Of a DNA stretch of 64,000 nt, positions 1 through 64,000 are shown piece by piece. The position numbers and the translations under genes were made by a program. The notes below the pieces were generated by a model, which was not told the DNA's origin, did no database searches, and saw only the letters and a program-made list of their open reading frames with translations. Origin of the DNA: a virus; the IMG/VR virus record IMGVR_UViG_3300043811_000032, positions 34,692-98,691 of that record; one strand, given 5' to 3'. Each line of letters begins with the position of its first letter. Positions within the stretch are counted from its first letter, which is position 1.

Positions 1-9
1 GTGCTTTGG

Positions 10-825
10 TCACTTCACCCTCCTCGCCCACTGCTGCGGCTTGTCGGCATCGGGGCTGATCGGTAACACAGCTTGCCTCGGTTCTCGCCACAGGTGCTTG
101 TACCGCTTCTCGTCTTCCTCGTAGGCACCTTGCAACGGCCCTCTCTCGGCCTTGGGTTCGTAGCCGAGGGCCTGCACGATGTGCTGCCAGACCATGAACT
201 TGGTCCCGTTAGCCTGGAGCCGTAGCCCGAGGTCGATCTGTGCCTGCGCCGCCGTCTCGTACCCTTCGTCGAAACCACCCACGCTCAGCACCAAGTCCCG
301 CTTGAGGATGCCAAGGAGGAGCAGATTCGCGTTGGGAGTCACACCGGAGACCCGAGCACCCTTGTGGTAGCCGATGGTCCAGAAGTCATCCGACGCCACC
401 ATGTCTGGGTTCAGACCGACGTCACCCCGAGCAAACGCGATGACGTCCATCCGCGTGACCGGATCGACACCCTGCCATCGCTGGTCACGCAGGTCCGGTC
501 TGCCCTCCATGTACTTGCACAGGATCGCGTCGTCGTCCCAGTCGCGGTCGAGGCTACCGGGGAGCCACACCCCGTCGTCCGCCGCCCAGGTGACGTACTC
601 GCCTCGACAGTGGAGCAGTGCCCGCTGCTGGCAGTGGCACGGGCTGCCATCGTCGGCGATGAATCGCCATCGGCCTCCCACCCACTCTGCCCCGCTCTCG
701 ACGTCTCGTGGACCTATCGCCGCCATCTCCCACGGGTAGCGGCCGTTGACTGCCTTCTCAGTGCTGGTCCACAGTTCGCGCAGGTTGTGGGGGCGGATGG
801 TCGGTACGATGATGCTGAGCTTCAC
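10..825 (-). CDS. Glycosyltransferase family 2 (GT-A)
   Basis: KLSIIVPT start, GEYVTWAADD (xDD), VGGFDEGY...IDLGLRL. Confidence 0.85.
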   Translation of the reverse strand: MKLSIIVPTIRPHNLRELWTSTEKAVNGRYPWEMAAIGPRDVESGAEWVGGRWRFIADDGSPCHCQQRALLHCRGEYVTWAADDGVWLPGSLDRDWDDDAILCKYMEGRPDLRDQRWQGVDPVTRMDVIAFARGDVGLNPDMVASDDFWTIGYHKGARVSGVTPNANLLLLGILKRDLVLSVGGFDEGYETAAQAQIDLGLRLQANGTKFMVWQHIVQALGYEPKAERGPLQGAYEEDEKRYKHLWREPRQAVLPISPDADKPQQWARRVK

Positions 826-1130
826 GATGGATCGAATCTCCGGTATGGCGCCATCAACTGCTCGTATGCCGCTCGGTCGCTAGCACGTAAAAAAGCGTAG
901 ATAGAACTTTCCGAGGCACCTACCAACTCCTTCGGGATCCCGAACGCCTTTAGAATCATGTTCCGCATTCGCCGCACAAAAGCATCAGGCGTATCGTCTA
1001 CAAGCAACGGCACCCGGTACAGTTCCGCCAACTCCGTCTCGCCGTCCTCCATCAAGGCGTCGACCAGAGCGAACCGACAATCGGCACCGGCGTCGAGGGC
1101 GTCACGGAGAGCGGTGCAAGTCGCGTTCAT
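822..1130 (-). CDS. Hypothetical protein, TIGR02996-like N-terminus
   Basis: RFALVDALMEDGETELAELYR resembles the RLvyADWLeE.Gd..RAE motif; coupled to both neighbours. Confidence 0.5.
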   Translation of the reverse strand: MNATCTALRDALDAGADCRFALVDALMEDGETELAELYRVPLLVDDTPDAFVRRMRNMILKAFGIPKELVGASESSIYAFLRASDRAAYEQLMAPYRRFDPS

Positions 1131-2005
1131 TCGCCCATCACCGTTGCCCAGAACTTCTGAGGCGGGTACTTGTCCCTGACCTTCTGCAGCATCCGCTTGG
1201 CGTACAGCGTACAGATGTCGTGGTAGCCACGGGACTGCACCACGTCAAGGATGTCCCGTGGCCGCTCCTCGTCGAACTCGAAGTAGTCCACGTTCGGCTC
1301 AAACCAGTGGGCCAGCGGGCTGCCCTTCGCCTCGAACAGGGCACTGCCGCCGAGCGCCGCCTCGATGCACCGGCCCTTCACGTGTCTAGCCATCGCCCGT
1401 CGCGGGTCGCCGATCCAGGCCGAGTTGAGCGTGGCCCAGCACCGCTTGACGAACCGAACGTACTCGGCGTCCGGTCCCGGTGGATTGCCTTTGTCACGCA
1501 CGGTCACGAAGTCGGCTAGCTGCCGGAAGAGCCTCGCACGCGGATGGTCGTCGCTGATGCCGCCGCCGAAGCCCAGCTCGATATTCTTAGCTTCCGATGG
1601 ACCTACCCACCTGTCCGGGTCATTAGGGCTCGGGAACACGAAGTCCACGTCCACTCCAGGTGTACCATCCACCGCCGTCGTCAGGTCGAACACCTGCTGC
1701 TCACGGTACGCTTTCAGGTGCGACCACCAATCGGGGCAGGCCGCGTCCCAGCAGATGAACACCGAGCGACACTGGGTGCGTACCCACTTGAGCGAGTTGA
1801 GCAGTGGCTGTCCCACTCCCAACGAACCGCTGAACACCGCCACGTCCGGCTTGTGCTTGGTTACCGCTTGGTGGATGCGTAGATCAGAGCAACCGGGCAG
1901 GAAGCCGTAGTGCTCGACGATGGCTCCTAGATGCCGCTCCGCCCAGCGCAGACACACGTCCCTTATCTGTGAGTCTTCTTGGATCAGCAGGAGCAGTTTC
2001 TTCAT
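1127..2005 (-). CDS. Glycosyltransferase, GT-B, CgeB/YkvP-like
   Basis: C-terminal KGRCIEAALGGSALF...WFEPNVDYFEF typical of Glyco_trans_1_2. Confidence 0.7.
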   Translation of the reverse strand: MKKLLLLIQEDSQIRDVCLRWAERHLGAIVEHYGFLPGCSDLRIHQAVTKHKPDVAVFSGSLGVGQPLLNSLKWVRTQCRSVFICWDAACPDWWSHLKAYREQQVFDLTTAVDGTPGVDVDFVFPSPNDPDRWVGPSEAKNIELGFGGGISDDHPRARLFRQLADFVTVRDKGNPPGPDAEYVRFVKRCWATLNSAWIGDPRRAMARHVKGRCIEAALGGSALFEAKGSPLAHWFEPNVDYFEFDEERPRDILDVVQSRGYHDICTLYAKRMLQKVRDKYPPQKFWATVMGE

Positions 2006-2871
2006 CGCGGTGTATGCTCAGGGCAACGCCAACCATTCGCAAACTGGGGATACTCACAGTGCCCAACCATCCAAGGTTCGGGTCTGCCTCCCTCTTGCCA
2101 CGGCTTCATTTCTCGCGGGCATACTCGACAATTACGACCGCCCACACCAACGAAGTTTCCTTTCACCTGGCAGCTCCAAGGCAACGCTTCTTGCCCTACC
2201 TTGAGACCGACCCCAAACCACGACTTGTCTTGATCATACTGCTCAACGAACTCCAACCACTCCTGATCCTTTGCAGTGATTTCGTTCCAGTGCCGGCCTA
2301 CGTCTGGATCAAGACACGAGCAAATATCATGGAACGCCACGTGCTTGCAATGTGGAGATACCAGCCGATGGTCTCGTCGCACGCTCGCGAGGTCGTGGCT
2401 GGCATCGATGAAGCACAGGTCCCATTTGGTATCCCGCAACTCGGCTCGCACTTCGTCGCTATCCGTATCGGCTTCGATGTAACTAAACCGTCGCATCGAG
2501 CCATACTCCTTCACGTTAGGATATGGCGGTCGGCGGTCGACCCCGCAGGCTCGCTTCACCTCCCAGAACTTGCCGAGGAACTCCACCGTCGCCACGAAGC
2601 TGCCGCCCGGCCCAACGCCCAGCTCCATGTAACTCTCGATGGGTCCGAGGTCCAGCAAGGCGAGCAAGTAGCGGGCAAACTGGTTCGGGTACTGGCACAG
2701 GTGCAGTCCACAGTCGGTCGGCATCCAGCGCGGGTAGACCCGGTCACTGTAGCCCTTGACCCACGTCCGCACGCCGCAGTGGCATAGCAACCCGTGCAGG
2801 TAGTCGTAGCAACGTAGTTCCCGCTGACTGCTGGCACGGAACAGCGACACGCACTCGGAGAAGCTGATCAC
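2002..2871 (-). CDS. Class I SAM-dependent methyltransferase (Methyltransf_24-like, probable sugar O-methyltransferase)
   Basis: YMELGVGPGGS motif I; DLCFIDASH...VRRD...VAFHDI. Confidence 0.8.
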   Translation of the reverse strand: MISFSECVSLFRASSQRELRCYDYLHGLLCHCGVRTWVKGYSDRVYPRWMPTDCGLHLCQYPNQFARYLLALLDLGPIESYMELGVGPGGSFVATVEFLGKFWEVKRACGVDRRPPYPNVKEYGSMRRFSYIEADTDSDEVRAELRDTKWDLCFIDASHDLASVRRDHRLVSPHCKHVAFHDICSCLDPDVGRHWNEITAKDQEWLEFVEQYDQDKSWFGVGLKVGQEALPWSCQVKGNFVGVGGRNCRVCPREMKPWQEGGRPEPWMVGHCEYPQFANGWRCPEHTPR

Positions 2872-3803
2872 AGCAGCTGCACCGCCTTCGCCACTTCTTT
2901 GATCCCGTCCTCCAACGACCGCTTGGCCTCGAAGCCGGTGGCACGGAGCCGAGCACTGCTCACCTCGTAGTCACGCTTATCGGGGTCATTACTGTGTATC
3001 GCTTCGTGAATGACGAACGGCTCGCCAACTATGTGGTACACTTTCCTAGCCATCTCCAGCTTCGTGCAATTCGCTGAGTCATTGCCGAGGTTCCACGGCT
3101 TGCCGACCATCTTCATGGTCACATCACACCAATTCATCTCACTGCTCCGAACCGCCCACGCAAAGCAGTCCGCCACGTCCTGCACGTGGACGTAGTTGCG
3201 GCGGGCGTGGCCCTCGAACAGCACTATGGCTCGGTCCTGGACGGCCCGACGGGTGAAGTCGTTCACCAGCAGGTCCCAGCGCATCGCCGGGCTGACGCCG
3301 AACACCGTGGCGAGCCGGAAGCTGACCGTGTTGGGTGAGTCGAGCACCATCTCCTCGGCCATCTTCTTGCTCTTGCCGTAGACGCTCACCGGTTCCAGTG
3401 GCGTGTCCTCGTCACAGACCTTACCCGGCGCCGTCCTACCGTAACCCGAGTTGGTCATCGGGAACAAGAGCAACTGACCCGTGCGGCGACGTGCCAGCAG
3501 CATGCGGATCGCCTGGCTGTTGACCTTCCAAGCGTTGTCAGGGTCACGGTCGCAGGCGGTCAGGCCAACCACACCGGCCAGCGGGATCACCGCATCAGCC
3601 TTGTCGAGCAACGGCTGCAAGACATCCTCATCGAAGCACTGGCCGCGAACGAACTCGAAGTTGGGATGCCCGCATACCGGCAGCAGACCGGCACCGCCCC
3701 GACTCAGGTTGTCGAGCACCGTCACCTCGTGCCCATCGGCCAGCAGCCGCGGCACCATGACGCTCCCGAGGAATCCGCAACCCCCGGTAATGAGGATCTT
3801 CAC
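2868..3803 (-). CDS. Extended SDR NDP-sugar enzyme, Cj1427-like GDP-heptose 4-dehydrogenase
   Basis: ITGGCGFLG, TNSGYG, YGKSK, FRLATVFGVSP.MR.DLLVNDF, DPDKRDY match my recollection of C. jejuni Cj1427. Confidence 0.8.
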   Translation of the reverse strand: MKILITGGCGFLGSVMVPRLLADGHEVTVLDNLSRGGAGLLPVCGHPNFEFVRGQCFDEDVLQPLLDKADAVIPLAGVVGLTACDRDPDNAWKVNSQAIRMLLARRRTGQLLLFPMTNSGYGRTAPGKVCDEDTPLEPVSVYGKSKKMAEEMVLDSPNTVSFRLATVFGVSPAMRWDLLVNDFTRRAVQDRAIVLFEGHARRNYVHVQDVADCFAWAVRSSEMNWCDVTMKMVGKPWNLGNDSANCTKLEMARKVYHIVGEPFVIHEAIHSNDPDKRDYEVSSARLRATGFEAKRSLEDGIKEVAKAVQLL

Positions 3804-3970
3804 TTGCAAGCCCTCGCAAGAAGGACTTGCAAAGCCGTCATGATGATTACTTGATTTGACATCACAAAGCTAAAGCATTCACCCGAGTTAGTATACTTAT
3901 CAGAGTTCGCGAACTTCTCCGTTAGTTTAATGGCCTCAGCTAGGATTCTGATCGCTTCTTCAATCTCCAT
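3800..3970 (-). CDS. Small hypothetical protein (56 aa, MEIEEAIRIL...)
   Basis: Translated by hand, below track cutoff; GGAG RBS; GTGA overlap with the next gene. Confidence 0.55.
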   Translation of the reverse strand: MEIEEAIRILAEAIKLTEKFANSDKYTNSGECFSFVMSNQVIIMTALQVLLARACK

Positions 3971-3983
3971 GTTTCATGCTCTC

Positions 3984-4907
3984 CTACAGTTGCTGCTCCA
4001 CCGTTGCACCTTCGTCGTCGAACTCTACCGCCTCGGGCCTGCAGTCCAGTCTCTCCATCGCCAGCATCACGTCCAGCCGCCGCTCCTCGGGAACGCACAG
4101 CAGCAGGTAGCCGCCGAGTCCCGCCCCGCACAGCTTGCCGCCCCAAGCACCAGTATCCATCGCGGCGGCGTACAGTATGTCCGCTCGCTCCGTCGTGCAG
4201 TTGCTAGAGCGCTTCTTCGCGTTCCAAGCATAGTGCAGATGCCTGCCGAACTTCTCAAGGTCGTCGTTGAGCAGTGCCGAAGTCATCACGAACGCTTGCC
4301 CCTTGAGGATCATCATCGTCTCGAACTGACTGCCAACGTTCTCCGCCAACCGCTTCTGTATCCCAGCATGCGTGCGGGCGGCACCGGTGTGGACCAGCAC
4401 CAGGCTACGTTGTAACGCCTCCCTGGTCTGGTCCGGCAGCACCACCGGCGAGACTTGGATCACCTCCTTAGTAAGAGAAGAGTCAGCTGCATTTGCATGC
4501 GGTGCCTCCTTCTTGCTAGGGAACTCGATCAGGTTCAGGCCGCCGAACGCCGCTGCATACTGGTCCTGCTTGCCGCCCGCTATCCGCAAGTGCTTCCGTT
4601 CCATCACATACGCGGCCTCAGCAAGATCGTGCTTGCTCCGCTCGATGCCGAGGCGGGCATCCATCGCCCTTATGATCGCCACGCACACACTGGAGCTGCC
4701 GCCAAGACCGCTGCCGGGAGGGGCGTCACACTTGACGTTGACGCTCAGCTCGCCGTTGTACGTCAGCTCGCAATGAGCATAGCGTTTGATGGTTGCGCTC
4801 AGCACCGCGCCGCCGTGGACGTCGCTGAACTCTGGCAGGTCCGTACCACCGCCGGCGAAGCTGACCCGCAACGGGGCTCGGGTACGGACGGTCGAGTGGT
4901 GAATCAC
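3984..4907 (-). CDS. hddA: GHMP kinase, D-glycero-alpha-D-manno-heptose-7-phosphate kinase-like
   Basis: RAPLRVSFAGGGTD, PPGSGLGGSS, GGKQDQYAAAFGG, GGKLCGAGLGG. Confidence 0.85.
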   Translation of the reverse strand: MIHHSTVRTRAPLRVSFAGGGTDLPEFSDVHGGAVLSATIKRYAHCELTYNGELSVNVKCDAPPGSGLGGSSSVCVAIIRAMDARLGIERSKHDLAEAAYVMERKHLRIAGGKQDQYAAAFGGLNLIEFPSKKEAPHANAADSSLTKEVIQVSPVVLPDQTREALQRSLVLVHTGAARTHAGIQKRLAENVGSQFETMMILKGQAFVMTSALLNDDLEKFGRHLHYAWNAKKRSSNCTTERADILYAAAMDTGAWGGKLCGAGLGGYLLLCVPEERRLDVMLAMERLDCRPEAVEFDDEGATVEQQL

Positions 4908-5128
4908 TTCTTCCGCACCCTCGTAACCTTGTACTTTTTACCGATATCTACGCCTGCTTCCAAGTCGTCCGCAAACTGTCGCAACCGACTGGCTATCTTC
5001 TCTACCACGGATGGCTTTGCCTTCTCTAAGCAGTCGCAGGGCATCATGTCAGCGAACCTGTTGCAGCATCCAATCGTGGCGTGGCTCCTCGCTTCCATCA
5101 CTTCTGCCCGCGTTCGTTGCTTCGCCAT
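4904..5128 (-). CDS. Small hypothetical protein
   Basis: Fills the gap, coupled overlap with hddA. Confidence 0.6.
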   Translation of the reverse strand: MAKQRTRAEVMEARSHATIGCCNRFADMMPCDCLEKAKPSVVEKIASRLRQFADDLEAGVDIGKKYKVTRVRKK

Positions 5129-5129
5129 G

Positions 5130-6095
5130 CTATATCCTCACGTTGGGGTACTCGGATGCGAACCAATCGTACGCACGATTGAGCGCCTCGCCCAGCGGCT
5201 CGAACCGGAAGTCGGGCAGCAGGGACCGCAGCAGGCTCGTGTCGGTCGGGCGGCGGCGCTGGCCGTTGGGCTTGTCGGTCTCGTACGTTGGAAACGGCTC
5301 GCGTCGTCCAACCGCCTTGTGGAGCTGGTCCACCAACTCACGGATCGTCACCGATTCACCGCTGCTCACGATCAGCCGCGGTGGTAGCTCGGGTAGGTCG
5401 ACCAGCCGCATCACGATCCTCGCCACGTCATCACTGCTCAAGAACTCTCGCTCGCTGCTGCCGTCGCCCCACACCCGCAGGGGCTCGCCGTTCTTGCGTG
5501 CCTGGTAGAGCTTATGGATCAAGGCGGGTACCACGTGGCAGGTGCCGAGGCGGTAGTTGTCGTGCGTACCGAAGATGTTGGCCGGGATGAGCGTGCATCC
5601 CTGGAGCCCGTGCTGCTTAGCCGCTCCGTCGATCAGCACGTCAATCATCCGCTTGGCGTGACCGTAGTGCCAGTTCTGGACCGGAGGCATTCCTCGGTGC
5701 AGATCGCCTTCCTCCAAGCCTCGTATGTTTGCACGTTCTGCGTCCAGAGCGACATAAGCAGGCATCGCACACACGCTGCTGAACGCGATCAACCGTGCCT
5801 TGTGACGGACGCAGGCATCGACCACGTTGCAGGCCATCAACAGGTTCTTGTGGCACAGGTCGTAGGGCGCCTCCGTCTGCTGGCCGATGCCGCCCACGAA
5901 GGCCGCGGCGTGGATGACAACGTCGGGCTTGACTGCATCAAAGGCTTCATCAATATGTGACGGATAGCACAGGTCACCGAACTTGCCAGCATAAGCACCC
6001 TTGACACGAACCGAGAACACCATCTCGTGCTTCGTCTCGACCCGCCGCAGGGCCTGTCCTACAAGTCCGTCGCTGCCCGTACAAAGTATCCTCAT
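5130..6095 (-). CDS. fcl: GDP-L-fucose synthase/ColC-like NDP-4-keto-sugar epimerase/reductase
   Basis: TGSDGLVG, HAAAFVGGI, YGHAKR, HVVPALIHK, VWGDGSSEREFL, KPNGQRRR. Confidence 0.85.
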   Translation of the reverse strand: MRILCTGSDGLVGQALRRVETKHEMVFSVRVKGAYAGKFGDLCYPSHIDEAFDAVKPDVVIHAAAFVGGIGQQTEAPYDLCHKNLLMACNVVDACVRHKARLIAFSSVCAMPAYVALDAERANIRGLEEGDLHRGMPPVQNWHYGHAKRMIDVLIDGAAKQHGLQGCTLIPANIFGTHDNYRLGTCHVVPALIHKLYQARKNGEPLRVWGDGSSEREFLSSDDVARIVMRLVDLPELPPRLIVSSGESVTIRELVDQLHKAVGRREPFPTYETDKPNGQRRRPTDTSLLRSLLPDFRFEPLGEALNRAYDWFASEYPNVRI

Positions 6096-6268
6096 GGCTG
6101 CTCTTCCGTAGAGATGGCGAACACTGTTCCAGACAACTTGGCCGTCTTGAAGTTCTCGATGAGCACTTGCTTCACTGCCTCTGTCTGCTTCAAGTCGCTG
6201 ATCTTAAACGGCCCCACCGACTGCAGACCGTGTTCCTGTGTCAGGATGCAGTACGTCACTAGTACCAT
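6092..6268 (-). CDS. Small hypothetical protein (58 aa, MVLVTYCILT...)
   Basis: Translated by hand; GGAGG RBS; ATGA overlap with the fcl start. Confidence 0.55.
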   Translation of the reverse strand: MVLVTYCILTQEHGLQSVGPFKISDLKQTEAVKQVLIENFKTAKLSGTVFAISTEEQP

Positions 6269-7892
6269 CACCGTTGCCCTCCAGCAGGTTGCGTTGCAGT
6301 CGCTTGCCGTTCATCGCCTCGACCTGTGCCTTCGCGTCGGTGCCGAACTCCCGCTCGACGAGTGCCAGGTACTCGGGACGGGAGAAGTAGAAATTGTGAG
6401 CGTAGTCCCGGAATCGCAGCACTTGTCCGCTGGTTAGATGCTTCGTGGCCATCGGAGTGCAGTCGCGGCTGTGCTGGCTGAACGCGCTCCACTCCAGACC
6501 ATGGTGGCTGGGTGTCTGCTTCCACAGGGCACTGCCTGGATATGGCATAGCGCTGTAGAAGTTGGCCCACGGCGTGTTCAACATCGTCGCCAACTTCAAC
6601 GTCTGATCCATCGACGTGTGGTCGTCCTCGGGTAGACCAAAGATGTAGTTGGCGAGCACGTGAATGCCAGCCGCTTGGATGCGGTCAACGCACTGACGGA
6701 TCTGATCATCGCCACCCTTGTAGTCTTTGTCCACGCCTGCTCGCACGTTGGTCGCTGCCGACTCGATGCCCAGCGCCAGCCAGCGGAAGCCGGCACGACG
6801 CATCCGTTCCAGCAGCCCACGGTCGTTGGCCGTATCCACCCGTGCGTACGCCCATACATTCAAAACTTCAGCTGGATCCTTGATCCGCTGCATGATGGCG
6901 TCGCACACGCCCTCGACGTGGCGCTTGTTCAGGACGAACATCTCGTCGGCGATCTTGATGTTGCCGACACCGTGATCGTAGTGGAGCTTGGCGATCTGCT
7001 GGCCAACGTGCTCGGGGCTCCAGGTGCGGTAGCTGTTGGGCACCTCAGCACCCGGCTTGAACTTGCCGGCCAGCTTCAGTGCGACCTTCTCGCCCTCCTT
7101 GAACGGCGATTGTATACAGCAGAAGCTGCAGGCGAACGGACAACCAAGACTGGTGTAGATGGCGGCGTAGGGCGAGCGGGTTCTTGTTGCCTTGTTGCCT
7201 TTGTACGTTATCCCACCAGCATCTTGAGCAAAGTACTCCAATCTATGAGCGACATCCCAAGTAGGTGAGGTCCAGCCGTGCCAATTGTGACAGCGATACT
7301 TACCGTAGCTCTCGATGCCGTGCATCGCCGGCATGTCCGCGTTCACGTCCGTCACGTTCGGGGCGCTGGTCGTCTCGAAGTAGGTCCGTGCGGCGAACGG
7401 GCTGGGACCGTAGAAGCCGATGCCACGGACGTCGTGATGGTTACGCCCTTGGAGCAACTCCGCGATGCTGGTGCAGCCCTCGCCCGTGCACACGTAGTCA
7501 GCACCTGACTCCCGCAGCGTGCGGTCGGGCAACGCGGCGACGTGTCCGCCTACCATCACCACCTTGGTCGCCTCGTCCCACGCCTTGGCTGAGTAGCTGA
7601 TCCGGTACGCCTCGGGCATCGTCTGCGTGCTGGCCGATGGGTTCTGGCCGTAGCACACAACGGCTGTGAGTCGGGGCTTGCGGTCCGCCGCCACCTTGCC
7701 GGCGTCACCAGCGTCCAGCCCCTCGGCGTTGGCATCGAGGATCTCCACGCTGAAGCCCTTGCGACGGACGTACTCGGCGATCAGACCGGCCCACACAGGC
7801 GGCTCTATCGCGGTCAGGTCTTCGGCGAGGTCTTGATAAACTTCTCGCCTGCCTCCCGGTGAGACTAACAACAAGTCGATTTGCTTGGTCAT
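6204..7892 (-). CDS. B12-binding radical SAM protein (class B methyltransferase-like)
   Basis: Cobalamin domain (EPPVWAGLIA...ILDANAE...VGGHVAALP); GCPFACSFC CxxxCxxC; LGIES, IFGLP, PYPGS. Confidence 0.9.
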   Translation of the reverse strand: MTKQIDLLLVSPGGRREVYQDLAEDLTAIEPPVWAGLIAEYVRRKGFSVEILDANAEGLDAGDAGKVAADRKPRLTAVVCYGQNPSASTQTMPEAYRISYSAKAWDEATKVVMVGGHVAALPDRTLRESGADYVCTGEGCTSIAELLQGRNHHDVRGIGFYGPSPFAARTYFETTSAPNVTDVNADMPAMHGIESYGKYRCHNWHGWTSPTWDVAHRLEYFAQDAGGITYKGNKATRTRSPYAAIYTSLGCPFACSFCCIQSPFKEGEKVALKLAGKFKPGAEVPNSYRTWSPEHVGQQIAKLHYDHGVGNIKIADEMFVLNKRHVEGVCDAIMQRIKDPAEVLNVWAYARVDTANDRGLLERMRRAGFRWLALGIESAATNVRAGVDKDYKGGDDQIRQCVDRIQAAGIHVLANYIFGLPEDDHTSMDQTLKLATMLNTPWANFYSAMPYPGSALWKQTPSHHGLEWSAFSQHSRDCTPMATKHLTSGQVLRFRDYAHNFYFSRPEYLALVEREFGTDAKAQVEAMNGKRLQRNLLEGNGDGTSDVLHPDTGTRSAVGGAV

Positions 7893-8137
7893 TCTGATGC
7901 TGGCCCGCCGCAAGAGTAGCGATGCACTTCTACGTCAACACCCAAAGCCTTCAACTCATCGGCTTGTTCCGTCGCCTGTTTCTCGTCGGTATAGGCATAA
8001 TCTTCCATCTTGATCGGGTTCTTCACCGTTGGCTGCATTGGTAGAAAAGCCAGTGCCTCACGACTCCACACCAAACTACCATAGCCGATGACGTAGATAT
8101 CTGGAGGTAGTTCCTCGCCAATCTTCTCCTCGCTCAC
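7889..8137 (-). CDS. Hypothetical protein
   Basis: Overlaps at both ends. Confidence 0.6.
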   Translation of the reverse strand: MSEEKIGEELPPDIYVIGYGSLVWSREALAFLPMQPTVKNPIKMEDYAYTDEKQATEQADELKALGVDVEVHRYSCGGPASE

Positions 8138-8625
8138 GTTACTACCCTCATAGACTTCTCGCCGGCCACCAGTTGCTCCGCCAGTCTGCGGGTCTCCTCC
8201 TTCACCTCTTCGGCGGTCCAGTAGTATTGCTGTCGACCGAACAGCCCACCTAGCCTCAATGAGTAAGACGGAGACATGTCATCGCAGTGGGCGCAGTCAA
8301 AACCGAACCACCAGACGTCGTCCGGCTCCCCTGGATTCGGCACATGACAAACGCAACCGGCACACTGGTGAGCGTAGGTGATACCACCGTGTGCTTCTAG
8401 GTGCTCAGTCTCCGGCTCGCTATATCCTTTGCCGTGTAGCGGATGCTCTGGCGGTATCCCAACGTAACCGCACCACGAACCTCCACCACCGCGATGGATG
8501 ATGCACGGGAAACCGGCGTGCTCGAACTGTTGTCGGTCCGGTCCCTCGTCCTGCCAAGGCCCGGGACCCCAGCTCGTCTTATCCGCATACTGTTCGCAAG
8601 AAGGACAAGAATGCTGCTCGCTCAT
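8134..8625 (-). CDS. Conserved phage hypothetical protein (CGYV...HGG.TY...WWFGFDCAH)
   Basis: Recognisable phage motif set; ATGA coupling. Confidence 0.7.
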   Translation of the reverse strand: MSEQHSCPSCEQYADKTSWGPGPWQDEGPDRQQFEHAGFPCIIHRGGGGSWCGYVGIPPEHPLHGKGYSEPETEHLEAHGGITYAHQCAGCVCHVPNPGEPDDVWWFGFDCAHCDDMSPSYSLRLGGLFGRQQYYWTAEEVKEETRRLAEQLVAGEKSMRVVT

Positions 8626-9851
8626 GATGCTACCCTCGCTGGTGCTAGTTCGTTCAACTCCTCGCACAGTCGCAATATCGCCTCTCGTTCCAGCCCCGGA
8701 TGATTGCCGACGTACCATCCGTAGTGGTGGATGTGCTCGGCGACCGGGAACCGCTCGTGGTAGTGCTCGCCGTAGATCCGCTTCAGGTACGGCTGCCTAA
8801 GTTGATTGCCACCACCGGCAACACCTCGCCTAAACTCAACACCGTGACGTCGCAGTAGTCCCTCCACCGCATCCCGCAGGGTTGTATCAGGGCGCTGGAG
8901 GACGAGGGTGAAGGCGTAACTAGAGCACCCTTCGATGGCAAAGTCCGTTTGGTAGACTTCCGGGTCGAGGTGCTGCAGGAACGTCTTGAGATTCTCGTTG
9001 CGTTTCGCATTGTTCTCGTCCAGTCGCTTGAGCTGCTCGATGCCCAGCACCGCGCCGATCTCAGTGTTGCGGCAGTTGAAGCCAGGCAGGGCGAACACAA
9101 ACTCGGGGTTGAGGTCGGGATGCTTGTGGTGCACGTGCCGCTTGTAGCCATCGCCGCCGCACTCGCGGGTCATGCCGTGGCCCCGCAGCATCCGCACCGT
9201 GCGGGCAAACTCGTCGTCGTCAGTCGCTACGATCCCACCCTCTATCGTCGTCATGTGATGGGCGTAGTACGTCGAGAAGTTCGATGCGAGTCCGAACGAG
9301 CCAACCTTCTTGCCCCAATATAGGGTCTCGGTGTTGATTGCACCGACAGCCTCACAGCAATCCTCAATGACCACCGGCCCCCAATCTTCCGGCGACTTGT
9401 TACAGACCACGTCCAGCGCCGCGTTGTTGAAGGCATTGTATCCCATGCAATGCGTTGGGAAAATTGCGAGCGGTCGCTCATCCTTGAGCGACTTCGCTAC
9501 CGACGATCCATCCATCCCCAGCGTCCGTCTGTCCACGTCCACGAACACCGGCTCCAGCCCGGCGTGCAACACGCTCGTGATGTCGCTACTCCACGTCAGC
9601 GTTGGCACCACCACCTTGCCCGGTCCGCGTAGCTCCTTGAGGGCGTGCATAGTCAGGAGGTTAGCGCTGCTGCCCGAGTTGACGAACACCGAGTGCTTGA
9701 CTCCCAGCCACTCGCTGAACTTGGCCTCGAACTCGCGGACCTTCGTGCCCTGCGTCAATCGCGGATCGTCCTGCGAGAGCAGCGCCTTCACCGCGTCGAG
9801 GTCCGAGCGGTGGAAGTTCTGTTGCATCAGGGGCCAGTTGAACTTGGTCAC
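8622..9851 (-). CDS. DegT/DnrJ-family PLP enzyme, ColD/E1-type NDP-4-keto-sugar 3-dehydratase
   Basis: VNSGSSANLL, IEDCCEA, STYYAHHMTTIEGG with His in place of the Schiff-base Lys. Confidence 0.85.
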   Translation of the reverse strand: MTKFNWPLMQQNFHRSDLDAVKALLSQDDPRLTQGTKVREFEAKFSEWLGVKHSVFVNSGSSANLLTMHALKELRGPGKVVVPTLTWSSDITSVLHAGLEPVFVDVDRRTLGMDGSSVAKSLKDERPLAIFPTHCMGYNAFNNAALDVVCNKSPEDWGPVVIEDCCEAVGAINTETLYWGKKVGSFGLASNFSTYYAHHMTTIEGGIVATDDDEFARTVRMLRGHGMTRECGGDGYKRHVHHKHPDLNPEFVFALPGFNCRNTEIGAVLGIEQLKRLDENNAKRNENLKTFLQHLDPEVYQTDFAIEGCSSYAFTLVLQRPDTTLRDAVEGLLRRHGVEFRRGVAGGGNQLRQPYLKRIYGEHYHERFPVAEHIHHYGWYVGNHPGLEREAILRLCEELNELAPARVAS

Positions 9852-10114
9852 TTGCTCAGCTTTCTCTTGAGTCGAGTGTCTGGTCCACCAGTTGGATAGC
9901 AACGATACCCACCGCCACACGCCTCCCGTCCCTGTTCCGGCTTGTCGATGCGGTTGTCACGTCGCACAGTAGCATTCTTCGGCAACCGAAAGTGCTTCTT
10001 CCTCACAGTGGTATCTCCGTTCAGCCAGTCGGGATCGTTGCGTGCATAGTAAGCATCCAACGACGACCACCGCTTCCAGGTCCCATCCTGCCAAACCGTG
10101 ATGCACTCATCCAT
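9848..10114 (-). CDS. Hypothetical protein
   Basis: Coupled ORF. Confidence 0.5.
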   Translation of the reverse strand: MDECITVWQDGTWKRWSSLDAYYARNDPDWLNGDTTVRKKHFRLPKNATVRRDNRIDKPEQGREACGGGYRCYPTGGPDTRLKRKLSK

Positions 10115-10445
10115 AAGTGATCGGACTCCTGATCTCACCCTTGCGCTTGGCGTCGCGGTGCCAGTCTTCGAGGATCACGTTCTCGCCGCTGCTGATGTCG
10201 GCCGTCGCCAGCCAGGCGCTGAACGCCTTGAGCTTGGCCTTGTTCGCAGGGTCACTGCTCTGCAGCACCTTGGCCACCGCCTCCTGCAACAGCCGCTTAT
10301 TCTCCTGCTCCTCGTCCGTTAGCTGCCGCTTCTGCTCCACTCGGAACCATCGGTGCAGAGCGATCAGGTTGCGGAAGGTCTGACTCATCAGCTCTCCGAA
10401 GAGCTTCTGGACGTGTGCCTTCTCGGCCCGTTGCTCCTGGTTCAC
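10107..10445 (-). CDS. Hypothetical protein
   Basis: Coupled ORF. Confidence 0.6.
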   Translation of the reverse strand: MNQEQRAEKAHVQKLFGELMSQTFRNLIALHRWFRVEQKRQLTDEEQENKRLLQEAVAKVLQSSDPANKAKLKAFSAWLATADISSGENVILEDWHRDAKRKGEIRSPITYG

Positions 10446-11074
10446 AACAGATCCCCCTGCTGCACCAGCACGGTCGAGCCATCGGACTCCACTGCGTCCA
10501 CAAACTCCTCGTAGACGGCGCCGTCACGACCCGGGCCACCGCACAAGTCGACGACCGGAATGTTGGTAAGCATCTGGTCCAAGGCATGACAGTAGTTGCC
10601 GCTGTGCTGCGGTCCCGGATCGAGCGGCTCGGTAGCACCGGTCTGCGTGACGATGATGACCTTGATCGGCTTGCCCGTCATCTGCTCGTACTTGTCGAGA
10701 TGGTTGACGAGCTGGTCGGTCGCACAGAGCAGGAAGTTGATCCGCGGCACCACGCAGATCGGCAGCATCCCCGCCATCGCCATGCCCATCGCCATGCCGA
10801 GCTGCGTGTTCTCGAACACCGGCAGCTCTAACTTGCGGTCGTCGGGCAGGCCCAGCTCCGCGATCTGCTTGCTGATGGCATGAGCAGGATAGCGAACGCC
10901 TTGGCCAAGAAAGATTGCGTTGGACTGCTCGGCCAGCAGCTTCATCCCGCGCATGATCTCGGTGCGGTAGTTCATCTTTGGTAGCTGAACTAGAGTCTCC
11001 CCGTGGGACATAGCCTCTTGCAGCCGCTTGATGCGACCGGCATCTTTCGACCGAGGGTCAGTACAGTCGTGCAT
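10442..11074 (-). CDS. TPP-dependent E1 beta-like subunit (pyrimidine-binding domain only)
   Basis: FLGQGV, ELPVFENTQLGMAMGMA, ATDQLVN, GPQHS; no C-terminal transketolase domain; start may be 10975. Confidence 0.8.
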   Translation of the reverse strand: MHDCTDPRSKDAGRIKRLQEAMSHGETLVQLPKMNYRTEIMRGMKLLAEQSNAIFLGQGVRYPAHAISKQIAELGLPDDRKLELPVFENTQLGMAMGMAMAGMLPICVVPRINFLLCATDQLVNHLDKYEQMTGKPIKVIIVTQTGATEPLDPGPQHSGNYCHALDQMLTNIPVVDLCGGPGRDGAVYEEFVDAVESDGSTVLVQQGDLL

Positions 11075-11083
11075 CGTTGCTCC

Positions 11084-11350
11084 TCACTGTTGCTCTTCTC
11101 GCTGTATGAGTTGGTCCAGCGGGCTCAGCTCCTCGCTCGCCAGCCAGTGCATCGTCATCCGTCGGAAGTTCCGCTGTCGCAACGTCGGTCGTCGCTCTGG
11201 CTCGTGCGGCCCCTCGTAAGTATCCCGCCTCAGTACCACCGGCTTGCCCATCACAAAGTTGGGCGGTCCTAGCAGATCATCGATTTCCCTGAGCGTCAGG
11301 CCCTGCATCCGCAACTGGAACCGGCTGCGGTCGCGTGCGTAGGCTGGCAT
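11084..11350 (-). CDS. Hypothetical protein
   Basis: ORF between the E1 alpha and beta genes. Confidence 0.55.
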   Translation of the reverse strand: MPAYARDRSRFQLRMQGLTLREIDDLLGPPNFVMGKPVVLRRDTYEGPHEPERRPTLRQRNFRRMTMHWLASEELSPLDQLIQREEQQ

Positions 11351-11368
11351 TCCGTTGCCCTCGTTAGT

Positions 11369-12052
11369 TTACATCCCGCCTGTAGGTTGAAGTTGCTTGG
11401 CGCCAAAGTCGATAAAGCGACCAGCACCCATGTGCGGCCAGCCGAGTTCGTAGCGGTAGCGCACGCTAGTCAGTCTTCTGCTGCCGTACATCGCCTCGAT
11501 GCCGGGGTCAGAAGACCTGGTCTTACCCCATACCTCCGCCGTCGGCGTGTTCACGCACTTGCCGTTATCCTCGACCACGTAGGTGATCGGCAGATCGTGG
11601 TTGGCGGCATAACGGGTGCACTCGGCGAACGCTCCCATCTCCGCGGCCATGTCGCCGACGAAACACCAAACGTGTCCTAGCTTGTAGACTCCGTCATTAT
11701 CTCGGCTCAGCAACTTCTCGTGTTTGATCGACCACGCCACACCTAGTGCGATGGGCAGGTTGCCGCCGCAGATGGCACTGCTGTAGAACCGCCGCTCGGG
11801 CACGCAGATCGTGATGGACTCGCCCTTGAGGATCTTCGCCATCAGCTCGTCGCGGGGGATGCCGTGGAGTAACGCATGGTAGTGACTTCTCCACGTTGAA
11901 AATACGTAGTCATGCGGCTTGACTCGCTTGAAGACCTCGATGAGCTGATCTTCGTTGCCAGCGCTCAGGTGCACTGGTGCGCGGATCTTACCGGCGTTGT
12001 AGGCCGTGGCGACCTCTTGCTCGAAGTCGATCAGTTCCTGCTTGGTGACCAC
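11369..12052 (-). CDS. TPP-dependent E1 alpha-like subunit (short)
   Basis: HLSAGNE, STWRSHYHAL, VGDMAAEMG...VEDN TPP-binding motif. Confidence 0.85.
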   Translation of the reverse strand: MVTKQELIDFEQEVATAYNAGKIRAPVHLSAGNEDQLIEVFKRVKPHDYVFSTWRSHYHALLHGIPRDELMAKILKGESITICVPERRFYSSAICGGNLPIALGVAWSIKHEKLLSRDNDGVYKLGHVWCFVGDMAAEMGAFAECTRYAANHDLPITYVVEDNGKCVNTPTAEVWGKTRSSDPGIEAMYGSRRLTSVRYRYELGWPHMGAGRFIDFGAKQLQPTGGM

Positions 12053-12057
12053 TGGTG

Positions 12058-12429
12058 CTAGTCCTCTTCGGGGATGCTGCGAAGCCTCGACATATCCATC
12101 ACGGGCACTGGTGCATGGGGCACAGCCAAGTCTGCTCGCTTGCGGGCTTCCCGTTCCCGCGTCTCGCGAGTCAACCGCTCCTCCGCCAGCTCCTGCAACA
12201 ACTCAGGGGGACCCGACAGCGTGCCGGTGTCGTCGAACTCCGCCACCCGGTCACCGATCTGCACCGAAATACTGCTGGTACCGCCGACGTGAATGCCTTG
12301 GCTACGACGGTCGAGTGGACGTGCCTGGCAAGCCATAATACCTTGCAGCAAGTCGCACTCCAAACCGGCGAACGCCTCGTTGAAGCCCTTGATGAAGTTG
12401 CGGACCCAACGCTCGGTAATCTGGCTCAT
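12058..12429 (-). CDS. Hypothetical protein
   Basis: GGAGG RBS, ATGA overlap. Confidence 0.55.
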   Translation of the reverse strand: MSQITERWVRNFIKGFNEAFAGLECDLLQGIMACQARPLDRRSQGIHVGGTSSISVQIGDRVAEFDDTGTLSGPPELLQELAEERLTRETREREARKRADLAVPHAPVPVMDMSRLRSIPEED

Positions 12430-12614
12430 CGATGCCTCCTCCGCTGTTGCTGCCGCCACTTGGTAACGGCGCAGGCGTTCTGGTGCTGGTCGTCGTCGAG
12501 TCCTTGCAGGCGGAACGTGCAAGTGCAGGCCGGCTCTTTGCCTAGATAGCGAGAACAGTCTTTGTCATGCTCTCCTCGCAGATCTCGTTCGCACTCGCTG
12601 CACTCAACACTCAT
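12426..12614 (-). CDS. Small Cys/His-rich protein
   Basis: CSEC...H...C, CTC...H...C. Confidence 0.55.
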   Translation of the reverse strand: MSVECSECERDLRGEHDKDCSRYLGKEPACTCTFRLQGLDDDQHQNACAVTKWRQQQRRRHR

Positions 12615-13696
12615 CACTTGCCTCCCACGTGCATCACCAGTCGCCTGTTGCCGATGCCAACATCGTACAGGGCGTTGGCACACGCCATCGTCAGGTCGCC
12701 GTGGTGCCGCACCCCACCGGCCGTGCCGCGGTGCTCCAAGTGAGTGTTGACCGCGTCGACCCCGCCCTTACGGATGTCCTGGAAGCTCTTCAGCTCCGCC
12801 ATGAAGTGCTGGTACTCGCCCTTGAAGTACCGCTGCTCATATTCGTCGTCTCCCTCGTAGCGGAACCGCAGCTTGCGGCAGGCGGTACAACCGAAAGCAT
12901 GCTGGCCGCTGACTCGGGTTAGCTCCGCTGCATCGTACTCCAGCCCCTCACCGTCGCTGAACTGCACACCCACACCATCGCTGCCAACGTAGACTACCGT
13001 GCCCGTCTCGCCCTCACGCTCGCCCTTCCACACCTTGGCCAGGTCCTTGATCTTCCAGTCCCGCAGGCCGACAGGGAAGTCGCAGTTGCGGCATGGGCTG
13101 GCGATGCGTGCCTGCTGGTACAGGTTGAGGATGTTAACCAGCTCCAGCTTCGGCACCGTCCTGCGCTGACGTCCCTTGCGGTCCGTGTGCATCATCGGGT
13201 TGGCGTTGCTCGTGATGCTGGTGATGGGGCTGACCCTACCGTGGAACCCCATCTGCTGGAGGAGCAGCCTGAGTTCGGCGCACCAACTCACCCCGCTGCC
13301 GTCGGGGACAACCGACACGTCGCCCGTGTTCTGCAATCCGACAGCGAGTGCCGCCACGTCGTTCTTGATATCGAGGTAGAAGTCCGGGTCACCGGTCGGC
13401 CAGCGCTGCAGCCAGATCACGTCCACGTGCGGATCGCGCGGCCCCATGAACCGCTCGTCGTAGATCCGGGTCCGCACCACCGCCATCGCCGCCGGATCGA
13501 CCATCGCCCCCAGGTCGACACCGATCACGAACAGCTGCCGCACTAGGTCGCCGCTGTCCTCGGCCCGCAGCCGCAGCTCGTGGCGATGCTGCCCGAGCCG
13601 GTAGTCACCATCGATAGGCCGGTCGCGCTGCTGCTGACCGGAGCGACCAAGTACTCCGGGGCGGCGCTGCGGCATCATGTGGCTGGGGAAGATCAT
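12614..13696 (-). CDS. Terminase large subunit nuclease (RNase H-fold) domain, stand-alone gene
   Basis: FVIGVDLG..D.AAMAVV, VVPDGSGV, AELKSF, HHGDLTMACANA; follows the ATPase gene. Confidence 0.75.
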   Translation of the reverse strand: MIFPSHMMPQRRPGVLGRSGQQQRDRPIDGDYRLGQHRHELRLRAEDSGDLVRQLFVIGVDLGAMVDPAAMAVVRTRIYDERFMGPRDPHVDVIWLQRWPTGDPDFYLDIKNDVAALAVGLQNTGDVSVVPDGSGVSWCAELRLLLQQMGFHGRVSPITSITSNANPMMHTDRKGRQRRTVPKLELVNILNLYQQARIASPCRNCDFPVGLRDWKIKDLAKVWKGEREGETGTVVYVGSDGVGVQFSDGEGLEYDAAELTRVSGQHAFGCTACRKLRFRYEGDDEYEQRYFKGEYQHFMAELKSFQDIRKGGVDAVNTHLEHRGTAGGVRHHGDLTMACANALYDVGIGNRRLVMHVGGK

Positions 13697-13803
13697 CGAT
13701 CCAACCCATAGAACCAACGACCAAGCGGGGACCACGATGGATCAAACAAAATACCCCATACAACCAACCCCATCGCTGCCCAGAAGAACCAAGGAGCATC
13801 CAT
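13693..13803 (-). CDS. 36-aa Trp-rich membrane peptide between the terminase halves
   Basis: MDAPWFFWAAMGLVVWGILF...; starts 1 nt after the ATPase stop; ATGA overlap with the nuclease gene. Confidence 0.5.
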   Translation of the reverse strand: MDAPWFFWAAMGLVVWGILFDPSWSPLGRWFYGLDR

Positions 13804-13804
13804 C

Positions 13805-14620
13805 TCAGTTGCTCTCGTACAGTCCACCCCAGCCGCGGTCCACGTCGCCGAAGAAGCTGTGGACCTCTGCCAGGAACTCGGTCTCGTACTCTTGCTTGAT
13901 CCACCAGTCACCATGCGACTGCCGCTCCGTCTCGATGAACTGCGGTGTGATACGTGGGCAGTCGCGCCACGTATACCTGTGCCGCATCCAGTCCTTGCGG
14001 CGATTACCTTGCCACTCCTCGTAGAAGAACCCCCGCTGCCCATATGGTGTGGATAGCAGTGCCAGCCTCGACTTGATGCCTGTAGTAGCCTCGCTCACTG
14101 CCAGCATGGGCGTCACCACCGCGTAGAACTCGTCCTTGATGCGGGCTGCCTCGTCGATGCCCAGCAGCGTCACGCCGTGCTCGCCGATGATCGTATCGCC
14201 CGAGCAGGGCAGCGCTACCATCCTGCCACCGTTGGCTAGCTCCAACTCGTGCATCGTGTCCCGTGCGATATCTACCAAGTTAAGCCGCTGTGCGTACCCC
14301 TTAGCTCGAGCGATCAACCGCATCGCTTGTCGATCCGAGCGGCTCAGAATCATGGCGAAGCCGCCCAGTGCCGCTTCCAAGTACGCCGCACACGCAAACG
14401 TCTCTGTCTTGCCTCCTCCACGAGTAGTGCACATAAGTACGTTGTCTTGGCGCGTGACCAGTTCAACCAGAGCCTTCCGCTGCCACGGGTCTGGAGTCGG
14501 CATCGCCCGCCACGGTTGCAACCACAACCGAGCGGCGGAATCTCCTCGCAACGCCCGGCTCAACAGTTGCTGCTGCCGGCTGCTCAAACGGGACAGTTGG
14601 CTTGTCCAATCCGCTGACAC
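13805..14620 (-). CDS. terL: Terminase large subunit ATPase domain
   Basis: PDPWQ, Walker A TRGGGKT, Walker B LGIDEAA, LLSTPYGQRGFFY, QEYETEF. Confidence 0.9.
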   Translation of the reverse strand: MSADWTSQLSRLSSRQQQLLSRALRGDSAARLWLQPWRAMPTPDPWQRKALVELVTRQDNVLMCTTRGGGKTETFACAAYLEAALGGFAMILSRSDRQAMRLIARAKGYAQRLNLVDIARDTMHELELANGGRMVALPCSGDTIIGEHGVTLLGIDEAARIKDEFYAVVTPMLAVSEATTGIKSRLALLSTPYGQRGFFYEEWQGNRRKDWMRHRYTWRDCPRITPQFIETERQSHGDWWIKQEYETEFLAEVHSFFGDVDRGWGGLYESN

Positions 14621-15149
14621 CGTTCACCTCTGGAGGAAGGGAGCCGAGCAAGCCGGCGACTGCCGTGGCCAAGTCCGCTCGGTCATCCTCGGCCTCAACC
14701 TTCTGTTCCGACCCCGATCCCAGTTGCACCGCCACCGCCGCTTTGAGGAAGTTCGCCTTGCGGTCCGACGCCCGCTTGTCCCACTCGCCCAGTGCCATCC
14801 GAGATAACCCACACAGCGGGCTCTCTGGGTCTAGCGCGTCTTCCAGCTCAGCCTCGATGATCGCTCGGCGTTCACTGGGAGTCAACCCATCATCAGGGTC
14901 GCTCAGCGTTACCAGCGTCTGCCGCAACCGCTCCTGCAAGTCTACCTGTGCCAGCGGGATAGCCTCAGCCAACAACCTCTCCGTCGTCGCTGCCCGTCGC
15001 TTACGTCGAGCTGCGTTCTTCTTGCTCCTCTTGGCCTGCTGCTCGGCCTTGGTGTGGGTCTTGAGAGGCTTCATCTGTGATCGGGTCCGTTTAGTCCCGT
15101 TACTACCCCGCCCGCTCGTTTTTCTGGTCCGTTTCTTACCTAAGCCCAT
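14463..15149 (-). CDS. Putative terminase small subunit
   Basis: Directly upstream of terL; basic N-terminus, helical; positional call only. Confidence 0.4.
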   Translation of the reverse strand: MGLGKKRTRKTSGRGSNGTKRTRSQMKPLKTHTKAEQQAKRSKKNAARRKRRAATTERLLAEAIPLAQVDLQERLRQTLVTLSDPDDGLTPSERRAIIEAELEDALDPESPLCGLSRMALGEWDKRASDRKANFLKAAVAVQLGSGSEQKVEAEDDRADLATAVAGLLGSLPPEVNGVSGLDKPTVPFEQPAAATVEPGVARRFRRSVVVATVAGDADSRPVAAEGSG

Positions 15150-15188
15150 GCGATGTATAGTATAATAGCCGAAAACAAGGGGCCGCTC

Positions 15189-15674
15189 ATGACCACCGCA
15201 TACGCCGCCGATGCCGCCCACCTCATCCGCGTAGCCCGCAAGGTATGCCGCCGTGCCGGCTTCCCCGTAGACGCCGACCCCGAGTACGATAGCGCCATCA
15301 ACTACGCCGTATGCCTCGCTGTGGCCAAGTACAAGCCAGGCAAGAAGTCCCTGTGCACCACTGCCTGCGACTACGCCATCCACAAGTGCATCCAGGCGAG
15401 GAAGACCATAGCCCGTTGGCGTCGTCAGGACGCTGCTGGGGCTAGCCGTCCGCAAGCCCTGGACCGTGGCCGTGCCCTGCTACCCGACCCCTTCCCCATC
15501 GCCATCCCGCTCCTCGACCGGCAAGTGCTGGACTTCGTTGCCGCCCAGATCGGCACCGGCTGTCCCAACCGCGGGCGGAGCCGTGCTGCTCGGCTGCTCC
15601 AAATGACCCGCCCCTCCCTCGACCGGTTGCTGGACGACATCTTCCTGCGCAACCCGAGCCTGCTCAGCCTTTGA
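15189..15674 (+). CDS. Sigma-70-like / HTH transcription factor
   Basis: AVAKYKPGKKSLCTTA resembles sigma region 2; C-terminal HTH AARLLQMTRPSL; TATAAT at 15161. Confidence 0.5.
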   Translation: MTTAYAADAAHLIRVARKVCRRAGFPVDADPEYDSAINYAVCLAVAKYKPGKKSLCTTACDYAIHKCIQARKTIARWRRQDAAGASRPQALDRGRALLPDPFPIAIPLLDRQVLDFVAAQIGTGCPNRGRSRAARLLQMTRPSLDRLLDDIFLRNPSLLSL

Positions 15675-16184
15675 CCTGTTTCGCCCGCTGCCCGATGGCG
15701 TGGTCGGCTTCACCACCACCCCTACGCCGTGCCCGTTCTTCTCCGCCTCGATCTTCGCCGCTCGGCCATTGCGGTACTCCTCGATCTGTGCCGCCCGCAG
15801 CTCCGCCGCCTTCGCCTTCGCCGCCTTGCGCAGCTCACGCCGGATCTCTTTCGCCTCCAGCTTGGCTCGTGCCTCGTCCTGCCGAGCCCGCCGCTTCTCC
15901 GCGATGCTGCGCAGGCGCTTGTCCTGCAGGTTCTGCGGCTCCTCCCAGTAGGCTGTCGCCGAGACCTGCGCGACGATCTCCCGCACCCGCAGGGCATCGT
16001 CGTTGAAGTACTCCACCACCTTGTCGCAGTGGGCGATCAGCCGATGCCCCGGTTGGTAGCAGCCGAGCAGGTAAGCCAGCAGCTCCGCCTCGTCCTCGGT
16101 CACCTGCAGCGGGCGCCACTGTGGCTGGAGGACGTAGCCCGTGGTCTGCTTCTTCTGGTGCTTGCGCTTCTTGCGTGGCATCAC
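15480..16184 (-). CDS. Hypothetical coiled-coil protein
   Basis: Coupled to the methylase; charged helical centre. Confidence 0.55.
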   Translation of the reverse strand: MMPRKKRKHQKKQTTGYVLQPQWRPLQVTEDEAELLAYLLGCYQPGHRLIAHCDKVVEYFNDDALRVREIVAQVSATAYWEEPQNLQDKRLRSIAEKRRARQDEARAKLEAKEIRRELRKAAKAKAAELRAAQIEEYRNGRAAKIEAEKNGHGVGVVVKPTTPSGSGRNRSKAEQARVAQEDVVQQPVEGGAGHLEQPSSTAPPAVGTAGADLGGNEVQHLPVEERDGDGEGVG

Positions 16185-18421
16185 TTCCTCTTGGGTATGA
16201 GGTGGCGATACGCAGGATACTTGTACAGGGCTCCCTCTATCCGTGGCACAGCGTTACAGCGCAGATATCGCTCCGATAGGTCGATCCCTACCGAATGTCG
16301 GCCGTGGTCGATACTGACCTCGCACGTAGTACCGCTCCCACAGAAGGGGTCCATAACTACGCACGGCACCACGTCGTAGTCGTAGCCGCAATGGCAACCC
16401 GGCTTCCAGCCCACCGTCTTCACCTCGACGCCGGCCACCGAGTTGGCGCAGCTGTTGCCCGTGCCCTCCTCGCCGGTCCGCTTGACGTAGTCGTTGGGTC
16501 GCTCCCGCTTCAGCTTCTTCTCCTCTGTCACCCGCTGCCACGGTGTGCCGCAGAAGCCGCAGGCGCCCTTCGCACTAGTGCCGGCGAGGATGCACGGCTC
16601 GATCAGTTTAGGTGGAAACGTGGCGAAGTGGGCACCAGGGTATCCGCCTGCACTAATAAGCCATACTGACCTCTTGTTCCGATTTGGTACACGGCCTAAT
16701 ACCGCTGAGGCGTGGTCTTCGTTGTGCGACACCTTCCCGTCGAACTCAGTGGACGCTTGCTTCGGAGCAAGCGTTCGAGGAGGTAAGTTAGCTGTGTCTG
16801 CCGGCTCCTTGATCGCCTCCGCGTCATAGAAGTAGTCCATCCCCTTCGTCAGCAGGAACACGTACTCATGCGCCTTGGTGCAACGGTTCCGCACGCTCTC
16901 GGGCATCGGCGACGGCTTGCTGTTATGGGTCAACACACCCGAAGCCAGTGCGAGCAGGTGTGGCTCGTCCTCAACGCCCAGTTCGTACACGTATCGCGAC
17001 TTCGCCTTGCGGACCTCCACAACCTCCAGCCGGTCCTTCTCGTTCCAGTGCCCGCTTCGTGCCTTCCTGATCTCCCCCTTGTATCCTTTCCGCGGTTTGC
17101 CTTTGTATATCCCGACACACGGATTCAATGTCAAGCAGTAGCCAAGCCGAGCGCAGACTGTCCGCAGATCCCTTTCCAAGTTAGCGTTCCTTGTGAACCC
17201 GAGTCGCCAGCGAACACCACCGTCGCTACCGTCTCCACTCAGGTAGCCGTCCAGCATCGCCTCCAAAAAGTCGTTGCCATACCGCCACACTACCGGCGAG
17301 AAGCCCTTGTCGTAAGCATCGACACCACTTACCAACTCCCTGATGACAGCACAGATTAACTTGCCATATACTCGGATGGTCTGATTGTTGCCGTCTACAG
17401 TCAACGTGGCAGAACCGCCGTAGTCCTCAGCAATCTTCTTTACAAACTCCCACCTGCTTACTTCGTTGACATGGCCCGACAGGCTGAACTTGTCCTTCCT
17501 ATCTCGCGTAACACCGCTGCCTTCGGCGATGTAGAGCCCTGCCAACCATGCCGCATCAAGCCCTACGTGTGACGGATCTCTTGGTTCCTTTGGTGCCGGC
17601 AGGCGACAGCCTTCCAGTACATCGCCAACCCTAATGTCTTTGGATTCAACAAGACCACGATCCTTTACTGGGAACCTATGCGTTGGCGTGCAAGAAATGC
17701 GCTCACCACTTCTAAGCACTAGCGTCCTCTCATCTCCGCACCGTGGCGACTTGCTCATCCCCTTGAGCTGTGTCCACTTATTGCCGTTCCATAGTTTGAC
17801 CGTGCTCGGTTTGAGCCGGTACAGATCCTTGAGTGTCATTGGCATGTCGCCCTTCTGCGTGCGAGCGTAGACCCACGTGCCACCACTCAGGCACCAAATT
17901 ATGTCCTGTCGCAGCACCCATCCATCAGCTTGCAACGCGAGGGCGACGCGCCACGGGACGCCGACGAGGTTGCCTGATCTTAAGCCGCTGGTGCCTCCGT
18001 CTTTTGGCCACGAGCCGGCCGATTCCGACTGCTTATCGTTCTCGAACTTCTTGCCAAAGTAGCGTTCGTTGAACCCGCTTTTCACGTCTCCACCACCTCC
18101 CGCTCCGCCGTAACTGTCACCTAAATTAAGCCATAGCACCCCGTCGTCCCGCAGCACCCGCCGCACCTCGCGAAACACCTCGACCATCGTGGCGACAAAC
18201 TCCTGCGGTGTCTTCTCACTGCCGATTTCCTGATGCTTGCTATCGTGCCCGTCCTCTAAGTACGAGCGGAGGCCCCAATAAGGCGGACTAGTCACGACAC
18301 AGTGAACGCTCTGGGTCTTGAGCCCGCGCAGGACGTCTGTGACGTTGCCGTGATATATCTTCACGGTCTCTTGGTCCGAGGTCATCCAGTAGGGCGGCAC
18401 TGCCCTGACGTGTATCGGCAT
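16181..18421 (-). CDS. DNA N4-C/N6-A methyltransferase (beta class) containing an intein
   Basis: VTSPPYW (motif IV), HFATFP, DPFCGSGTT (motif I). Confidence 0.92.
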   Translation of the reverse strand: MPIHVRAVPPYWMTSDQETVKIYHGNVTDVLRGLKTQSVHCVVTSPPYWGLRSYLEDGHDSKHQEIGSEKTPQEFVATMVEVFREVRRVLRDDGVLWLNLGDSYGGAGGGGDVKSGFNERYFGKKFENDKQSESAGSWPKDGGTSGLRSGNLVGVPWRVALALQADGWVLRQDIIWCLSGGTWVYARTQKGDMPMTLKDLYRLKPSTVKLWNGNKWTQLKGMSKSPRCGDERTLVLRSGERISCTPTHRFPVKDRGLVESKDIRVGDVLEGCRLPAPKEPRDPSHVGLDAAWLAGLYIAEGSGVTRDRKDKFSLSGHVNEVSRWEFVKKIAEDYGGSATLTVDGNNQTIRVYGKLICAVIRELVSGVDAYDKGFSPVVWRYGNDFLEAMLDGYLSGDGSDGGVRWRLGFTRNANLERDLRTVCARLGYCLTLNPCVGIYKGKPRKGYKGEIRKARSGHWNEKDRLEVVEVRKAKSRYVYELGVEDEPHLLALASGVLTHNSKPSPMPESVRNRCTKAHEYVFLLTKGMDYFYDAEAIKEPADTANLPPRTLAPKQASTEFDGKVSHNEDHASAVLGRVPNRNKRSVWLISAGGYPGAHFATFPPKLIEPCILAGTSAKGACGFCGTPWQRVTEEKKLKRERPNDYVKRTGEEGTGNSCANSVAGVEVKTVGWKPGCHCGYDYDVVPCVVMDPFCGSGTTCEVSIDHGRHSVGIDLSERYLRCNAVPRIEGALYKYPAYRHLIPKRK
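16922..17893 (-). mobile_element. Intein with LAGLIDADG endonuclease (324 aa) in the DNA methylase
   Basis: IIW|CLSGGT...CTPTHRF...WLAGLYIAEG...LDGYLSGDG...GVLTHN|S. Confidence 0.92.
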
Positions 18422-21400
18422 TAGCCTTCTCCCATTACTTCGCGGTACAACCCCGCCATCCTTCGGGTAAGTCTCCACCGAGTCCTCAGATTGACTCCGT
18501 TCTTCAGCGGCTGATGCGGCTCGCAGGCACCGATCCGCTTGAGGAACTTGAGCAGCCCGCGTTCCTTGTCCTCTCCTTCGTGAGTTAGGTGGATGAGTGC
18601 AGCCACCTCCAGTCCCATGTCCCCCGCCGCTGCCAAATGCCGGATGATCTCGTACGTGCGGCCCCGAGCCGTATCCATCGCCACCCGTCGCACGCGGACC
18701 ATCACCTCGCCGTCAATGGCGGTGCGGTTGAGTACGATGGCGAGGCAGTACGCCAGCTTGCCGATCTGGGACGTGAGCCGAGCACTCATCTCTCGGCTTG
18801 TCTCCTCGTCCTGCTTCTTGCTAGGGCGGGCACGCAGGTACGCCACGAACTTGGCGTAGGCCATGCAGAGCCTTGCCGCCTCGTCGGTCATCGTGATGTG
18901 GGGTAGTAACCTACCCACGTTCTGCCGCAGCCACTCGACGTAGCCGCCGGTGATGCGCTTGGCGGCGATCATTTCCGGCGTGTCGGTGGTCTCGACCTTG
19001 CCATCCACCTCGTATAGGTTCATGCGCACCTGGTTGATCTTCCGCCAGCTGATCTCGTCCTCCAGCGAGTCGTCGATCACGTCCATGATGCGGCAGCACA
19101 GGAACCGCTCGCCCAGCTCACTGGTGTCCAGCGCACGCAGCGCCCCCGTACCGCAGAGTATCCAGGCGAAGCGGATACCCTCGTAGTCGCGGGACATCTT
19201 GTTGTTGAAAGCCGACCTACCCACCGTGTCGTACAGGTCGCGGGCCTGCCCCAGCACCTGATCGCGGTTAGGTAATGTCAACACCGTGTCGCCATCTTTG
19301 ACAACGAACGCCTTGTCGCGGAGCTTGTTCACCAATCCGAGGTCCTCCGTGCCCTCCTTGTCCGTCTGGTAGCCGCTGTAGAAGCCGCGGAACGTGCTCT
19401 GGGCCTTGACGTACTCGCGAGCCACGCTAATCGCCTCGCACAGGATACTCTTGCCGGTAGACGGAGGCGACACCGCCATGATCCAGATCTGGTCCCCCAC
19501 CACCTTCACCGAGGCGACCGCCGCCATGATGATGCTGAAGCCGTAGTCCAGCCCGTCCGTCCACTTCATCGCCTTGCGCCACGCCTGCACGCAGTCCCGC
19601 CAGTTGTCGCAGGGCTGGGTCGTGAGTAGGTCGCGGTGTGGCCCGGCCTCGCTCTTGACCAGCCACTCGGCAGGCACCGGCTCGATCCGGTCGTTGAGCC
19701 TCTCCTGTAGTTCGATGCGCTCCTCCGCCGTCGAGCCCTGCGTGAGCCAGTCCCGCACGTCGTAGCCGCTCGGCAGCTCGGGGTCGTAGCCGTCCGCGCC
19801 CCAGCGAATGTACCTGATCTCCTTGGGTGGTGCCTCCTGGCTCGCCAACAGCCGGGCGACGCGCTCCATGCCGTCTAGTCCGGCCTTGGTGACTCGTCCC
19901 TGATGCTCGCGAGGATGGTCGTTGTCGAACAGTAGTACCACCGTCTTGCCTGCCAGCAGCGAGGCCCAGCTCGGGTTGAACACGCTACAGCCCGGCACCG
20001 CCAGCACGTTCGCCCGCTGGCCGAGTCCCGCACTGCGAGCCGCCTGTAGCGTCTCCCACCACGCCATCCCGTCCCACGGCCCTTCACAATTTCCAGACAC
20101 CACCGCCTTGCCGTTCCGGCGGACCACCACAAACCCAGTGGAGACAGTCACGCAGTAGACCTTACCTTTGTAGTGCTCTCTAGTCGGTTTATTGACAATC
20201 ACTCTCCAAGGTTTCTTGATCATACAGAGGACGTACTGGTCGTTGCAGTTCTCCTCCTCGGACGGTATGCGGTTGGTACCGCTGGAATAGCCGGAGATCA
20301 CAGCCATCCTTGAGATGACGTCTGCGTTGGCAGCGTTGGAGGTAAAATACCGGATACAGTTCTGGCCCTTGTCGCCGTCCCAATGAGGAATCTCCTCAAT
20401 GATAGTCTGGCGGGTCTTGAGCGGCCAAGCTAGCTCCTTGCCTGTCCATATCTTCTTAGGGCAGCATTCCAATAAGAATTGAGCCTCCGGCTGTCGCTTG
20501 TCTATGAGGATAGACTCAGACTCGTCCACGCTCCCCCAGTGGTGAGTCTTGAACTTTATGCCAAGTTCGTTGAGCAGGCTCTTTAGCCGCTCTTTCTTGC
20601 GATCCTTGTAGAAGCTGAACTCGATCTGGAATCCGCCTCGGATACAACCGTCGGCTACGAAAGCCGTCAACAACTTGGCTTGCGTTTCTGATGGACCTGC
20701 TTCTTCCCCCACCATAGTACCGCTGACTGGCAACTGGAAGCCGGCACCAACGTCTTGGGCCTTTCTGACTTGGCTCTTGGTAGCCTGCTGCCTTTTGCAC
20801 AGCATCCTGTGGTCTGGCGTAACCAACAGGTCACACCAGCGGCTGGCGAAGTTGACCATCTCTCCGTGGAAATCTAGGACCTGCTTGGCTCTAGGCCGCT
20901 CGAACCTTATGCTCTCGTTCTCTGGTTTGTAGGAGGCCACTCTGTCCTCCTCTCCCAATTCCTTGAACAACATCCATCCACGGTTAGTAAGGATCTCTGT
21001 GTCGTCCGAGTAGCAGACGTAACACATCTCCTTGCTCGCGTCGAACAGCGGCACGCCATGAAGCCCGTGTCCAACGTGCTCTCCGCCTGATAGAGTCGTA
21101 GGAAGCAACTTCATTCTCTTACTTGTATAGTCTCGCACGTAGCGGTACAGCTGGACGAGGTTGCCCTCGCGGTTGTACCCCGGCAGCGCGTAGTCAAGAG
21201 TGAGCGGATGCCGAATAGCTCCCCACTTGACGAGCGTGTCGACACTGAGCAGCTTGCGATCCTCGGCCAGCTCCTCCAGATCCGTCGGCGGTTGTGCCGC
21301 AGCCCACAGCTCGCGTAGGAACGTAACCTGGTTACCAGCACGTCCGCAGACCTTACAGTCCCAGAGCCCGCTCGCTGTTGCCACTCGCCATTTGAGCTTA

Positions 21401-21510
21401 CCGCAGAACGGACACTCTGCCTCCGACTGGTCCTGCCCCTCCCACGACAGGTCCATCCCGTGTTGGACGTATGCTTTCAATACCGCAGGAACGGTCTTGA
21501 CGACAGGCAT
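18421..21510 (-). CDS. Primase-helicase (Zn finger + TOPRIM + P-loop) containing an intein
   Basis: CPFC..CKVC, CEGPWDG, LLFDND, SPPSTGKS. Confidence 0.85.
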   Translation of the reverse strand: MPVVKTVPAVLKAYVQHGMDLSWEGQDQSEAECPFCGKLKWRVATASGLWDCKVCGRAGNQVTFLRELWAAAQPPTDLEELAEDRKLLSVDTLVKWGAIRHPLTLDYALPGYNREGNLVQLYRYVRDYTSKRMKLLPTTLSGGEHVGHGLHGVPLFDASKEMCYVCYSDDTEILTNRGWMLFKELGEEDRVASYKPENESIRFERPRAKQVLDFHGEMVNFASRWCDLLVTPDHRMLCKRQQATKSQVRKAQDVGAGFQLPVSGTMVGEEAGPSETQAKLLTAFVADGCIRGGFQIEFSFYKDRKKERLKSLLNELGIKFKTHHWGSVDESESILIDKRQPEAQFLLECCPKKIWTGKELAWPLKTRQTIIEEIPHWDGDKGQNCIRYFTSNAANADVISRMAVISGYSSGTNRIPSEEENCNDQYVLCMIKKPWRVIVNKPTREHYKGKVYCVTVSTGFVVVRRNGKAVVSGNCEGPWDGMAWWETLQAARSAGLGQRANVLAVPGCSVFNPSWASLLAGKTVVLLFDNDHPREHQGRVTKAGLDGMERVARLLASQEAPPKEIRYIRWGADGYDPELPSGYDVRDWLTQGSTAEERIELQERLNDRIEPVPAEWLVKSEAGPHRDLLTTQPCDNWRDCVQAWRKAMKWTDGLDYGFSIIMAAVASVKVVGDQIWIMAVSPPSTGKSILCEAISVAREYVKAQSTFRGFYSGYQTDKEGTEDLGLVNKLRDKAFVVKDGDTVLTLPNRDQVLGQARDLYDTVGRSAFNNKMSRDYEGIRFAWILCGTGALRALDTSELGERFLCCRIMDVIDDSLEDEISWRKINQVRMNLYEVDGKVETTDTPEMIAAKRITGGYVEWLRQNVGRLLPHITMTDEAARLCMAYAKFVAYLRARPSKKQDEETSREMSARLTSQIGKLAYCLAIVLNRTAIDGEVMVRVRRVAMDTARGRTYEIIRHLAAAGDMGLEVAALIHLTHEGEDKERGLLKFLKRIGACEPHQPLKNGVNLRTRWRLTRRMAGLYREVMGEG
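20089..21015 (-). mobile_element. Intein with LAGLIDADG-like endonuclease (309 aa) in the primase
   Basis: YV|CYSDDTEILT...VTPDHRM...AFVADG...HWDGD...VYCVTV...VSGN|CEG. Confidence 0.9.
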
Positions 21511-22058
21511 CAATAGCTCCTTACTTCCCACACGATCATCCGACGTTGGAGTACGCCACAGTGCACGCGATAGTGCGAGAACTCGACCACGTGGTCCTCG
21601 TAGGTATCCAGCAGCTCCATCAGCCAGTCGTAGTCGCCGGGGTCGAGCGTTGTCCGCAGTAACGAGGTAGCAATTATACCGTAAACCTCGGCCGAGCGGG
21701 TGGCTAAAGCGGGCCGCATCGGCATCGGCAACGTGCTGTAGAGCAAATAGAGCCCGCGATTGCTCTGCATCACCTCCCCTTGCAGCACCGTCGTCGCCGT
21801 GGGCGCCATCTCGCTGCAGTACCAGTCCTGCGGATCACTCATCCGTAGCCACAGTCCTCGCACCGCGGAGTAGCTCTGGTCATAGTACGTCGCCCCAGCC
21901 GCCACCCGATTGCGCAGGTGGTAGCTGCCCATCTGGTTAGCCCCACTCTCAAACGCAACGCGGTCGTGCCACGTGTTGGTGCGGTTGCCGAACTCCAGCG
22001 CTTGGTATCGCTGGGTGAAGTCCGTTTTACTTAGCACCGGCGGTCTGCTTGGCCACAT
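21510..22058 (-). CDS. Hypothetical protein in the DNA-modification module
   Basis: Between TS and primase; no motif recognised. Confidence 0.65.
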   Translation of the reverse strand: MWPSRPPVLSKTDFTQRYQALEFGNRTNTWHDRVAFESGANQMGSYHLRNRVAAGATYYDQSYSAVRGLWLRMSDPQDWYCSEMAPTATTVLQGEVMQSNRGLYLLYSTLPMPMRPALATRSAEVYGIIATSLLRTTLDPGDYDWLMELLDTYEDHVVEFSHYRVHCGVLQRRMIVWEVRSY

Positions 22059-23130
22059 AGTTCGCCTCCCGTCTACAGAGCCACTCTACCGCCGCCAGAC
22101 GCCAGTCATCTCCCCAACACATCTGCGCCGCCTTGAGTGCGTGGGTGTAGTTCCTGCTCTTGCGGTGATGGAACGCCATCATCAGCGGCTGGGCGACGTT
22201 CCGCAGGAAGCTGCAGTGGTACGAGCCTGCCAGTGCGTCCTTGCTGTGCCGCTCGACAAATTCACTACACTCCTTGTCGAAGATTTCCAGCTCGTTGGGC
22301 GAGAGCAGCGGCCACTTGAGGTCGCGGTCGGTGTAGAAGTCGTCGTGCTTGGTGTCGGCGAGCCAGACCTCCGGTTTCCAATTGCTTTCGTACACGTGGC
22401 CATTCGTCGTGATCTGGTGGTACTGCCCTACGGCGACGCCGAGGTGCGCGGCGACGTATTCAAGCAAGACGCTGAAGTGTACCGCATTCGCTCCCAGCAG
22501 CCCCCAAATCAAATCGTTAGAGCGATTGAACACCGTAAGGTTCAGCTGCCGCGGCTCGCCGTGCGTCCAACCCCCCGACATCTGGAACGTCGCGGCGAGG
22601 TTGCAGCAGACATCGCGGCTACGGTCGATAGCCAATAGGTCCTGATCCACCGTCCACATCTGGAGCACTGCCCGCCGGCTCTCCGGCTTCTCCTTCAAGT
22701 GTCGTATGATCTGGGCTATCTGGTCCCAAGGCTCTAGGGCGTACCTATCGCCGGCGCTGTCGATCTGGTCATCGGTCAAGGCGTAGCTCTTGCTGTGCCG
22801 CCATCGCTTTCCGTAGCCGCCATTGAACGTCTCGCCGTCGTCCGTGTACTCCTTGAACTGCTTAGCGTAGTAGACGAGCGGGCTTACATCGTTCCGCCCC
22901 GCCAACATGTATAACGCTTCGTAGAGCATCATGAATGGATTCGCGTCCCGAGCCCCATTCATCAAGACTCTTTCACATGGCCGCTCGTACGTCACCGTCA
23001 ACGGCTCCTCGATGACCAACACCGACCCGTTGCGGCTAGGGCTGGGTGTAGTTGGAATCGATCCGTCGTGTATGCCCTGCACTATCGTCCTGAAGGCGGT
23101 TCCGACGTTGCGTGTCTTGATCTGTGGCAC
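22027..23130 (-). CDS. Thymidylate synthase homolog, probable dUMP hydroxymethylase
   Basis: RDANPF, SRRAVLQMW, DVCCN, NRSNDLIWGLLGANAVHFS (Asn indicates dUMP specificity), HVY. Confidence 0.85.
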   Translation of the reverse strand: MPQIKTRNVGTAFRTIVQGIHDGSIPTTPSPSRNGSVLVIEEPLTVTYERPCERVLMNGARDANPFMMLYEALYMLAGRNDVSPLVYYAKQFKEYTDDGETFNGGYGKRWRHSKSYALTDDQIDSAGDRYALEPWDQIAQIIRHLKEKPESRRAVLQMWTVDQDLLAIDRSRDVCCNLAATFQMSGGWTHGEPRQLNLTVFNRSNDLIWGLLGANAVHFSVLLEYVAAHLGVAVGQYHQITTNGHVYESNWKPEVWLADTKHDDFYTDRDLKWPLLSPNELEIFDKECSEFVERHSKDALAGSYHCSFLRNVAQPLMMAFHHRKSRNYTHALKAAQMCWGDDWRLAAVEWLCRREANYVAKQTAGAK

Positions 23131-23701
23131 GGTGCTCTCCTTTGTAAAGTTGCTCGAACGCGGCCAAGAACTCTACCTCGCTCTTCTGCCACGTCCACGG
23201 TATCCAATACTTGACGCTGGCGATCTCCTCTGCCGTCAGCGGCGGGTAGTTCCGCTCCTGGTCTGGCTGCATCAGGGCGACGGTGCAGCCCGGTAGTAAC
23301 TTGCTCATCTCGTAGCGGACCAGCACCCGGTCGGCGCGTTCCACTACCTCCGCCGTCTCCTCCGCGCAACCATACTTGCGGTAGATCGTCCTCTGCAGCC
23401 GGTCCTCCGCCGCTCGGTAGCCAGCCATCTCGGGCGTCTTCTTCAGCCACTTCGTCACATCCCCGAGATAGGTCTCACTGGCGTCGTGGAGCAGAGCTTG
23501 GAGCGCGTGGGGCGTGTCCCAGCAGATCCGAGCCGCGTAGACGCTGTGCTGGGCGACGCTGAGCGGCACCTTGGTTGCGCCTGCGAAGCGGTTGCATAGG
23601 GCAAGATGGTGGGCGATGTCCTCGATGACGATGTCCGCCGGCTGGACGTCGAGGGGGTTGATCTTGCGGCCGGTGAACGAGTACATAAAGGGCTGAGTCA
23701 T
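23036..23701 (-). CDS. HD-domain 5'-deoxynucleotidase (YfbR/YfdR-like)
   Basis: IEDIAHHLA..NRFAG, SVAQHS, LLHDASETYLGD. Confidence 0.85.
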   Translation of the reverse strand: MTQPFMYSFTGRKINPLDVQPADIVIEDIAHHLALCNRFAGATKVPLSVAQHSVYAARICWDTPHALQALLHDASETYLGDVTKWLKKTPEMAGYRAAEDRLQRTIYRKYGCAEETAEVVERADRVLVRYEMSKLLPGCTVALMQPDQERNYPPLTAEEIASVKYWIPWTWQKSEVEFLAAFEQLYKGEHRATDQDTQRRNRLQDDSAGHTRRIDSNYTQP

Positions 23702-23759
23702 CCTGAACTCCTTATGGATCAACGGGATCGGAAAACTTGGTTCAATCTAGATATTTCGC

Positions 23760-23788
23760 CTTGCTTCAGGCTACAGTCGGCGTATACT
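23760..23788 (+). promoter_or_regulatory. Putative sigma70-type promoter
   Basis: TTGCTT-N16-TATACT upstream of the 23843 gene. Confidence 0.45.
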
Positions 23789-23842
23789 TTACCAAGGCGA
23801 CAGGGGGCACACCGCCACCCGGCCACCATCTGGAGAACCGCA

Positions 23843-24253
23843 ATGACCGCTACCATGACCGAAGCCCCCGTCAGCACCAATGGCCACACCAGCAGCACCA
23901 AGCCGGTTGCCAAGAAGACTCGCAAGGCCAAGCCTGCCGCCACCAAGACCGAGGCCCAGTACGGCATCGACCGCAGCCACGACCTGCCGTGGCACGACAA
24001 GAAGGTTGCCATCTTCAAGGCACTGAAGGCGCTGGGTGCCACCAAGAGCGGTGACGCCGTGTCGGCCGTGCAGGTTGCTGCCAAGGCCAAGGTGACCGCC
24101 CGCGACGTCCGCCACTACTGCTACCACGCCAAGGCGGCTGGGCTGGTTGACTTGGCCACCATCGAGGACGTTCGCGGCCACGCCTTCTACCTGACCGCCA
24201 AGGGCCGCAACATCGACCCCGTGCAGGCACAGAAGGCTGAACAGGCCGAGTAA
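23843..24253 (+). CDS. Basic winged-helix DNA-binding protein
   Basis: GGAG RBS; Lys/Ala-rich N-terminus; SAVQVAAKAKVTARDVRHY...GLV...FYLTAKG. Confidence 0.65.
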   Translation: MTATMTEAPVSTNGHTSSTKPVAKKTRKAKPAATKTEAQYGIDRSHDLPWHDKKVAIFKALKALGATKSGDAVSAVQVAAKAKVTARDVRHYCYHAKAAGLVDLATIEDVRGHAFYLTAKGRNIDPVQAQKAEQAE

Positions 24254-24280
24254 CGCTGCCACCATTACCAACCCCCTTAC

Positions 24281-24315
24281 AGGCCCGTACAATGGTGTGC
24301 GGGCCTTTATTGTTG
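24281..24315 (+). terminator. Intrinsic terminator overlapping a TTACCA-N17-TACAAT promoter
   Basis: aggcccgtac/gtgcgggcct stem followed by TTATTGTT. Confidence 0.55.
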
Positions 24316-24324
24316 GAGCCACTT

Positions 24325-24558
24325 ATGGAACTCAACCGCGCTCAGCTCTGCCTGCTCCGCAGTATCAAGTCCACCGGCTTCCCTGCCGAGTTACTGCAGA
24401 TCTTCCTCGGTCGCTGCGGTGCCACCGTTGCCGAGTGGCAAGCCCTGCTGGATGCCGACTTGGTTACTGCCGGCAAACGTGCCGAACGTGGTCGCTACGT
24501 GATTACCAAGGCTGGCACCACCGCTTACAACCACCGCCCGAAGCACATCTACTTCTAG
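24325..24558 (+). CDS. Small winged-helix-like protein
   Basis: GGAG RBS; LLDADLV...RYVITKAG. Confidence 0.5.
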   Translation: MELNRAQLCLLRSIKSTGFPAELLQIFLGRCGATVAEWQALLDADLVTAGKRAERGRYVITKAGTTAYNHRPKHIYF

Positions 24559-25520
24559 CCCATCTCCCACGGCTGCAGTACCGGCAAAGTATAACAACCT
24601 TTGCCGAGTGCTGTGGCTATCGCCCGCTCATCCTCTGCTGTTGGCAGCGGCAGGCTCTTCTTACCCTTCTTGTCCGGTAGCAGCCCCGGTCGATAGCTCA
24701 GTGCATCGCAGCCGGCACACGGACCGAAGTCACGCAGCCCGTGGTACAGCTTGCGCCGTGCCGCTCGCATTGCCGGCCCCTGCCAGATCTGCTCTAGTGT
24801 CTGTTGCACCACGTTGCCACACTGGTACTCACCGCGCCAGTCGTTGCAGCATACTGCCACGCTACCATCCCAGCGTATGCTCAGCTCCCTGAACGGTTTG
24901 GCACACCGCTTGCCCATCGCGTTGTCGTTCTTGGGGCTGCCGCAGCCCGCGTGGTTGTTCAGACTGGCGTGGGTGCCCTTGGTCGCCTCGGCGATGTCCT
25001 GCACGATGACCAGGTCGTGCTCGTCTGGCTTGCGGCGCCGGTGCGGGTTGCCCGACTTGTCTGCTGGGTACATCGTCGGCTCGTGCTTGCCGCTGTACCG
25101 CTGCAGGATCTTGGGCACGATTTGCACCCCTTCGTAGGCATCCAAGGCCAGCACGTTCAGGCTCTGCAGGGCAGTGTCGATTGTCTCCGTCGGTGTCCTC
25201 AGGAACCCCGCCCCGTTGCTGGTCATCATCAGGTGAGCACGCTTGGGCAGTCGTCGCCGGAACGTGCCAAGTATCTCCAGCATCTGTGGGTTAGCACTAG
25301 GCTCACCGTGCATAGCAAACTCGATGCGTGGCAGCCAATTGTCCTGCTTGAGCAAGTACACAATCCGCTCCGCTAGCAACACAGTCATGAACTTGTAGTC
25401 GTTGTCCTTACCGCGGATGCCGTTTAACCCACAGAACTGACAGCGTAGCTGACACCCTTCAGTGAGTTCTACTTGTAGGGCGAACGGCGGTTCCTGTCGC
25501 TCAGGATTGTGAAGAGGCAT
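24555..25520 (-). CDS. Radical SAM protein with SPASM/twitch domain
   Basis: CQLRCQFC, HGEP, TSNG, CAKPF...WDGSVAVCCND...PCAGCD. Confidence 0.9.
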   Translation of the reverse strand: MPLHNPERQEPPFALQVELTEGCQLRCQFCGLNGIRGKDNDYKFMTVLLAERIVYLLKQDNWLPRIEFAMHGEPSANPQMLEILGTFRRRLPKRAHLMMTSNGAGFLRTPTETIDTALQSLNVLALDAYEGVQIVPKILQRYSGKHEPTMYPADKSGNPHRRRKPDEHDLVIVQDIAEATKGTHASLNNHAGCGSPKNDNAMGKRCAKPFRELSIRWDGSVAVCCNDWRGEYQCGNVVQQTLEQIWQGPAMRAARRKLYHGLRDFGPCAGCDALSYRPGLLPDKKGKKSLPLPTAEDERAIATALGKGCYTLPVLQPWEMG

Positions 25521-26292
25521 ATGCTTTGCTCCAGTAGACAACCACGTCGGTACGCTCCTCCATCCCCTGCCAGTTCTTCGTCTGCTTCTTGACCACCTTG
25601 ACGAACCCGGGATGTAGCTCGGCCAGCCGCTCGGCTGCTTGGCTCTGCATCGCTGTTGTCCGGTACTGACTGCATCCGCCTGGCAGATTGCTGCCGCCTT
25701 GGTTCCAGCACCATCGGTAGATCATCGCGTTGGGCAAGCCCTTGCGCAGCATCTGCAGGGTCAGATCGAAGTCCTCCATAACCGGCAACCGCCCTGCCTC
25801 CACACCGGCTTGCCGCACCTGCTCCAAGTCATACATGTAGGTATTGAACATGCGACGACACTCGGCCACGTCTTCGGTCTCTCGGTTGTTCCCCTGCCGT
25901 GCCGACAGTCCCACATGAGCGTACTTGTCTAGCAACAATCGCCAGTACTCAAACAGCTCGGTGATCATCTTGCTCTGCGGTTCCAGACTTACCAGCTTGG
26001 GAGACGCCATATCCGGTCGGTACGCGAACGTCATGTCGTCGTCGATCATCGCTAGGTAGCGAGTCTGACACGTCTCCATCAAGTACTTCCTAGTGCCGCT
26101 GATGCCCTTGACGGTGCTTGGGACATACCACAACGGTGCCAGCGCTCCCCATGACCTGTACGACGGCGTCTCGTTGTTGGGAATAGCCAGCTTGGTGACC
26201 CTGAGCAGCTCATTGGGCAACTGCTCCAAGGTTGTCTGCTTGGACGATCTGCCCGAGCTGGGGATCACAATGGTAACGTCTTCAAGCCCCAT
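25501..26292 (-). CDS. TET-associated (TAGT/GREB1/base-J glucosyltransferase-like) DNA glycosyltransferase
   Basis: IVIPSSGR, MIDDD, EDFDLTLQML, GGCSQYRT, LAELHPGFV. Confidence 0.8.
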   Translation of the reverse strand: MGLEDVTIVIPSSGRSSKQTTLEQLPNELLRVTKLAIPNNETPSYRSWGALAPLWYVPSTVKGISGTRKYLMETCQTRYLAMIDDDMTFAYRPDMASPKLVSLEPQSKMITELFEYWRLLLDKYAHVGLSARQGNNRETEDVAECRRMFNTYMYDLEQVRQAGVEAGRLPVMEDFDLTLQMLRKGLPNAMIYRWCWNQGGSNLPGGCSQYRTTAMQSQAAERLAELHPGFVKVVKKQTKNWQGMEERTDVVVYWSKAYASSQS

Positions 26293-27145
26293 TGTACTTC
26301 CTCTTCAGGTGCCCATCCCTACTTAGTGCCCGCTCCATCTTATCGTACTCACATAATGAATGTTCAACCTCGCGGGCCTCGAACGGCGGCATCTTGGGCA
26401 GTTGCTTGGTCAACACGCGCAGCAACCGCTGGCTCTCCTCTTGCCACAGATCACGGGACACCGGTTCATTCAGCCCACGCCCTAGCAATCGGTTCAGCCC
26501 ACGCTTGGCACCTGGCCCTGGATTGGACCACGTCAGCTTGTCTGTGGCGTGCTCCAGCAGTGTCGTGTACCGCAGGTCGCACACCACTTCGTACGCCATG
26601 AAGCCGCTGCCGCCCAGCCCTAGATACTGTTTGAGTCGGCTGTGTGCCTGCTGCATCGTCCGCCACTTGGCAGCATCCGCCAGCAGGCTTGGCAGGTCAT
26701 CCCACACTGGCTGGATGTAGTCGTCACACACACGGTCGATCTTGGGCTTGGTGCTGCCGCTGTTGCTGATGTTGAACGCCCCCGTGAACACACGGTCCAA
26801 CTTGCGCAGGTGTTGCTTGGCGTAGCCGAGCCGCCAATTGGTCAGCAGATCGTGCTCCAGCAGCAGCTCGCCGGTCGGTATCCAGTTAAACCACCGGAAG
26901 CACACGGTAGCGAACAGCACCGCAGGGTCGTCCCGCATCGGCTCACGCACATGCTCTCTGAACCATGCCGTCACCTTGTCGTTCTCGCGGTATGGATTGG
27001 TGAAGAATGTCAAACGCAACACGGCATCATCTGTCCACGGCTTGGGCTTGCCGGCTCGCCGCTTAAGATAGATCTGGTGGCGTTCACGCACCCAGTAGAT
27101 GAACCGGTCGAGCGGGCTCAGCTTGATTACTTCTGACGTTATCAT
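26282..27145 (-). CDS. 5-hmdU DNA kinase family (aGPT-Pplase1) protein, copy 1
   Basis: ERHQIY..R..G...PWTDD..L....FTNPYREND; FRWFN; FMAYEVVCDL; GPGA.RGL; EHSLCEYDK. Confidence 0.8.
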   Translation of the reverse strand: MITSEVIKLSPLDRFIYWVRERHQIYLKRRAGKPKPWTDDAVLRLTFFTNPYRENDKVTAWFREHVREPMRDDPAVLFATVCFRWFNWIPTGELLLEHDLLTNWRLGYAKQHLRKLDRVFTGAFNISNSGSTKPKIDRVCDDYIQPVWDDLPSLLADAAKWRTMQQAHSRLKQYLGLGGSGFMAYEVVCDLRYTTLLEHATDKLTWSNPGPGAKRGLNRLLGRGLNEPVSRDLWQEESQRLLRVLTKQLPKMPPFEAREVEHSLCEYDKMERALSRDGHLKRKYNGA

Positions 27146-28014
27146 CTTTTGCCGCCATACTTCTTAGTAGTGCCTTGCTCCAAGCTGGCTCGTTCGTATT
27201 TGTCGAACTCACAGAGGCTGTGTTCTATGTCTCGCATCTCAAACCGCATCCGTAGCCGTTTGGTAGCTACACTGAGCAGACCCTCTATCTTGTCCAATGC
27301 ATTTGGAACGTCGTCTTGCTTTGCGTACATCCAACCGACCTTTCCAGTGCGATGGTCTACGCCTGCCACTACCGGCATACCAAGCACTCTGCGCAGCCCG
27401 CGAAGACATCCTGGTCCTACGTTGCACCATGTCATGGTGTCGTGTGCCTTATCTAGCAACGACGTGTGTCTGAGGTCACTCACAACTTCATAAGCCATGA
27501 AGTCCCCCAAGTATTTCTGCTGTCGTAGCTCCTTCCAAGCTCCTTGCAGGCTGTTAGATCTCAGAGTGACTGTCTTGAGCCATTCAATAGCTGTACATAC
27601 GCCCTCTATCTTAGACATCCCTGTCGGTGCTGCTATGACGAAGGCGCCAGTAAATACCGGACCATTTACAGTAGACAGCACGTGGATGGCCTTATTCTTG
27701 TCCCACGCATGTAGCAGCCCATTATCAAGTAGTATCTGTCCAGTGTCGATACGGTTGAACCAACGGAAAACTATAGTTCCTAAGAGCACCCGCACATCAC
27801 TCCTCATCGGCTCCCTGAACTGCGTTCTGAACCATGCTGTGGTTTTATCGTTCTCCCTATACGGGTTGGTAAACCAGAACTTTTGCATGACCGTATCGTC
27901 AGTCCAAGGTGGTAGCTTGCCTACCTTGCGCCTGCGGTATATCTGGTCTCTCTCTCTAATCCAGTAGAGAAACCTATCAACAGGGGATAGATTTCGCACG
28001 TCCTCGATCAGCAC
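27142..28014 (-). CDS. 5-hmdU DNA kinase family (aGPT-Pplase1) protein, copy 2
   Basis: Same motif set: PWTDD, FTNPYRENDK, FMAYEVVSDL, EHSLCEFDK. Confidence 0.8.
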   Translation of the reverse strand: MLIEDVRNLSPVDRFLYWIRERDQIYRRRKVGKLPPWTDDTVMQKFWFTNPYRENDKTTAWFRTQFREPMRSDVRVLLGTIVFRWFNRIDTGQILLDNGLLHAWDKNKAIHVLSTVNGPVFTGAFVIAAPTGMSKIEGVCTAIEWLKTVTLRSNSLQGAWKELRQQKYLGDFMAYEVVSDLRHTSLLDKAHDTMTWCNVGPGCLRGLRRVLGMPVVAGVDHRTGKVGWMYAKQDDVPNALDKIEGLLSVATKRLRMRFEMRDIEHSLCEFDKYERASLEQGTTKKYGGKR

Positions 28015-30140
28015 GCCTCCGCCTCCCCCCAGTTGCTCGGATGATAGTTAATCGCCACGCGGAGGGGCACGCCAATATCCACCCCCGACTCCTCCATCAG
28101 CTTTGCCAGCTTGCGCACCTTGGGCAGGTTCCGCTTGCCGCCGGCTGGGAAGTCGAAGTCGATCTCGTCGTGTACTTGCAGCACCATCCGCCCGTCGAAG
28201 CCGTCCTCGCGGCGCCACTTGTCCAGTTGCTCTCGGCAGCGGATCATAGCCTTGAGTGTGCACCACATCGCCCCGCCCTGCGTCCGGTAGTTCAGCGGGA
28301 TCGTCGGACTGATCTTACCCCACTCGGTCCGAGTGCACATCAGCGGATAACCGTGGTGCGGGTCCACCGTCTTGTCGGGCGGTGTCTCAATGTAGCCGTG
28401 CTTGTTGGCGAAGTCTATGCAGTGCTGGTTCCATCGCGTCAGTTCTTTGAGCTTGTCGCTTACCGCCTTGCGGGCACCCTGCTTGTGGGCAGCTCGGTCC
28501 GCCGTCTCGTCGCCGGCCCCGTATTCATAACTGAACCCGAAGTTCTTGCACCACTGGTACCAGGTCGTGCTATACTTCTTCTTGAACGCCCCCTTGGTAT
28601 CGGCTAGCGGCCAGAACAGGTCAGGGTAGATGATACTGGCATTCATCAAGTGGTAGCTGCCATAATACGGCGGCTCGTCTGGCTTCTCGAACAGGTCTAT
28701 CATTAGCCGCTCGCCAGATTCCCAGGCCGGGATTCTGAGTTCTATGTTTTCATAGTCCAGTGCCCACCATTCGCGCCCTTCGGCTGGACCGAACGCATAC
28801 CGCAGGCTCTGCGTCTCCAAGCCAGTTCCACAACACGCTGAGCAGCCTTCGCCCTCGCACTCGCTGCATTCAGCCTCCTGCTTCGACACGTTCTGGCTGT
28901 TAGGGTTGGATGACGACCAGCGGAGCGTATCCGTGCCAGTCGGTGAGAGCGATGGGTGGATATGATACCAGTCCTCCTTGATTGGTATCCAGAACCGGCG
29001 ATACGCCTCCATGTACGCGACCGACGTATCCCGCTTGCGCTTGCGTTGTATCGCCTTGACGAAGTCTAGTTGCTTACCTTCCAAGGTTAGTTCGTACTTA
29101 TCCATCGCCACCTTGTTCAGCGACGGGTTGCCAGTGTCCGTCCACTCCACCACCGGTAGCTTGAGGTATTGCTGCTTGGGACTACCCTCCTGCGGCTTAC
29201 CGAAGCAGAAGTTCAGCAGCGAGTTGTTGTTCCCGCTCTTGGGCAGTTTCAGGTCGTAGTCCAGCCCTTTGGCTATCGCCACGCACTTGGCCCCTGCCTC
29301 GGCACTCTCCGCCTTGTAGCGCGTCGTCAGCTCCTCCAGCCTCATGCGGTTCAGCGTCACCCCCCGCTGCTCCATCTCGTACGCTATCGGCATCGCCTTC
29401 AAGCGACACTGGTAGATGGCCCACAGCCCGCGCCGCCGTAGCTCCGCCTCCATCACCCGCCACAGGGCTACCGTGGTTGCACTATCGGCGTTGGCGTACT
29501 CGGTGGTGACTGTCCACCACTTGTGGTCCTCCGGTAACTTACGGTACTTAGCCATACACCGCGGCAACCACGTATCGTACTTCCACGTCTTAGCGCCAGC
29601 ACTCGGCATCATCTGGTTGCCGGCGTCGTCGAGCAGGTCCTCCTCGGCGATCCGCCACTTGGCCAGCTCCGAGGCCGGCTTGCCCCGCTTGACCTTGAGC
29701 CGTTCCTGTTGGACGATCCGCCGGCACTCCTTCACCGCGTCCTCCATCCGGTCCTCGTAGGGTTGGATGTCGATGCCGAGGTAGTGCAGCGCGAGGCTTG
29801 TCAAGTCGTGCGGTTGGTTCGATGCGAGCACGTGGGCAGCGATCAAGGTATCGTGCGTGTCCTCCCACCGCCAGTAGTCGCCAAACTGGCGGATTGTGCC
29901 CAGTGCCGACACATCGAATTTTCCGTTCTGCATTACCAAGCCGCCCGTCTCGTTAGGGCTCAGTAACTCCGCCAGCTCGTCTACGTCCTCCTCCGGTATC
30001 TGCGGCTTACGGGTCAGTGGATCTACCATCCATTCCCACCAGCGCTGCTCGCCGTCCTCATCACACGTAGTGATGAAGTAAGGCATCGCGCCATGTCTGA
30101 AATCCACGCCCGTCGTTTCCGAGTCAAGAGCACGTATCAT
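28008..30140 (-). CDS. polA: DNA polymerase family A with 3'-5' exonuclease
   Basis: ALDSETTG; LDYENIELR (motif A); K...F...YG (B); QVHDE (C). Confidence 0.93.
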   Translation of the reverse strand: MIRALDSETTGVDFRHGAMPYFITTCDEDGEQRWWEWMVDPLTRKPQIPEEDVDELAELLSPNETGGLVMQNGKFDVSALGTIRQFGDYWRWEDTHDTLIAAHVLASNQPHDLTSLALHYLGIDIQPYEDRMEDAVKECRRIVQQERLKVKRGKPASELAKWRIAEEDLLDDAGNQMMPSAGAKTWKYDTWLPRCMAKYRKLPEDHKWWTVTTEYANADSATTVALWRVMEAELRRRGLWAIYQCRLKAMPIAYEMEQRGVTLNRMRLEELTTRYKAESAEAGAKCVAIAKGLDYDLKLPKSGNNNSLLNFCFGKPQEGSPKQQYLKLPVVEWTDTGNPSLNKVAMDKYELTLEGKQLDFVKAIQRKRKRDTSVAYMEAYRRFWIPIKEDWYHIHPSLSPTGTDTLRWSSSNPNSQNVSKQEAECSECEGEGCSACCGTGLETQSLRYAFGPAEGREWWALDYENIELRIPAWESGERLMIDLFEKPDEPPYYGSYHLMNASIIYPDLFWPLADTKGAFKKKYSTTWYQWCKNFGFSYEYGAGDETADRAAHKQGARKAVSDKLKELTRWNQHCIDFANKHGYIETPPDKTVDPHHGYPLMCTRTEWGKISPTIPLNYRTQGGAMWCTLKAMIRCREQLDKWRREDGFDGRMVLQVHDEIDFDFPAGGKRNLPKVRKLAKLMEESGVDIGVPLRVAINYHPSNWGEAEAC

Positions 30141-30733
30141 GGATGTCTCCTTTGTTTGCCGGAGACAATCCTGTTTATAGAATGGTGCCCTACGCCGTAT
30201 TTCTCGGCCAACTCCTTGGCGTTGCTTTCAAGGTAACTCCATCTACGGTAGTCCCTACGGATCTCAGCTATCTGCTCGTTGGTTAACTTAAATCCCCCGT
30301 TCCCAGATTTTCTCTTTCTATCCCAATACGCTTTGCCTTTGGCGGATATAGTCGCACGGGTTTCAGACGAATGCACCATTCCTAGAGCGTGCTGGTTTCC
30401 TGGAAACCCAGGCTTCCTCCCTTTGGCCACTGCGTCCCGCACGTTATCTGAGATGGTGCCTAAAAATAGATGCTTAGGTCTAACACATGCCGGATTGTCA
30501 CACTTGTGTAGAACTTGCAGACCGTCGGGGATTTCTCCGCACTGAACTTGGTATGCAATCCTAGAATATCTACCTGTGCTTATGCCAGGTCCTCGCGCTG
30601 AATTCATAACCCAACATTTCCCGTGTACAGGATGAACAGGTCCGTCTATTCTATTCACCCTGTTATAGAACCTTACCGCCACCGGCGTAGGCTTACTACC
30701 TATATTGCTGTTTGGATGTCTTCGTCTAGCCAT
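30137..30733 (-). CDS. HNH homing endonuclease with NUMOD3-like and HTH C-terminus
   Basis: VLHKCDNPACVRPKHLFLGT..DN; HSSETRATIS; LAEKYGV. Confidence 0.9.
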   Translation of the reverse strand: MARRRHPNSNIGSKPTPVAVRFYNRVNRIDGPVHPVHGKCWVMNSARGPGISTGRYSRIAYQVQCGEIPDGLQVLHKCDNPACVRPKHLFLGTISDNVRDAVAKGRKPGFPGNQHALGMVHSSETRATISAKGKAYWDRKRKSGNGGFKLTNEQIAEIRRDYRRWSYLESNAKELAEKYGVGHHSINRIVSGKQRRHP

Positions 30734-30751
30734 CGTATCACCTCTCCATAC

Positions 30752-30818
30752 ACCCTAGAAATAGAGCGGCAGGCCAGTAGGGTTGCACCGGCTTTTCGGT
30801 AGCGAGCCTAGCCGCTCT
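30752..30818 (-). promoter_or_regulatory. Predicted structured (pseudoknotted) RNA leader of the HNH gene
   Basis: Stem 30763-30773/30807-30818; inner hairpin whose loop region (30778-83) can pair with 30752-57 beside the RBS. Confidence 0.5.
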
Positions 30819-30820
30819 TT

Positions 30821-30846
30821 AAGAAAGAGGGCATCCCTGCCCCCCG
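30821..30846 (-). terminator. Intrinsic terminator after ssb
   Basis: gggca-ggga-tgccc followed by TCTTTCTT on the minus strand. Confidence 0.5.
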
Positions 30847-30866
30847 AGGCGTCCTACCTCGTCCCG

Positions 30867-31919
30867 TTACTTGAGCAAGTCCCAGCTGATGCCGGCGTAC
30901 TTGGTCTTCTTGTCCTCGACCGACAGTAGATCCACGGTTTTGTTTTTCTGGAAGACCTTCTGCACCTCGACGTCGATTTTCTTCATCTTCTTGGACTTGG
31001 GATCGCGGACTTCATAGGTGTAGATTTCCTCCACCTTCGGAACCCACGGCGCCCCCTCCTTCGCCGCTGGGGCTGGCTCGCTGGCACCGCCCTGCGCCGC
31101 CTCGATCAGCCCCGCCACCTCCGTCCAGCTGCTGGCGCCGTCGACGTCCTTCAGGTCGACGCCTGCCTCTTGGGCCAGTGCCTTGAGCCGGTCGATGGCT
31201 GTGTCATCCGGTGGGGTCGCGTCCGCCGCCTCGGCCAGGGCGTTGACGTCGTCGCTGCTGCCCTCGTCGTGGGCGGCACCGTTGGCGCTGGGATCGGTCG
31301 CCGTACCCGTCTTGTCATCCACCGCGTTGGCAGCACCGTCGCCGGTGAACTCGCAACGGCCCTTGAAGCTGGTGAACACCATCTCAGTCGGGTTGGGCTT
31401 CTCCTTCGATGCCGGTGGCGTCCAGCCGCGCGTGTCGAACTTGGTGTGTGGCTTGTCCTCGTTCAGCGCTGCCACGATGGCGTCGGCGTCGGTTGCGTCG
31501 GGCAGCTCGGTGGTGCCCAGCAGCTTCTTGAACTCGTTGAGCAGCTCCTGCGTCCAGCCCTCGGTAGTGCCCTCCAGCTTCAGCTCGTAGGTCTTGCGCG
31601 TCTCCCAGCCCTTCGCCTGGTTGGTATCGCAGATGGGGATCATCAGGTTCACCTGCGTCCCCTCGACCGTGACGCCGTTGTGCGTGGCCGGGGCCTTGGC
31701 GACGAACTGGAAGCGGACGAATGGCTTGCCCTTGAGCGGTCCCTCCTTGTACTCGCCGAGCACCACCGCCGTCAGCTGGGCCACGCCGCCGCTGATGCCA
31801 GCCGGCAGGTTGGTGAAGCCCACGTTGACGTCGTCGGTCTTGTGCTCTTGCCAAGCCTTGCGGCCCTTGTCGCCGAGCACCTTGCTCAGCAGTAGACTCG
31901 TACCCTTACTTGCAGGCAT
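30867..31919 (-). CDS. Putative single-stranded DNA-binding protein
   Basis: Follows exonuclease and Sak4-like ATPase; beta-rich N-terminus, acidic Ala-rich linker. Confidence 0.55.
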   Translation of the reverse strand: MPASKGTSLLLSKVLGDKGRKAWQEHKTDDVNVGFTNLPAGISGGVAQLTAVVLGEYKEGPLKGKPFVRFQFVAKAPATHNGVTVEGTQVNLMIPICDTNQAKGWETRKTYELKLEGTTEGWTQELLNEFKKLLGTTELPDATDADAIVAALNEDKPHTKFDTRGWTPPASKEKPNPTEMVFTSFKGRCEFTGDGAANAVDDKTGTATDPSANGAAHDEGSSDDVNALAEAADATPPDDTAIDRLKALAQEAGVDLKDVDGASSWTEVAGLIEAAQGGASEPAPAAKEGAPWVPKVEEIYTYEVRDPKSKKMKKIDVEVQKVFQKNKTVDLLSVEDKKTKYAGISWDLLK

Positions 31920-31944
31920 TGCAGTCTCCTTCTGGTTGAAATAG

Positions 31945-32790
31945 TTAACCCTTGTACGTTCCAGCAATCACTTCGATCATCTTGTGATAATCCGGGTCCA
32001 CGATGCACTCCGGGATCTTGTACCCCTTCGGCACGCGGAATTTCGTCATGAAAGTATCGTGGGGCTCGCAGCGGGCACAGTACTCCACGCCCTTGCCGCG
32101 TGCCGTCGTCTCGATCTCCTGGTTGCCCAGCTTGGTCTTCTTCGTCACCATCACCGGCCGCTTGTACATTTGGAGCGTGTAGTCCACCGCTGGACAGAGC
32201 CATCCGCAGAGCGAGGGCGTCACCGCGGGTCCCACCGTAGGTCGGATCAGGTCAGGGTCGCCGCCGTCGTCTTTGCCACCGAACGTCCGCTCCTGACCGA
32301 TGATGACGATGTTGCCCGGCAGGTTGAGCAGTGCCCGCAGGTACTCCTTGCACTGGAGCGTACACTGTCCGTACTGCTGCTGGCTGGCGAGGCCCCACCC
32401 CTTCTGCGCCGGGATCTCCTCGATACCGAGGATCTCCTTGAGCACGAGGTCTTGGAAGCCGCTGATGTGGTCTAGTACCTTGTTGTCGTACTTAGCGCCG
32501 TCGTCCAGTGCCCGCCTCAGCTCGTCGGTGCTGTTGAGGATCACCGGCGTTATCCGCTTGCGGTTCTCCGGCGTGTTGATACTCCGCAGCTCGCCGGGTT
32601 TGGCACCGCCGCTGCAGAGTAGCCACAAGCACGTGCCAGGGAATGTAGCGGCGAATGTGGTCTTTCCAGATCCGCTCGCCCCGTACACGCAGGCACGGAT
32701 CGAGTCAATCAAGTCCCACGCCGAGGTCGCCGAGCCGTTGCTTGCCGGCTTGGGCGATGGCTTGGGGGTCTGTCGCTGTACTACTGGCAT
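31945..32790 (-). CDS. AAA_24 / Sak4-like recombination ATPase
   Basis: VYGASGSGKTT, VLDHIS, IIGQE. Confidence 0.8.
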   Translation of the reverse strand: MPVVQRQTPKPSPKPASNGSATSAWDLIDSIRACVYGASGSGKTTFAATFPGTCLWLLCSGGAKPGELRSINTPENRKRITPVILNSTDELRRALDDGAKYDNKVLDHISGFQDLVLKEILGIEEIPAQKGWGLASQQQYGQCTLQCKEYLRALLNLPGNIVIIGQERTFGGKDDGGDPDLIRPTVGPAVTPSLCGWLCPAVDYTLQMYKRPVMVTKKTKLGNQEIETTARGKGVEYCARCEPHDTFMTKFRVPKGYKIPECIVDPDYHKMIEVIAGTYKG

Positions 32791-33857
32791 TCCAACTCCT
32801 TGAAGAGAGAGGTTGCACGAGACAAACCGGCCATCGAGCCGGATAGGATGAACTCGTCGAGGTCACTCACGCCGCCCTCGGCCGTGATGTTGTATATTCC
32901 GAACGGCAGCAGGAAGTGGCGGTGTCGGTGTTCCGCGTAGGTCTGTTCACGCATCTGGTAGTCGAACGGGCTGTTACCGGTGCTCTTGCAGAACGCCCAC
33001 CACTCGTAGTCGTCGCACAGGTTCTCCAAGATCGGGTGCAGGCACTCGGTCTTGAACCGTTGCACGTCAGTGTTGGTGATCTCCACCAGCCAGCGAGCGA
33101 AGAACTCCTCCGGCTTCTCGGCCAACGCCTCCTGCAGGTTTTTGAGGATCTTGTGGCTGGGACGCTTCACCACGTTGTAGCGGACGCCGCGTACCTTGCC
33201 CGCGTATTTCTGCCACTTGGGCTCCAGCTTGGCAAAGTCCTCCCGCAGGGTGATAACGTAGATCATCGTCTGCAGGTCTCGTGTCAACTGGCGGGCGATG
33301 CGAGCGTCGTCCACTCTAGATTTGCTCTTGTTCTCCCCGACGTAGACACCTCCGTTGATCAGATCCACTGCGTCGCGCTTGCCTCGGATCCGTACCACCC
33401 GCTCGCTCGGCAATGTGTACTTGGTGTCGAACTGGTGCTCCTGGAACATCGGCACGCGATCCTTGACGTCTGGGTGCTGCTCCCAGTGCTTGATATAGAC
33501 TGGGAACTGTACCTTGGCCTTTTCGTACCAATCACTGATCTCGGCCTGCTGGAGCGGATAGGAGGCGCAGGCTTGCTTGGCACTCTGTAGCAACGCTCGC
33601 TGCCAGTTATCGTCCGAGCCCTTCGTGCGGGCGAACTCCTCCTCCGCCGCGTGCCACATGTCGCCGTAGCCGGTTGGGGCATTCCACCGCTCCTGACCGG
33701 TCAGCCCCTCGATGACCAGCAACCGGAATCGCTCCAAGTCGGCGAGGTATCGTCCCAGTAGGCTCTGCGTCACGCCGTCCTCGGTCGGTCCCTTCCACAG
33801 CGGCTCGGCAGATCGCTTGGGCTTGGGGGGCATCTTCAGGATCTTTACCAGTCTCAT
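32781..33857 (-). CDS. PD-(D/E)XK exonuclease
   Basis: IRGKRDAVD...VGENKS, Q...Y, RYNVV. Confidence 0.8.
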   Translation of the reverse strand: MRLVKILKMPPKPKRSAEPLWKGPTEDGVTQSLLGRYLADLERFRLLVIEGLTGQERWNAPTGYGDMWHAAEEEFARTKGSDDNWQRALLQSAKQACASYPLQQAEISDWYEKAKVQFPVYIKHWEQHPDVKDRVPMFQEHQFDTKYTLPSERVVRIRGKRDAVDLINGGVYVGENKSKSRVDDARIARQLTRDLQTMIYVITLREDFAKLEPKWQKYAGKVRGVRYNVVKRPSHKILKNLQEALAEKPEEFFARWLVEITNTDVQRFKTECLHPILENLCDDYEWWAFCKSTGNSPFDYQMREQTYAEHRHRHFLLPFGIYNITAEGGVSDLDEFILSGSMAGLSRATSLFKELECQ

Positions 33858-34165
33858 ATTCCATCTCCTAACCAGTCCTGTGGTCTGCTCGATGCGAGGC
33901 GGAAGTCCTCGAACAAGCGAGCTACTTCCCTTCGTACGTTGTATGGTGGCCGCTGCTTGGGGAACCGTATCTGTTTGCCACTCGCGTTCTCGAACACCCA
34001 CGCGTCGTCCGAGGAGCCGCCTAGGCTAACCAGTAGCCAAATCTCGGCCGTCTCCTTGTGTCTTACGCGAGTGTGTCCGATTCTAAATCCTCTCGGTAAT
34101 CCATCGCTCAGGACTACGTCCTTCTCTTGTTCCCAGCAGGACGGAGATCGTCTAGTCGGTATCAT
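33854..34165 (-). CDS. Hypothetical protein
   Basis: Coupled ORF. Confidence 0.5.
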   Translation of the reverse strand: MIPTRRSPSCWEQEKDVVLSDGLPRGFRIGHTRVRHKETAEIWLLVSLGGSSDDAWVFENASGKQIRFPKQRPPYNVRREVARLFEDFRLASSRPQDWLGDGI

Positions 34166-34341
34166 GCTTCACCTCCTACGTCCGCGTGCTTCTCCTGGGC
34201 GCCGTGGTACTCCAACTCCTCCACCGCGTGCCGGCAGCACGTCAGGCAGAAGTTGGCTTGGTCCAGGGCCTCGCCGAGGCCGAACCGCTTGGTCATGGTC
34301 AGGGTGCCGCACTGCTCGCAGCGTATCGCGTGATCAACCAT
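34162..34341 (-). CDS. Small zinc-ribbon protein
   Basis: CEQC...CLTC. Confidence 0.5.
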   Translation of the reverse strand: MVDHAIRCEQCGTLTMTKRFGLGEALDQANFCLTCCRHAVEELEYHGAQEKHADVGGEA

Positions 34342-34606
34342 CACTTTCGCTCCTTCGATTTGCAGTACGCTCGTTCGATCCGCTCCGCGATACGGTGGTT
34401 GTCGCGGTCGCCAAGGAACCCGTGGACAGCTAGCATGATCCTGCACCGCTGGAGCCGCTCGTAGAACGGTTCGGCCTTCCAAGCGTTATCTGGCTTCCGC
34501 TTCTTCATCGTCTTCATCGTAGTCCTCCACGCTGACGTCTTTGCAGCCGAGGTCGGCCACCCACTCCGCGAAGTCGAACGCCCGCTCCAGCGTTGCGTAC
34601 CACGGA

Positions 34607-35206
34607 CTAACGCGGAGTCGGCCGCGATTTAGCCACCGGACTCGGAACATTGAGCATCTCCTCTACCGCGTTGGCAACGGTCACTACGGCCCGTTGTATG
34701 AGCAGACCACGTTGAGCTAGGTTGGCACGGATAATCGCCGCAGGGTGCATGATCTCTACCGTCTTGGCGTCGTAGGTCAGGGTCGGCAGCCACTTGGCTG
34801 CGAGTGCTCCCACGGCGACTACCAGCTTGGGCTTGCACAGGTTGATGAACTGCTGAAGTCGGCTGCTGCACGCCTTGATATCAGCCGTCTCGGGCTCACC
34901 GATCTTCATCCCGTCCTCGCTGGTCGGCAAGCACGCCACGAGGTTCGTCAGGGCGTATGTCGGCTTGGGCTCGGGCAACCCTTCCCAGATGCGGTCGATT
35001 ACTGACACTTGAAGTAGCCTACCCGCCGGCCCGACGAATGGCTTGCCTACGGCGTCCTCGCTGGCTCCGGGAGCTTCGCCCGCGAACACTACGTCCGCCG
35101 GCACCGAGCCCCGAGCTAGGACTACGTGTTGCCGCCCCAGCGAGAGCGGGCACTTGGTACAGGCATGCCAGAGGTTCACGTGTTGCATCCACGGGCTAGT
35201 TGGCAT
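34607..35206 (-). CDS. Uracil-DNA glycosylase family 4 (Fe-S)
   Basis: CTKCPL, GEAPGASED..GKPFVGPAG, TNLVAC, HPAA. Confidence 0.9.
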   Translation of the reverse strand: MPTSPWMQHVNLWHACTKCPLSLGRQHVVLARGSVPADVVFAGEAPGASEDAVGKPFVGPAGRLLQVSVIDRIWEGLPEPKPTYALTNLVACLPTSEDGMKIGEPETADIKACSSRLQQFINLCKPKLVVAVGALAAKWLPTLTYDAKTVEIMHPAAIIRANLAQRGLLIQRAVVTVANAVEEMLNVPSPVAKSRPTPR

Positions 35207-35462
35207 AGGTCGCGTCCTCTGGGTGCCACAGCTCCTCGCGGTTCTCCAGCCGCTCGGCCAACACCGCCATCTTCTCAGGGCTACCGGGCAGGGCTCGCGT
35301 CGGCCTACTTGCAGGCTTCACCCGCCGAGTGACCCAGCCCTCGCGCCACGCCGGGCCGACCACGTACCGCGACTTGTAGCGGCTCCGTATGGCCGGTGAG
35401 CGGTAGCACCGCCAGCAGAGCCCCTTCCGGTAGTCCTGAGACGATGGGCAGTGTCGGCACAC
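35196..35462 (-). CDS. Small Zn-finger protein (CRHC...GLCWRCY...PGSPEK...LWHP.D)
   Basis: Motif set I recall from Gemmataceae hypothetical proteins (unverified). Confidence 0.65.
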   Translation of the reverse strand: MCRHCPSSQDYRKGLCWRCYRSPAIRSRYKSRYVVGPAWREGWVTRRVKPASRPTRALPGSPEKMAVLAERLENREELWHPEDATYAN

Positions 35463-35464
35463 GA

Positions 35465-35662
35465 CTAGCTCCCGCAGCAGGTCTCGTTCTCCTGGTACGC
35501 CCCTTTGCCGTTGGGCATCATGGTCAGTCCACCATTCAAGTAGTGAACCCGCTGCGCTGCCTCTGCCTGGTTGCAGTAGTCGCCGTCTGGATGCCACGCC
35601 CCTTTTGGGTCATAGTAGCCCACGGTGAACAATCTCGGCTCAGACTGTAAGTACACCCACAT
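35465..35662 (-). CDS. Conserved small phage protein
   Basis: TVGYYDP.G.W...AAQRVHYLNGG; GAGG RBS. Confidence 0.6.
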   Translation of the reverse strand: MWVYLQSEPRLFTVGYYDPKGAWHPDGDYCNQAEAAQRVHYLNGGLTMMPNGKGAYQENETCCGS

Positions 35663-35876
35663 CGCTGTACCTCCTCGATGGATTTTGGGACGGTCCTTTT
35701 CCTTTGCCTCGTCTCGGTCCCACCACTGTCGCGGGTGGAAGCTCTGGGCGAGCATGCTGCTCCATAGTTCCAACTGGTGCTGTGTCACTGGTGCTCTCCG
35801 GGTAAGTGTTACCGACCCAGAGCGTTCGACTGCCCTCACGCCCCTCCGTTGGTTCGCTAACGGTCTTCGTCCGCTC

Positions 35877-36347
35877 TTACAACTTGCCTTCTCGTTTCCG
35901 TCGGGCATACTCAGCTATCATCAATGCATCGCAGGTGCTGAGCGTCACCTTCTCGGCTGGAAAGATCGCCTGACACCGAGATTTCAGCCGGTTCTTGAAC
36001 GCCGTCTTGCTCTCAGTGCGCTTGCGTGGGGTCACGCCCATAGCCTTCTGCCAGACACGGGGCATGACTTCCTCGAAAGGGATCTGGGCGGCTATCAACG
36101 CCATGCGCAGTCCGCCGTAGCCGGCCCCAAACTTGAACATCGCACTACCGATGTTCCCAGCCGAGCCTGGCATGAACCCACCAACCTTCTCTATCACCGC
36201 GAACTTGGTGTCCACGGTCAGGAACCCCTCGACCCACTCCCACACGTCCGCCTCCGTCTTGGGCATGGCGACGGCAGTCACCTTGACCTCGCCGTAGCCG
36301 AGGGCAGCGAGCCCACCACTGGCCCCCGGATCAATTCCTAGATACAT
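35877..36347 (-). CDS. RuvC-like Holliday junction resolvase
   Basis: YLGIDPGASGG, VIEKV, FKFG..YG, P..WQK, DALMIA. Confidence 0.88.
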   Translation of the reverse strand: MYLGIDPGASGGLAALGYGEVKVTAVAMPKTEADVWEWVEGFLTVDTKFAVIEKVGGFMPGSAGNIGSAMFKFGAGYGGLRMALIAAQIPFEEVMPRVWQKAMGVTPRKRTESKTAFKNRLKSRCQAIFPAEKVTLSTCDALMIAEYARRKREGKL

Positions 36348-36828
36348 AGTAGTATCCTTTACAGATGCCCGACATCTGCGGCTGGCTAACACCAAACCAC
36401 GCCTGATTTTCCTGGATGCCTCCGTCTAATCTCTCTGCAAGCTGCCGCTTGTTTGTCAGTTAGTAGAGCTGCGTAATGCTTCTCACCACCGTTGTCAGTG
36501 CCGTGGATCTTTTTATCTGCTTCGTTCTCTTTCCTAGTGCCCCACAGCAAGTTTCCAAGGACGTTGTTAGTTCTGTTGTTGTCTAGATGCCGGCATTGCT
36601 GTCCTGGAGCCGGCAGACCTTTCCAAGCAAGCAATACAAAAATATGCACTCCAACCGATTTACTGCCGCCGCCTCCAACATAGAGATATCCGTCGCTGCC
36701 TTTCCAAGCAGCTTTTGGAATCCACACGTCCCATAACCTCTTGTGATCACCTTACCGCAGGCAGATACAGCCCACTTGGGACGGTTAGGCACGGGCCTGA
36801 ATACTATGCCGTTGTGGACTACTGGCAT
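36331..36828 (-). pseudogene. NUMOD4-HNH-HTH endonuclease with two frameshifts
   Basis: NUMOD4-like start (36828), HNH core RHLDNNRTNN..NL.WGT..EN in a second frame, HTH tail WFGVSQPQMSGICKG after another shift. Confidence 0.7.
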
Positions 36829-36873
36829 TGATTGCTCCCGATACCTATGAACATGCCGCCCCCGTGGTTTAAC

Positions 36874-36959
36874 ACCCGCACCGCTCGGCTTCGTTGCCCG
36901 GCAAGGAGAAGACGCGCGAGCGGCTGCGGGTGAGTTTATTTTGGTTGCCTTGCCGGGCA
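36874..36959 (-). promoter_or_regulatory. Interleaved inverted repeats (pseudoknot or switch) upstream of the HNH pseudogene
   Basis: 36895-906 pairs with 36948-59 (12 bp perfect); 36874-87 pairs with 36917-31 (14 bp, 1 bulge). Confidence 0.6.
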
Positions 36960-37021
36960 GCGAGATACCTTATACCTAATCGCAAAACAAAAAGGGGGCA
37001 AACGGAGGCGAAATCGTAAAT

Positions 37022-37435
37022 TTATTTTGCGTATGACTTGCTGAGCCGGTCGGCCTCGGCGTTACGCTCGCGGGGCACCCACTCCAGCGTCCAGCCCGCG
37101 TTCAGCTCGGCGAGTAGTTTGCGGATGTGATTGCGCATCCGAGCGAGGTGTGGCTTCTTGCACTTCCAGCGCATGCAGACCTGCTCGACCACGAGCCGGC
37201 TGTCGCCACGGCAGATGAGCGGGGCGGAGATGCCTAGCCCGAGGAAGTAGCGTAATGCCTCCCCCAGTGCCGCGTACTCGGCCACGTTGCAGGTCGCCTC
37301 GGGACCGCGGCAGTACTCGCCGTGATCCGATGCCACCTCGTAGCCGTTGCCGTTCAGCAACCGCCACCCGAAGCTAGCGATGCCGCCAGGGTTGAAGCTG
37401 CATGCCCCGTCAAAGTAGATTACCCAAGGTTCCAC
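37022..37435 (-). CDS. rnhA: Ribonuclease HI family protein
   Basis: IYFDGAC..NPG, TCNVAEY.AL, GDSRLVV.Q, WVPRERNAEADRLS. Confidence 0.92.
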   Translation of the reverse strand: MEPWVIYFDGACSFNPGGIASFGWRLLNGNGYEVASDHGEYCRGPEATCNVAEYAALGEALRYFLGLGISAPLICRGDSRLVVEQVCMRWKCKKPHLARMRNHIRKLLAELNAGWTLEWVPRERNAEADRLSKSYAK

Positions 37436-37437
37436 GA

Positions 37438-37560
37438 CTATCGCCCTCTCTTGTCTTGCCATTTGCGTTTGTGATGTAGACCTACCCACGGCTTACTCTT
37501 GCTCCGCTTGGTCCTGTTACCCTTACGCTTCTCTACCGGCTTGTCTACTCCCTTAGTCAT
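37438..37560 (-). CDS. Small very basic peptide (40 aa)
   Basis: AGGAG RBS; stop abuts the RNase H start. Confidence 0.4.
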   Translation of the reverse strand: MTKGVDKPVEKRKGNRTKRSKSKPWVGLHHKRKWQDKRGR

Positions 37561-37577
37561 TATACGTCTCCTATAAG

Positions 37578-38130
37578 CGCACCCTCCGCCGCCCCGTTTC
37601 CCTTCTCCCCTTACCAGTGCCGTCTCCGCTCGGGGTCGAGCTGCTCTCACCCATATCGGCCTCTCTTGGACTCGCTGGTCTACCGGAGCAGCCTAGCAGA
37701 ACCAGCCACACAGAGAGATCCGAGCGTCTGACGTATACCGTATAAGTACGAGTTTAGGTTTCCGGTCGCCTGTCGAAAAGGAGCGGTTTCCACACGCTGG
37801 CCGTGGCCAGAAGGATCAACGGTCGGTCAAGCCCTTGCCTTCCCGCCGTCCTACGTTACCCTCGGGTGCGTCGCCCGGCTCGCCGGGTCGCACATTTTCT
37901 GGATACGCTTTTGATTCCCCGCGGCACCATACACCTTGTTATCGGTGTCCAGACCTCAGTCGGGTTCCTGTGCCGCCTCCCAGACCCTCGGGAACTGCCT
38001 CCCGACGGTACGCCCTATCTCACCACGTTCGGCCCGAGGTGGTTTGCCAAATACAGGCTAGTGAGCGAGTTACGTGGACCATCGCCCGCCTCGGTTGCAG
38101 CTGCTCGCTGCGCTAACAGTCGCCTACTAT
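37578..38130 (-). other. Non-coding, hairpin-dense region at the divergence point (candidate ncRNA or origin)
   Basis: No credible ORF; at least six nested stems; followed by an AT-rich tract at 38130-38300. Confidence 0.4.
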
Positions 38131-38262
38131 AAACTAGCTCGCCGAAAAAAGGGCGGGGAACACGACAAAAATCGAGGTAAAATTTCGTATTACTTGCGTT
38201 TCGTTAGTAATGGAACGTAACAAACTATTCGGCAAAATCCGACGCCCGCCCCGCGTTTGCTA

Positions 38263-38292
38263 TTTACTTAGCCGCCACCGCCGCATTAAAAT
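38263..38292 (+). promoter_or_regulatory. Putative early promoter
   Basis: TTTACT-N18-TAAAAT, same architecture as the 40163 promoter. Confidence 0.55.
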
Positions 38293-38388
38293 TGCCCGCT
38301 CGGACCCGGCAAGGTCAACCCGTTAACCACCGAACAGAGCAGCGGTACGTTTTCACCAACCCGTAACCTACTTGTAAGGAGACGTAAG

Positions 38389-40029
38389 ATGCCTACCCCG
38401 CGTAAGCCGAAGACCGAGCCCGAGGTCAAGTACCCCAACCTGCAGCTGGTCGCCTGCGTCCACGACTCGACGCCGACCGCCCCCGGCGTGGAGCGCTGGC
38501 CGGCGATGACGGCGGAGCGGATGAAGGAGCTGCTGGGCTGGGAGGCCGAGACCAGCGGTGAGGGCAGCGACAAGGTCACGTTCAAGGACTCGCTGTTCAC
38601 CGACTACGAGGGCCACGGCGTGCGGCTGCTCAATAACGCCCACAACCGCGACTTCGACGAGCCGCTGGCCAAGCGATACGCTCACGAGCACCTCAATAAG
38701 CACTGGAAGATGAACGGCGAGACGATCATCTTCTCCCGTTACGGTAACGTGGTAAGCGGTCAGCACCGCGGTGTAAGCATCATTCTCGCCGAGCAGCTCC
38801 GCACCAGCGACGCCCTCGAAGGTATGCCCAACAAGGCCAAGAGCCAGAAGCACCACTGGGAGGACGAGGGCTGGACCGGGCCGGTGACGATGGAGTGCCT
38901 GCTGGTATTCGGTGTTGACGAGGCGTCGGAGACCCTGCAGACCCTCGACAACGGGAAGCCGCGGTCGGTCTACGACGTGCTTTGTACGCTAGGGCACTTC
39001 CCGACCCTCAAGCCCAAGCCGCGCAAGGTAGCGGTGAAGGCCCTGGACTTCGCGTTGAAGCTGTTGTGGGAGCGAGCCGGCTACGACGACGCGGCTTGGA
39101 ATCTCTACCACCACGACCGCACCCACGCCGAGACGCTTGACCTGTTCAAGCGGCACAAGCGGATCGAGGCGGCGGTCAAGCACATAGTCAATACCGAGGG
39201 CGATGATGGCCGGCTGATATCCACCTACATCCCGCTGGGCACCGCCGCAGGAGTTATGTACTTGATGGCCGCTAGCGGGACCGCCGACGCCGAGACCAAG
39301 TACCGCCACGGTGACCCGCCCAACGAGCGGATGATCAACTTCGACCACTGGGATAAGGCCGAGCAGTTCTGGACCGACCTCGCGAGCAAGGGTGGCGAGG
39401 CACTGAAGGCGTTGCGGCAGTACATCACGGAGCTGCAGAAGGAGCGGGGCGAGGCGGGCATCACTCGCAAGGAGCGTATCGCCATCTTCGCCAAGGCATG
39501 GGTCGCATACTTGGGCGGCTCGGTGTCCAAGAAGGACTTGCACCTGGAGTACGGCACCAACGAGGCGGGCGAGCCGGTACTGACCGAGCACCCGACGTTC
39601 GGTGGCATCGACTGCGAGGAGGACGCCGACGTACCGAAGCTCAGCCCCGAGGAGCAGGCAGCGGCCAAGGAGCAGCAGAAGCAGGAGCGCATCCAGCGGC
39701 TCAAGGATGCCAACGACAAGAAGAAGGCGGAGAAGGCCACTGCCAAGGAGCAGGCTAACGATGCGGAGAAGGCCAAGCCCCAGACGCGCAAGGAGCTGGA
39801 GGAGTGGAACCGCAAGCAAGCGGAGATGGCTGACCAACAGGCAGCGAACATGATCGAGCAGGCCAATAAGACCGTCCCCACCAACGGCACCAGCGCCCCG
39901 CCGATCCCCCGCGTCAAGGGTGAAGTGCCTGCCCCTGAGCCGGTTCAGTACGACGCGGACGGGAAACCCCCTACACCAGCCAAGAAGCCGCCCGTGCCGC
40001 GGCGGAAGGCGGAGGCGGTGAAGTCGTAG
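38389..40029 (+). CDS. ParB/Srx-like (DGQHR-type) domain protein with long charged tail
   Basis: HNR...W..NGETIIF...G.VVSGQHR; strong AAGGAG RBS. Confidence 0.65.
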   Translation: MPTPRKPKTEPEVKYPNLQLVACVHDSTPTAPGVERWPAMTAERMKELLGWEAETSGEGSDKVTFKDSLFTDYEGHGVRLLNNAHNRDFDEPLAKRYAHEHLNKHWKMNGETIIFSRYGNVVSGQHRGVSIILAEQLRTSDALEGMPNKAKSQKHHWEDEGWTGPVTMECLLVFGVDEASETLQTLDNGKPRSVYDVLCTLGHFPTLKPKPRKVAVKALDFALKLLWERAGYDDAAWNLYHHDRTHAETLDLFKRHKRIEAAVKHIVNTEGDDGRLISTYIPLGTAAGVMYLMAASGTADAETKYRHGDPPNERMINFDHWDKAEQFWTDLASKGGEALKALRQYITELQKERGEAGITRKERIAIFAKAWVAYLGGSVSKKDLHLEYGTNEAGEPVLTEHPTFGGIDCEEDADVPKLSPEEQAAAKEQQKQERIQRLKDANDKKKAEKATAKEQANDAEKAKPQTRKELEEWNRKQAEMADQQAANMIEQANKTVPTNGTSAPPIPRVKGEVPAPEPVQYDADGKPPTPAKKPPVPRRKAEAVKS

Positions 40030-40082
40030 GATTGCCCGCAAACCGCTCTAGGGCTTTTCCTATCGTCGCGGCGCCCATAAAT

Positions 40083-40117
40083 ACGGCCCCTGCCCTAGCC
40101 CAGCAGGGGTCGTTTTG
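40083..40117 (+). terminator. Intrinsic terminator
   Basis: acggcccctgc/gcaggggtcgt stem followed by T tract. Confidence 0.65.
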
Positions 40118-40162
40118 CGTAACTACCTTACCTAATTGGGGTTAGGTAAATCGGATTAGTGC

Positions 40163-40192
40163 TTTACTTTCGGTAGCCGCCGCGACTATAAT
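40163..40192 (+). promoter_or_regulatory. Putative early promoter, leaderless transcript
   Basis: TTTACT-N18-TATAAT; ATG 6 nt downstream, no RBS. Confidence 0.6.
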
Positions 40193-40198
40193 AACGCC

Positions 40199-40426
40199 AT
40201 GAGATGCGAACACAAAGGCTGCGGCAACGAAGTACCCAAGCGGCGCCGCGGGCGTCCTCGCAAGTACTGCGACACCTGCCAAGCCCTGATGCTCAGGGAG
40301 AAGTCAGAGTCGCAGGCCGCTACCAGACGCGAGCTACGCCGCAAGCGTTGGAAGCAAGAAGGCAGGCAGACCTGCCCCACGTGCGAACAGTTACTACCCA
40401 AGTCCCGGCAAGGAGTACAGCGATGA
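40199..40426 (+). CDS. Small basic Zn-finger protein
   Basis: CEHKGC...GRPRKYCDTC...CPTC. Confidence 0.65.
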   Translation: MRCEHKGCGNEVPKRRRGRPRKYCDTCQALMLREKSESQAATRRELRRKRWKQEGRQTCPTCEQLLPKSRQGVQR

Positions 40427-42588
40427 AGAAGGCAGACGTAAAGGTTGGCGGTTTGTACCGAGCCAAAGTCAACGACCGGCTCACTACCGTCCGCGTAGAC
40501 AGCCTCAGCAACAGCGGCGGCTATAACGTCACGAACCTAACCACCGGCAAGCGGATTTTCTTCCGCTCAGCGATGAGGTTCCGCGAGGAGGCCAAGCAGT
40601 GCCTCAAGGGCGGGGTAGTGGTCGGGTTGGAGGAGCAGACCAAAGCCAACCTCGCTCGTGCCGACTCTCACAAGTACAGCAAGCCAGTTGAGGAGGTCGC
40701 CGTCGAGCAGCCCCCTTTCGAGCAGACCCTTGGTGGCTCGCAACTGCAGTCGCCCACGGCCGCTTCCGCCGCCACGGCAACCACCCCCGCACCGGCGAAC
40801 TCCCAACCGGATACGAGCCCAACCTGCTCACCGGACGCTGCCGCTGCAAAGCCTGCGTCGCCGCCCGCCTCGCCCTCTGGCAAGGCTGCTGAGCACGAGT
40901 GCTGCAGCCTGCCTACGAAGCGGACCTACATCGGCGGACGTCCGGCGACTCGGTGCTCCAAGTGCGGTACGCACTGGTACACCGACATCGCGGTCAAGGA
41001 CGGCGACACCCTGCTCAAGACGCCCCGTCCCGGCTTGGCCGCGATGCTCAAGGGCAGTATCCAGCAGGCGACCAACGGCAAGCACCCGCCCCACGTAATC
41101 GTTGAGGCACGTGCTGGCACCGGCAAGACTACCACGCTGGTCGAGGGGTTGAAGAAGGTCAAGGGCTTGCCCGTCTCCATCACGCCCTCGCCCCAGCAGG
41201 CGGCGGTATGGGAGGCGATGGAGCAGAGCAAGGACGCCAAGAGCATCGCCTTCGTGGCGTTCAACAAGTCCATCGCTACCGAGCTGCAGCGCCGCGTGCC
41301 GCAGGGCTGCGACGCCAGCACGATGCACTCGATGGGCTTCAAGGCGGTTCAGCGGGCGTTCGGTCGCTGTCAGGTGGAGAGCTACCGCGTCAGCAACATC
41401 ATCAGCGAGCTGCTGGAGCGGGACATTCGCGAGCTGCGCAAGTACGAGCCCGACCTCGTCAAGGCGACGGAGCAGCTGGTGGGTCTCTGCAAGATGAACC
41501 TGCTCGGCGGTAATCCCGAGGAGCTGGACGAGCTGGCCCGCTACTACGACGTGGAGATGAACGGTTCGCGGGCGAAGGTCTTCGACCTGGTGCCCCGCGT
41601 GCTGGAGCGGTGCAAGGACGTGGCTAAGGACGGCTGCGTGGACTTCGACGACATGATCTGGGCTCCCGTCGCCCTCGACCTGCCGGTATTCAAGTACGAC
41701 CTGCTACTGGTCGACGAGGCACAGGACCTCAACAGGTGCCAGCAGGCCCTCGCCAAGAAGGCGGGCAAGCGGCTGATCTTCGTCGGTGACCCGAAGCAGG
41801 CCATCTACGGCTTCGCTGGGGCCGACGCCAAGAGCATGCACCGCCTCCACGAGGAGCTGAGCCAGCAACCCACCGGCTGCATCAAGCTGCCACTGACCGT
41901 CACCCGCCGCTGCGGCAAGGCCATCGTCGCCGAGGCCCAACGGTTCGTACCGGACTTCGAGGCGCACGAGAGCAACGGTGCCGGCAAGATTAGCCAGGCC
42001 CAGTACCCGAAGGAAGGCCAGACGGCCCCAGACTACACCGGTAGTGTGCTGGACGGCGACATGATCCTGTGCCGCGTCAACGCACCGCTCGTCAGCCAGT
42101 GCTTCCGGTTCCTCAAGGTCGGTCTCAAGGCTAACATCCAGGGACGGGACATCGGGCAGGGACTCATCAGTACGGTCAAGAAGCTCAAGGCCCAGAGCAT
42201 ACCCGACCTGACCGGCAAGGTGGACGACTGGCTGTACAAGGAGCAGAGCAAGGAGCGGGCCAAGCGGAACCCGAACGACGCCCGCCTGATCGCCCTGCAG
42301 GACCGAGCCGACTGCCTGCACTGCTTCACCAAGGGTTGCGAGACGGTGGACGACGTGATCCGCAAGATCGAGAGCGTGTTCACCGACAACAAGGACATCA
42401 CCGGCATCCGCCTGAGCAGCTGTCACAAGGCGAAGGGTCTCGAAGCCAAGCGGGTGTTCTTCATCAACACCAAGGACGCCCCGTGCCCGCATCCTATGGC
42501 CAAGCAGGCGTGGGAGCGGGAGCAGGAACACAACATCCTGTACGTGGGCATCACGCGGGCCATCGAAGAGTTGATCTGGGTTTCTTAA
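40423..42588 (+). CDS. UvrD/Rep superfamily I helicase
   Basis: ARAGTGKTT, AFNK, VDEAQD, VGDPKQAIYGF, HKAKGLE, YVGITRA. Confidence 0.93.
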   Translation: MKKADVKVGGLYRAKVNDRLTTVRVDSLSNSGGYNVTNLTTGKRIFFRSAMRFREEAKQCLKGGVVVGLEEQTKANLARADSHKYSKPVEEVAVEQPPFEQTLGGSQLQSPTAASAATATTPAPANSQPDTSPTCSPDAAAAKPASPPASPSGKAAEHECCSLPTKRTYIGGRPATRCSKCGTHWYTDIAVKDGDTLLKTPRPGLAAMLKGSIQQATNGKHPPHVIVEARAGTGKTTTLVEGLKKVKGLPVSITPSPQQAAVWEAMEQSKDAKSIAFVAFNKSIATELQRRVPQGCDASTMHSMGFKAVQRAFGRCQVESYRVSNIISELLERDIRELRKYEPDLVKATEQLVGLCKMNLLGGNPEELDELARYYDVEMNGSRAKVFDLVPRVLERCKDVAKDGCVDFDDMIWAPVALDLPVFKYDLLLVDEAQDLNRCQQALAKKAGKRLIFVGDPKQAIYGFAGADAKSMHRLHEELSQQPTGCIKLPLTVTRRCGKAIVAEAQRFVPDFEAHESNGAGKISQAQYPKEGQTAPDYTGSVLDGDMILCRVNAPLVSQCFRFLKVGLKANIQGRDIGQGLISTVKKLKAQSIPDLTGKVDDWLYKEQSKERAKRNPNDARLIALQDRADCLHCFTKGCETVDDVIRKIESVFTDNKDITGIRLSSCHKAKGLEAKRVFFINTKDAPCPHPMAKQAWEREQEHNILYVGITRAIEELIWVS

Positions 42589-42607
42589 CCAACGAAAGGA
42601 GTCTGAG

Positions 42608-42910
42608 GTGCTTGTTTTATCGAGACGTAAGGGTGAACGCATCGTCATCGGCACTGCTGATAACCCCATCACCGTCGAGGTGGTGGAAATCCGCGGCGAC
42701 CGCGTCAGGCTCGGAGTTGTTGCCAGCAAGCAGGTGCCGGTACACCGCGAGGAGGTCTGGACCGCGATCCACGGTCCTCGTCTCCGCCGCGTCTGCAGCT
42801 GGTGCGAGACCGTGATGGACGAGGGCACCGAGGGCGCCGGAACCACCCACGGCATCTGCGGCGGCTGCAAGGACCGGGAGCTAGCGGCGATGCCGAGGGC
42901 GAACGAGTAA
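42608..42910 (+). CDS. csrA: CsrA/RsmA translational regulator fused to a Zn ribbon
   Basis: MLVLSRRKGERIVIG...VRLGV...VPVHREE plus CSWC...THGICGGC. Confidence 0.9.
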   Translation: MLVLSRRKGERIVIGTADNPITVEVVEIRGDRVRLGVVASKQVPVHREEVWTAIHGPRLRRVCSWCETVMDEGTEGAGTTHGICGGCKDRELAAMPRANE

Positions 42911-43023
42911 CTGGGGTTGGCGGGGATCGTAGCCTGGAAGCCGCGAAACGGTCTAAAAGTGGTTCGACGTAAGGGGCCATAAAGGCGCTTAGAACCTGCC
43001 CCACCAACCCGAGGAGGACAACC

Positions 43024-43380
43024 ATGACCGCCGCACGTATCGACGACGTGTTCTATCCGAAGGGTCACGACCTCACCGCGTATCAGGCACTCCGCGCCTT
43101 GGGAGAGAGCGTGCAGGCCCTGCGCAAGATAGGCGACGCTATCGACGAGGGTGGCAAGCGGCGGGAGCGGATGGCGGTGGCTAGCTGGGCGTTCGAGGAG
43201 GCTGGCTGCCCCTATGAACGGTTCGACGTCGCCGCGTGGGGCTACATCCGCGAGGGGGACGTCTACCTCGACTCCCTCCGCGACTTGGCCAGGGAGTTCG
43301 GCGTCAAGTTCTCGATCCGTCGCGGCACCGCCAGCGCCGAGGCGGAAGCGTGGCTCGTGCTGGCGATGACGGGGGGTTGA
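43024..43380 (+). CDS. Hypothetical protein
   Basis: GGAGGA RBS. Confidence 0.65.
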   Translation: MTAARIDDVFYPKGHDLTAYQALRALGESVQALRKIGDAIDEGGKRRERMAVASWAFEEAGCPYERFDVAAWGYIREGDVYLDSLRDLAREFGVKFSIRRGTASAEAEAWLVLAMTGG

Positions 43381-43381
43381 G

Positions 43382-43564
43382 ATGAAAGCGATGACACCGA
43401 AGGAGTTCAAGGAGGAAATGCGGAAGATATTCCCCGTCAATGAATCGGAGGACACCGAGAGTGCCCACGGCTCTGGGGACGCCTTGCTCTGCGAAGTGTT
43501 ACGGAGCCTCGGCTACGGCGACGGGGTCAAGATATTCGAGGAGGCCGACAAGTGGTACGGGTGA
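43382..43564 (+). CDS. Small conserved phage protein (H...D.LLC.VL.SLGY...F...KWY)
   Basis: Coupled; familiar phage motif. Confidence 0.6.
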   Translation: MKAMTPKEFKEEMRKIFPVNESEDTESAHGSGDALLCEVLRSLGYGDGVKIFEEADKWYG

Positions 43565-43950
43565 CCGACTGCCCGATGCTGGAGGCCGTTCGCCAGTGCG
43601 ACGGCGACCTGACCACACTGCTGGTGGCCTGCGACTGGCTCGACGAGCATGGCAACCCGTCGCTGGCGGAGGAGTGCCGCGACGCGCTGACGAATAAGGA
43701 GCCCAACGTCTGGGAAGAGGTCAAGGACGCTCAGGACTGTCAGTGGTGGAGGGGAGGCCTCGCTGGAGAAAGGGAAGATAGCAACCTAGCGGATTACCTG
43801 TTCTCGCTGCTGGATGGCAAAGACAGGGAAGATTACTACGTCCGCTTTGGCACACGCGATGGTCTCAATAGAGAACGGGCACGCGACGCCGCCCTCCACG
43901 CTCTGCGACGGGCGGTGGCCAGACTAATGGAGGCACGATGGACGAGTTGA
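43561..43950 (+). CDS. TIGR02996-like domain protein
   Basis: LLVACDWLDEHGNPSLAE. Confidence 0.6.
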   Translation: MTDCPMLEAVRQCDGDLTTLLVACDWLDEHGNPSLAEECRDALTNKEPNVWEEVKDAQDCQWWRGGLAGEREDSNLADYLFSLLDGKDREDYYVRFGTRDGLNRERARDAALHALRRAVARLMEARWTS

Positions 43951-43998
43951 TGATCTTGTGGCTGGTAGCGATCTACCTGTTACTGAGGAGGGCATGAG

Positions 43999-44187
43999 AT
44001 GAGCAAGCGAGTGAGCTTTGTCGTGAGCGTCGAGCAACCCGATGACGTGTCCGTGCCGGAGCTGCGGGAGTACATCAGGGAAGCCGTCGGTGCCTGGTGC
44101 AAGGGAACCTGCCCTGACGACCCGATCTTCGACTTGGATGCCGACAAGGTGAGGGTCCGTAGGCAGCGGAAGGTGGTGCAGAAGTGA
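43999..44187 (+). CDS. Hypothetical protein
   Basis: GAGGAGG RBS. Confidence 0.55.
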   Translation: MSKRVSFVVSVEQPDDVSVPELREYIREAVGAWCKGTCPDDPIFDLDADKVRVRRQRKVVQK

Positions 44188-44564
44188 CGTTCGATCCGAT
44201 GAAGTGGTTCGAGTCGTTCCAGAAGGAGCGGCCCGTGTACGGCACCATGGGTGGCGAGCCCACGCTGCCGGCTATTAAGCCCAGCGACACGCTAGACGCG
44301 GCCGAGTACATCAACGGACCGGTGGAGGCTCCGCCCCGTCCCCGCTACGAGGGGCCACTGTTCAGCGTGGTGGAGATGGCGGACGGCAGGGGCGGGTCGG
44401 CGTTCGGCATCCGCCGCAACGACGGGCTGGGCCGCTGGCACCCGACCCGCTACCTGCATCTGGAGGAGGCGGAGAGCTGGAAGGATTGGCTCGTGCTGGA
44501 ATGGCTAGAGGGGCGGGAGACGGTGCTGATAGAGGGGTTCAGATGCACCAAGCTGGAGGAGTGA
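44184..44564 (+). CDS. Hypothetical protein
   Basis: GTGA overlap. Confidence 0.55.
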   Translation: MTFDPMKWFESFQKERPVYGTMGGEPTLPAIKPSDTLDAAEYINGPVEAPPRPRYEGPLFSVVEMADGRGGSAFGIRRNDGLGRWHPTRYLHLEEAESWKDWLVLEWLEGRETVLIEGFRCTKLEE

Positions 44565-44670
44565 TCATCATGTCGCCAGAAGACAACCCGGCAGACGATC
44601 AAGAAATGTCTCGGGAAGAGTACGAGGAATGGGAGCGACGGCGAGACGAGCCTACGCCTGTTCTTGGGCG

Positions 44671-45087
44671 TCAAGGATCGCGAGACCCCAACTCGAACAG
44701 AATGTCGCCGATGGGGAACGTGGGCGGTGGGGAGCCGACGCCGATCAGCCCCAGCGACGCCAGCCCGGCAATGTAGGCGTTGCCGCCGTTGCTGGCGTCG
44801 GTCAGTGCCACGCCCACGACCGTGTTCCAGCTACCGGTGGGGGTCGGCCACTGCACGGCGGTATTGTTCCAGCTGACACCGCCCGACGCCCCAGCGTAGT
44901 TGATAGGGGACGGGTTCAGCTGGGCACGCTGGTAGCCGCCGCCACTGGGCTCGCTGATGGTGCTGCCAGTGGCGTCAGGGTCCGGCCACGCAGTCAGCAG
45001 CGCGAAGTAAATGTTGCTGGGGAACGTGAACGTCGTGCCCTGGAGCAGGTTGTTCAGGACCCCGTTGCGGAAGTAATCAAACAACAT
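44671..45087 (-). CDS. Minor tail / fibre-associated structural protein
   Basis: YFALLTA.P...[10 protein letters not shown]...N...[20 protein letters not shown]. Confidence 0.75.
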
Positions 45088-45124
45088 GGGAGTTCAGTTC
45101 TTCTCTTCTTATAAGGAGTTTGTC

Positions 45125-45871
45125 ATGCGTCGCAAGGGGTTCACTCTGATCGAGCTGCTGGTGGTGATTGCCATCATTGGCGTGCTGGTTGCCATGTTGA
45201 TGGTAGCCGTGCAGAAGGCGAGGGAGGCAGCGAATCGCATCAGCTGCGTCAACAATCTGAAGCAGATCGGTCTGGCCTGCCACGTCTACCACGACGCGGT
45301 GCTGACCATGCCGACGGAGCAACCGACTACGGGCACCGCGACATCGCTGTACACGACCTTGTTGCCTAATATTGAGCAGCAGAATCTGTACAACCAGATC
45401 GTCGGAGGCAGCGGCACTCCGGTCGGGCTGAAGATTTACACGTGCCCGAGCCGACGCACTCCCACCCAACCCTTCCGGGACTATGTCTACTACAACCCGA
45501 CCGGCTTGGGGCAATCGAGCGTCTTCGGTGCCAAGGGCGGCGTGTCGCTGGGCATCCTGACGAACGCTAACGGAGCGAGCAACACGGCCCTGCTGGCCCA
45601 CGTGTTCTTAGCACCGTCTTCCTATGGTCAACTGGACCCGAGCGGCGGGGGCTGGAACACTATGAACAACACAGCGTCCTCGGCCACGCAACAGCAGGAT
45701 AGTAACTCAAGCGGGTCAGCGGGTCTTGGCGGGCCACACCCCAACACCGATCCGATGCTTTTCGCGGACGGCCACGCGCAGAACATCGCCTTCCAGTGGT
45801 GCACCGCCAACCCGAACCCGGCACAGTATATGTGGAACTACCTCAACACCAACCCCTACGCGCTGCCATGA
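45125..45871 (+). CDS. DUF1559 prepilin-type N-terminal cleavage/methylation protein (H-X9-DG)
   Basis: RKG|[13 protein letters not shown]...[24 protein letters not shown]; CPSR; [12 protein letters not shown]. Confidence 0.95.
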
Positions 45872-45993
45872 AGATGCTGGTCGTGCTGCTAATCGTCTTC
45901 CTGATTTGCATCGTCATCGGGACGCTGATGCCCTGCAACGAGCAGCTGGACAAGCTCGCTCAGGACATCGTCGACTCGGTAACTCCGAAGTAA
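45868..45993 (+). CDS. Small membrane protein (41 aa)
   Basis: [18 protein letters not shown]; ATGA overlap with the pilin gene. Confidence 0.5.
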
Positions 45994-46802
45994 GCCCGGT
46001 CCACCGACTCGCTGCCCCAGCAGGCGAGGCTCCCATCTGCGCCGCCGGTCACGTGGGGACGGAGCCCCACGTGGCTGGTCTTTACCTTCGTCGTGCCCAA
46101 CACCCGCAGCCCCATCTCCGCCGCCCAGTGCCCCAACAGCCAGTCCTCGGGCACGAACTCTGCTCGCACCTTGCCATCGACCACCCGCACCCTGCTAAGG
46201 ATCTGGAAGCCAGGGAACTCGCCGCACCACGGCCCGAGCTTGATCACCATGCAGCCGGTGTTCGGACACAGGCACTTGGGTCTTCCGTCGAAGCCGCGAT
46301 CCGGTTCCTGCCACGCCGACAGCAGTCCCTCCAGGTCGAACGTCGGCTCCTTCATCCAGCGTAGCTCGCTGAGCGTTGCCTTGCGGTGTAGTCCCCACGG
46401 GTCGCCCAGTGTACCTACCGAAGTGCTCAGCGTGCCGGCGTCGCTCTTGAGTACCACGCAAGCGTGGATTATATCGCCGCCGCTCTCCTCCAACTCGTCG
46501 ATCAGCACGTCTAGCCAGTGCTTCGTCAGCGGCACCACGTCGGCGTGCAGCATGCAGAAGTAACTGTAGTGCAGTCCCGGCGGTATCGCCCCCTCGTTGT
46601 TCAGGCAACGAGCCCACAGCTCGTTGAAGGCATGGGGCAGCACCGAACAGGGTACTGGGTCAAGCACGGCGCCGTGAGCCTGCCGTTGCGGGTCTACGCT
46701 GTACTGGTAGACTGACTGCACGGTCTGGTAGTGGATGTTCTGATCAAACGGGATGCCTAGGTAGACTACTTTGGGTGTCCTGTTTTGCTGCAGATTCTGC
46801 AC
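45960..46802 (-). CDS. GT-A glycosyltransferase-like protein, virion-module paralog 3
   Basis: YFCMLHADV, TLSTSVG, PNTGC, FPGF, VPEDW. Confidence 0.7.
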   Translation of the reverse strand: MQNLQQNRTPKVVYLGIPFDQNIHYQTVQSVYQYSVDPQRQAHGAVLDPVPCSVLPHAFNELWARCLNNEGAIPPGLHYSYFCMLHADVVPLTKHWLDVLIDELEESGGDIIHACVVLKSDAGTLSTSVGTLGDPWGLHRKATLSELRWMKEPTFDLEGLLSAWQEPDRGFDGRPKCLCPNTGCMVIKLGPWCGEFPGFQILSRVRVVDGKVRAEFVPEDWLLGHWAAEMGLRVLGTTKVKTSHVGLRPHVTGGADGSLACWGSESVDRAYFGVTESTMS

Positions 46803-47146
46803 GGTTGCACTCCGGGATAGAGGTGGGCTGCTTCAGGATGCGGACCCAGTTGCACGGGCAATCGCTCGATGATTCGGCCGTCTGGCAAGTTCTCCCACCA
46901 GAACGTGTGAATACGGCACAGCCAGATGCCCTGATCGACGATGTGGTGCATGCCATAGTTGCCACACCAGCATACACCGTCGTGGTGGATGTGCTGCCAG
47001 CCGTGGCCTGTGCCTTCGCAGTTCCAACCTTTGCACTTCTTACAATCGATGTCAGCGCCGCCGCACTTGGAGCACGGTAGACAACCGGCTCCCTTGCAGA
47101 ATGGGCACTCTGAGTTTGCGAAGTAGTAGCGGCGTGGGTTCATCAA
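46766..47146 (-). CDS. Cys-rich (DnaJ-type CxxCxG) protein
   Basis: CPFCKGAG, CSKCGG, CKKCKG. Confidence 0.55.
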   Translation of the reverse strand: MMNPRRYYFANSECPFCKGAGCLPCSKCGGADIDCKKCKGWNCEGTGHGWQHIHHDGVCWCGNYGMHHIVDQGIWLCRIHTFWWENLPDGRIIERLPVQLGPHPEAAHLYPGVQPCRICSKTGHPK

Positions 47147-49302
47147 TGCACGTCGTTGAGGGTGTAAGTCTGGCTGACAACAGCATCGGCCGACTGTCCT
47201 TGGATGACTATGGTCGTGAACGGGGGCACGGCTACGGAGGCACCGATGTTGTTCGAGTTGCCATGCACAGCGGTCATGTAGTCGTAGCTGGCCTTGTCGG
47301 TCGAGTTCGGGAACGAGATGCCGTTGTTTGTCGGTCCCTGTCCGAACAAGTCACTGCATTGCCACTGTCCGTTCAGACCCGCGTTAGTTGCTCCGGTGTT
47401 CGTGTTCTCGATGGACATGCCGCCAATGATGCCACCGCCGTTCGAGACCGTGGTGATGGTCTGGAACCCGAAGGACGTGTTGAGCAGCGTGCCGGAGAAC
47501 TGGTGGTTAGTGAAGCCACTAGTACCTCCGCTTCCGCCGCTTGTCGTGTTGCTCAGGCACGTCGTCGTGTTCTGGCACATGAAGCACATCTGGCAGGTCT
47601 GCGAGTTGATGTAAACGCTGCCGTTGACCAGCCCCTGCGGTACCGTGTTCGAGTACTGGATGTAGGTATTGCTCTGCGAGCTGTTGCCCATCTTTTCCGG
47701 CACCCAGCCGCCGGTGTTGTTCAAGTTGCTCGCTTTATACTCCACCCACACGCTCTCCTGTGCCTGCAGGATCGTGTTCTGAGCGGCGGAGAATTGCGTG
47801 CCCGGCGAAGTGCCCGACGACTGGTTCGGCAGAGTGATGGTGATGCCGCTGCCGACGCCCGTGTCGTTCTTCATCAGGATGCGGCGACCATCCTGCGGGA
47901 TGTTGCCATCGTACTCGGTCATGCCGAGGATCTTGGAGTTGCCACCCGGCGTGATGTACCAACTGCTCGTCGGCGGGATAGCGACGGTGTTGTTGACCCC
48001 TGCCGTGTTGCTCAGCGCCTGCGAGCTAATATCCTTGCGGTGTTGCCGCAGAGTCTGGCCGGGGCACAGGCCCCAGTACCACGTCCACTTGGAGGTTGTA
48101 GTGTTGTATTTCCAGCTGACCGTATCTCCTGGGTTCAGGTAGACCGTTTTACCATCGATGGTGCTGAGCTGGTTCTGGGATGCCGACGTGCTTTGGTGTG
48201 GCATGGCCATGATCGCCGTGCCGACGTTAATCATCACGACCTGCGTGCCGTCGACTGCGTTTGTCGAGGATATGCCGGACATGACCATGTTGCTGGTCAC
48301 GTTCATCTTGTTGTAGAGCGCCGGTGTCGTGACCCCACCCGTGGTCTGATCGACGTTGTAATTGTTGACGTTACTGGATAGGTTCCGAGCAACGCCCTGC
48401 TGCACGAGAGAGCGGACGTAGAGCGGGGCGAAGAAGCTGGCGGTGTTGTAAGCCGGGCTCTGCGGTTTCATCCGCCCGACGCCGGACATGGTGACGCTAG
48501 AGAACTTCGGCCCCCACTGGAACCGGAACTCCATGTCCATGTTCGGGTCGATGTCATAATTACAGCGCAGACGAGGGTACATCCGCACCACGGCACCTAC
48601 TGGTACCCCGGTGTTGCCATTCTCCTCGTAGGCGGCGCGGAAGTTGACGTCGCCCGTGTTCCAGAAGCAGACGTTGCCGCCAAAAACGTACGGAGGTGGA
48701 GAGTCGCAGAGCACTATCTGGAACACCGAGCCACCGTTGACGTTCGGTAGCACTGCAGAGACCTTGAACAGTCCGTTGTAGCCATCACATGAGTAGCCCC
48801 CCTGTGGCCACACTCCGCCAGAGAAGGCGTAGGTCTGCCCAGTAGAGGGGTTGGTGCCGGTGGCGCCGCTGTAGTAGCCACCATACTCGGTAGGGTTGAT
48901 GCCGGCGATGACGACCGTTTGCCCCACCGCGATGAAGGAGGACAGATCCTCGATCAGGTAGATGGTGGCAGTGTTGCCGACGGCAGTAGCGTTGACTACG
49001 GTGCCTGTGGATTGGTTGGCGCAGTGGCCGATGAGCGGACCGTCCGCGTTCTCGCCAAACCACTCGCCTAGGTTGTCGGGCGTGAGCTTGGCGAAGCTAT
49101 ACGGTTGGTTGCCACCCATGATGATCCCGAGGAACTCGGGAGGGGGTGGCACGGCGCCGTACATGGATCCCTCGGCCTGCTGGACCTGGAGGGAGCCGTC
49201 GGTCCGCCAGTTGAGGGCGGTCTCGATGGCTTGTGCCAAGCGGTTGAGAGCTGGCCAGGCAGAAGGGTGGATGCCGGGCCAGTTGCGTGGGAATCTTGTC
49301 AT
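47143..49302 (-). CDS. Tail tip / fibre (receptor-binding) protein
   Basis: Asn/Thr/Gly/Ser-rich; tandem beta-domain repeat (VDGTQVVMIN / QDGRRILMKN); downstream of TMP. Confidence 0.65.
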   Translation of the reverse strand: MTRFPRNWPGIHPSAWPALNRLAQAIETALNWRTDGSLQVQQAEGSMYGAVPPPPEFLGIIMGGNQPYSFAKLTPDNLGEWFGENADGPLIGHCANQSTGTVVNATAVGNTATIYLIEDLSSFIAVGQTVVIAGINPTEYGGYYSGATGTNPSTGQTYAFSGGVWPQGGYSCDGYNGLFKVSAVLPNVNGGSVFQIVLCDSPPPYVFGGNVCFWNTGDVNFRAAYEENGNTGVPVGAVVRMYPRLRCNYDIDPNMDMEFRFQWGPKFSSVTMSGVGRMKPQSPAYNTASFFAPLYVRSLVQQGVARNLSSNVNNYNVDQTTGGVTTPALYNKMNVTSNMVMSGISSTNAVDGTQVVMINVGTAIMAMPHQSTSASQNQLSTIDGKTVYLNPGDTVSWKYNTTTSKWTWYWGLCPGQTLRQHRKDISSQALSNTAGVNNTVAIPPTSSWYITPGGNSKILGMTEYDGNIPQDGRRILMKNDTGVGSGITITLPNQSSGTSPGTQFSAAQNTILQAQESVWVEYKASNLNNTGGWVPEKMGNSSQSNTYIQYSNTVPQGLVNGSVYINSQTCQMCFMCQNTTTCLSNTTSGGSGGTSGFTNHQFSGTLLNTSFGFQTITTVSNGGGIIGGMSIENTNTGATNAGLNGQWQCSDLFGQGPTNNGISFPNSTDKASYDYMTAVHGNSNNIGASVAVPPFTTIVIQGQSADAVVSQTYTLNDVH

Positions 49303-50477
49303 CAGTTGAAAATGCTGTTCTTTGCGGGTTGCAAGACCGGGGTCAGGGCGTTGCAGTAGTAGCTCTGCACCTTGCTGGGCTGCTTGAAGATGAAGCTGTG
49401 ATCTTGCTCGTTGTAACGCCAGAACTGGCTGGAGTCGTTGGCGTGGTTCTTGGTGCCCAGCAGGGGCCGCCACCAGCGTTGCGTCGGGATGCTGAACACG
49501 AGGTTATGTCCGTAGCGGAAACCGCCGTCGTTCGCTTGCACGGCACCGACGGGGCACGGGTTGAAGTAGAGCCACTGCAGGTGGATGTCCCAACAGCGTG
49601 GTACCGTGCCGCTGTTGCTCTGGTTGCCGGTTCGTATCCGCACCGGCATGGTCCGCGGCGTGGCTCGGTAGCCCTCGAATAACATCGTGCCAGGTGGCAT
49701 GCTCATGAACTCGTTCTGGTTCACGGTGCCGATACACAGGTCGATGTACGGGAAGCTGACCGAACCGTTTCGCACCCAGTCGTCGCACACCTGCAACCAG
49801 TCGCAACTGACCCGGAATTTGGCCAGTAACAGAGCAAGGCCCTTACTGCCCTGCACTTGCTGCCCTGCACTCGGAGTAGGTCCGTAGGGCTTGTCCTGCC
49901 AGCGGAAGGCGTCTTGCTCTTGCTGTACAAATTCGTTTGCGGGCTCTCGACCCCATACACAATAGCGTTGCGCTTCGGCGGGGAAGTAAACACTGTCAGC
50001 ACCTGCGACAGCCGCATCGGTCAGGATGTCGTAGGGTGGGGTTTCGTACTCGACCGAGAACCGCAGCTGCCGCCACTTGTTGACAGTGCCACCGGCCGCT
50101 CCGTTGCCACCGCCGATGGGCAGCTGACCGCGGGAGCCGACTCCCTGCGGGTTGGAGACACTGACGCCCCACAGCCACGGAAAGAACGGATGCTGAACCG
50201 GCAGGGTGCGGTGCATCACGGCGTTGCCGATGCCCGCTGCTGTCGCTGGCCCACCCGCCTCGGAGTAGCCGATGATGCCGCTGATGACCTTGTCGCTGGC
50301 ATCGTCGAATGGGATCTGCCACTCCTCGGACCACGTGCTGACCCCGTAAGCGAACCGTCCGCCGAGCTGACCGAAGCCCTTGCCGATGTACTGCTGCGAT
50401 GGCTTGACGCCGGATATCTGCGGGTAGATCGTCCCCGGCAGCGGACCACCTGCGACGATGTTCGGCTGGTTAGCCAT
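49302..50477 (-). CDS. Distal tail / hub protein
   Basis: Directly after the tape measure gene; HPFFPWL, GTVN...F...PPGTMLF. Confidence 0.6.
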   Translation of the reverse strand: MANQPNIVAGGPLPGTIYPQISGVKPSQQYIGKGFGQLGGRFAYGVSTWSEEWQIPFDDASDKVISGIIGYSEAGGPATAAGIGNAVMHRTLPVQHPFFPWLWGVSVSNPQGVGSRGQLPIGGGNGAAGGTVNKWRQLRFSVEYETPPYDILTDAAVAGADSVYFPAEAQRYCVWGREPANEFVQQEQDAFRWQDKPYGPTPSAGQQVQGSKGLALLLAKFRVSCDWLQVCDDWVRNGSVSFPYIDLCIGTVNQNEFMSMPPGTMLFEGYRATPRTMPVRIRTGNQSNSGTVPRCWDIHLQWLYFNPCPVGAVQANDGGFRYGHNLVFSIPTQRWWRPLLGTKNHANDSSQFWRYNEQDHSFIFKQPSKVQSYYCNALTPVLQPAKNSIFN

Positions 50478-51378
50478 TGGCCGGGTTCCTCGGCTGGTCG
50501 TCGTTCTTACGCTTGGTGTTGTTGGCCGTGGCGCCGGTGTTCTCGGCGATCATCTTCAGGTAATGCTCTTGGCTGAACCCGCGGTTAAGTCCTGCGGTCT
50601 GGAATGACTTGCCCAGCTCCTCGATGCCAACGAGCCCGGTGCCTTGATGAGACTTGCCACGGGCCGATTCACCACCGCCCAGCCACTTGATGATGCCAAA
50701 CAGCAGGCGAGGGAAGAAGTTCATGATCTTGTAGAGGATGACGAACACTTGGGCCAGCAACTTGATGATCGGTGACAGCGCCTGTATGGCATCGCCGAAC
50801 TCCTGAACGACCGGGATCATCGCCTCCAGGATCGGTTGCAGTGCCTCGCCCAGCACCGCCATGATGTCCGACCATGCTCGGTTGAGCTGTTCGACCAGCG
50901 CTGGGTTGAACGCCCCCACGAAGCGCACGGCCATGTCAATGATCATGCCGATAGGGCCGAGGATCTTCGACAGTGCTCCGGCTGCTGCGGAAGCAGCTCC
51001 GCCCAGCTTGGCGATGCCACCGATGCCAGGTAATGCTCCCAGCACTCTACCGCCAGCAGCACCTACGCCCGCCCCAGCTCGGCTGACCATCGCCTGCCCG
51101 GCCTCGAACGACTTCGCCACCGGCGACATGCCCATGCTGCGACGCTGAGCCGACAACGCTTGGTTCATGGCATTGTTGGTGGCGTCCTGTATGATCTTCT
51201 CGAAGTTGGCCACAGCTGACGGCGACATCTTCGGGGCTAGCGTCTGCAGCGACTTCTTCATCGCCTCGATGGGTGCCATGTTCGGCACGATCATCACGTC
51301 GCCAAGCATCTTCTTCATCTGCTTGGTAGCTTCGCTCTGCGCCTTCGGGAATATTTCGATCTCGACCAGTTCTGCCAT
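50470..51378 (-). CDS. Short tape measure protein
   Basis: After the frameshifted chaperones; Ala/Gly-rich with amphipathic helical repeats. Confidence 0.65.
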   Translation of the reverse strand: MAELVEIEIFPKAQSEATKQMKKMLGDVMIVPNMAPIEAMKKSLQTLAPKMSPSAVANFEKIIQDATNNAMNQALSAQRRSMGMSPVAKSFEAGQAMVSRAGAGVGAAGGRVLGALPGIGGIAKLGGAASAAAGALSKILGPIGMIIDMAVRFVGAFNPALVEQLNRAWSDIMAVLGEALQPILEAMIPVVQEFGDAIQALSPIIKLLAQVFVILYKIMNFFPRLLFGIIKWLGGGESARGKSHQGTGLVGIEELGKSFQTAGLNRGFSQEHYLKMIAENTGATANNTKRKNDDQPRNPANG

Positions 51379-51381
51379 TGG

Positions 51382-51726
51382 TCACCTGTTGTAGCCTCGG
51401 AACCACTGAGCGAACGCTGCGTCCATCTCGTCTTGACTGGAGCCGAGCGTCTTCATCGCCTTGGCGTTGGCGCCCATCTCCCACAGTTGCCGGTAGCTCA
51501 GCGGGCCGGTCTCAGGGTTGTCGGGGTCGTTGTGCGGCTTGGGCCAGTAGGGCTTGGTCGGGTCGTCATGCATGCTGGGCCGGGCGTACACGTTGACGAT
51601 CAACCCGTCATGAAAGTTCTCCCAGTAGTCACTGAAGCTGACGTTGAACGGCTCGCGCACCAGTAGAGACAGGACCCGGTCCGGTTCTAGTCCCCCGCTC
51701 CCGTCATCGGGGGAGCTAGAAAATTT
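51382..51726 (-). CDS. Tail assembly chaperone, -1 frameshift extension (GT part)
   Basis: A AAT TTT slippery heptamer at 51720-26; the -1 frame is open into ORF 51382-51660. Confidence 0.75.
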   Translation of the reverse strand, partial: KFSSSPDDGSGGLEPDRVLSLLVREPFNVSFSDYWENFHDGLIVNVYARPSMHDDPTKPYWPKPHNDPDNPETGPLSYRQLWEMGANAKAMKTLGSSQDEMDAAFAQWFRGYNR

Positions 51727-52193
51727 GGCGTGCTGTCGAAGACGCCCTTCAACACCTCGCAGACCATCAACCAGACCGGACCGCCCTTCTCCTGCGATGA
51801 GTCGATCCAGCTGAGCACCTTCTCCTCATTCAGCTTCTGGTCGATCTTCATCACGCGATCAGCACTGCGGGACAGCAGCACGGTCAACTTGGTGAGGGCT
51901 GGCACCTGGTTGATCGATTGCAGGAAGGCGTCTCCGCCCCAGCGGAACGTGCCAGCACCGACTGCCTCGGTCACAGCCCGCATCGACTCTTTGTACTCGT
52001 CTGGCTGTAGCTGTTCCTCCTCCAGCGCCTGCCCACCGGGGCGAAGGTAGAATACCTTCCGGCGGGCTGTGCTCTCCATCCATGTCTCAAACTCAGCCTT
52101 GACCCTTGGCGGGATATGTCCGCGCAGGTACACGTTCCCTTCCGGCAGCGGCAGCTCCACGCAGCTGTCCAGTTTGTTGTAATTCGCTGACAT
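51687..52193 (-). CDS. Tail assembly chaperone (G)
   Basis: Upstream of TMP; ends ...PNF at the slippery site. Confidence 0.7.
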   Translation of the reverse strand: MSANYNKLDSCVELPLPEGNVYLRGHIPPRVKAEFETWMESTARRKVFYLRPGGQALEEEQLQPDEYKESMRAVTEAVGAGTFRWGGDAFLQSINQVPALTKLTVLLSRSADRVMKIDQKLNEEKVLSWIDSSQEKGGPVWLMVCEVLKGVFDSTPNFLAPPMTGAGD

Positions 52194-52194
52194 C

Positions 52195-53031
52195 TTAGAT
52201 GCACCCCTTCAGTTGAAAGTAACTCTCGTCTCGTTCCTGTCCCCACGCTGTTGCCGACTGCCAGCATCCCACACCCCAGTGGTTCGTCGCCACCTTCTTC
52301 GTACCGCCCACCCGCACTCCGTGCCTGGCACACCACAGCCCAAAGTTCCAGTCCTCGGGCACGGTCAACGGCACGATGTCGCCGGGGATGTCGTCGGGCA
52401 GCAGACAATCAACTCGGTTCTTCTCGTCAAACTCTGCTAGTATGTGTCGCCCGTCTTCGGTACGGATTGCCAACCGGTCCACCTGTGAGAAGCCTGGAAA
52501 CGTTCGCCACCGCATGTCCCAGCGTAGCGCCATGCAACCGGTGTTGGGGAGAAGGCAAGGATTTCCACAGTGACCGCCGAAAGCTGTGAGCGCGTCTTGT
52601 GCCTCGAACGTGTCCGGCAGTCCTTGCATCTCCTTGGTCGTTATCTTCCGCACCCACTGATGCTGAACGTCTGCATCGCCGATAGCCGTGCTCGTGTGGC
52701 CCTTCTCATCTTTGATCGCCGTAACCGCGTGCATCACGTCGTAGCCGGAATCCAGCTCGTCGAGGAGTACATCGAGCCAGCTGCCCGTCTGAACCGTCGG
52801 CTGCACGTCCGCGTGGAGCATGCAGAAGTAGTCGAACTTCCCCGGCTGGTTGATCCACTGCGACCAGCAACAGTTGAAGTTGTACGCCAAGCAGCCGCTG
52901 GCCAGGTCGTACTCGAAGACGTCAGTGCGGTTGCTGGGTGCCAGCACCAGCGCCGCCTTGATCGTCTCGTGGCGAATCCCTGAATGGTTCGGGATCGCTA
53001 GGAAGCAGACTCTTTTCTTTGTATCGTTCAT
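52195..53031 (-). CDS. GT-A glycosyltransferase-like protein, virion-module paralog 2
   Basis: DYFCMLHADV, IKD.KG.TSTAIG, LPNTGC, FPGF, VPEDWNFG. Confidence 0.72.
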   Translation of the reverse strand: MNDTKKRVCFLAIPNHSGIRHETIKAALVLAPSNRTDVFEYDLASGCLAYNFNCCWSQWINQPGKFDYFCMLHADVQPTVQTGSWLDVLLDELDSGYDVMHAVTAIKDEKGHTSTAIGDADVQHQWVRKITTKEMQGLPDTFEAQDALTAFGGHCGNPCLLPNTGCMALRWDMRWRTFPGFSQVDRLAIRTEDGRHILAEFDEKNRVDCLLPDDIPGDIVPLTVPEDWNFGLWCARHGVRVGGTKKVATNHWGVGCWQSATAWGQERDESYFQLKGCI

Positions 53032-53272
53032 AGCTGTCCTCCATCTTGGTGGTGAAAACGTTCAGTCGGTTCAGGATGTGGTCGATGCGGTCGTGCAGCT
53101 TCTCCAGGCAGGGTAGGCAGTGCTTGCACGGGTTGCGGATCACGTCGCTCCGCAGATCGTTGGCCCTCCTCTGCAGCTCGTGCAGCTTGTCCCGCAGTTC
53201 AGCCTCCCTCGGGGTCAACGGCGAACTAGGAGGCGGCGGCTGGATCGGTACTTGGCCCGGGCAGCAGCCCAT
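52922..53272 (-). CDS. Hypothetical coiled-coil protein
   Basis: TGATG coupling. Confidence 0.5.
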   Translation of the reverse strand: MGCCPGQVPIQPPPPSSPLTPREAELRDKLHELQRRANDLRSDVIRNPCKHCLPCLEKLHDRIDHILNRLNVFTTKMEDSYERYKEKSLLPSDPEPFRDSPRDDQGGAGAGTQQPH

Positions 53273-53745
53273 CAGACAGCCCCTCCCGTTGGCACGCTCC
53301 GACGACGCAGCACTAGTGAGTCGAGGAAGGGAGTGTTTCGCAGGTACGCCAGCCACTTCTCGTTGACGGTCTTCTTGTCCACCTTGCGGATGTCCTGCCA
53401 CACGGTGATGTACACGTCCTTGTAGAGTTCGAGCCCGGCCACCTTCTCGTCCTTGCTGAGCGGTTGCACGGTCTGGTGGACCTTCTTTGGAGGCACCTTG
53501 AACTGGCCGAGGTTGGCAGCTTGGTCGAGCGGGATCAGCTCCAGCTTGCCCACGGCGCTGCCGCGGCGGATGATGGGCTGGGCGAACTCGTCCATCAGCA
53601 CGTCATGACCGTTCGGTGCCGGCACGTGGCACTCGTAGTCGCCAGTGGTGACGTCGAACCAGATGACCTTCGGCACACGCTTGCCGGTGCCGGTATCGAT
53701 CACCACGCCGGACGTGTCCTTCTGCTTGCGGCTATCGAGGATCAT
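53272..53745 (-). CDS. Hypothetical protein
   Basis: ATGA coupling, GGAG RBS. Confidence 0.6.
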   Translation of the reverse strand: MILDSRKQKDTSGVVIDTGTGKRVPKVIWFDVTTGDYECHVPAPNGHDVLMDEFAQPIIRRGSAVGKLELIPLDQAANLGQFKVPPKKVHQTVQPLSKDEKVAGLELYKDVYITVWQDIRKVDKKTVNEKWLAYLRNTPFLDSLVLRRRSVPTGGAV

Positions 53746-54065
53746 TGTTGCTCTCCGTTCTTGACATGCGGCATGAAGTTCTCGATGGCCTCTCCCCTTG
53801 CTTGCTTCATGAAGGCTGCTGTAGCACCGTAGAACGTCTGCCTTTCCTCCGGTGCCTTCTGCTCCACGTGAGCTTCCTGCACGTCCATCGCAGCGTCTTC
53901 GATGGCTTCCAGCTGGGACTCGTCGACGGTCACAGTGATGGTGGCGGTGACGGCCCCGTTCTTGGGGAAGTGAAAATGCAGGTCGTGTACGGTCCTCGGG
54001 TCGATGCCGAACGAGCTGATGACCTGCTGCAGGCGCAGCGAGTATCCTCGCGGTGCTTGAAACAT
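53742..54065 (-). CDS. Hypothetical protein
   Basis: AAGGAG RBS. Confidence 0.6.
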   Translation of the reverse strand: MFQAPRGYSLRLQQVISSFGIDPRTVHDLHFHFPKNGAVTATITVTVDESQLEAIEDAAMDVQEAHVEQKAPEERQTFYGATAAFMKQARGEAIENFMPHVKNGEQQ

Positions 54066-54074
54066 CGGTGCTCC

Positions 54075-54569
54075 TTACGTGATGGCCGGTATCTTCTGGT
54101 TGCCGGACGGGTCGGTATACGGACCCTGACTCCAGCAATCTGCTTCGAAGTTGACTGTGCCCCGCGCCGTGCTGCTGACCTTGGCGGACGAGCAGCCCCA
54201 GAATGGGAATATGTAGAACGACTTCACGGCGTCGAGCTGACTGGTGTAGACCGTAGTAGCGTCGTTGTTCGTGCCGCCGTCGTCGCGAGGGAACAGGCCC
54301 GGCGGATCGTTGGCGTACGGATTATTAGCGGCGTCCCATACGCCCTTGAGGCTGTACTCCGCCTCGCGGATGCCGGAGATGGCCTCGCCGTAGCTGTTGT
54401 CCTCGAAGTTGGTCGTGTCGAGCTTCTCGCCCTTGTCGGTGACAGTGTACTCATTCTGAAAGAGCTTGTTGCCGCCGATCTGCACGCGGCTGGTGCGCCC
54501 TGCGCGAAACGTGCCGGTGATGACACCAAGGCAGCCACACCAGAGCAGCAGCGATAGCAAAGTGGTCAT
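54075..54569 (-). CDS. Major tail (tube) protein with hydrophobic N-terminal leader
   Basis: LDTTNFED..YGE.ISGIREA..S..G.WD; AAGGAG RBS. Confidence 0.7.
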   Translation of the reverse strand: MTTLLSLLLWCGCLGVITGTFRAGRTSRVQIGGNKLFQNEYTVTDKGEKLDTTNFEDNSYGEAISGIREAEYSLKGVWDAANNPYANDPPGLFPRDDGGTNNDATTVYTSQLDAVKSFYIFPFWGCSSAKVSSTARGTVNFEADCWSQGPYTDPSGNQKIPAIT

Positions 54570-54577
54570 GGTACTCC

Positions 54578-55072
54578 TTAGGCGTGCTGGACGCCGGTTG
54601 CTTGGATGCCACCGCTGGTGTTCTGGAGCTGAGTAGCGCTGATAGCCACGCCCAGCACGGTGACGTAGAGCCCGGTGGCGAGGTCGCTGACCGGTGCGAT
54701 GTTGCCGGCATTGGCCGAGATGACGTAGGTCTGACCCACGACCATAGCCGTGTTGCCGGTGAAGATCGTGCCGGACTTCCAACCTTGGAACGGTTGGCCA
54801 CCGCCGGGGCAACTGCTCAACGCGACGCAGGCTCCGGTCGTGCCGCTGTTCTGCTGGACACTGTTGCTCTGGGCTGGTGCCCATAGTCCGGTAGTGCTAC
54901 TCTGGTAGAGTGTCTGCCCGGCGGTGAAGGCTTGTGCCGACGTGCCACTGATGTACTGATTGCCACTGATGAGTCCGTTGACATTCGCCGCGTTGATGGT
55001 CAGGTCAGCCCGTAGCCAACTGAGCAGCCACAGGACCGCCGCTGCACCGAGCAGCAGTAGAATCACGGTCAT
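54578..55072 (-). CDS. Decoration/cement-like structural protein with hydrophobic N-terminal leader
   Basis: ADLTINAANV...TAGQTLY...GQTYVISANAGNIAP..DL..G; GGAGG RBS. Confidence 0.65.
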   Translation of the reverse strand: MTVILLLLGAAAVLWLLSWLRADLTINAANVNGLISGNQYISGTSAQAFTAGQTLYQSSTTGLWAPAQSNSVQQNSGTTGACVALSSCPGGGQPFQGWKSGTIFTGNTAMVVGQTYVISANAGNIAPVSDLATGLYVTVLGVAISATQLQNTSGGIQATGVQHA

Positions 55073-55085
55073 TTCTCTATTCCTC

Positions 55086-55628
55086 CTATGGGGTGTTGAT
55101 TTGGTAGCCGACGCCCGCCGTGTACTTCGCCATGCCGACCCACACGCGCCCGCCGGTCGGATCGCGGATCTCCTCCTTGAGAATCTCGTAGCTCTCCCGC
55201 TGCCAATGGTGCATGTAAAACGTGCCCACGTCGCCATTGAGCCGGTCACACTGGATACTAAACGAGTCAAGATAAGCGATGATGCTGTTCTTCTTGAGCT
55301 GGTACGGACTGGTGACGAGCCCCACCATCGGCGGTGCGAACGGACTGTTCACGCTGCCACAGTAGACCTTGACCGTGACCTCGTAGACCTCGATGTCGCT
55401 GCCCTCGAAGTTGGGCTCGATCTTTGACTCAGCTACGTCGAATAGGACGTAGGGAAACACGGGTCCGCCCGAGTTAGGCGCTCCCGGCACCGGCTCGGGG
55501 ATCTCTCGATACCACGGGCTACCTGGTTGGGGCTGCGTGGGCGACGCCGAACCCCACTGGATCAGGCCGGCACCGCTGCCGCTGTTCTGCATCAAGACTA
55601 CCAGTCGGGCGTGCAGGGTGTCGATCAC
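55086..55628 (-). CDS. Tail terminator/completion protein
   Basis: Position; FPYVLF...VTVKVY. Confidence 0.5.
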   Translation of the reverse strand: MIDTLHARLVVLMQNSGSGAGLIQWGSASPTQPQPGSPWYREIPEPVPGAPNSGGPVFPYVLFDVAESKIEPNFEGSDIEVYEVTVKVYCGSVNSPFAPPMVGLVTSPYQLKKNSIIAYLDSFSIQCDRLNGDVGTFYMHHWQRESYEILKEEIRDPTGGRVWVGMAKYTAGVGYQINTP

Positions 55629-55930
55629 TTGAGCTTGATCCCCAGCTTCTTCGCGGCGATCTGTAGAGCAGGTCGAGCCTTCATGTTCTTGGTGCCGTAG
55701 ATCAAAAACTTACTGTGGGCAGCGTAGAACCGTACCAACGCACCATTGACCGTGCGGATCACGTGGACGCCACTGACGAACCGGCCACTGCGCCTGTGTG
55801 GAGGTCTGCCCGGTCTGCTGGCCGGTGGGTACGGCTCGCTGGAGATGCTCTTGATCTCCTTGGCGAGCTTGTCGGCCATCGTCACGCCACGCTTGCGGAC
55901 GTACTTCTCGAAGAACTGGTTCAGGTTCAC
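55625..55930 (-). CDS. HK97 gp10-like neck protein
   Basis: SRPGRPP..RSG, LIYGTKNMKARP. Confidence 0.75.
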   Translation of the reverse strand: MNLNQFFEKYVRKRGVTMADKLAKEIKSISSEPYPPASRPGRPPHRRSGRFVSGVHVIRTVNGALVRFYAAHSKFLIYGTKNMKARPALQIAAKKLGIKLK

Positions 55931-56592
55931 GCGCTTACCTCGTTCGACTTGGCTGTCCCATACTGGTTCTGAGCGTATACCACGTAGAAGTTCGGGCCGG
56001 GCAATGGTGCCACGATGTCGTTGTAAGTTCCAACCCCAGCTCCCACCGTTGCTAGGTACGCCTCAGCCCCGCTAGCCGTACCACGCCAAACGTTGTACCA
56101 AGCAACTCCAAACCGAGTGCCCCAAGTCAACGTCACGTTCGGGGTAGCACCGGACACGACCACTGACGGTGGGGATGGGGCGGACCCGAGTGGAGGCAGC
56201 AGCGGCTTGGAAGGCAACTGGTCAGTGAACGTGCTCGGGATGACCTGGCTCGTGTCCTCCTGCACTGGGTAGGCCCAGAACGTGCTGAGTCCACCGTCGC
56301 TATAGCTCTTGTTGCGTGGACCTATGACGCGGAACAACCGGTTGTCCTGATCGTTGAACAGGAACATGCCGTTGTCGATGTCGCCGTCGTAGGTGTAGCA
56401 GGCATACTCGCCGGAGATGCCCTGTGTGCCCCATGCCGCTTCCTGCTTGAACGACGGACGCGACAACCGAGCGGCAATCCAGCGCACGCCGGTCAGGTTG
56501 TGGACAGCCATGCCCATCGCATCAGCTTGGTACTGGAATTTCTGCGTCATCACGCAGAGCAGCGGTTGGGTGTCAGCATCGAGTAGCGGCAT
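55927..56592 (-). CDS. Head closure protein with C-terminal FN3/Ig-like domain
   Basis: VTLTW...YNVWRGTASGAE...TYND...YVVYAQN.YG...SNEVSA. Confidence 0.6.
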   Translation of the reverse strand: MPLLDADTQPLLCVMTQKFQYQADAMGMAVHNLTGVRWIAARLSRPSFKQEAAWGTQGISGEYACYTYDGDIDNGMFLFNDQDNRLFRVIGPRNKSYSDGGLSTFWAYPVQEDTSQVIPSTFTDQLPSKPLLPPLGSAPSPPSVVVSGATPNVTLTWGTRFGVAWYNVWRGTASGAEAYLATVGAGVGTYNDIVAPLPGPNFYVVYAQNQYGTAKSNEVSA

Positions 56593-57530
56593 CAGAGTGC
56601 AATCCCTACTGCCAGATCACGGTAGCCGGCTAGCAGCTCGCGGATGCCTCCCCACTGGCGCTCGCGGAAGTTGAGCCCATACCCGTAGTCGCCCAAGTTC
56701 TCGTTCCCCACCTGCCCGCCGTAGGGCACCATCGTCCGCATCATGCCGCACGCCTCAGCGATGGCCAACTTGACGTCGTAGGGGATGCAATCGAACGTGC
56801 CGCCGGTGCTCGGGCCGTAGTTGGTCGCACTGTTGAACGTGATCGACTGGTTGTTGCTGCCGACGCTCACCACTGCCCAGTCGCCATTCCAGCCCACCGC
56901 GTCGTTCGTGATGGCGAAGGGCTCGGCCGGGAACACCACCACCGTACCGGGGAACGTCATCGTAGCCACGCCGTTAGCCCACGTGATGCTGCTGTAGAGC
57001 GTGGGGGGTTGGAAGCCGTAGTCGTACTGGACCTTGACGTTCCCGGCGCCGGCTGGCCACACCGGACCCTTGCTGTAGCTCAGTCCCTGGTTGCTAGACG
57101 GCGACATCCACTGGCTCGGCCATAGGAACAGGTTGTCCCTCATCCGTCGCAGGATGGCGCTCTTGCACAGCCCCGTCTGCTCCCACACCATCGAGTAGTC
57201 CACGCCGTTGGTCAGGAGCGTCTGCGGTCCGAACGGAGTGTAGTTGCTGTTGTTCTGCCCATAGGCGGCGAGCGGATCCCACCAGACGTTGATGACGTTG
57301 GTGATCCAGTTCTTCCGCAGGACGATGTCGCCGTAGTTCTTGCCGTCATAGTACTCAAAGAAGTTGCCCTGACCGAACCCCTCATTGGCAGTCAGGCCCC
57401 ACTTGAGCCAGCGCACCACCGCCCGCTCGACGAAGCTGCGCAGACGATCTATCTGCTGGTAAAGGGCACTACCGGGCTGGGCATTGCTCTTCATCGCAAT
57501 CAGGACATCTTGGGTCGTCATAAGACTCAT
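56592..57530 (-). CDS. Head-tail adaptor (gp6/gp15-like) with inserted beta domain
   Basis: EYYDG, GNVKVQYDYGF...IPYDVKLA, ENLGDYGY, ELLAGYR. Confidence 0.7.
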   Translation of the reverse strand: MSLMTTQDVLIAMKSNAQPGSALYQQIDRLRSFVERAVVRWLKWGLTANEGFGQGNFFEYYDGKNYGDIVLRKNWITNVINVWWDPLAAYGQNNSNYTPFGPQTLLTNGVDYSMVWEQTGLCKSAILRRMRDNLFLWPSQWMSPSSNQGLSYSKGPVWPAGAGNVKVQYDYGFQPPTLYSSITWANGVATMTFPGTVVVFPAEPFAITNDAVGWNGDWAVVSVGSNNQSITFNSATNYGPSTGGTFDCIPYDVKLAIAEACGMMRTMVPYGGQVGNENLGDYGYGLNFRERQWGGIRELLAGYRDLAVGIAL

Positions 57531-58774
57531 AGCAACTTCCCGTTCTCGATTCGACCACACCAGCCGCAGCCGCCCTCGATGGCGATGGCCGGCGACAGCG
57601 TCAGGTCCTCGATCCCCGTTCCCCTCGGCTCCCAGCAGCCCGGTCGTACCTTGCCGTGGAGCCCGCCCACCCACTGGCCGTTCTGCCCCGGAATGAACCA
57701 GCAGATGATCGGATGCCGCAGGTCCCCCTTACACTTGGGGCAGTCGAACATCACACCTTCGGCTTTGGTCAGTGACTGATGTCCTTGGATCGCGTTGGCG
57801 GGCAGGCGGGTCACGAACCTGCCGTTAAGCTTGTCCAGCGGCAGTGGCTCCTGCCCGATGATGTCCCTCGACCCCGCCCAACCGTGGTCGAACTTCTCGC
57901 CGCCCCACGCGCTATCGTTGCCGAACTTCTGTACTCCGTAGTGGTAAGTACGAACCTTGCTGGTGGCACCGACCCGCAGTCCCATCCGCGCCATCCAGCG
58001 GCCGAAGTTCCAGTCCTCGGGTACGCAGCTGCACTTCCGCGGCGTCTTCGCCTTGCTCAGCTCCGTGTGGTCGGGGTAGTGCGGCTTCTCCATAAACATC
58101 GGCCGCGGCGGTAGCCACCGGTCGTCGTGCCACTCGTAGAACTGGTCGCGGATCTCGAAGCCGGGAAACTCCCAGCACCAGTCCGCCATCTTGATCAGCA
58201 GGCACCCCGTGTTCGGCAGCAGGCACAGGTCGCACTGCCACCTCGGCTCGGGATGGGCCAGCAGCTTCTCGAAGCAGTTGCCTTGCTTCCACTCCAGGAA
58301 CTGCAGGCACTCCTCGACGCCGAACGTAAGCGGCAGCTGGTCCACCTCGGTCATCGTTAGCTTCCGCGCCTCGGTCCAGCGGTTGGATATCTGACCGACC
58401 GCCGTGCTGGTCATGCCACGATTGTCCTTGATCGCCACCACGCAACCCAACGCCGCGTACTTGTGTAACTCCAGCTCCTCGACCATCAGGTGCATGAAAT
58501 TGTCATTCGGCTCAACGTCGCTGGCGATCAGCAGGAAGTAGTCGTAAGGCCCTCCGTTCGCCTCGTTCGGGTCGGCCGTCGCATTGACGAACCCCTGCCA
58601 GCCGAGGTTGAAGCTATTCGCCAGCAGCGACTGCCCGGTGCGGTGGTCGAAGTTGATGAAGTAGTCGGCCCAGTGCTCAGCGTCAGCTCGCTTGTACTGG
58701 ACCGCTGTCAGCATGTTATCATTGTGATGCGTGTACGCGGGCGAGTGGACGTAGATGCGCTTCTGCTTCTTCAT
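57527..58774 (-). CDS. GT-A glycosyltransferase-like protein, virion-module paralog 1, with C-terminal DUF6527-like Zn domain
   Basis: YDYFLLIASDV, IKD.RG.TSTAVG, LPNTGC, VPEDWNFG; FDCPKC...LTLSPAI...CGWCG.I.NG. Confidence 0.72.
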   Translation of the reverse strand: MKKQKRIYVHSPAYTHHNDNMLTAVQYKRADAEHWADYFINFDHRTGQSLLANSFNLGWQGFVNATADPNEANGGPYDYFLLIASDVEPNDNFMHLMVEELELHKYAALGCVVAIKDNRGMTSTAVGQISNRWTEARKLTMTEVDQLPLTFGVEECLQFLEWKQGNCFEKLLAHPEPRWQCDLCLLPNTGCLLIKMADWCWEFPGFEIRDQFYEWHDDRWLPPRPMFMEKPHYPDHTELSKAKTPRKCSCVPEDWNFGRWMARMGLRVGATSKVRTYHYGVQKFGNDSAWGGEKFDHGWAGSRDIIGQEPLPLDKLNGRFVTRLPANAIQGHQSLTKAEGVMFDCPKCKGDLRHPIICWFIPGQNGQWVGGLHGKVRPGCWEPRGTGIEDLTLSPAIAIEGGCGWCGRIENGKLL

Positions 58775-59118
58775 CGATGCTCTCCTATGGTGATGGTTTC
58801 GACTGGATAGAGTGGACCGAGACCGGCCCGACCTCTTGCCCACTGACAGCCAGTCTGCCCCGGCTCGTAGTCGGCACAGCACTTGGGCTTGTCCATCTGG
58901 ATGCTGCACTGTCCGAACTCGGTCAGCAATCTGCAGGCTCCACTGCCGTCTATCCCGTTCTCATGACCGTTCGGGTACAGATAATTGTCTTCAACTTCGT
59001 TCGGCAGCAGGATCAGGCTCAGTCGTCGCTTGTCCTCCTCGTTCAGGTTGACCCAGTAACCGGCACAGCAGCACGCACCGCACTGGTCGCATTCGTAGAC
59101 GTAGCGTTTGGTCGCCAT
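58771..59118 (-). CDS. YkgJ/FliB-like CxxCxxCC Fe-S cluster protein
   Basis: CDQCGACC...C.LL...CSI..KP.CC.DY. Confidence 0.85.
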   Translation of the reverse strand: MATKRYVYECDQCGACCCAGYWVNLNEEDKRRLSLILLPNEVEDNYLYPNGHENGIDGSGACRLLTEFGQCSIQMDKPKCCADYEPGQTGCQWARGRAGLGPLYPVETITIGEHR

Positions 59119-59199
59119 TGATGCTCTCCGTTTGATGGTAAAGAAAGTCCCGCTTCACCGACGGGATGCGATAGTCCGGTCGACCTGCATGAGTCGATG

Positions 59200-59790
59200 T
59201 CAAGCGTAGACGCGGTTGGTGGCTGGGATGCTATTGTCATCCCCACCGCTGTTGGACTGCGTGGTGCCGCCGGCCGGATGCTGGCGTGCCTCGGATGCCA
59301 TCGGCACGACCGAGAACGTGGCAGGACCGTTGCCGACCACCGCCGCCAGCTGGCAGTAGCGGAACGGCGAACCGGCCGGGTTGCCTGGGACTACCAGCTG
59401 GTCGGCGCGGGCCTCGATGGTCGCTCCCTGCGAGCTGTTGTTGATGGCCACGCTCGTGCCCGTGCCGCTGTTGGTCGCGGCGACGTTGGTGTTGCTGGCG
59501 CCGTTGGCATTGTTCGTCATCTGGAGCTGGAACAGCGTGTTGCCGCTTGCCCCCATGACGCCGCAGGCGATGGCGAACTGGATGCGATTGTACTTGCTCA
59601 TGTCAACCGTGCCGGTGTAGACCGTCGCGTTGGCCTGAGCAGCGGGGTAGATGGGCGTCCCGGCCCAAGTGTGATCTTCCTTGAGCAACTCCGTCTCGTA
59701 GCGAACCCGCGCGGCCCACGGGCGACGGAACCGGGCACGCCTGCCCTGATCCCACTCGACCATCAGCGGGTTGATGAAGTCGGACTTCAC
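59200..59790 (-). CDS. Capsid decoration / head accessory protein
   Basis: After MCP; TGTVDMSKYNRIQF...FRYCQL; Arg-rich N-terminal extension. Confidence 0.6.
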   Translation of the reverse strand: MKSDFINPLMVEWDQGRRARFRRPWAARVRYETELLKEDHTWAGTPIYPAAQANATVYTGTVDMSKYNRIQFAIACGVMGASGNTLFQLQMTNNANGASNTNVAATNSGTGTSVAINNSSQGATIEARADQLVVPGNPAGSPFRYCQLAAVVGNGPATFSVVPMASEARQHPAGGTTQSNSGGDDNSIPATNRVYA

Positions 59791-59945
59791 TTGCCATTCT
59801 CCTTCTTCTTGGATTCGAGTATCTTCCGGCCTGCGACGCTCGCGGCCGGGATCATCTGCTCGCTGCAATAGTTGCACGTCGCCGGCATACCCTTCGGTAT
59901 CGGTCGCTCATGCTTGCAGACTGGGCAGACGTGGGTTGTTGTCAC
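59787..59945 (-). CDS. 52-aa Zn-ribbon protein
   Basis: Translated by hand: CPVC...CNYC; starts right after the MCP stop; GTGA overlap downstream. Confidence 0.55.
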   Translation of the reverse strand: MTTTHVCPVCKHERPIPKGMPATCNYCSEQMIPAASVAGRKILESKKKENGK

Positions 59946-61343
59946 TTACTTGAGGATGACCATCGGGCTGACCTGCCAGCTCTGGTCCGCCAAGGTGATC
60001 GGGGCGTCCTGCCACGGCGTGCCGTCCCAGCGGACGATGACGCGCCACATCATCTGGTTCTGGGTGAACCGAACGTGCGGCGACACCTCGATCTGGATGG
60101 CGAGTCGATCGCCTAGCAGATACTTGCTGTAGTCGGCCAGCACCAGGTCGCCCTGTTGCCCGAGGAACGACGCTTTCTCCGACCAGAAGATCGGCAAGCC
60201 GGTGAGGATGGCCGGGAACTTCTGAGCCAGAGGGCCTTCGTTGCTCTGCTGGTTCGGCGTCGGATTCAACCACGCGAAGAAGTTGCCGCCGGTGCCGGTG
60301 GTCAGCGTCGCGATGGTCGGGATGGTCGACGGGTTGGCGATCCAGCAGGCGTTGTCCCAGCTCTGGGTGTACAGGTGAGCGAGCATCGTGATGATGTCCG
60401 TCACCGTGATCGAGCCGTTGTTCTGCCGCGGGTAGATGTACGAACCCGGAGCGTTGATGACGCCCTGTGGCTCGTTCGCCAGCTTGCCCTGCAGGATGTA
60501 ATAGTCGTAGCTCCAGGCGACCGCTTCCTGGAACAGCGTGGTGAGCAGCGTGTCGAGCGCCACAGCGTTGTCCTGTAGCAACTGGTTGCTCGCCACCGTG
60601 ACGAACGTCAGGTCGCGGGCCACGAGCTCCACTTCGCGGAACACCGGGTCGGACTCGTTGAGCACGACTTGCTCAGGAGTCCAGCTCATCACGATGCCGC
60701 CGAAGAACTGCGACTGACCGCGTGCGAACACGGTCGAGGACTGCTTCAGCGCCGGCACCAGCAGCGAGCGGGACTGCATGGGCAGGACGGTGCAGCGGTC
60801 CCGAACGAACGCCTTCTCGGCCATCAGCCGGAGCAGGTCGGCGTAGAACTGCGTCGGCACGGTGTAGCCACCGCTGAAGCCGGCGCCTTCCGCCAGACTC
60901 GCCTTCTGTTTGCCCCATGCCTTGTCTACGGGGAGAAACTCGGACTTCGGCCCGTACTGTGGCTTCATCAGCCATTCGCGCGGATCGCCATCTTTGCCTC
61001 GGTCCCACTGATGGCCGAACAGGCCCTTGGTTCGTTCATCGGCGGCCACCATCGCCCGCCAGCTCTTGTCAAGCCGGCTTCGACGACGACCGCTTCGCCC
61101 GGTGTCCAGGCTGGGCATGTCTAGCACGCCCAGAGTGTCGGCGCCGTCCACGCCGACGATGACATTGCGATTGCCTCGGCCGTCGCCGAAGACCTTCTCG
61201 ACGACGCCACCAGGCAGGAACTGCCCAGGACGCGTCTCCCCTCGCGGGTTCGAGATGACACCTTCCATCTTCGTGACACGGCTGACCATGTCGGAGATGG
61301 AGTTCGCCATCTGGCTCAGCAGAGCCTTTTCCTTCGTTTCCAA
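59946..61343 (-). CDS. Major capsid protein (HK97 fold)
   Basis: KASLAEG..SGGYTVP, SNQLLQD, EPQGVINA, GDLVLADYSKY, R.DG.P; GGAGGAG RBS. Confidence 0.95.
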   Translation of the reverse strand: METKEKALLSQMANSISDMVSRVTKMEGVISNPRGETRPGQFLPGGVVEKVFGDGRGNRNVIVGVDGADTLGVLDMPSLDTGRSGRRRSRLDKSWRAMVAADERTKGLFGHQWDRGKDGDPREWLMKPQYGPKSEFLPVDKAWGKQKASLAEGAGFSGGYTVPTQFYADLLRLMAEKAFVRDRCTVLPMQSRSLLVPALKQSSTVFARGQSQFFGGIVMSWTPEQVVLNESDPVFREVELVARDLTFVTVASNQLLQDNAVALDTLLTTLFQEAVAWSYDYYILQGKLANEPQGVINAPGSYIYPRQNNGSITVTDIITMLAHLYTQSWDNACWIANPSTIPTIATLTTGTGGNFFAWLNPTPNQQSNEGPLAQKFPAILTGLPIFWSEKASFLGQQGDLVLADYSKYLLGDRLAIQIEVSPHVRFTQNQMMWRVIVRWDGTPWQDAPITLADQSWQVSPMVILK

Positions 61344-61411
61344 CTGACACTCCTCCTAATAAGAGAACTGAACCGACACGGTCGCTGGTGCTGAGCCACT
61401 GATGGATTGAG

Positions 61412-62290
61412 TTACTTGATTGCGAGCTTGGCGGGGTATTTCCGGCAGACCGGGCATGCCTCGTAGTTCACTGTTTGCGTCTCGTTGCGTAGCCGCCGCT
61501 CGTCGGCGAAAATCTGCCGCGGCTTGCCTACACCGCCCGGCACGTCGTACGTCTTGGGGATGTTGGAGCCAACCCTCGGAGCGTTGTTGGCCTTCTCCGC
61601 TGCCGGCAGCATGTTTTGAATTTGCTCCTCGGTCCACTTGGGCTCCTCGCGTCGGATCACGGGCGTCGGACCGACTGACAGGTTCAGCTCATGCCGCACC
61701 GCCGTATGCTCATCGCAGCGCCCCTGCTCGCGGACCTTGACCAGCCCGCCCGCCTCCTTGATCGCCAGCAGACGGTCGAGTTCCTCCTCGGCCTTGCGCA
61801 GGTGCTCGACCGCCTCCGCCTGCGGATCGCGGTAGTCGCCGTCCCTGACCTTGGCCTGTCCACCACTGTCCTGGTGGCCGTCGTGGAGCAGTTCGTTCCC
61901 CTTCGGCATCCGCTTCAGGGTCTCGGAAGCGATCCACCGCCGCTCGGCCAGCACCTTCGCCTCGGCATCCTCGATCATGCCGGCGACACGGGCCATCGGC
62001 TCGGATGGGATCTCGTTGCCTGTCGGACCGCGGTAGTACTTCCACGACTGCCCCAGATGCACGCCCTCGGGGATCGGTCCCATGCACCGGCTGAGCGGCT
62101 CCAGCCACACGTTAGGCTCGGGCTGGGTCCAACCGCGATGCATCAGGAACAGCTCCGGCGCCTGCGGCCAGTCCTCCATCGGTCGTTGGCAGGCCCAGCA
62201 CTTTGGGTGCTCCGGTGCCACCAGCCCACAGTGACCGCACTGCTCCTTTGGTGCGAGCTTGGGGTGCTCGCTGCACTTGATCGTCGTCAT
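61412..62290 (-). CDS. Hypothetical protein with Zn-finger motifs
   Basis: CGHC, CWAC, CPVC; ATGA coupling. Confidence 0.55.
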   Translation of the reverse strand: MTTIKCSEHPKLAPKEQCGHCGLVAPEHPKCWACQRPMEDWPQAPELFLMHRGWTQPEPNVWLEPLSRCMGPIPEGVHLGQSWKYYRGPTGNEIPSEPMARVAGMIEDAEAKVLAERRWIASETLKRMPKGNELLHDGHQDSGGQAKVRDGDYRDPQAEAVEHLRKAEEELDRLLAIKEAGGLVKVREQGRCDEHTAVRHELNLSVGPTPVIRREEPKWTEEQIQNMLPAAEKANNAPRVGSNIPKTYDVPGGVGKPRQIFADERRLRNETQTVNYEACPVCRKYPAKLAIK

Positions 62291-62604
62291 TGCTTTCTCT
62301 CCTTGAAGTCCTTGGCAAGTAACATCTTCGTCTTGCCAAACTCGATGTAACCCTTCCTGTGAACAACGGTGATCTCCTTGCCTTCTAGATCGCTGAGTTG
62401 CCTGAGTAAATCTTTGTAGAAGGGCTGCATATTGTCGAAGGCTAGCGACCACACAGTACCGTCCTTGTCGATCAAATCAAAGTTAGCCTCGTTCTTCTTG
62501 ACCTTACCCTTCGTCTCTACCCATATGACCTTCGGCTTCTCCTTCGGCGGCGGCAGTTGCTCAGGCTCTTGCATCGCTGCTGCTATTACAATTGCTAGAA
62601 ACAT
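62287..62604 (-). CDS. Small protein with hydrophobic N-terminus
   Basis: MFLAIVIAAA followed by a Pro-rich linker. Confidence 0.55.
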   Translation of the reverse strand: MFLAIVIAAAMQEPEQLPPPKEKPKVIWVETKGKVKKNEANFDLIDKDGTVWSLAFDNMQPFYKDLLRQLSDLEGKEITVVHRKGYIEFGKTKMLLAKDFKERKQ

Positions 62605-62606
62605 AG

Positions 62607-64000
62607 TTAGATCCTCATTGCTGTTTGTTGGTAAACCTTCTTGCCGAAGCCGTCGATAGCCTTGGCCGCAGCGTCGAGCTGCTTCTGCAAGTCTTTGAGC
62701 GCCTTGTCGTCGGCGTCATCGTCGTCCGCCTTGGTCAGCAGCTTGTTGCCACGCTTCTGGACCTTGTCGTCATCGTCGTCCGCCTTCAATTCCATCGTGC
62801 CGCCACCCGTAGGGCTGCCCTCCAGGTTGCTGATGGTGGACTGCGGCTTCAGGTCCATCGTGCCGGCGTCCTTCTGCAGCGACTTCGACAGCGCCTCGCT
62901 GGCCGCGTCGTAGCTCGGATACGGCCCGTCGACGCACTGCCCCGTGCTGGTGTTCCAGGTCTCGAACTGACCGTCAGGGGTCGCCCGCACCTGCACGCCC
63001 TGCGTGGTGCCGAGTGGCAGTGGGCTCTCGACCGCGGCGTTGGTCATCATGCTGCCATCGGCCTTCCGCACCAGCCGCTTGACACACTTCTTGCACAGCC
63101 AGCCCTTGCGGCACTTGGGACTCTTGCCGCAGCCACCAGGGAACTTCTTCGAAAGCTTCTTGTCGCCCCGCGCGCAGCAGGCACCGAGCATGCCCCGCTC
63201 GACCGAGGTCAGCTCGCCGTTGTCGTCCTTGAGCTTGGCACAGGCGGCGCCAGGGCTCATGTTCTCGGGAGCAGCCTTGCTGACCCACTTGACGATGAAC
63301 TTCGATGCTCGCTTGGCAATGGTTCGCTGCAGCTTCGGTGCGTGGCTCTTGGCGACCTTCGCGGCGACGTGCTTGGCGTATGCCTTAAGTTCCTTGCGTG
63401 GGAACGCTTTGCCGGGGTTGCTGTTCGGCAGCTTGCCCTGCGGCACGGTGCTCAGATCGTTGCCCGGCTTGTCGGGGCTGGCGTTGCTGCCGATGGCCAG
63501 CGACATGTCCGGCGAGTTGCTGCCTGGCACGTCATCCTGCGGCACGATGGAGTCGGAGGTCTTGTCCTTCTTGTCATCGTCGTCCGCCTTCCGTGCGGGA
63601 GCAGGTGGCGGCTGGGCCATGAAGCCCTTGAGGTCGAGGTCGTCCGCCGCTTTCATGAACGCTTCGTCGACCGCGTCCTCTACATCCTTCTGCTCCTCGC
63701 CTGTCAGGTCGGCGTTCTTGAGCGCGGGCAGGCCCTTGACCATGCCGACCAGGTTGCCGTACCAGTTGGTCAGCTTCGCCTGCATGTCGCCCCACGCGGT
63801 GATCTTCGACGGCAGGCCCCAGTCAGCCGACTTCTTGATCGTCTTCAGCTCCTTCGCCTTGACCTCCTCCTCGTCGCCGTTGACCTTGACCACGCGGGCG
63901 ATTTTGCCTTCGACCGACTTGACGACGCACAGGTTGCCCCGCTTGGTGCGGACGAGTTTGCCGGCGGCGACGGACTTCTTCTTGTCCTTGTCGTCATCGT
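62607..64000 (-). CDS. Prohead protease/scaffold C-terminal region (partial; continues beyond the window)
   Basis: Frame open to the window edge; Lys/Asp-rich with repeated KADDDD; C-terminal coiled coil; upstream of MCP. Confidence 0.55.
   Translation of the reverse strand, partial: DDDKDKKKSVAAGKLVRTKRGNLCVVKSVEGKIARVVKVNGDEEEVKAKELKTIKKSADWGLPSKITAWGDMQAKLTNWYGNLVGMVKGLPALKNADLTGEEQKDVEDAVDEAFMKAADDLDLKGFMAQPPPAPARKADDDDKKDKTSDSIVPQDDVPGSNSPDMSLAIGSNASPDKPGNDLSTVPQGKLPNSNPGKAFPRKELKAYAKHVAAKVAKSHAPKLQRTIAKRASKFIVKWVSKAAPENMSPGAACAKLKDDNGELTSVERGMLGACCARGDKKLSKKFPGGCGKSPKCRKGWLCKKCVKRLVRKADGSMMTNAAVESPLPLGTTQGVQVRATPDGQFETWNTSTGQCVDGPYPSYDAASEALSKSLQKDAGTMDLKPQSTISNLEGSPTGGGTMELKADDDDDKVQKRGNKLLTKADDDDADDKALKDLQKQLDAAAKAIDGFGKKVYQQTAMRI

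What the first reader, a model, noticed from the sequence alone, without database searches (positions are those of the whole stretch)
54075..55072. Two adjacent virion proteins begin with hydrophobic, signal-like leaders
Seen: strong RBSs fix the starts at MTTLLSLLLWCGCLG|VITGT (tail tube) and MTVILLLLGAAAVLWLLSWLR|ADLTINAANV (cement-like protein), and no alternative RBS-backed start precedes the mature-looking domains. From recollection, homologs of the second begin simply MADL. Tube and decoration proteins are normally soluble and leaderless. Inference: cleavable leaders that tether subunits to membranes for assembly or glycosylation, or protease-removed propeptides.
Basis: partly seen in the sequence, partly recalled or inferred. 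Interest (0 to 1): 0.7.

Follow-up and report, generated by a model that had tools for sequence, protein, structure and literature searches.

The report
Membrane-type leaders on phage virion proteins
An uncultured 99-kb tailed phage, probably of a planctomycete, makes its capsid-cement protein and its tail-tube protein with extra membrane-spanning-type N-terminal segments that nearly all relatives lack, which suggests that these parts are parked at, or sent across, the cell membrane before assembly, a step I could not find described for tailed phages.

Summary
Both minus-strand genes (54578-55072 and 54075-54569) start at RBS-backed ATGs. No other in-frame start would keep their conserved N-terminal residues. 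Fold searches show the first is a capsid decoration/cement protein and the second a tail-tube (Hcp-like) protein. In both models the hydrophobic segment lies outside the fold. The cement leader is conserved in four relatives down to 52% identity. Most of the wider family (at least 6,537 representatives) starts MADL exactly where the leader ends. About 6% of the 149 best representatives carry textbook Sec signal peptides ending AXA at that same junction. Two of these are in Verrucomicrobiota MAG contigs. The tube leader is far rarer: 2 of 121 family members, identical in both. Neither leader is a classical signal peptide. Both lack a charged n-region and have Arg directly after the helix. The cement junction is W-L-R|ADL. 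I read them as membrane-anchoring pro-segments, probably leaving the domains cytoplasmic and removed before incorporation. Topology, cleavage and purpose are untested. The glycosylation idea found no support. Other agents of this scan noted export signals on cement proteins in other phages; a leader on a tube protein is not among the notes I retrieved. Papers searched describe neither.

The parts
54578..55072 (-). Gene for a capsid cement/decoration-type protein (P0002, 164 aa) with an N-terminal hydrophobic leader
   Evidence: ORF and translation. AF2 model with beta domain 34-161. The fold matches only capsid decoration proteins: HFTV1 8qsy Z 11.4, rmsd 3.2 over 109 residues; Pam3, Adjutor and XM1 Z 9.2-9.4. 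Relatives hit Pfam Phage_cement_2 weakly.
55010..55072 (-). Leader of P0002, codons 1-21: M-T, an 18-residue uncharged hydrophobic helix, then a conserved Arg directly before ADL
   Evidence: Predicted helix 2-19. Conserved in P0003, P0004 and P0006, with leader identity 40-75% against domain identity 52-79%. Absent from distant relatives, which start MADL at this junction.
55082..55087 (-). Shine-Dalgarno AGGAGG of P0002, 9 nt before the ATG, overlapping the stop codon of the upstream gene (55086-55628)
   Evidence: Read from the sequence.
54075..54569 (-). Gene for the tail-tube protein (P0001, 164 aa) with an N-terminal hydrophobic leader
   Evidence: ORF and translation. Weak PHROG major-tail-protein hit (phrog_9522, E 1.4e-4). 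Fold: Hcp and tail-tube chains, Z 6.4-8.3 over residues 24-164. 348 family members found.
54513..54569 (-). Leader of P0001, codons 1-19 (MTTLLSLLLWCGCLGVITG): moderately hydrophobic, rich in Gly/Cys/Ser/Thr, followed by R22, R25 and R28
   Evidence: Outside the fold and disordered in the model (pLDDT below 50 for residues 1-15). Present in only 2 of 121 family members, P0001 and P0010, and identical 19/19 while the domain is 82% identical.
54574..54579 (-). Shine-Dalgarno AAGGAG of P0001, 4 nt before the ATG, overlapping the TAA of P0002
   Evidence: Read from the sequence.

Best explanation
Both proteins are made with an N-terminal membrane-inserting helix that is not part of the folded domain and is not a classical cleavable Sec signal peptide. 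The helix parks the newly made cement and tube subunits at the cytoplasmic membrane. The Arg residues directly after each helix, and the lack of charge before it, make an N-out/C-in anchor with the domain left in the cytoplasm the most likely topology. The segment is removed or pulled out before the subunit joins the particle, so that the cement protein regains the family's usual N-terminus, ADL. Shown: the starts, the identities of the two proteins, the position of the leaders outside the folds, their conservation, and their rarity among relatives. Inferred: membrane insertion, topology, removal and purpose. The purpose I favour is to hold back or localise abundant self-assembling subunits. 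The cement leader is the local form of a habit of this cement family, in which several kinds of N-terminal targeting or pro-segments end at exactly the same junction.
For: Starts fixed by RBS and by the lack of other in-frame starts. Cement fold and tube fold, with the leaders outside the aligned ranges. Leader predicted as helix 2-19. The cement leader stays hydrophobic, with conserved Gly9, Trp/Tyr15, Ser/Thr18 and Arg21, across 52-78% identical relatives and diverges only slightly faster than the domain. The tube leader is identical 19/19 in a relative whose domain is 82% identical (0.82^19 = 0.02). In the cement family, 9 of 149 representatives, plus loci L015, L027, L032 and L034, carry textbook signal peptides whose AXA site falls exactly before [ATV]D[LIV]. 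That is the N-terminus the leaderless majority has once Met is removed. So membrane targeting and a regenerated ADL end recur in this family. True signal peptides elsewhere in this genome have K/R n-regions and AXA sites, whereas these two leaders have neither. P0005 and P0007 appear to start at GTG directly at VADL (JGI prints V for GTG starts, as checked on L009/P0168). The domain therefore seems to work without a leader.
Against: No membrane insertion, topology or cleavage was or could be tested here; no SignalP or TMHMM-type predictor was on hand. No protease is known for an R|A junction. The positive-inside argument is weak for P0002, where R21 is offset by D23. The Arg residues after the tube leader are conserved in leaderless relatives too, so they were not placed there for topology. 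Relatives with true signal peptides point to export of the domain, not to a cytoplasmic anchor. A tube or cement subunit tied to the membrane has no described route into a particle. The tube leader is only moderately hydrophobic and was modelled as disordered.
Confidence: 0.4

Rival explanations
1. True export: the leaders act as (atypical) Sec signals or type II signal anchors. The cement domain, and here the tube domain too, end up in the periplasm and meet the particle only around lysis, as the relatives with textbook signal peptides imply.
For: Canonical signal peptides at the same junction in about 6% of cement representatives, in phage structural modules (L015, L027) and in Verrucomicrobiota MAG contigs (L032, L034). 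Signal peptides without K/R in the n-region can still work (general knowledge). C-L-G|V in the tube leader fits the -3/-1 rule.
Against: No n-region charge. W-L-R|A breaks the -3/-1 rule, while true signal peptides of the same genome obey it. A tail tube polymerises around the tape measure in the cytoplasm, so export of all tube subunits looks lethal. Only one translation start exists, so no leaderless pool can be made. Signal-peptide-bearing members have no more cysteines than leaderless ones, so nothing points to disulfide maturation.
Confidence: 0.22
2. Propeptides with no membrane role: short N-terminal pro-segments removed by a host or phage protease during assembly, like the Prp-cleaved leaders of staphylococcal phage capsid, scaffold and major tail proteins. 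Alternatively, segments kept in the virion as hydrophobic arms.
For: Precedent: 80alpha capsid and scaffolding proteins lose 13-14 N-terminal residues to host Prp at F|A, and the same motif is reported on the major tail protein of phi13 (PMC5744158). Arg is conserved at -1 in all four cement leaders. A third class of family extensions ends in H-F/Y|ADL.
Against: Eighteen to nineteen uncharged, Leu-rich residues (KD 2.9) make a transmembrane-type segment, not a soluble propeptide. It would aggregate or insert into a membrane. No protease is identified. The Prp leaders are hydrophilic.
Confidence: 0.15
3. The tube leader is a recent, nearly neutral insertion or a swapped 5' gene segment without a function of its own. 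Only the cement leader is functional.
For: 2 of 121 tube-family members have it. Relatives of equal closeness (P0011 and P0012, 83-87% identical) start MPVTG or MPFSS. The first 30 residues of P0001 and P0010 are identical, which could reflect a recently exchanged block.
Against: It has persisted unchanged while the rest of the protein diverged by 18%. A hydrophobic tag on the most abundant tail protein is unlikely to be neutral. It sits next to a gene with the same kind of leader.
Confidence: 0.13
4. Annotation artefact: translation starts downstream and the hydrophobic stretches are never made.
For: None beyond the general rarity of such leaders. P0005 and P0007 show that a start directly at the ADL junction is possible in relatives.
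Against: No in-frame ATG/GTG/TTG lies between the leader start and the conserved N-terminal residues. Strong RBSs precede the ATGs and none lies further in. Hydrophobic character is conserved in relatives.
Confidence: 0.03

Closest known systems
Capsid decoration/cement proteins with the fold of HFTV1 (PDB 8qsy), mycobacteriophage Adjutor (8saj), cyanophage Pam3 (8hdt), XM1 (7kmx), TW1 (5wk1), the phi29 gp8.5 base and lambda gpD; Pfam Phage_cement_2 (PF09956). The cultured member of this exact sequence family is Rhizobium phage 16-3 p009.
   Same: Same fold for residues 34-161 (Z 11.4 to 5). Same small size. Gene sits among the head-completion genes, as in 16-3 (between connector p008 and head-closure p010), L015 and L027.
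   Different: Carries a 21-residue membrane-type leader before the conserved ADL arm. P0002 itself does not reach any Pfam model. Here the gene lies directly before the tube gene.
Siphophage and GTA tail-tube proteins and T6SS Hcp (R4C 8gtb, RcGTA 6tba, lambda gpV 7t2e, Hcp1 6bdc)
   Same: Fold over residues 24-164 (Z 6.4-8.3). The conserved FRAG(K/R)xSR N-terminal strand and the LDTTNFE motif are shared with 348 relatives. The gene is syntenic with the tube genes of L007 and L008.
   Different: A 19-residue hydrophobic N-terminal addition, seen in only 2 of 121 relatives. I know of no tube protein described with one.
Prp-cleaved N-terminal leaders of Staphylococcus phage 80alpha capsid and scaffolding proteins (and the phi13 major tail protein)
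   Same: Short N-terminal additions on abundant self-assembling virion proteins, among them a major tail protein. They lie outside the fold, are removed by a host protease, and their purpose is still unclear (PMC5744158).
   Different: Those leaders are hydrophilic, share a KLNLQ(H/F)F|A motif and occur in Firmicutes phages. The leaders here are uniformly hydrophobic and end in R|A or G|V.
Sec signal peptides, SAR (signal-arrest-release) domains of phage endolysins, and the filamentous-phage procoat
   Same: N-terminal hydrophobic segments that send a phage protein to the inner membrane and hold it there until a later step. The Gly/Cys/Ser/Thr-rich tube leader resembles SAR composition (my own knowledge).
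   Different: No positive n-region, no AXA site in the cement leader, and the cargo is a part of a tailed virion that is built in the cytoplasm.
Export-signal-bearing cement proteins noted earlier in this scan in other uncultured phages (e1-5289816, e1-5289809, e1-5359588, e1-5893474, e1-5353533)
   Same: A cement-type protein with an N-terminal targeting segment inside a structural module. In my own family search, run before I read those notes, I found the same habit.
   Different: Those cases are mostly textbook Sec signals on podovirus cement and fibres. Here the leader is an uncharged anchor-like helix, the phage has a long tail, and the tube protein carries one too. No membrane glycan-transferase partner was found.

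Membership tests
Phage capsid cement/decoration proteins (PF09956-like) | Sequence match to the Pfam model above its cut-off | tested here: not met
   P0002 has no Pfam hit at E<=1. 7 of 13 relatives hit PF09956, best E 0.004, below the 24-bit cut-off.
Phage capsid cement/decoration proteins (PF09956-like) | Fold of solved capsid decoration proteins | tested here: met
   VIA ranks 1-24 are all capsid decoration proteins: 8qsy Z 11.4, rmsd 3.2, 109 residues aligned; 8saj Z 9.4, rmsd 3.3, 116 aligned. Foldseek probability 1.0. ESM Atlas neighbours are viral, some PF09956.
Phage capsid cement/decoration proteins (PF09956-like) | Gene lies in the head/neck module of a tailed phage | tested here: met
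   HK97-type capsid gene at 59946-61343. Synteny with L007 and L008. Same family between the connector and head-closure genes in phage 16-3.
Phage capsid cement/decoration proteins (PF09956-like) | Bound to the outside of the mature capsid | not testable with these tools
   Needs virion proteomics or cryo-EM.
Tail-tube / Hcp family | Sequence match to a major-tail-protein family | tested here: inconclusive
   phrog_9522, E 1.4e-4, covering only residues 37-82. No Pfam hit.
Tail-tube / Hcp family | Hcp/tube beta-sandwich fold | tested here: met
   The 50 listed entries are almost all Hcp or tail-tube chains, Z 6.4-8.3 over residues 24-164. The model is of middling confidence, pLDDT 66.
Tail-tube / Hcp family | Position after the neck genes and before the tail chaperone and tape-measure genes | tested here: inconclusive
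   The order is conserved with L007. The downstream genes hit no family, so chaperone and tape measure are not identified.
Classical Sec (SPase I) signal peptide | Positively charged n-region | tested here: not met
   MT- and MTT- precede the hydrophobic core. True signal peptides of this genome, and of family members, have 1-3 K/R.
Classical Sec (SPase I) signal peptide | Small uncharged residues at -3 and -1 after a 7-15-residue h-region | tested here: not met
   P0002: W at -3 and R at -1, in all four clade members. P0001: C-L-G|V would fit, so the feature is met only for the tube leader.
Lipoprotein signal (lipobox) | [LVI][ASTVI][GAS]C, Cys at about 15-35, K/R near the N-terminus | tested here: not met
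   P0001 has LLWC and WCGC at Cys11 and Cys13: W at -1 or at -3, no K/R, and the Cys lies too early (read; the rule is from my knowledge of PROSITE PS51257). P0002 has no Cys in its leader.
N-terminal signal anchor, N-out/C-in | Uncleaved hydrophobic helix of about 18-20 residues with the positive charge on its C-terminal side | tested here: inconclusive
   The sequence fits (R21 in P0002; R22, R25 and R28 in P0001). Helix 2-19 is predicted for P0002. Topology cannot be tested here.

The most novel reading that the evidence does not exclude
Tailed phages of PVC-group bacteria (Planctomycetota, Verrucomicrobiota) use a membrane-staged assembly step. Cement subunits, and in this lineage even tail-tube subunits, are first stored in or sent across the cytoplasmic membrane by N-terminal signals. 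They are released by processing to join the particle late, perhaps only around lysis. This would be a procoat-like logic, so far known only from filamentous phages.
Probability: 0.3. Interest if true: 0.85.

Novelty: new variant of a known kind. Interest (0 to 1): 0.62.

Why it matters
Textbook assembly of tailed phages is wholly cytoplasmic and uses soluble subunits. A conserved membrane-type leader on a cement protein, a family-wide scatter of real secretion signals at the same junction, and a leader on the tail-tube protein itself would together mean that some phages route major virion parts through or along the membrane. That bears on how assembly is timed and localised, on how phages of bacteria with unusual envelopes mature, and on annotation: such proteins would be misfiled as secreted or membrane proteins. 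It is directly testable by N-terminal proteomics and topology reporters.

Tried and rejected
I therefore had no DNA for the close relatives P0003-P0013, could not test synonymous against non-synonymous change or indels in the leaders, and have no read evidence.
2. Origin of the tube leader by duplication of the cement leader: the best local DNA alignment scores 21, about the top 1% of shuffles and of genome windows, and rests mostly on CTG-rich codons. This is not evidence of duplication.
3. Disulfide rationale for export: cysteine counts in the mature domain are the same in signal-peptide-bearing members (mean 1.0) and leaderless members (mean 1.12). Rejected.
5. Maturation-site likeness: the capsid protein's likely processing region (..KQK|ASLAEG..) does not resemble R|ADL.
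6. Sequence searches of solved structures with both profiles found nothing below E 0.2.
7. P0001 has no match among 50,697 deposited phage genomes.
8. The genome-contig scan with A1 found nothing, and alignments A3 and A5 were too diverse to scan with.
9. Six paper searches turned up no description of signal or anchor sequences on cement or tube proteins. The library is incomplete, so this is not proof of absence.

Full report
**What is there**

The window is bases 34692-98691 of a 98,691-bp IMG/VR virus record with direct terminal repeats. The finding covers two adjacent minus-strand genes.

- P0002 (54578-55072) begins MTVILLLLGAAAVLWLLSWLR-ADLTINAANV. AGGAGG lies 9 nt upstream of its ATG.
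- P0001 (54075-54569) begins MTTLLSLLLWCGCLGVITG-TFRAGRTSR. AAGGAG lies 4 nt upstream of its ATG.
- Each RBS overlaps the stop codon of the gene before it.
- The only in-frame ATG/GTG/TTG codons are 1, 3, 85, 110 and 112 in P0002, and 1, 4, 29 and 115 in P0001. The residues conserved across each family (from A22 and from F21) therefore cannot be made without the leader.
- In a hydropathy and RBS scan of the whole genome, these are the only two genes of the structural module with a hydrophobic N-terminus. Several genes elsewhere have ordinary signal peptides with K/R n-regions and AXA-type ends, for example MKTLLVALLLLMPTFAGAA|H.

**What the proteins are**

Neither protein hits Pfam. P0001 hits a PHROG major-tail-protein family weakly.

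- P0002: the AlphaFold model, built on 13 sequences (pLDDT 72), has a helix at residues 2-19, a poorly defined linker, and a beta domain. That domain matches only capsid decoration proteins: HFTV1 Z 11.4 (rmsd 3.2, 109 residues); Pam3, Adjutor and XM1 Z 9.2-9.4; then T1, E217, TW1, the phi29 gp8.5 base, SHP and lambda gpD. Relatives hit Pfam Phage_cement_2 weakly.
- P0001: the model (pLDDT 66) has a disordered leader and a beta sandwich. The best matches are almost all Hcp or tail-tube chains, Z 6.4-8.3 over residues 24-164.
- Context: an HK97-type capsid gene lies at 59946-61343. The gene order from capsid to tail is shared with two IMG/VR relatives, L007 (a 91-kb contig) and L008.
- In cultured Rhizobium phage 16-3 the same cement family (p009, MADIVITPASV, leaderless) sits between the connector and head-closure genes.
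- A DUF1559/N-methyl pilin-like gene at 45125-45871 points to a planctomycete host. The host assignment is an inference.

**The cement leader in its family**

Close relatives:

- P0003, P0004 and P0006 (78-52% identical) have the same kind of leader. It has no charge before the helix and 18 hydrophobic residues. Gly9, Trp/Tyr15, Ser/Thr18 and Arg at -1 are conserved. Leader identity is 40-75%, against 52-79% in the domain.
- P0005 and P0007 appear to start at a GTG directly at VADL.

Wider family:

- A profile search of 1.84 billion representatives found 6,537 family members.
- Of the best 149, 115 start at the motif (MADLT, MADLS and so on).
- Nine have textbook signal peptides (K/R n-region, h-region, AXA) whose predicted cut falls exactly before [ATV]D[LIV].
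- About eight have a roughly 40-residue extension ending ..PAHF|ADL.
- More signal-peptide cases lie in phage structural modules (L015; and L027, where the gene overlaps the connector gene by ATGA) and in MAG contigs of Prosthecobacter and Brevifollis.
- The syntenic relatives L007 and L008 carry yet another, roughly 90-residue, non-hydrophobic extension.

The N-terminus of this family is thus a hot spot for add-ons. All of them stop at the same junction. This suggests that a free ADL end matters and is regenerated.

**The tube leader in its family**

- Of 121 retrieved relatives (348 found), only P0001 and P0010 have a leader. All the others have 2-14 polar residues before FRAG(K/R)xSR.
- The two leaders are identical at 19 of 19 positions, while the domains are 82% identical.
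- Equally close relatives (P0011, P0012) start MPVTG or MPFSS.
- P0013, which shares sources and a longest contig of 13,768 bases with the leader-bearing cement P0006 and so probably lies beside it, also lacks a leader.
- The tube leader is therefore younger than the cement leader.
- I could not show that it arose by copying the cement leader.

**How it most likely works**

- Neither leader looks like a cleavable Sec signal by this genome's own standard.
- The cement helix is long and very hydrophobic (KD 2.9) and ends W-L-R|A.
- The tube helix is weaker and rich in Gly/Cys/Ser/Thr, and is followed by three Arg residues.
- With no charge in front and Arg behind, the positive-inside rule favours an N-out/C-in anchor. 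That would leave the domains in the cytoplasm, where heads and tails are built.
- I therefore favour membrane-parking pro-segments that are later removed. My confidence is about 0.4.
- True export, as the signal-peptide-bearing relatives suggest, is the main rival. It is hard to square with a tail tube, and with the single translation start.
- A protease-only propeptide has a precedent in the Prp-cleaved leaders of 80alpha capsid and scaffolding proteins and of the phi13 major tail protein (PMC5744158). Those leaders are hydrophilic.
The genome encodes no oligosaccharyltransferase-like membrane protein. Signal-peptide-bearing members are not enriched in cysteine. Sugar genes lie near some leader-bearing relatives but not others.

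**Standing**

- Earlier notes of this scan report export signals on cement proteins of other uncultured phages. My family search, made before I read them, shows the same habit.
- New here are the uncharged anchor-type form with conserved Arg, a long-tailed phage, and a leader on the tube protein.
- The papers searched describe none of this.
- Two tools that would have given the DNA of the close relatives or read evidence were unavailable.

Noticed in passing
P0045, P0056, P0068, P0071, P0091, P0119, P0153; L007:5245-5949; L008:3216-3920; L033:4950-5438: A third class of N-terminal extension in the cement family: about 40 residues with a D(D/N)EV...I.AVPAHF motif ending exactly before ADL. L007 and L008 have a related TDDEARFAIVKFMDF inside a roughly 90-residue extension, and L033 ends RREWF|VDV. 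The aromatic|Ala junction recalls the F|A site cut by host Prp in phage 80alpha. It hits no Pfam family.
   Followed up: partly
L032:4986-5480 (Prosthecobacter MAG) and L034:4941-5429 (Brevifollis MAG): Two of three Verrucomicrobiota loci carry cement genes with textbook signal peptides (..PPCFA|TDL and ..AARA|TDL). The Planctomycetaceae, Caulobacterales and Saccharibacteria loci are leaderless. A link with PVC-group hosts is possible but the sample is tiny.
   Followed up: partly
L034:1993-3342 and L032:7255-8814: Near the signal-peptide-bearing cement genes, a 449-aa ORF starts with a TM-like segment (MKLHQALLVAALFAVTALMGVV) and a 519-aa ORF starts with a signal peptide (MRFAFALLTLTLGLCLPALA). 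I did not identify either.
   Followed up: no
window 54809-54829 (P0002 Cys82 and Cys88): A C-x5-C pair (GACVALSSCPGG) occurs in P0002-P0005 but not in P0006, P0007 or distant relatives. Similarly, Cys125 and Cys144 of the tube protein occur only in the closest clade, with or without the leader.
   Followed up: partly
window 52195-53031, 57527-58909 (minus strand); L007:1836-2768 and 11603-12373: Two paralogous glycosyltransferase-like genes flank the neck/tube genes. The L007 relative also has two copies, and both window proteins match both copies.
   Followed up: partly
L018:725-1126 and 1209-1562: Two tandem leaderless cement paralogs (MANVTIT.., MANLIVT..) on one metagenome contig.
   Followed up: no
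P0050 (261 aa): A cement domain fused in frame behind a 124-residue N-terminal domain, with MADL kept at the junction. It is either a real fusion or a read-through of the upstream gene.
   Followed up: no
genome 15539-24361, i.e. upstream of the window: A cluster of small proteins with true signal peptides followed by Tyr/Gly-rich sequence (..AAHYYGSCGSCYY....GGYGYFANYSYGY..), and of small multi-TM proteins (an 83-aa protein with three hydrophobic segments), perhaps the lysis cassette.
   Followed up: no
window 55927-56592 (minus strand): A 221-aa protein whose C-terminal part (..SGATPNVTLTWGTRFGVAWYNVWRGTASGAEAYLATVG..) looks like an Fn3/Ig-type display domain. It hits no family.
   Followed up: no
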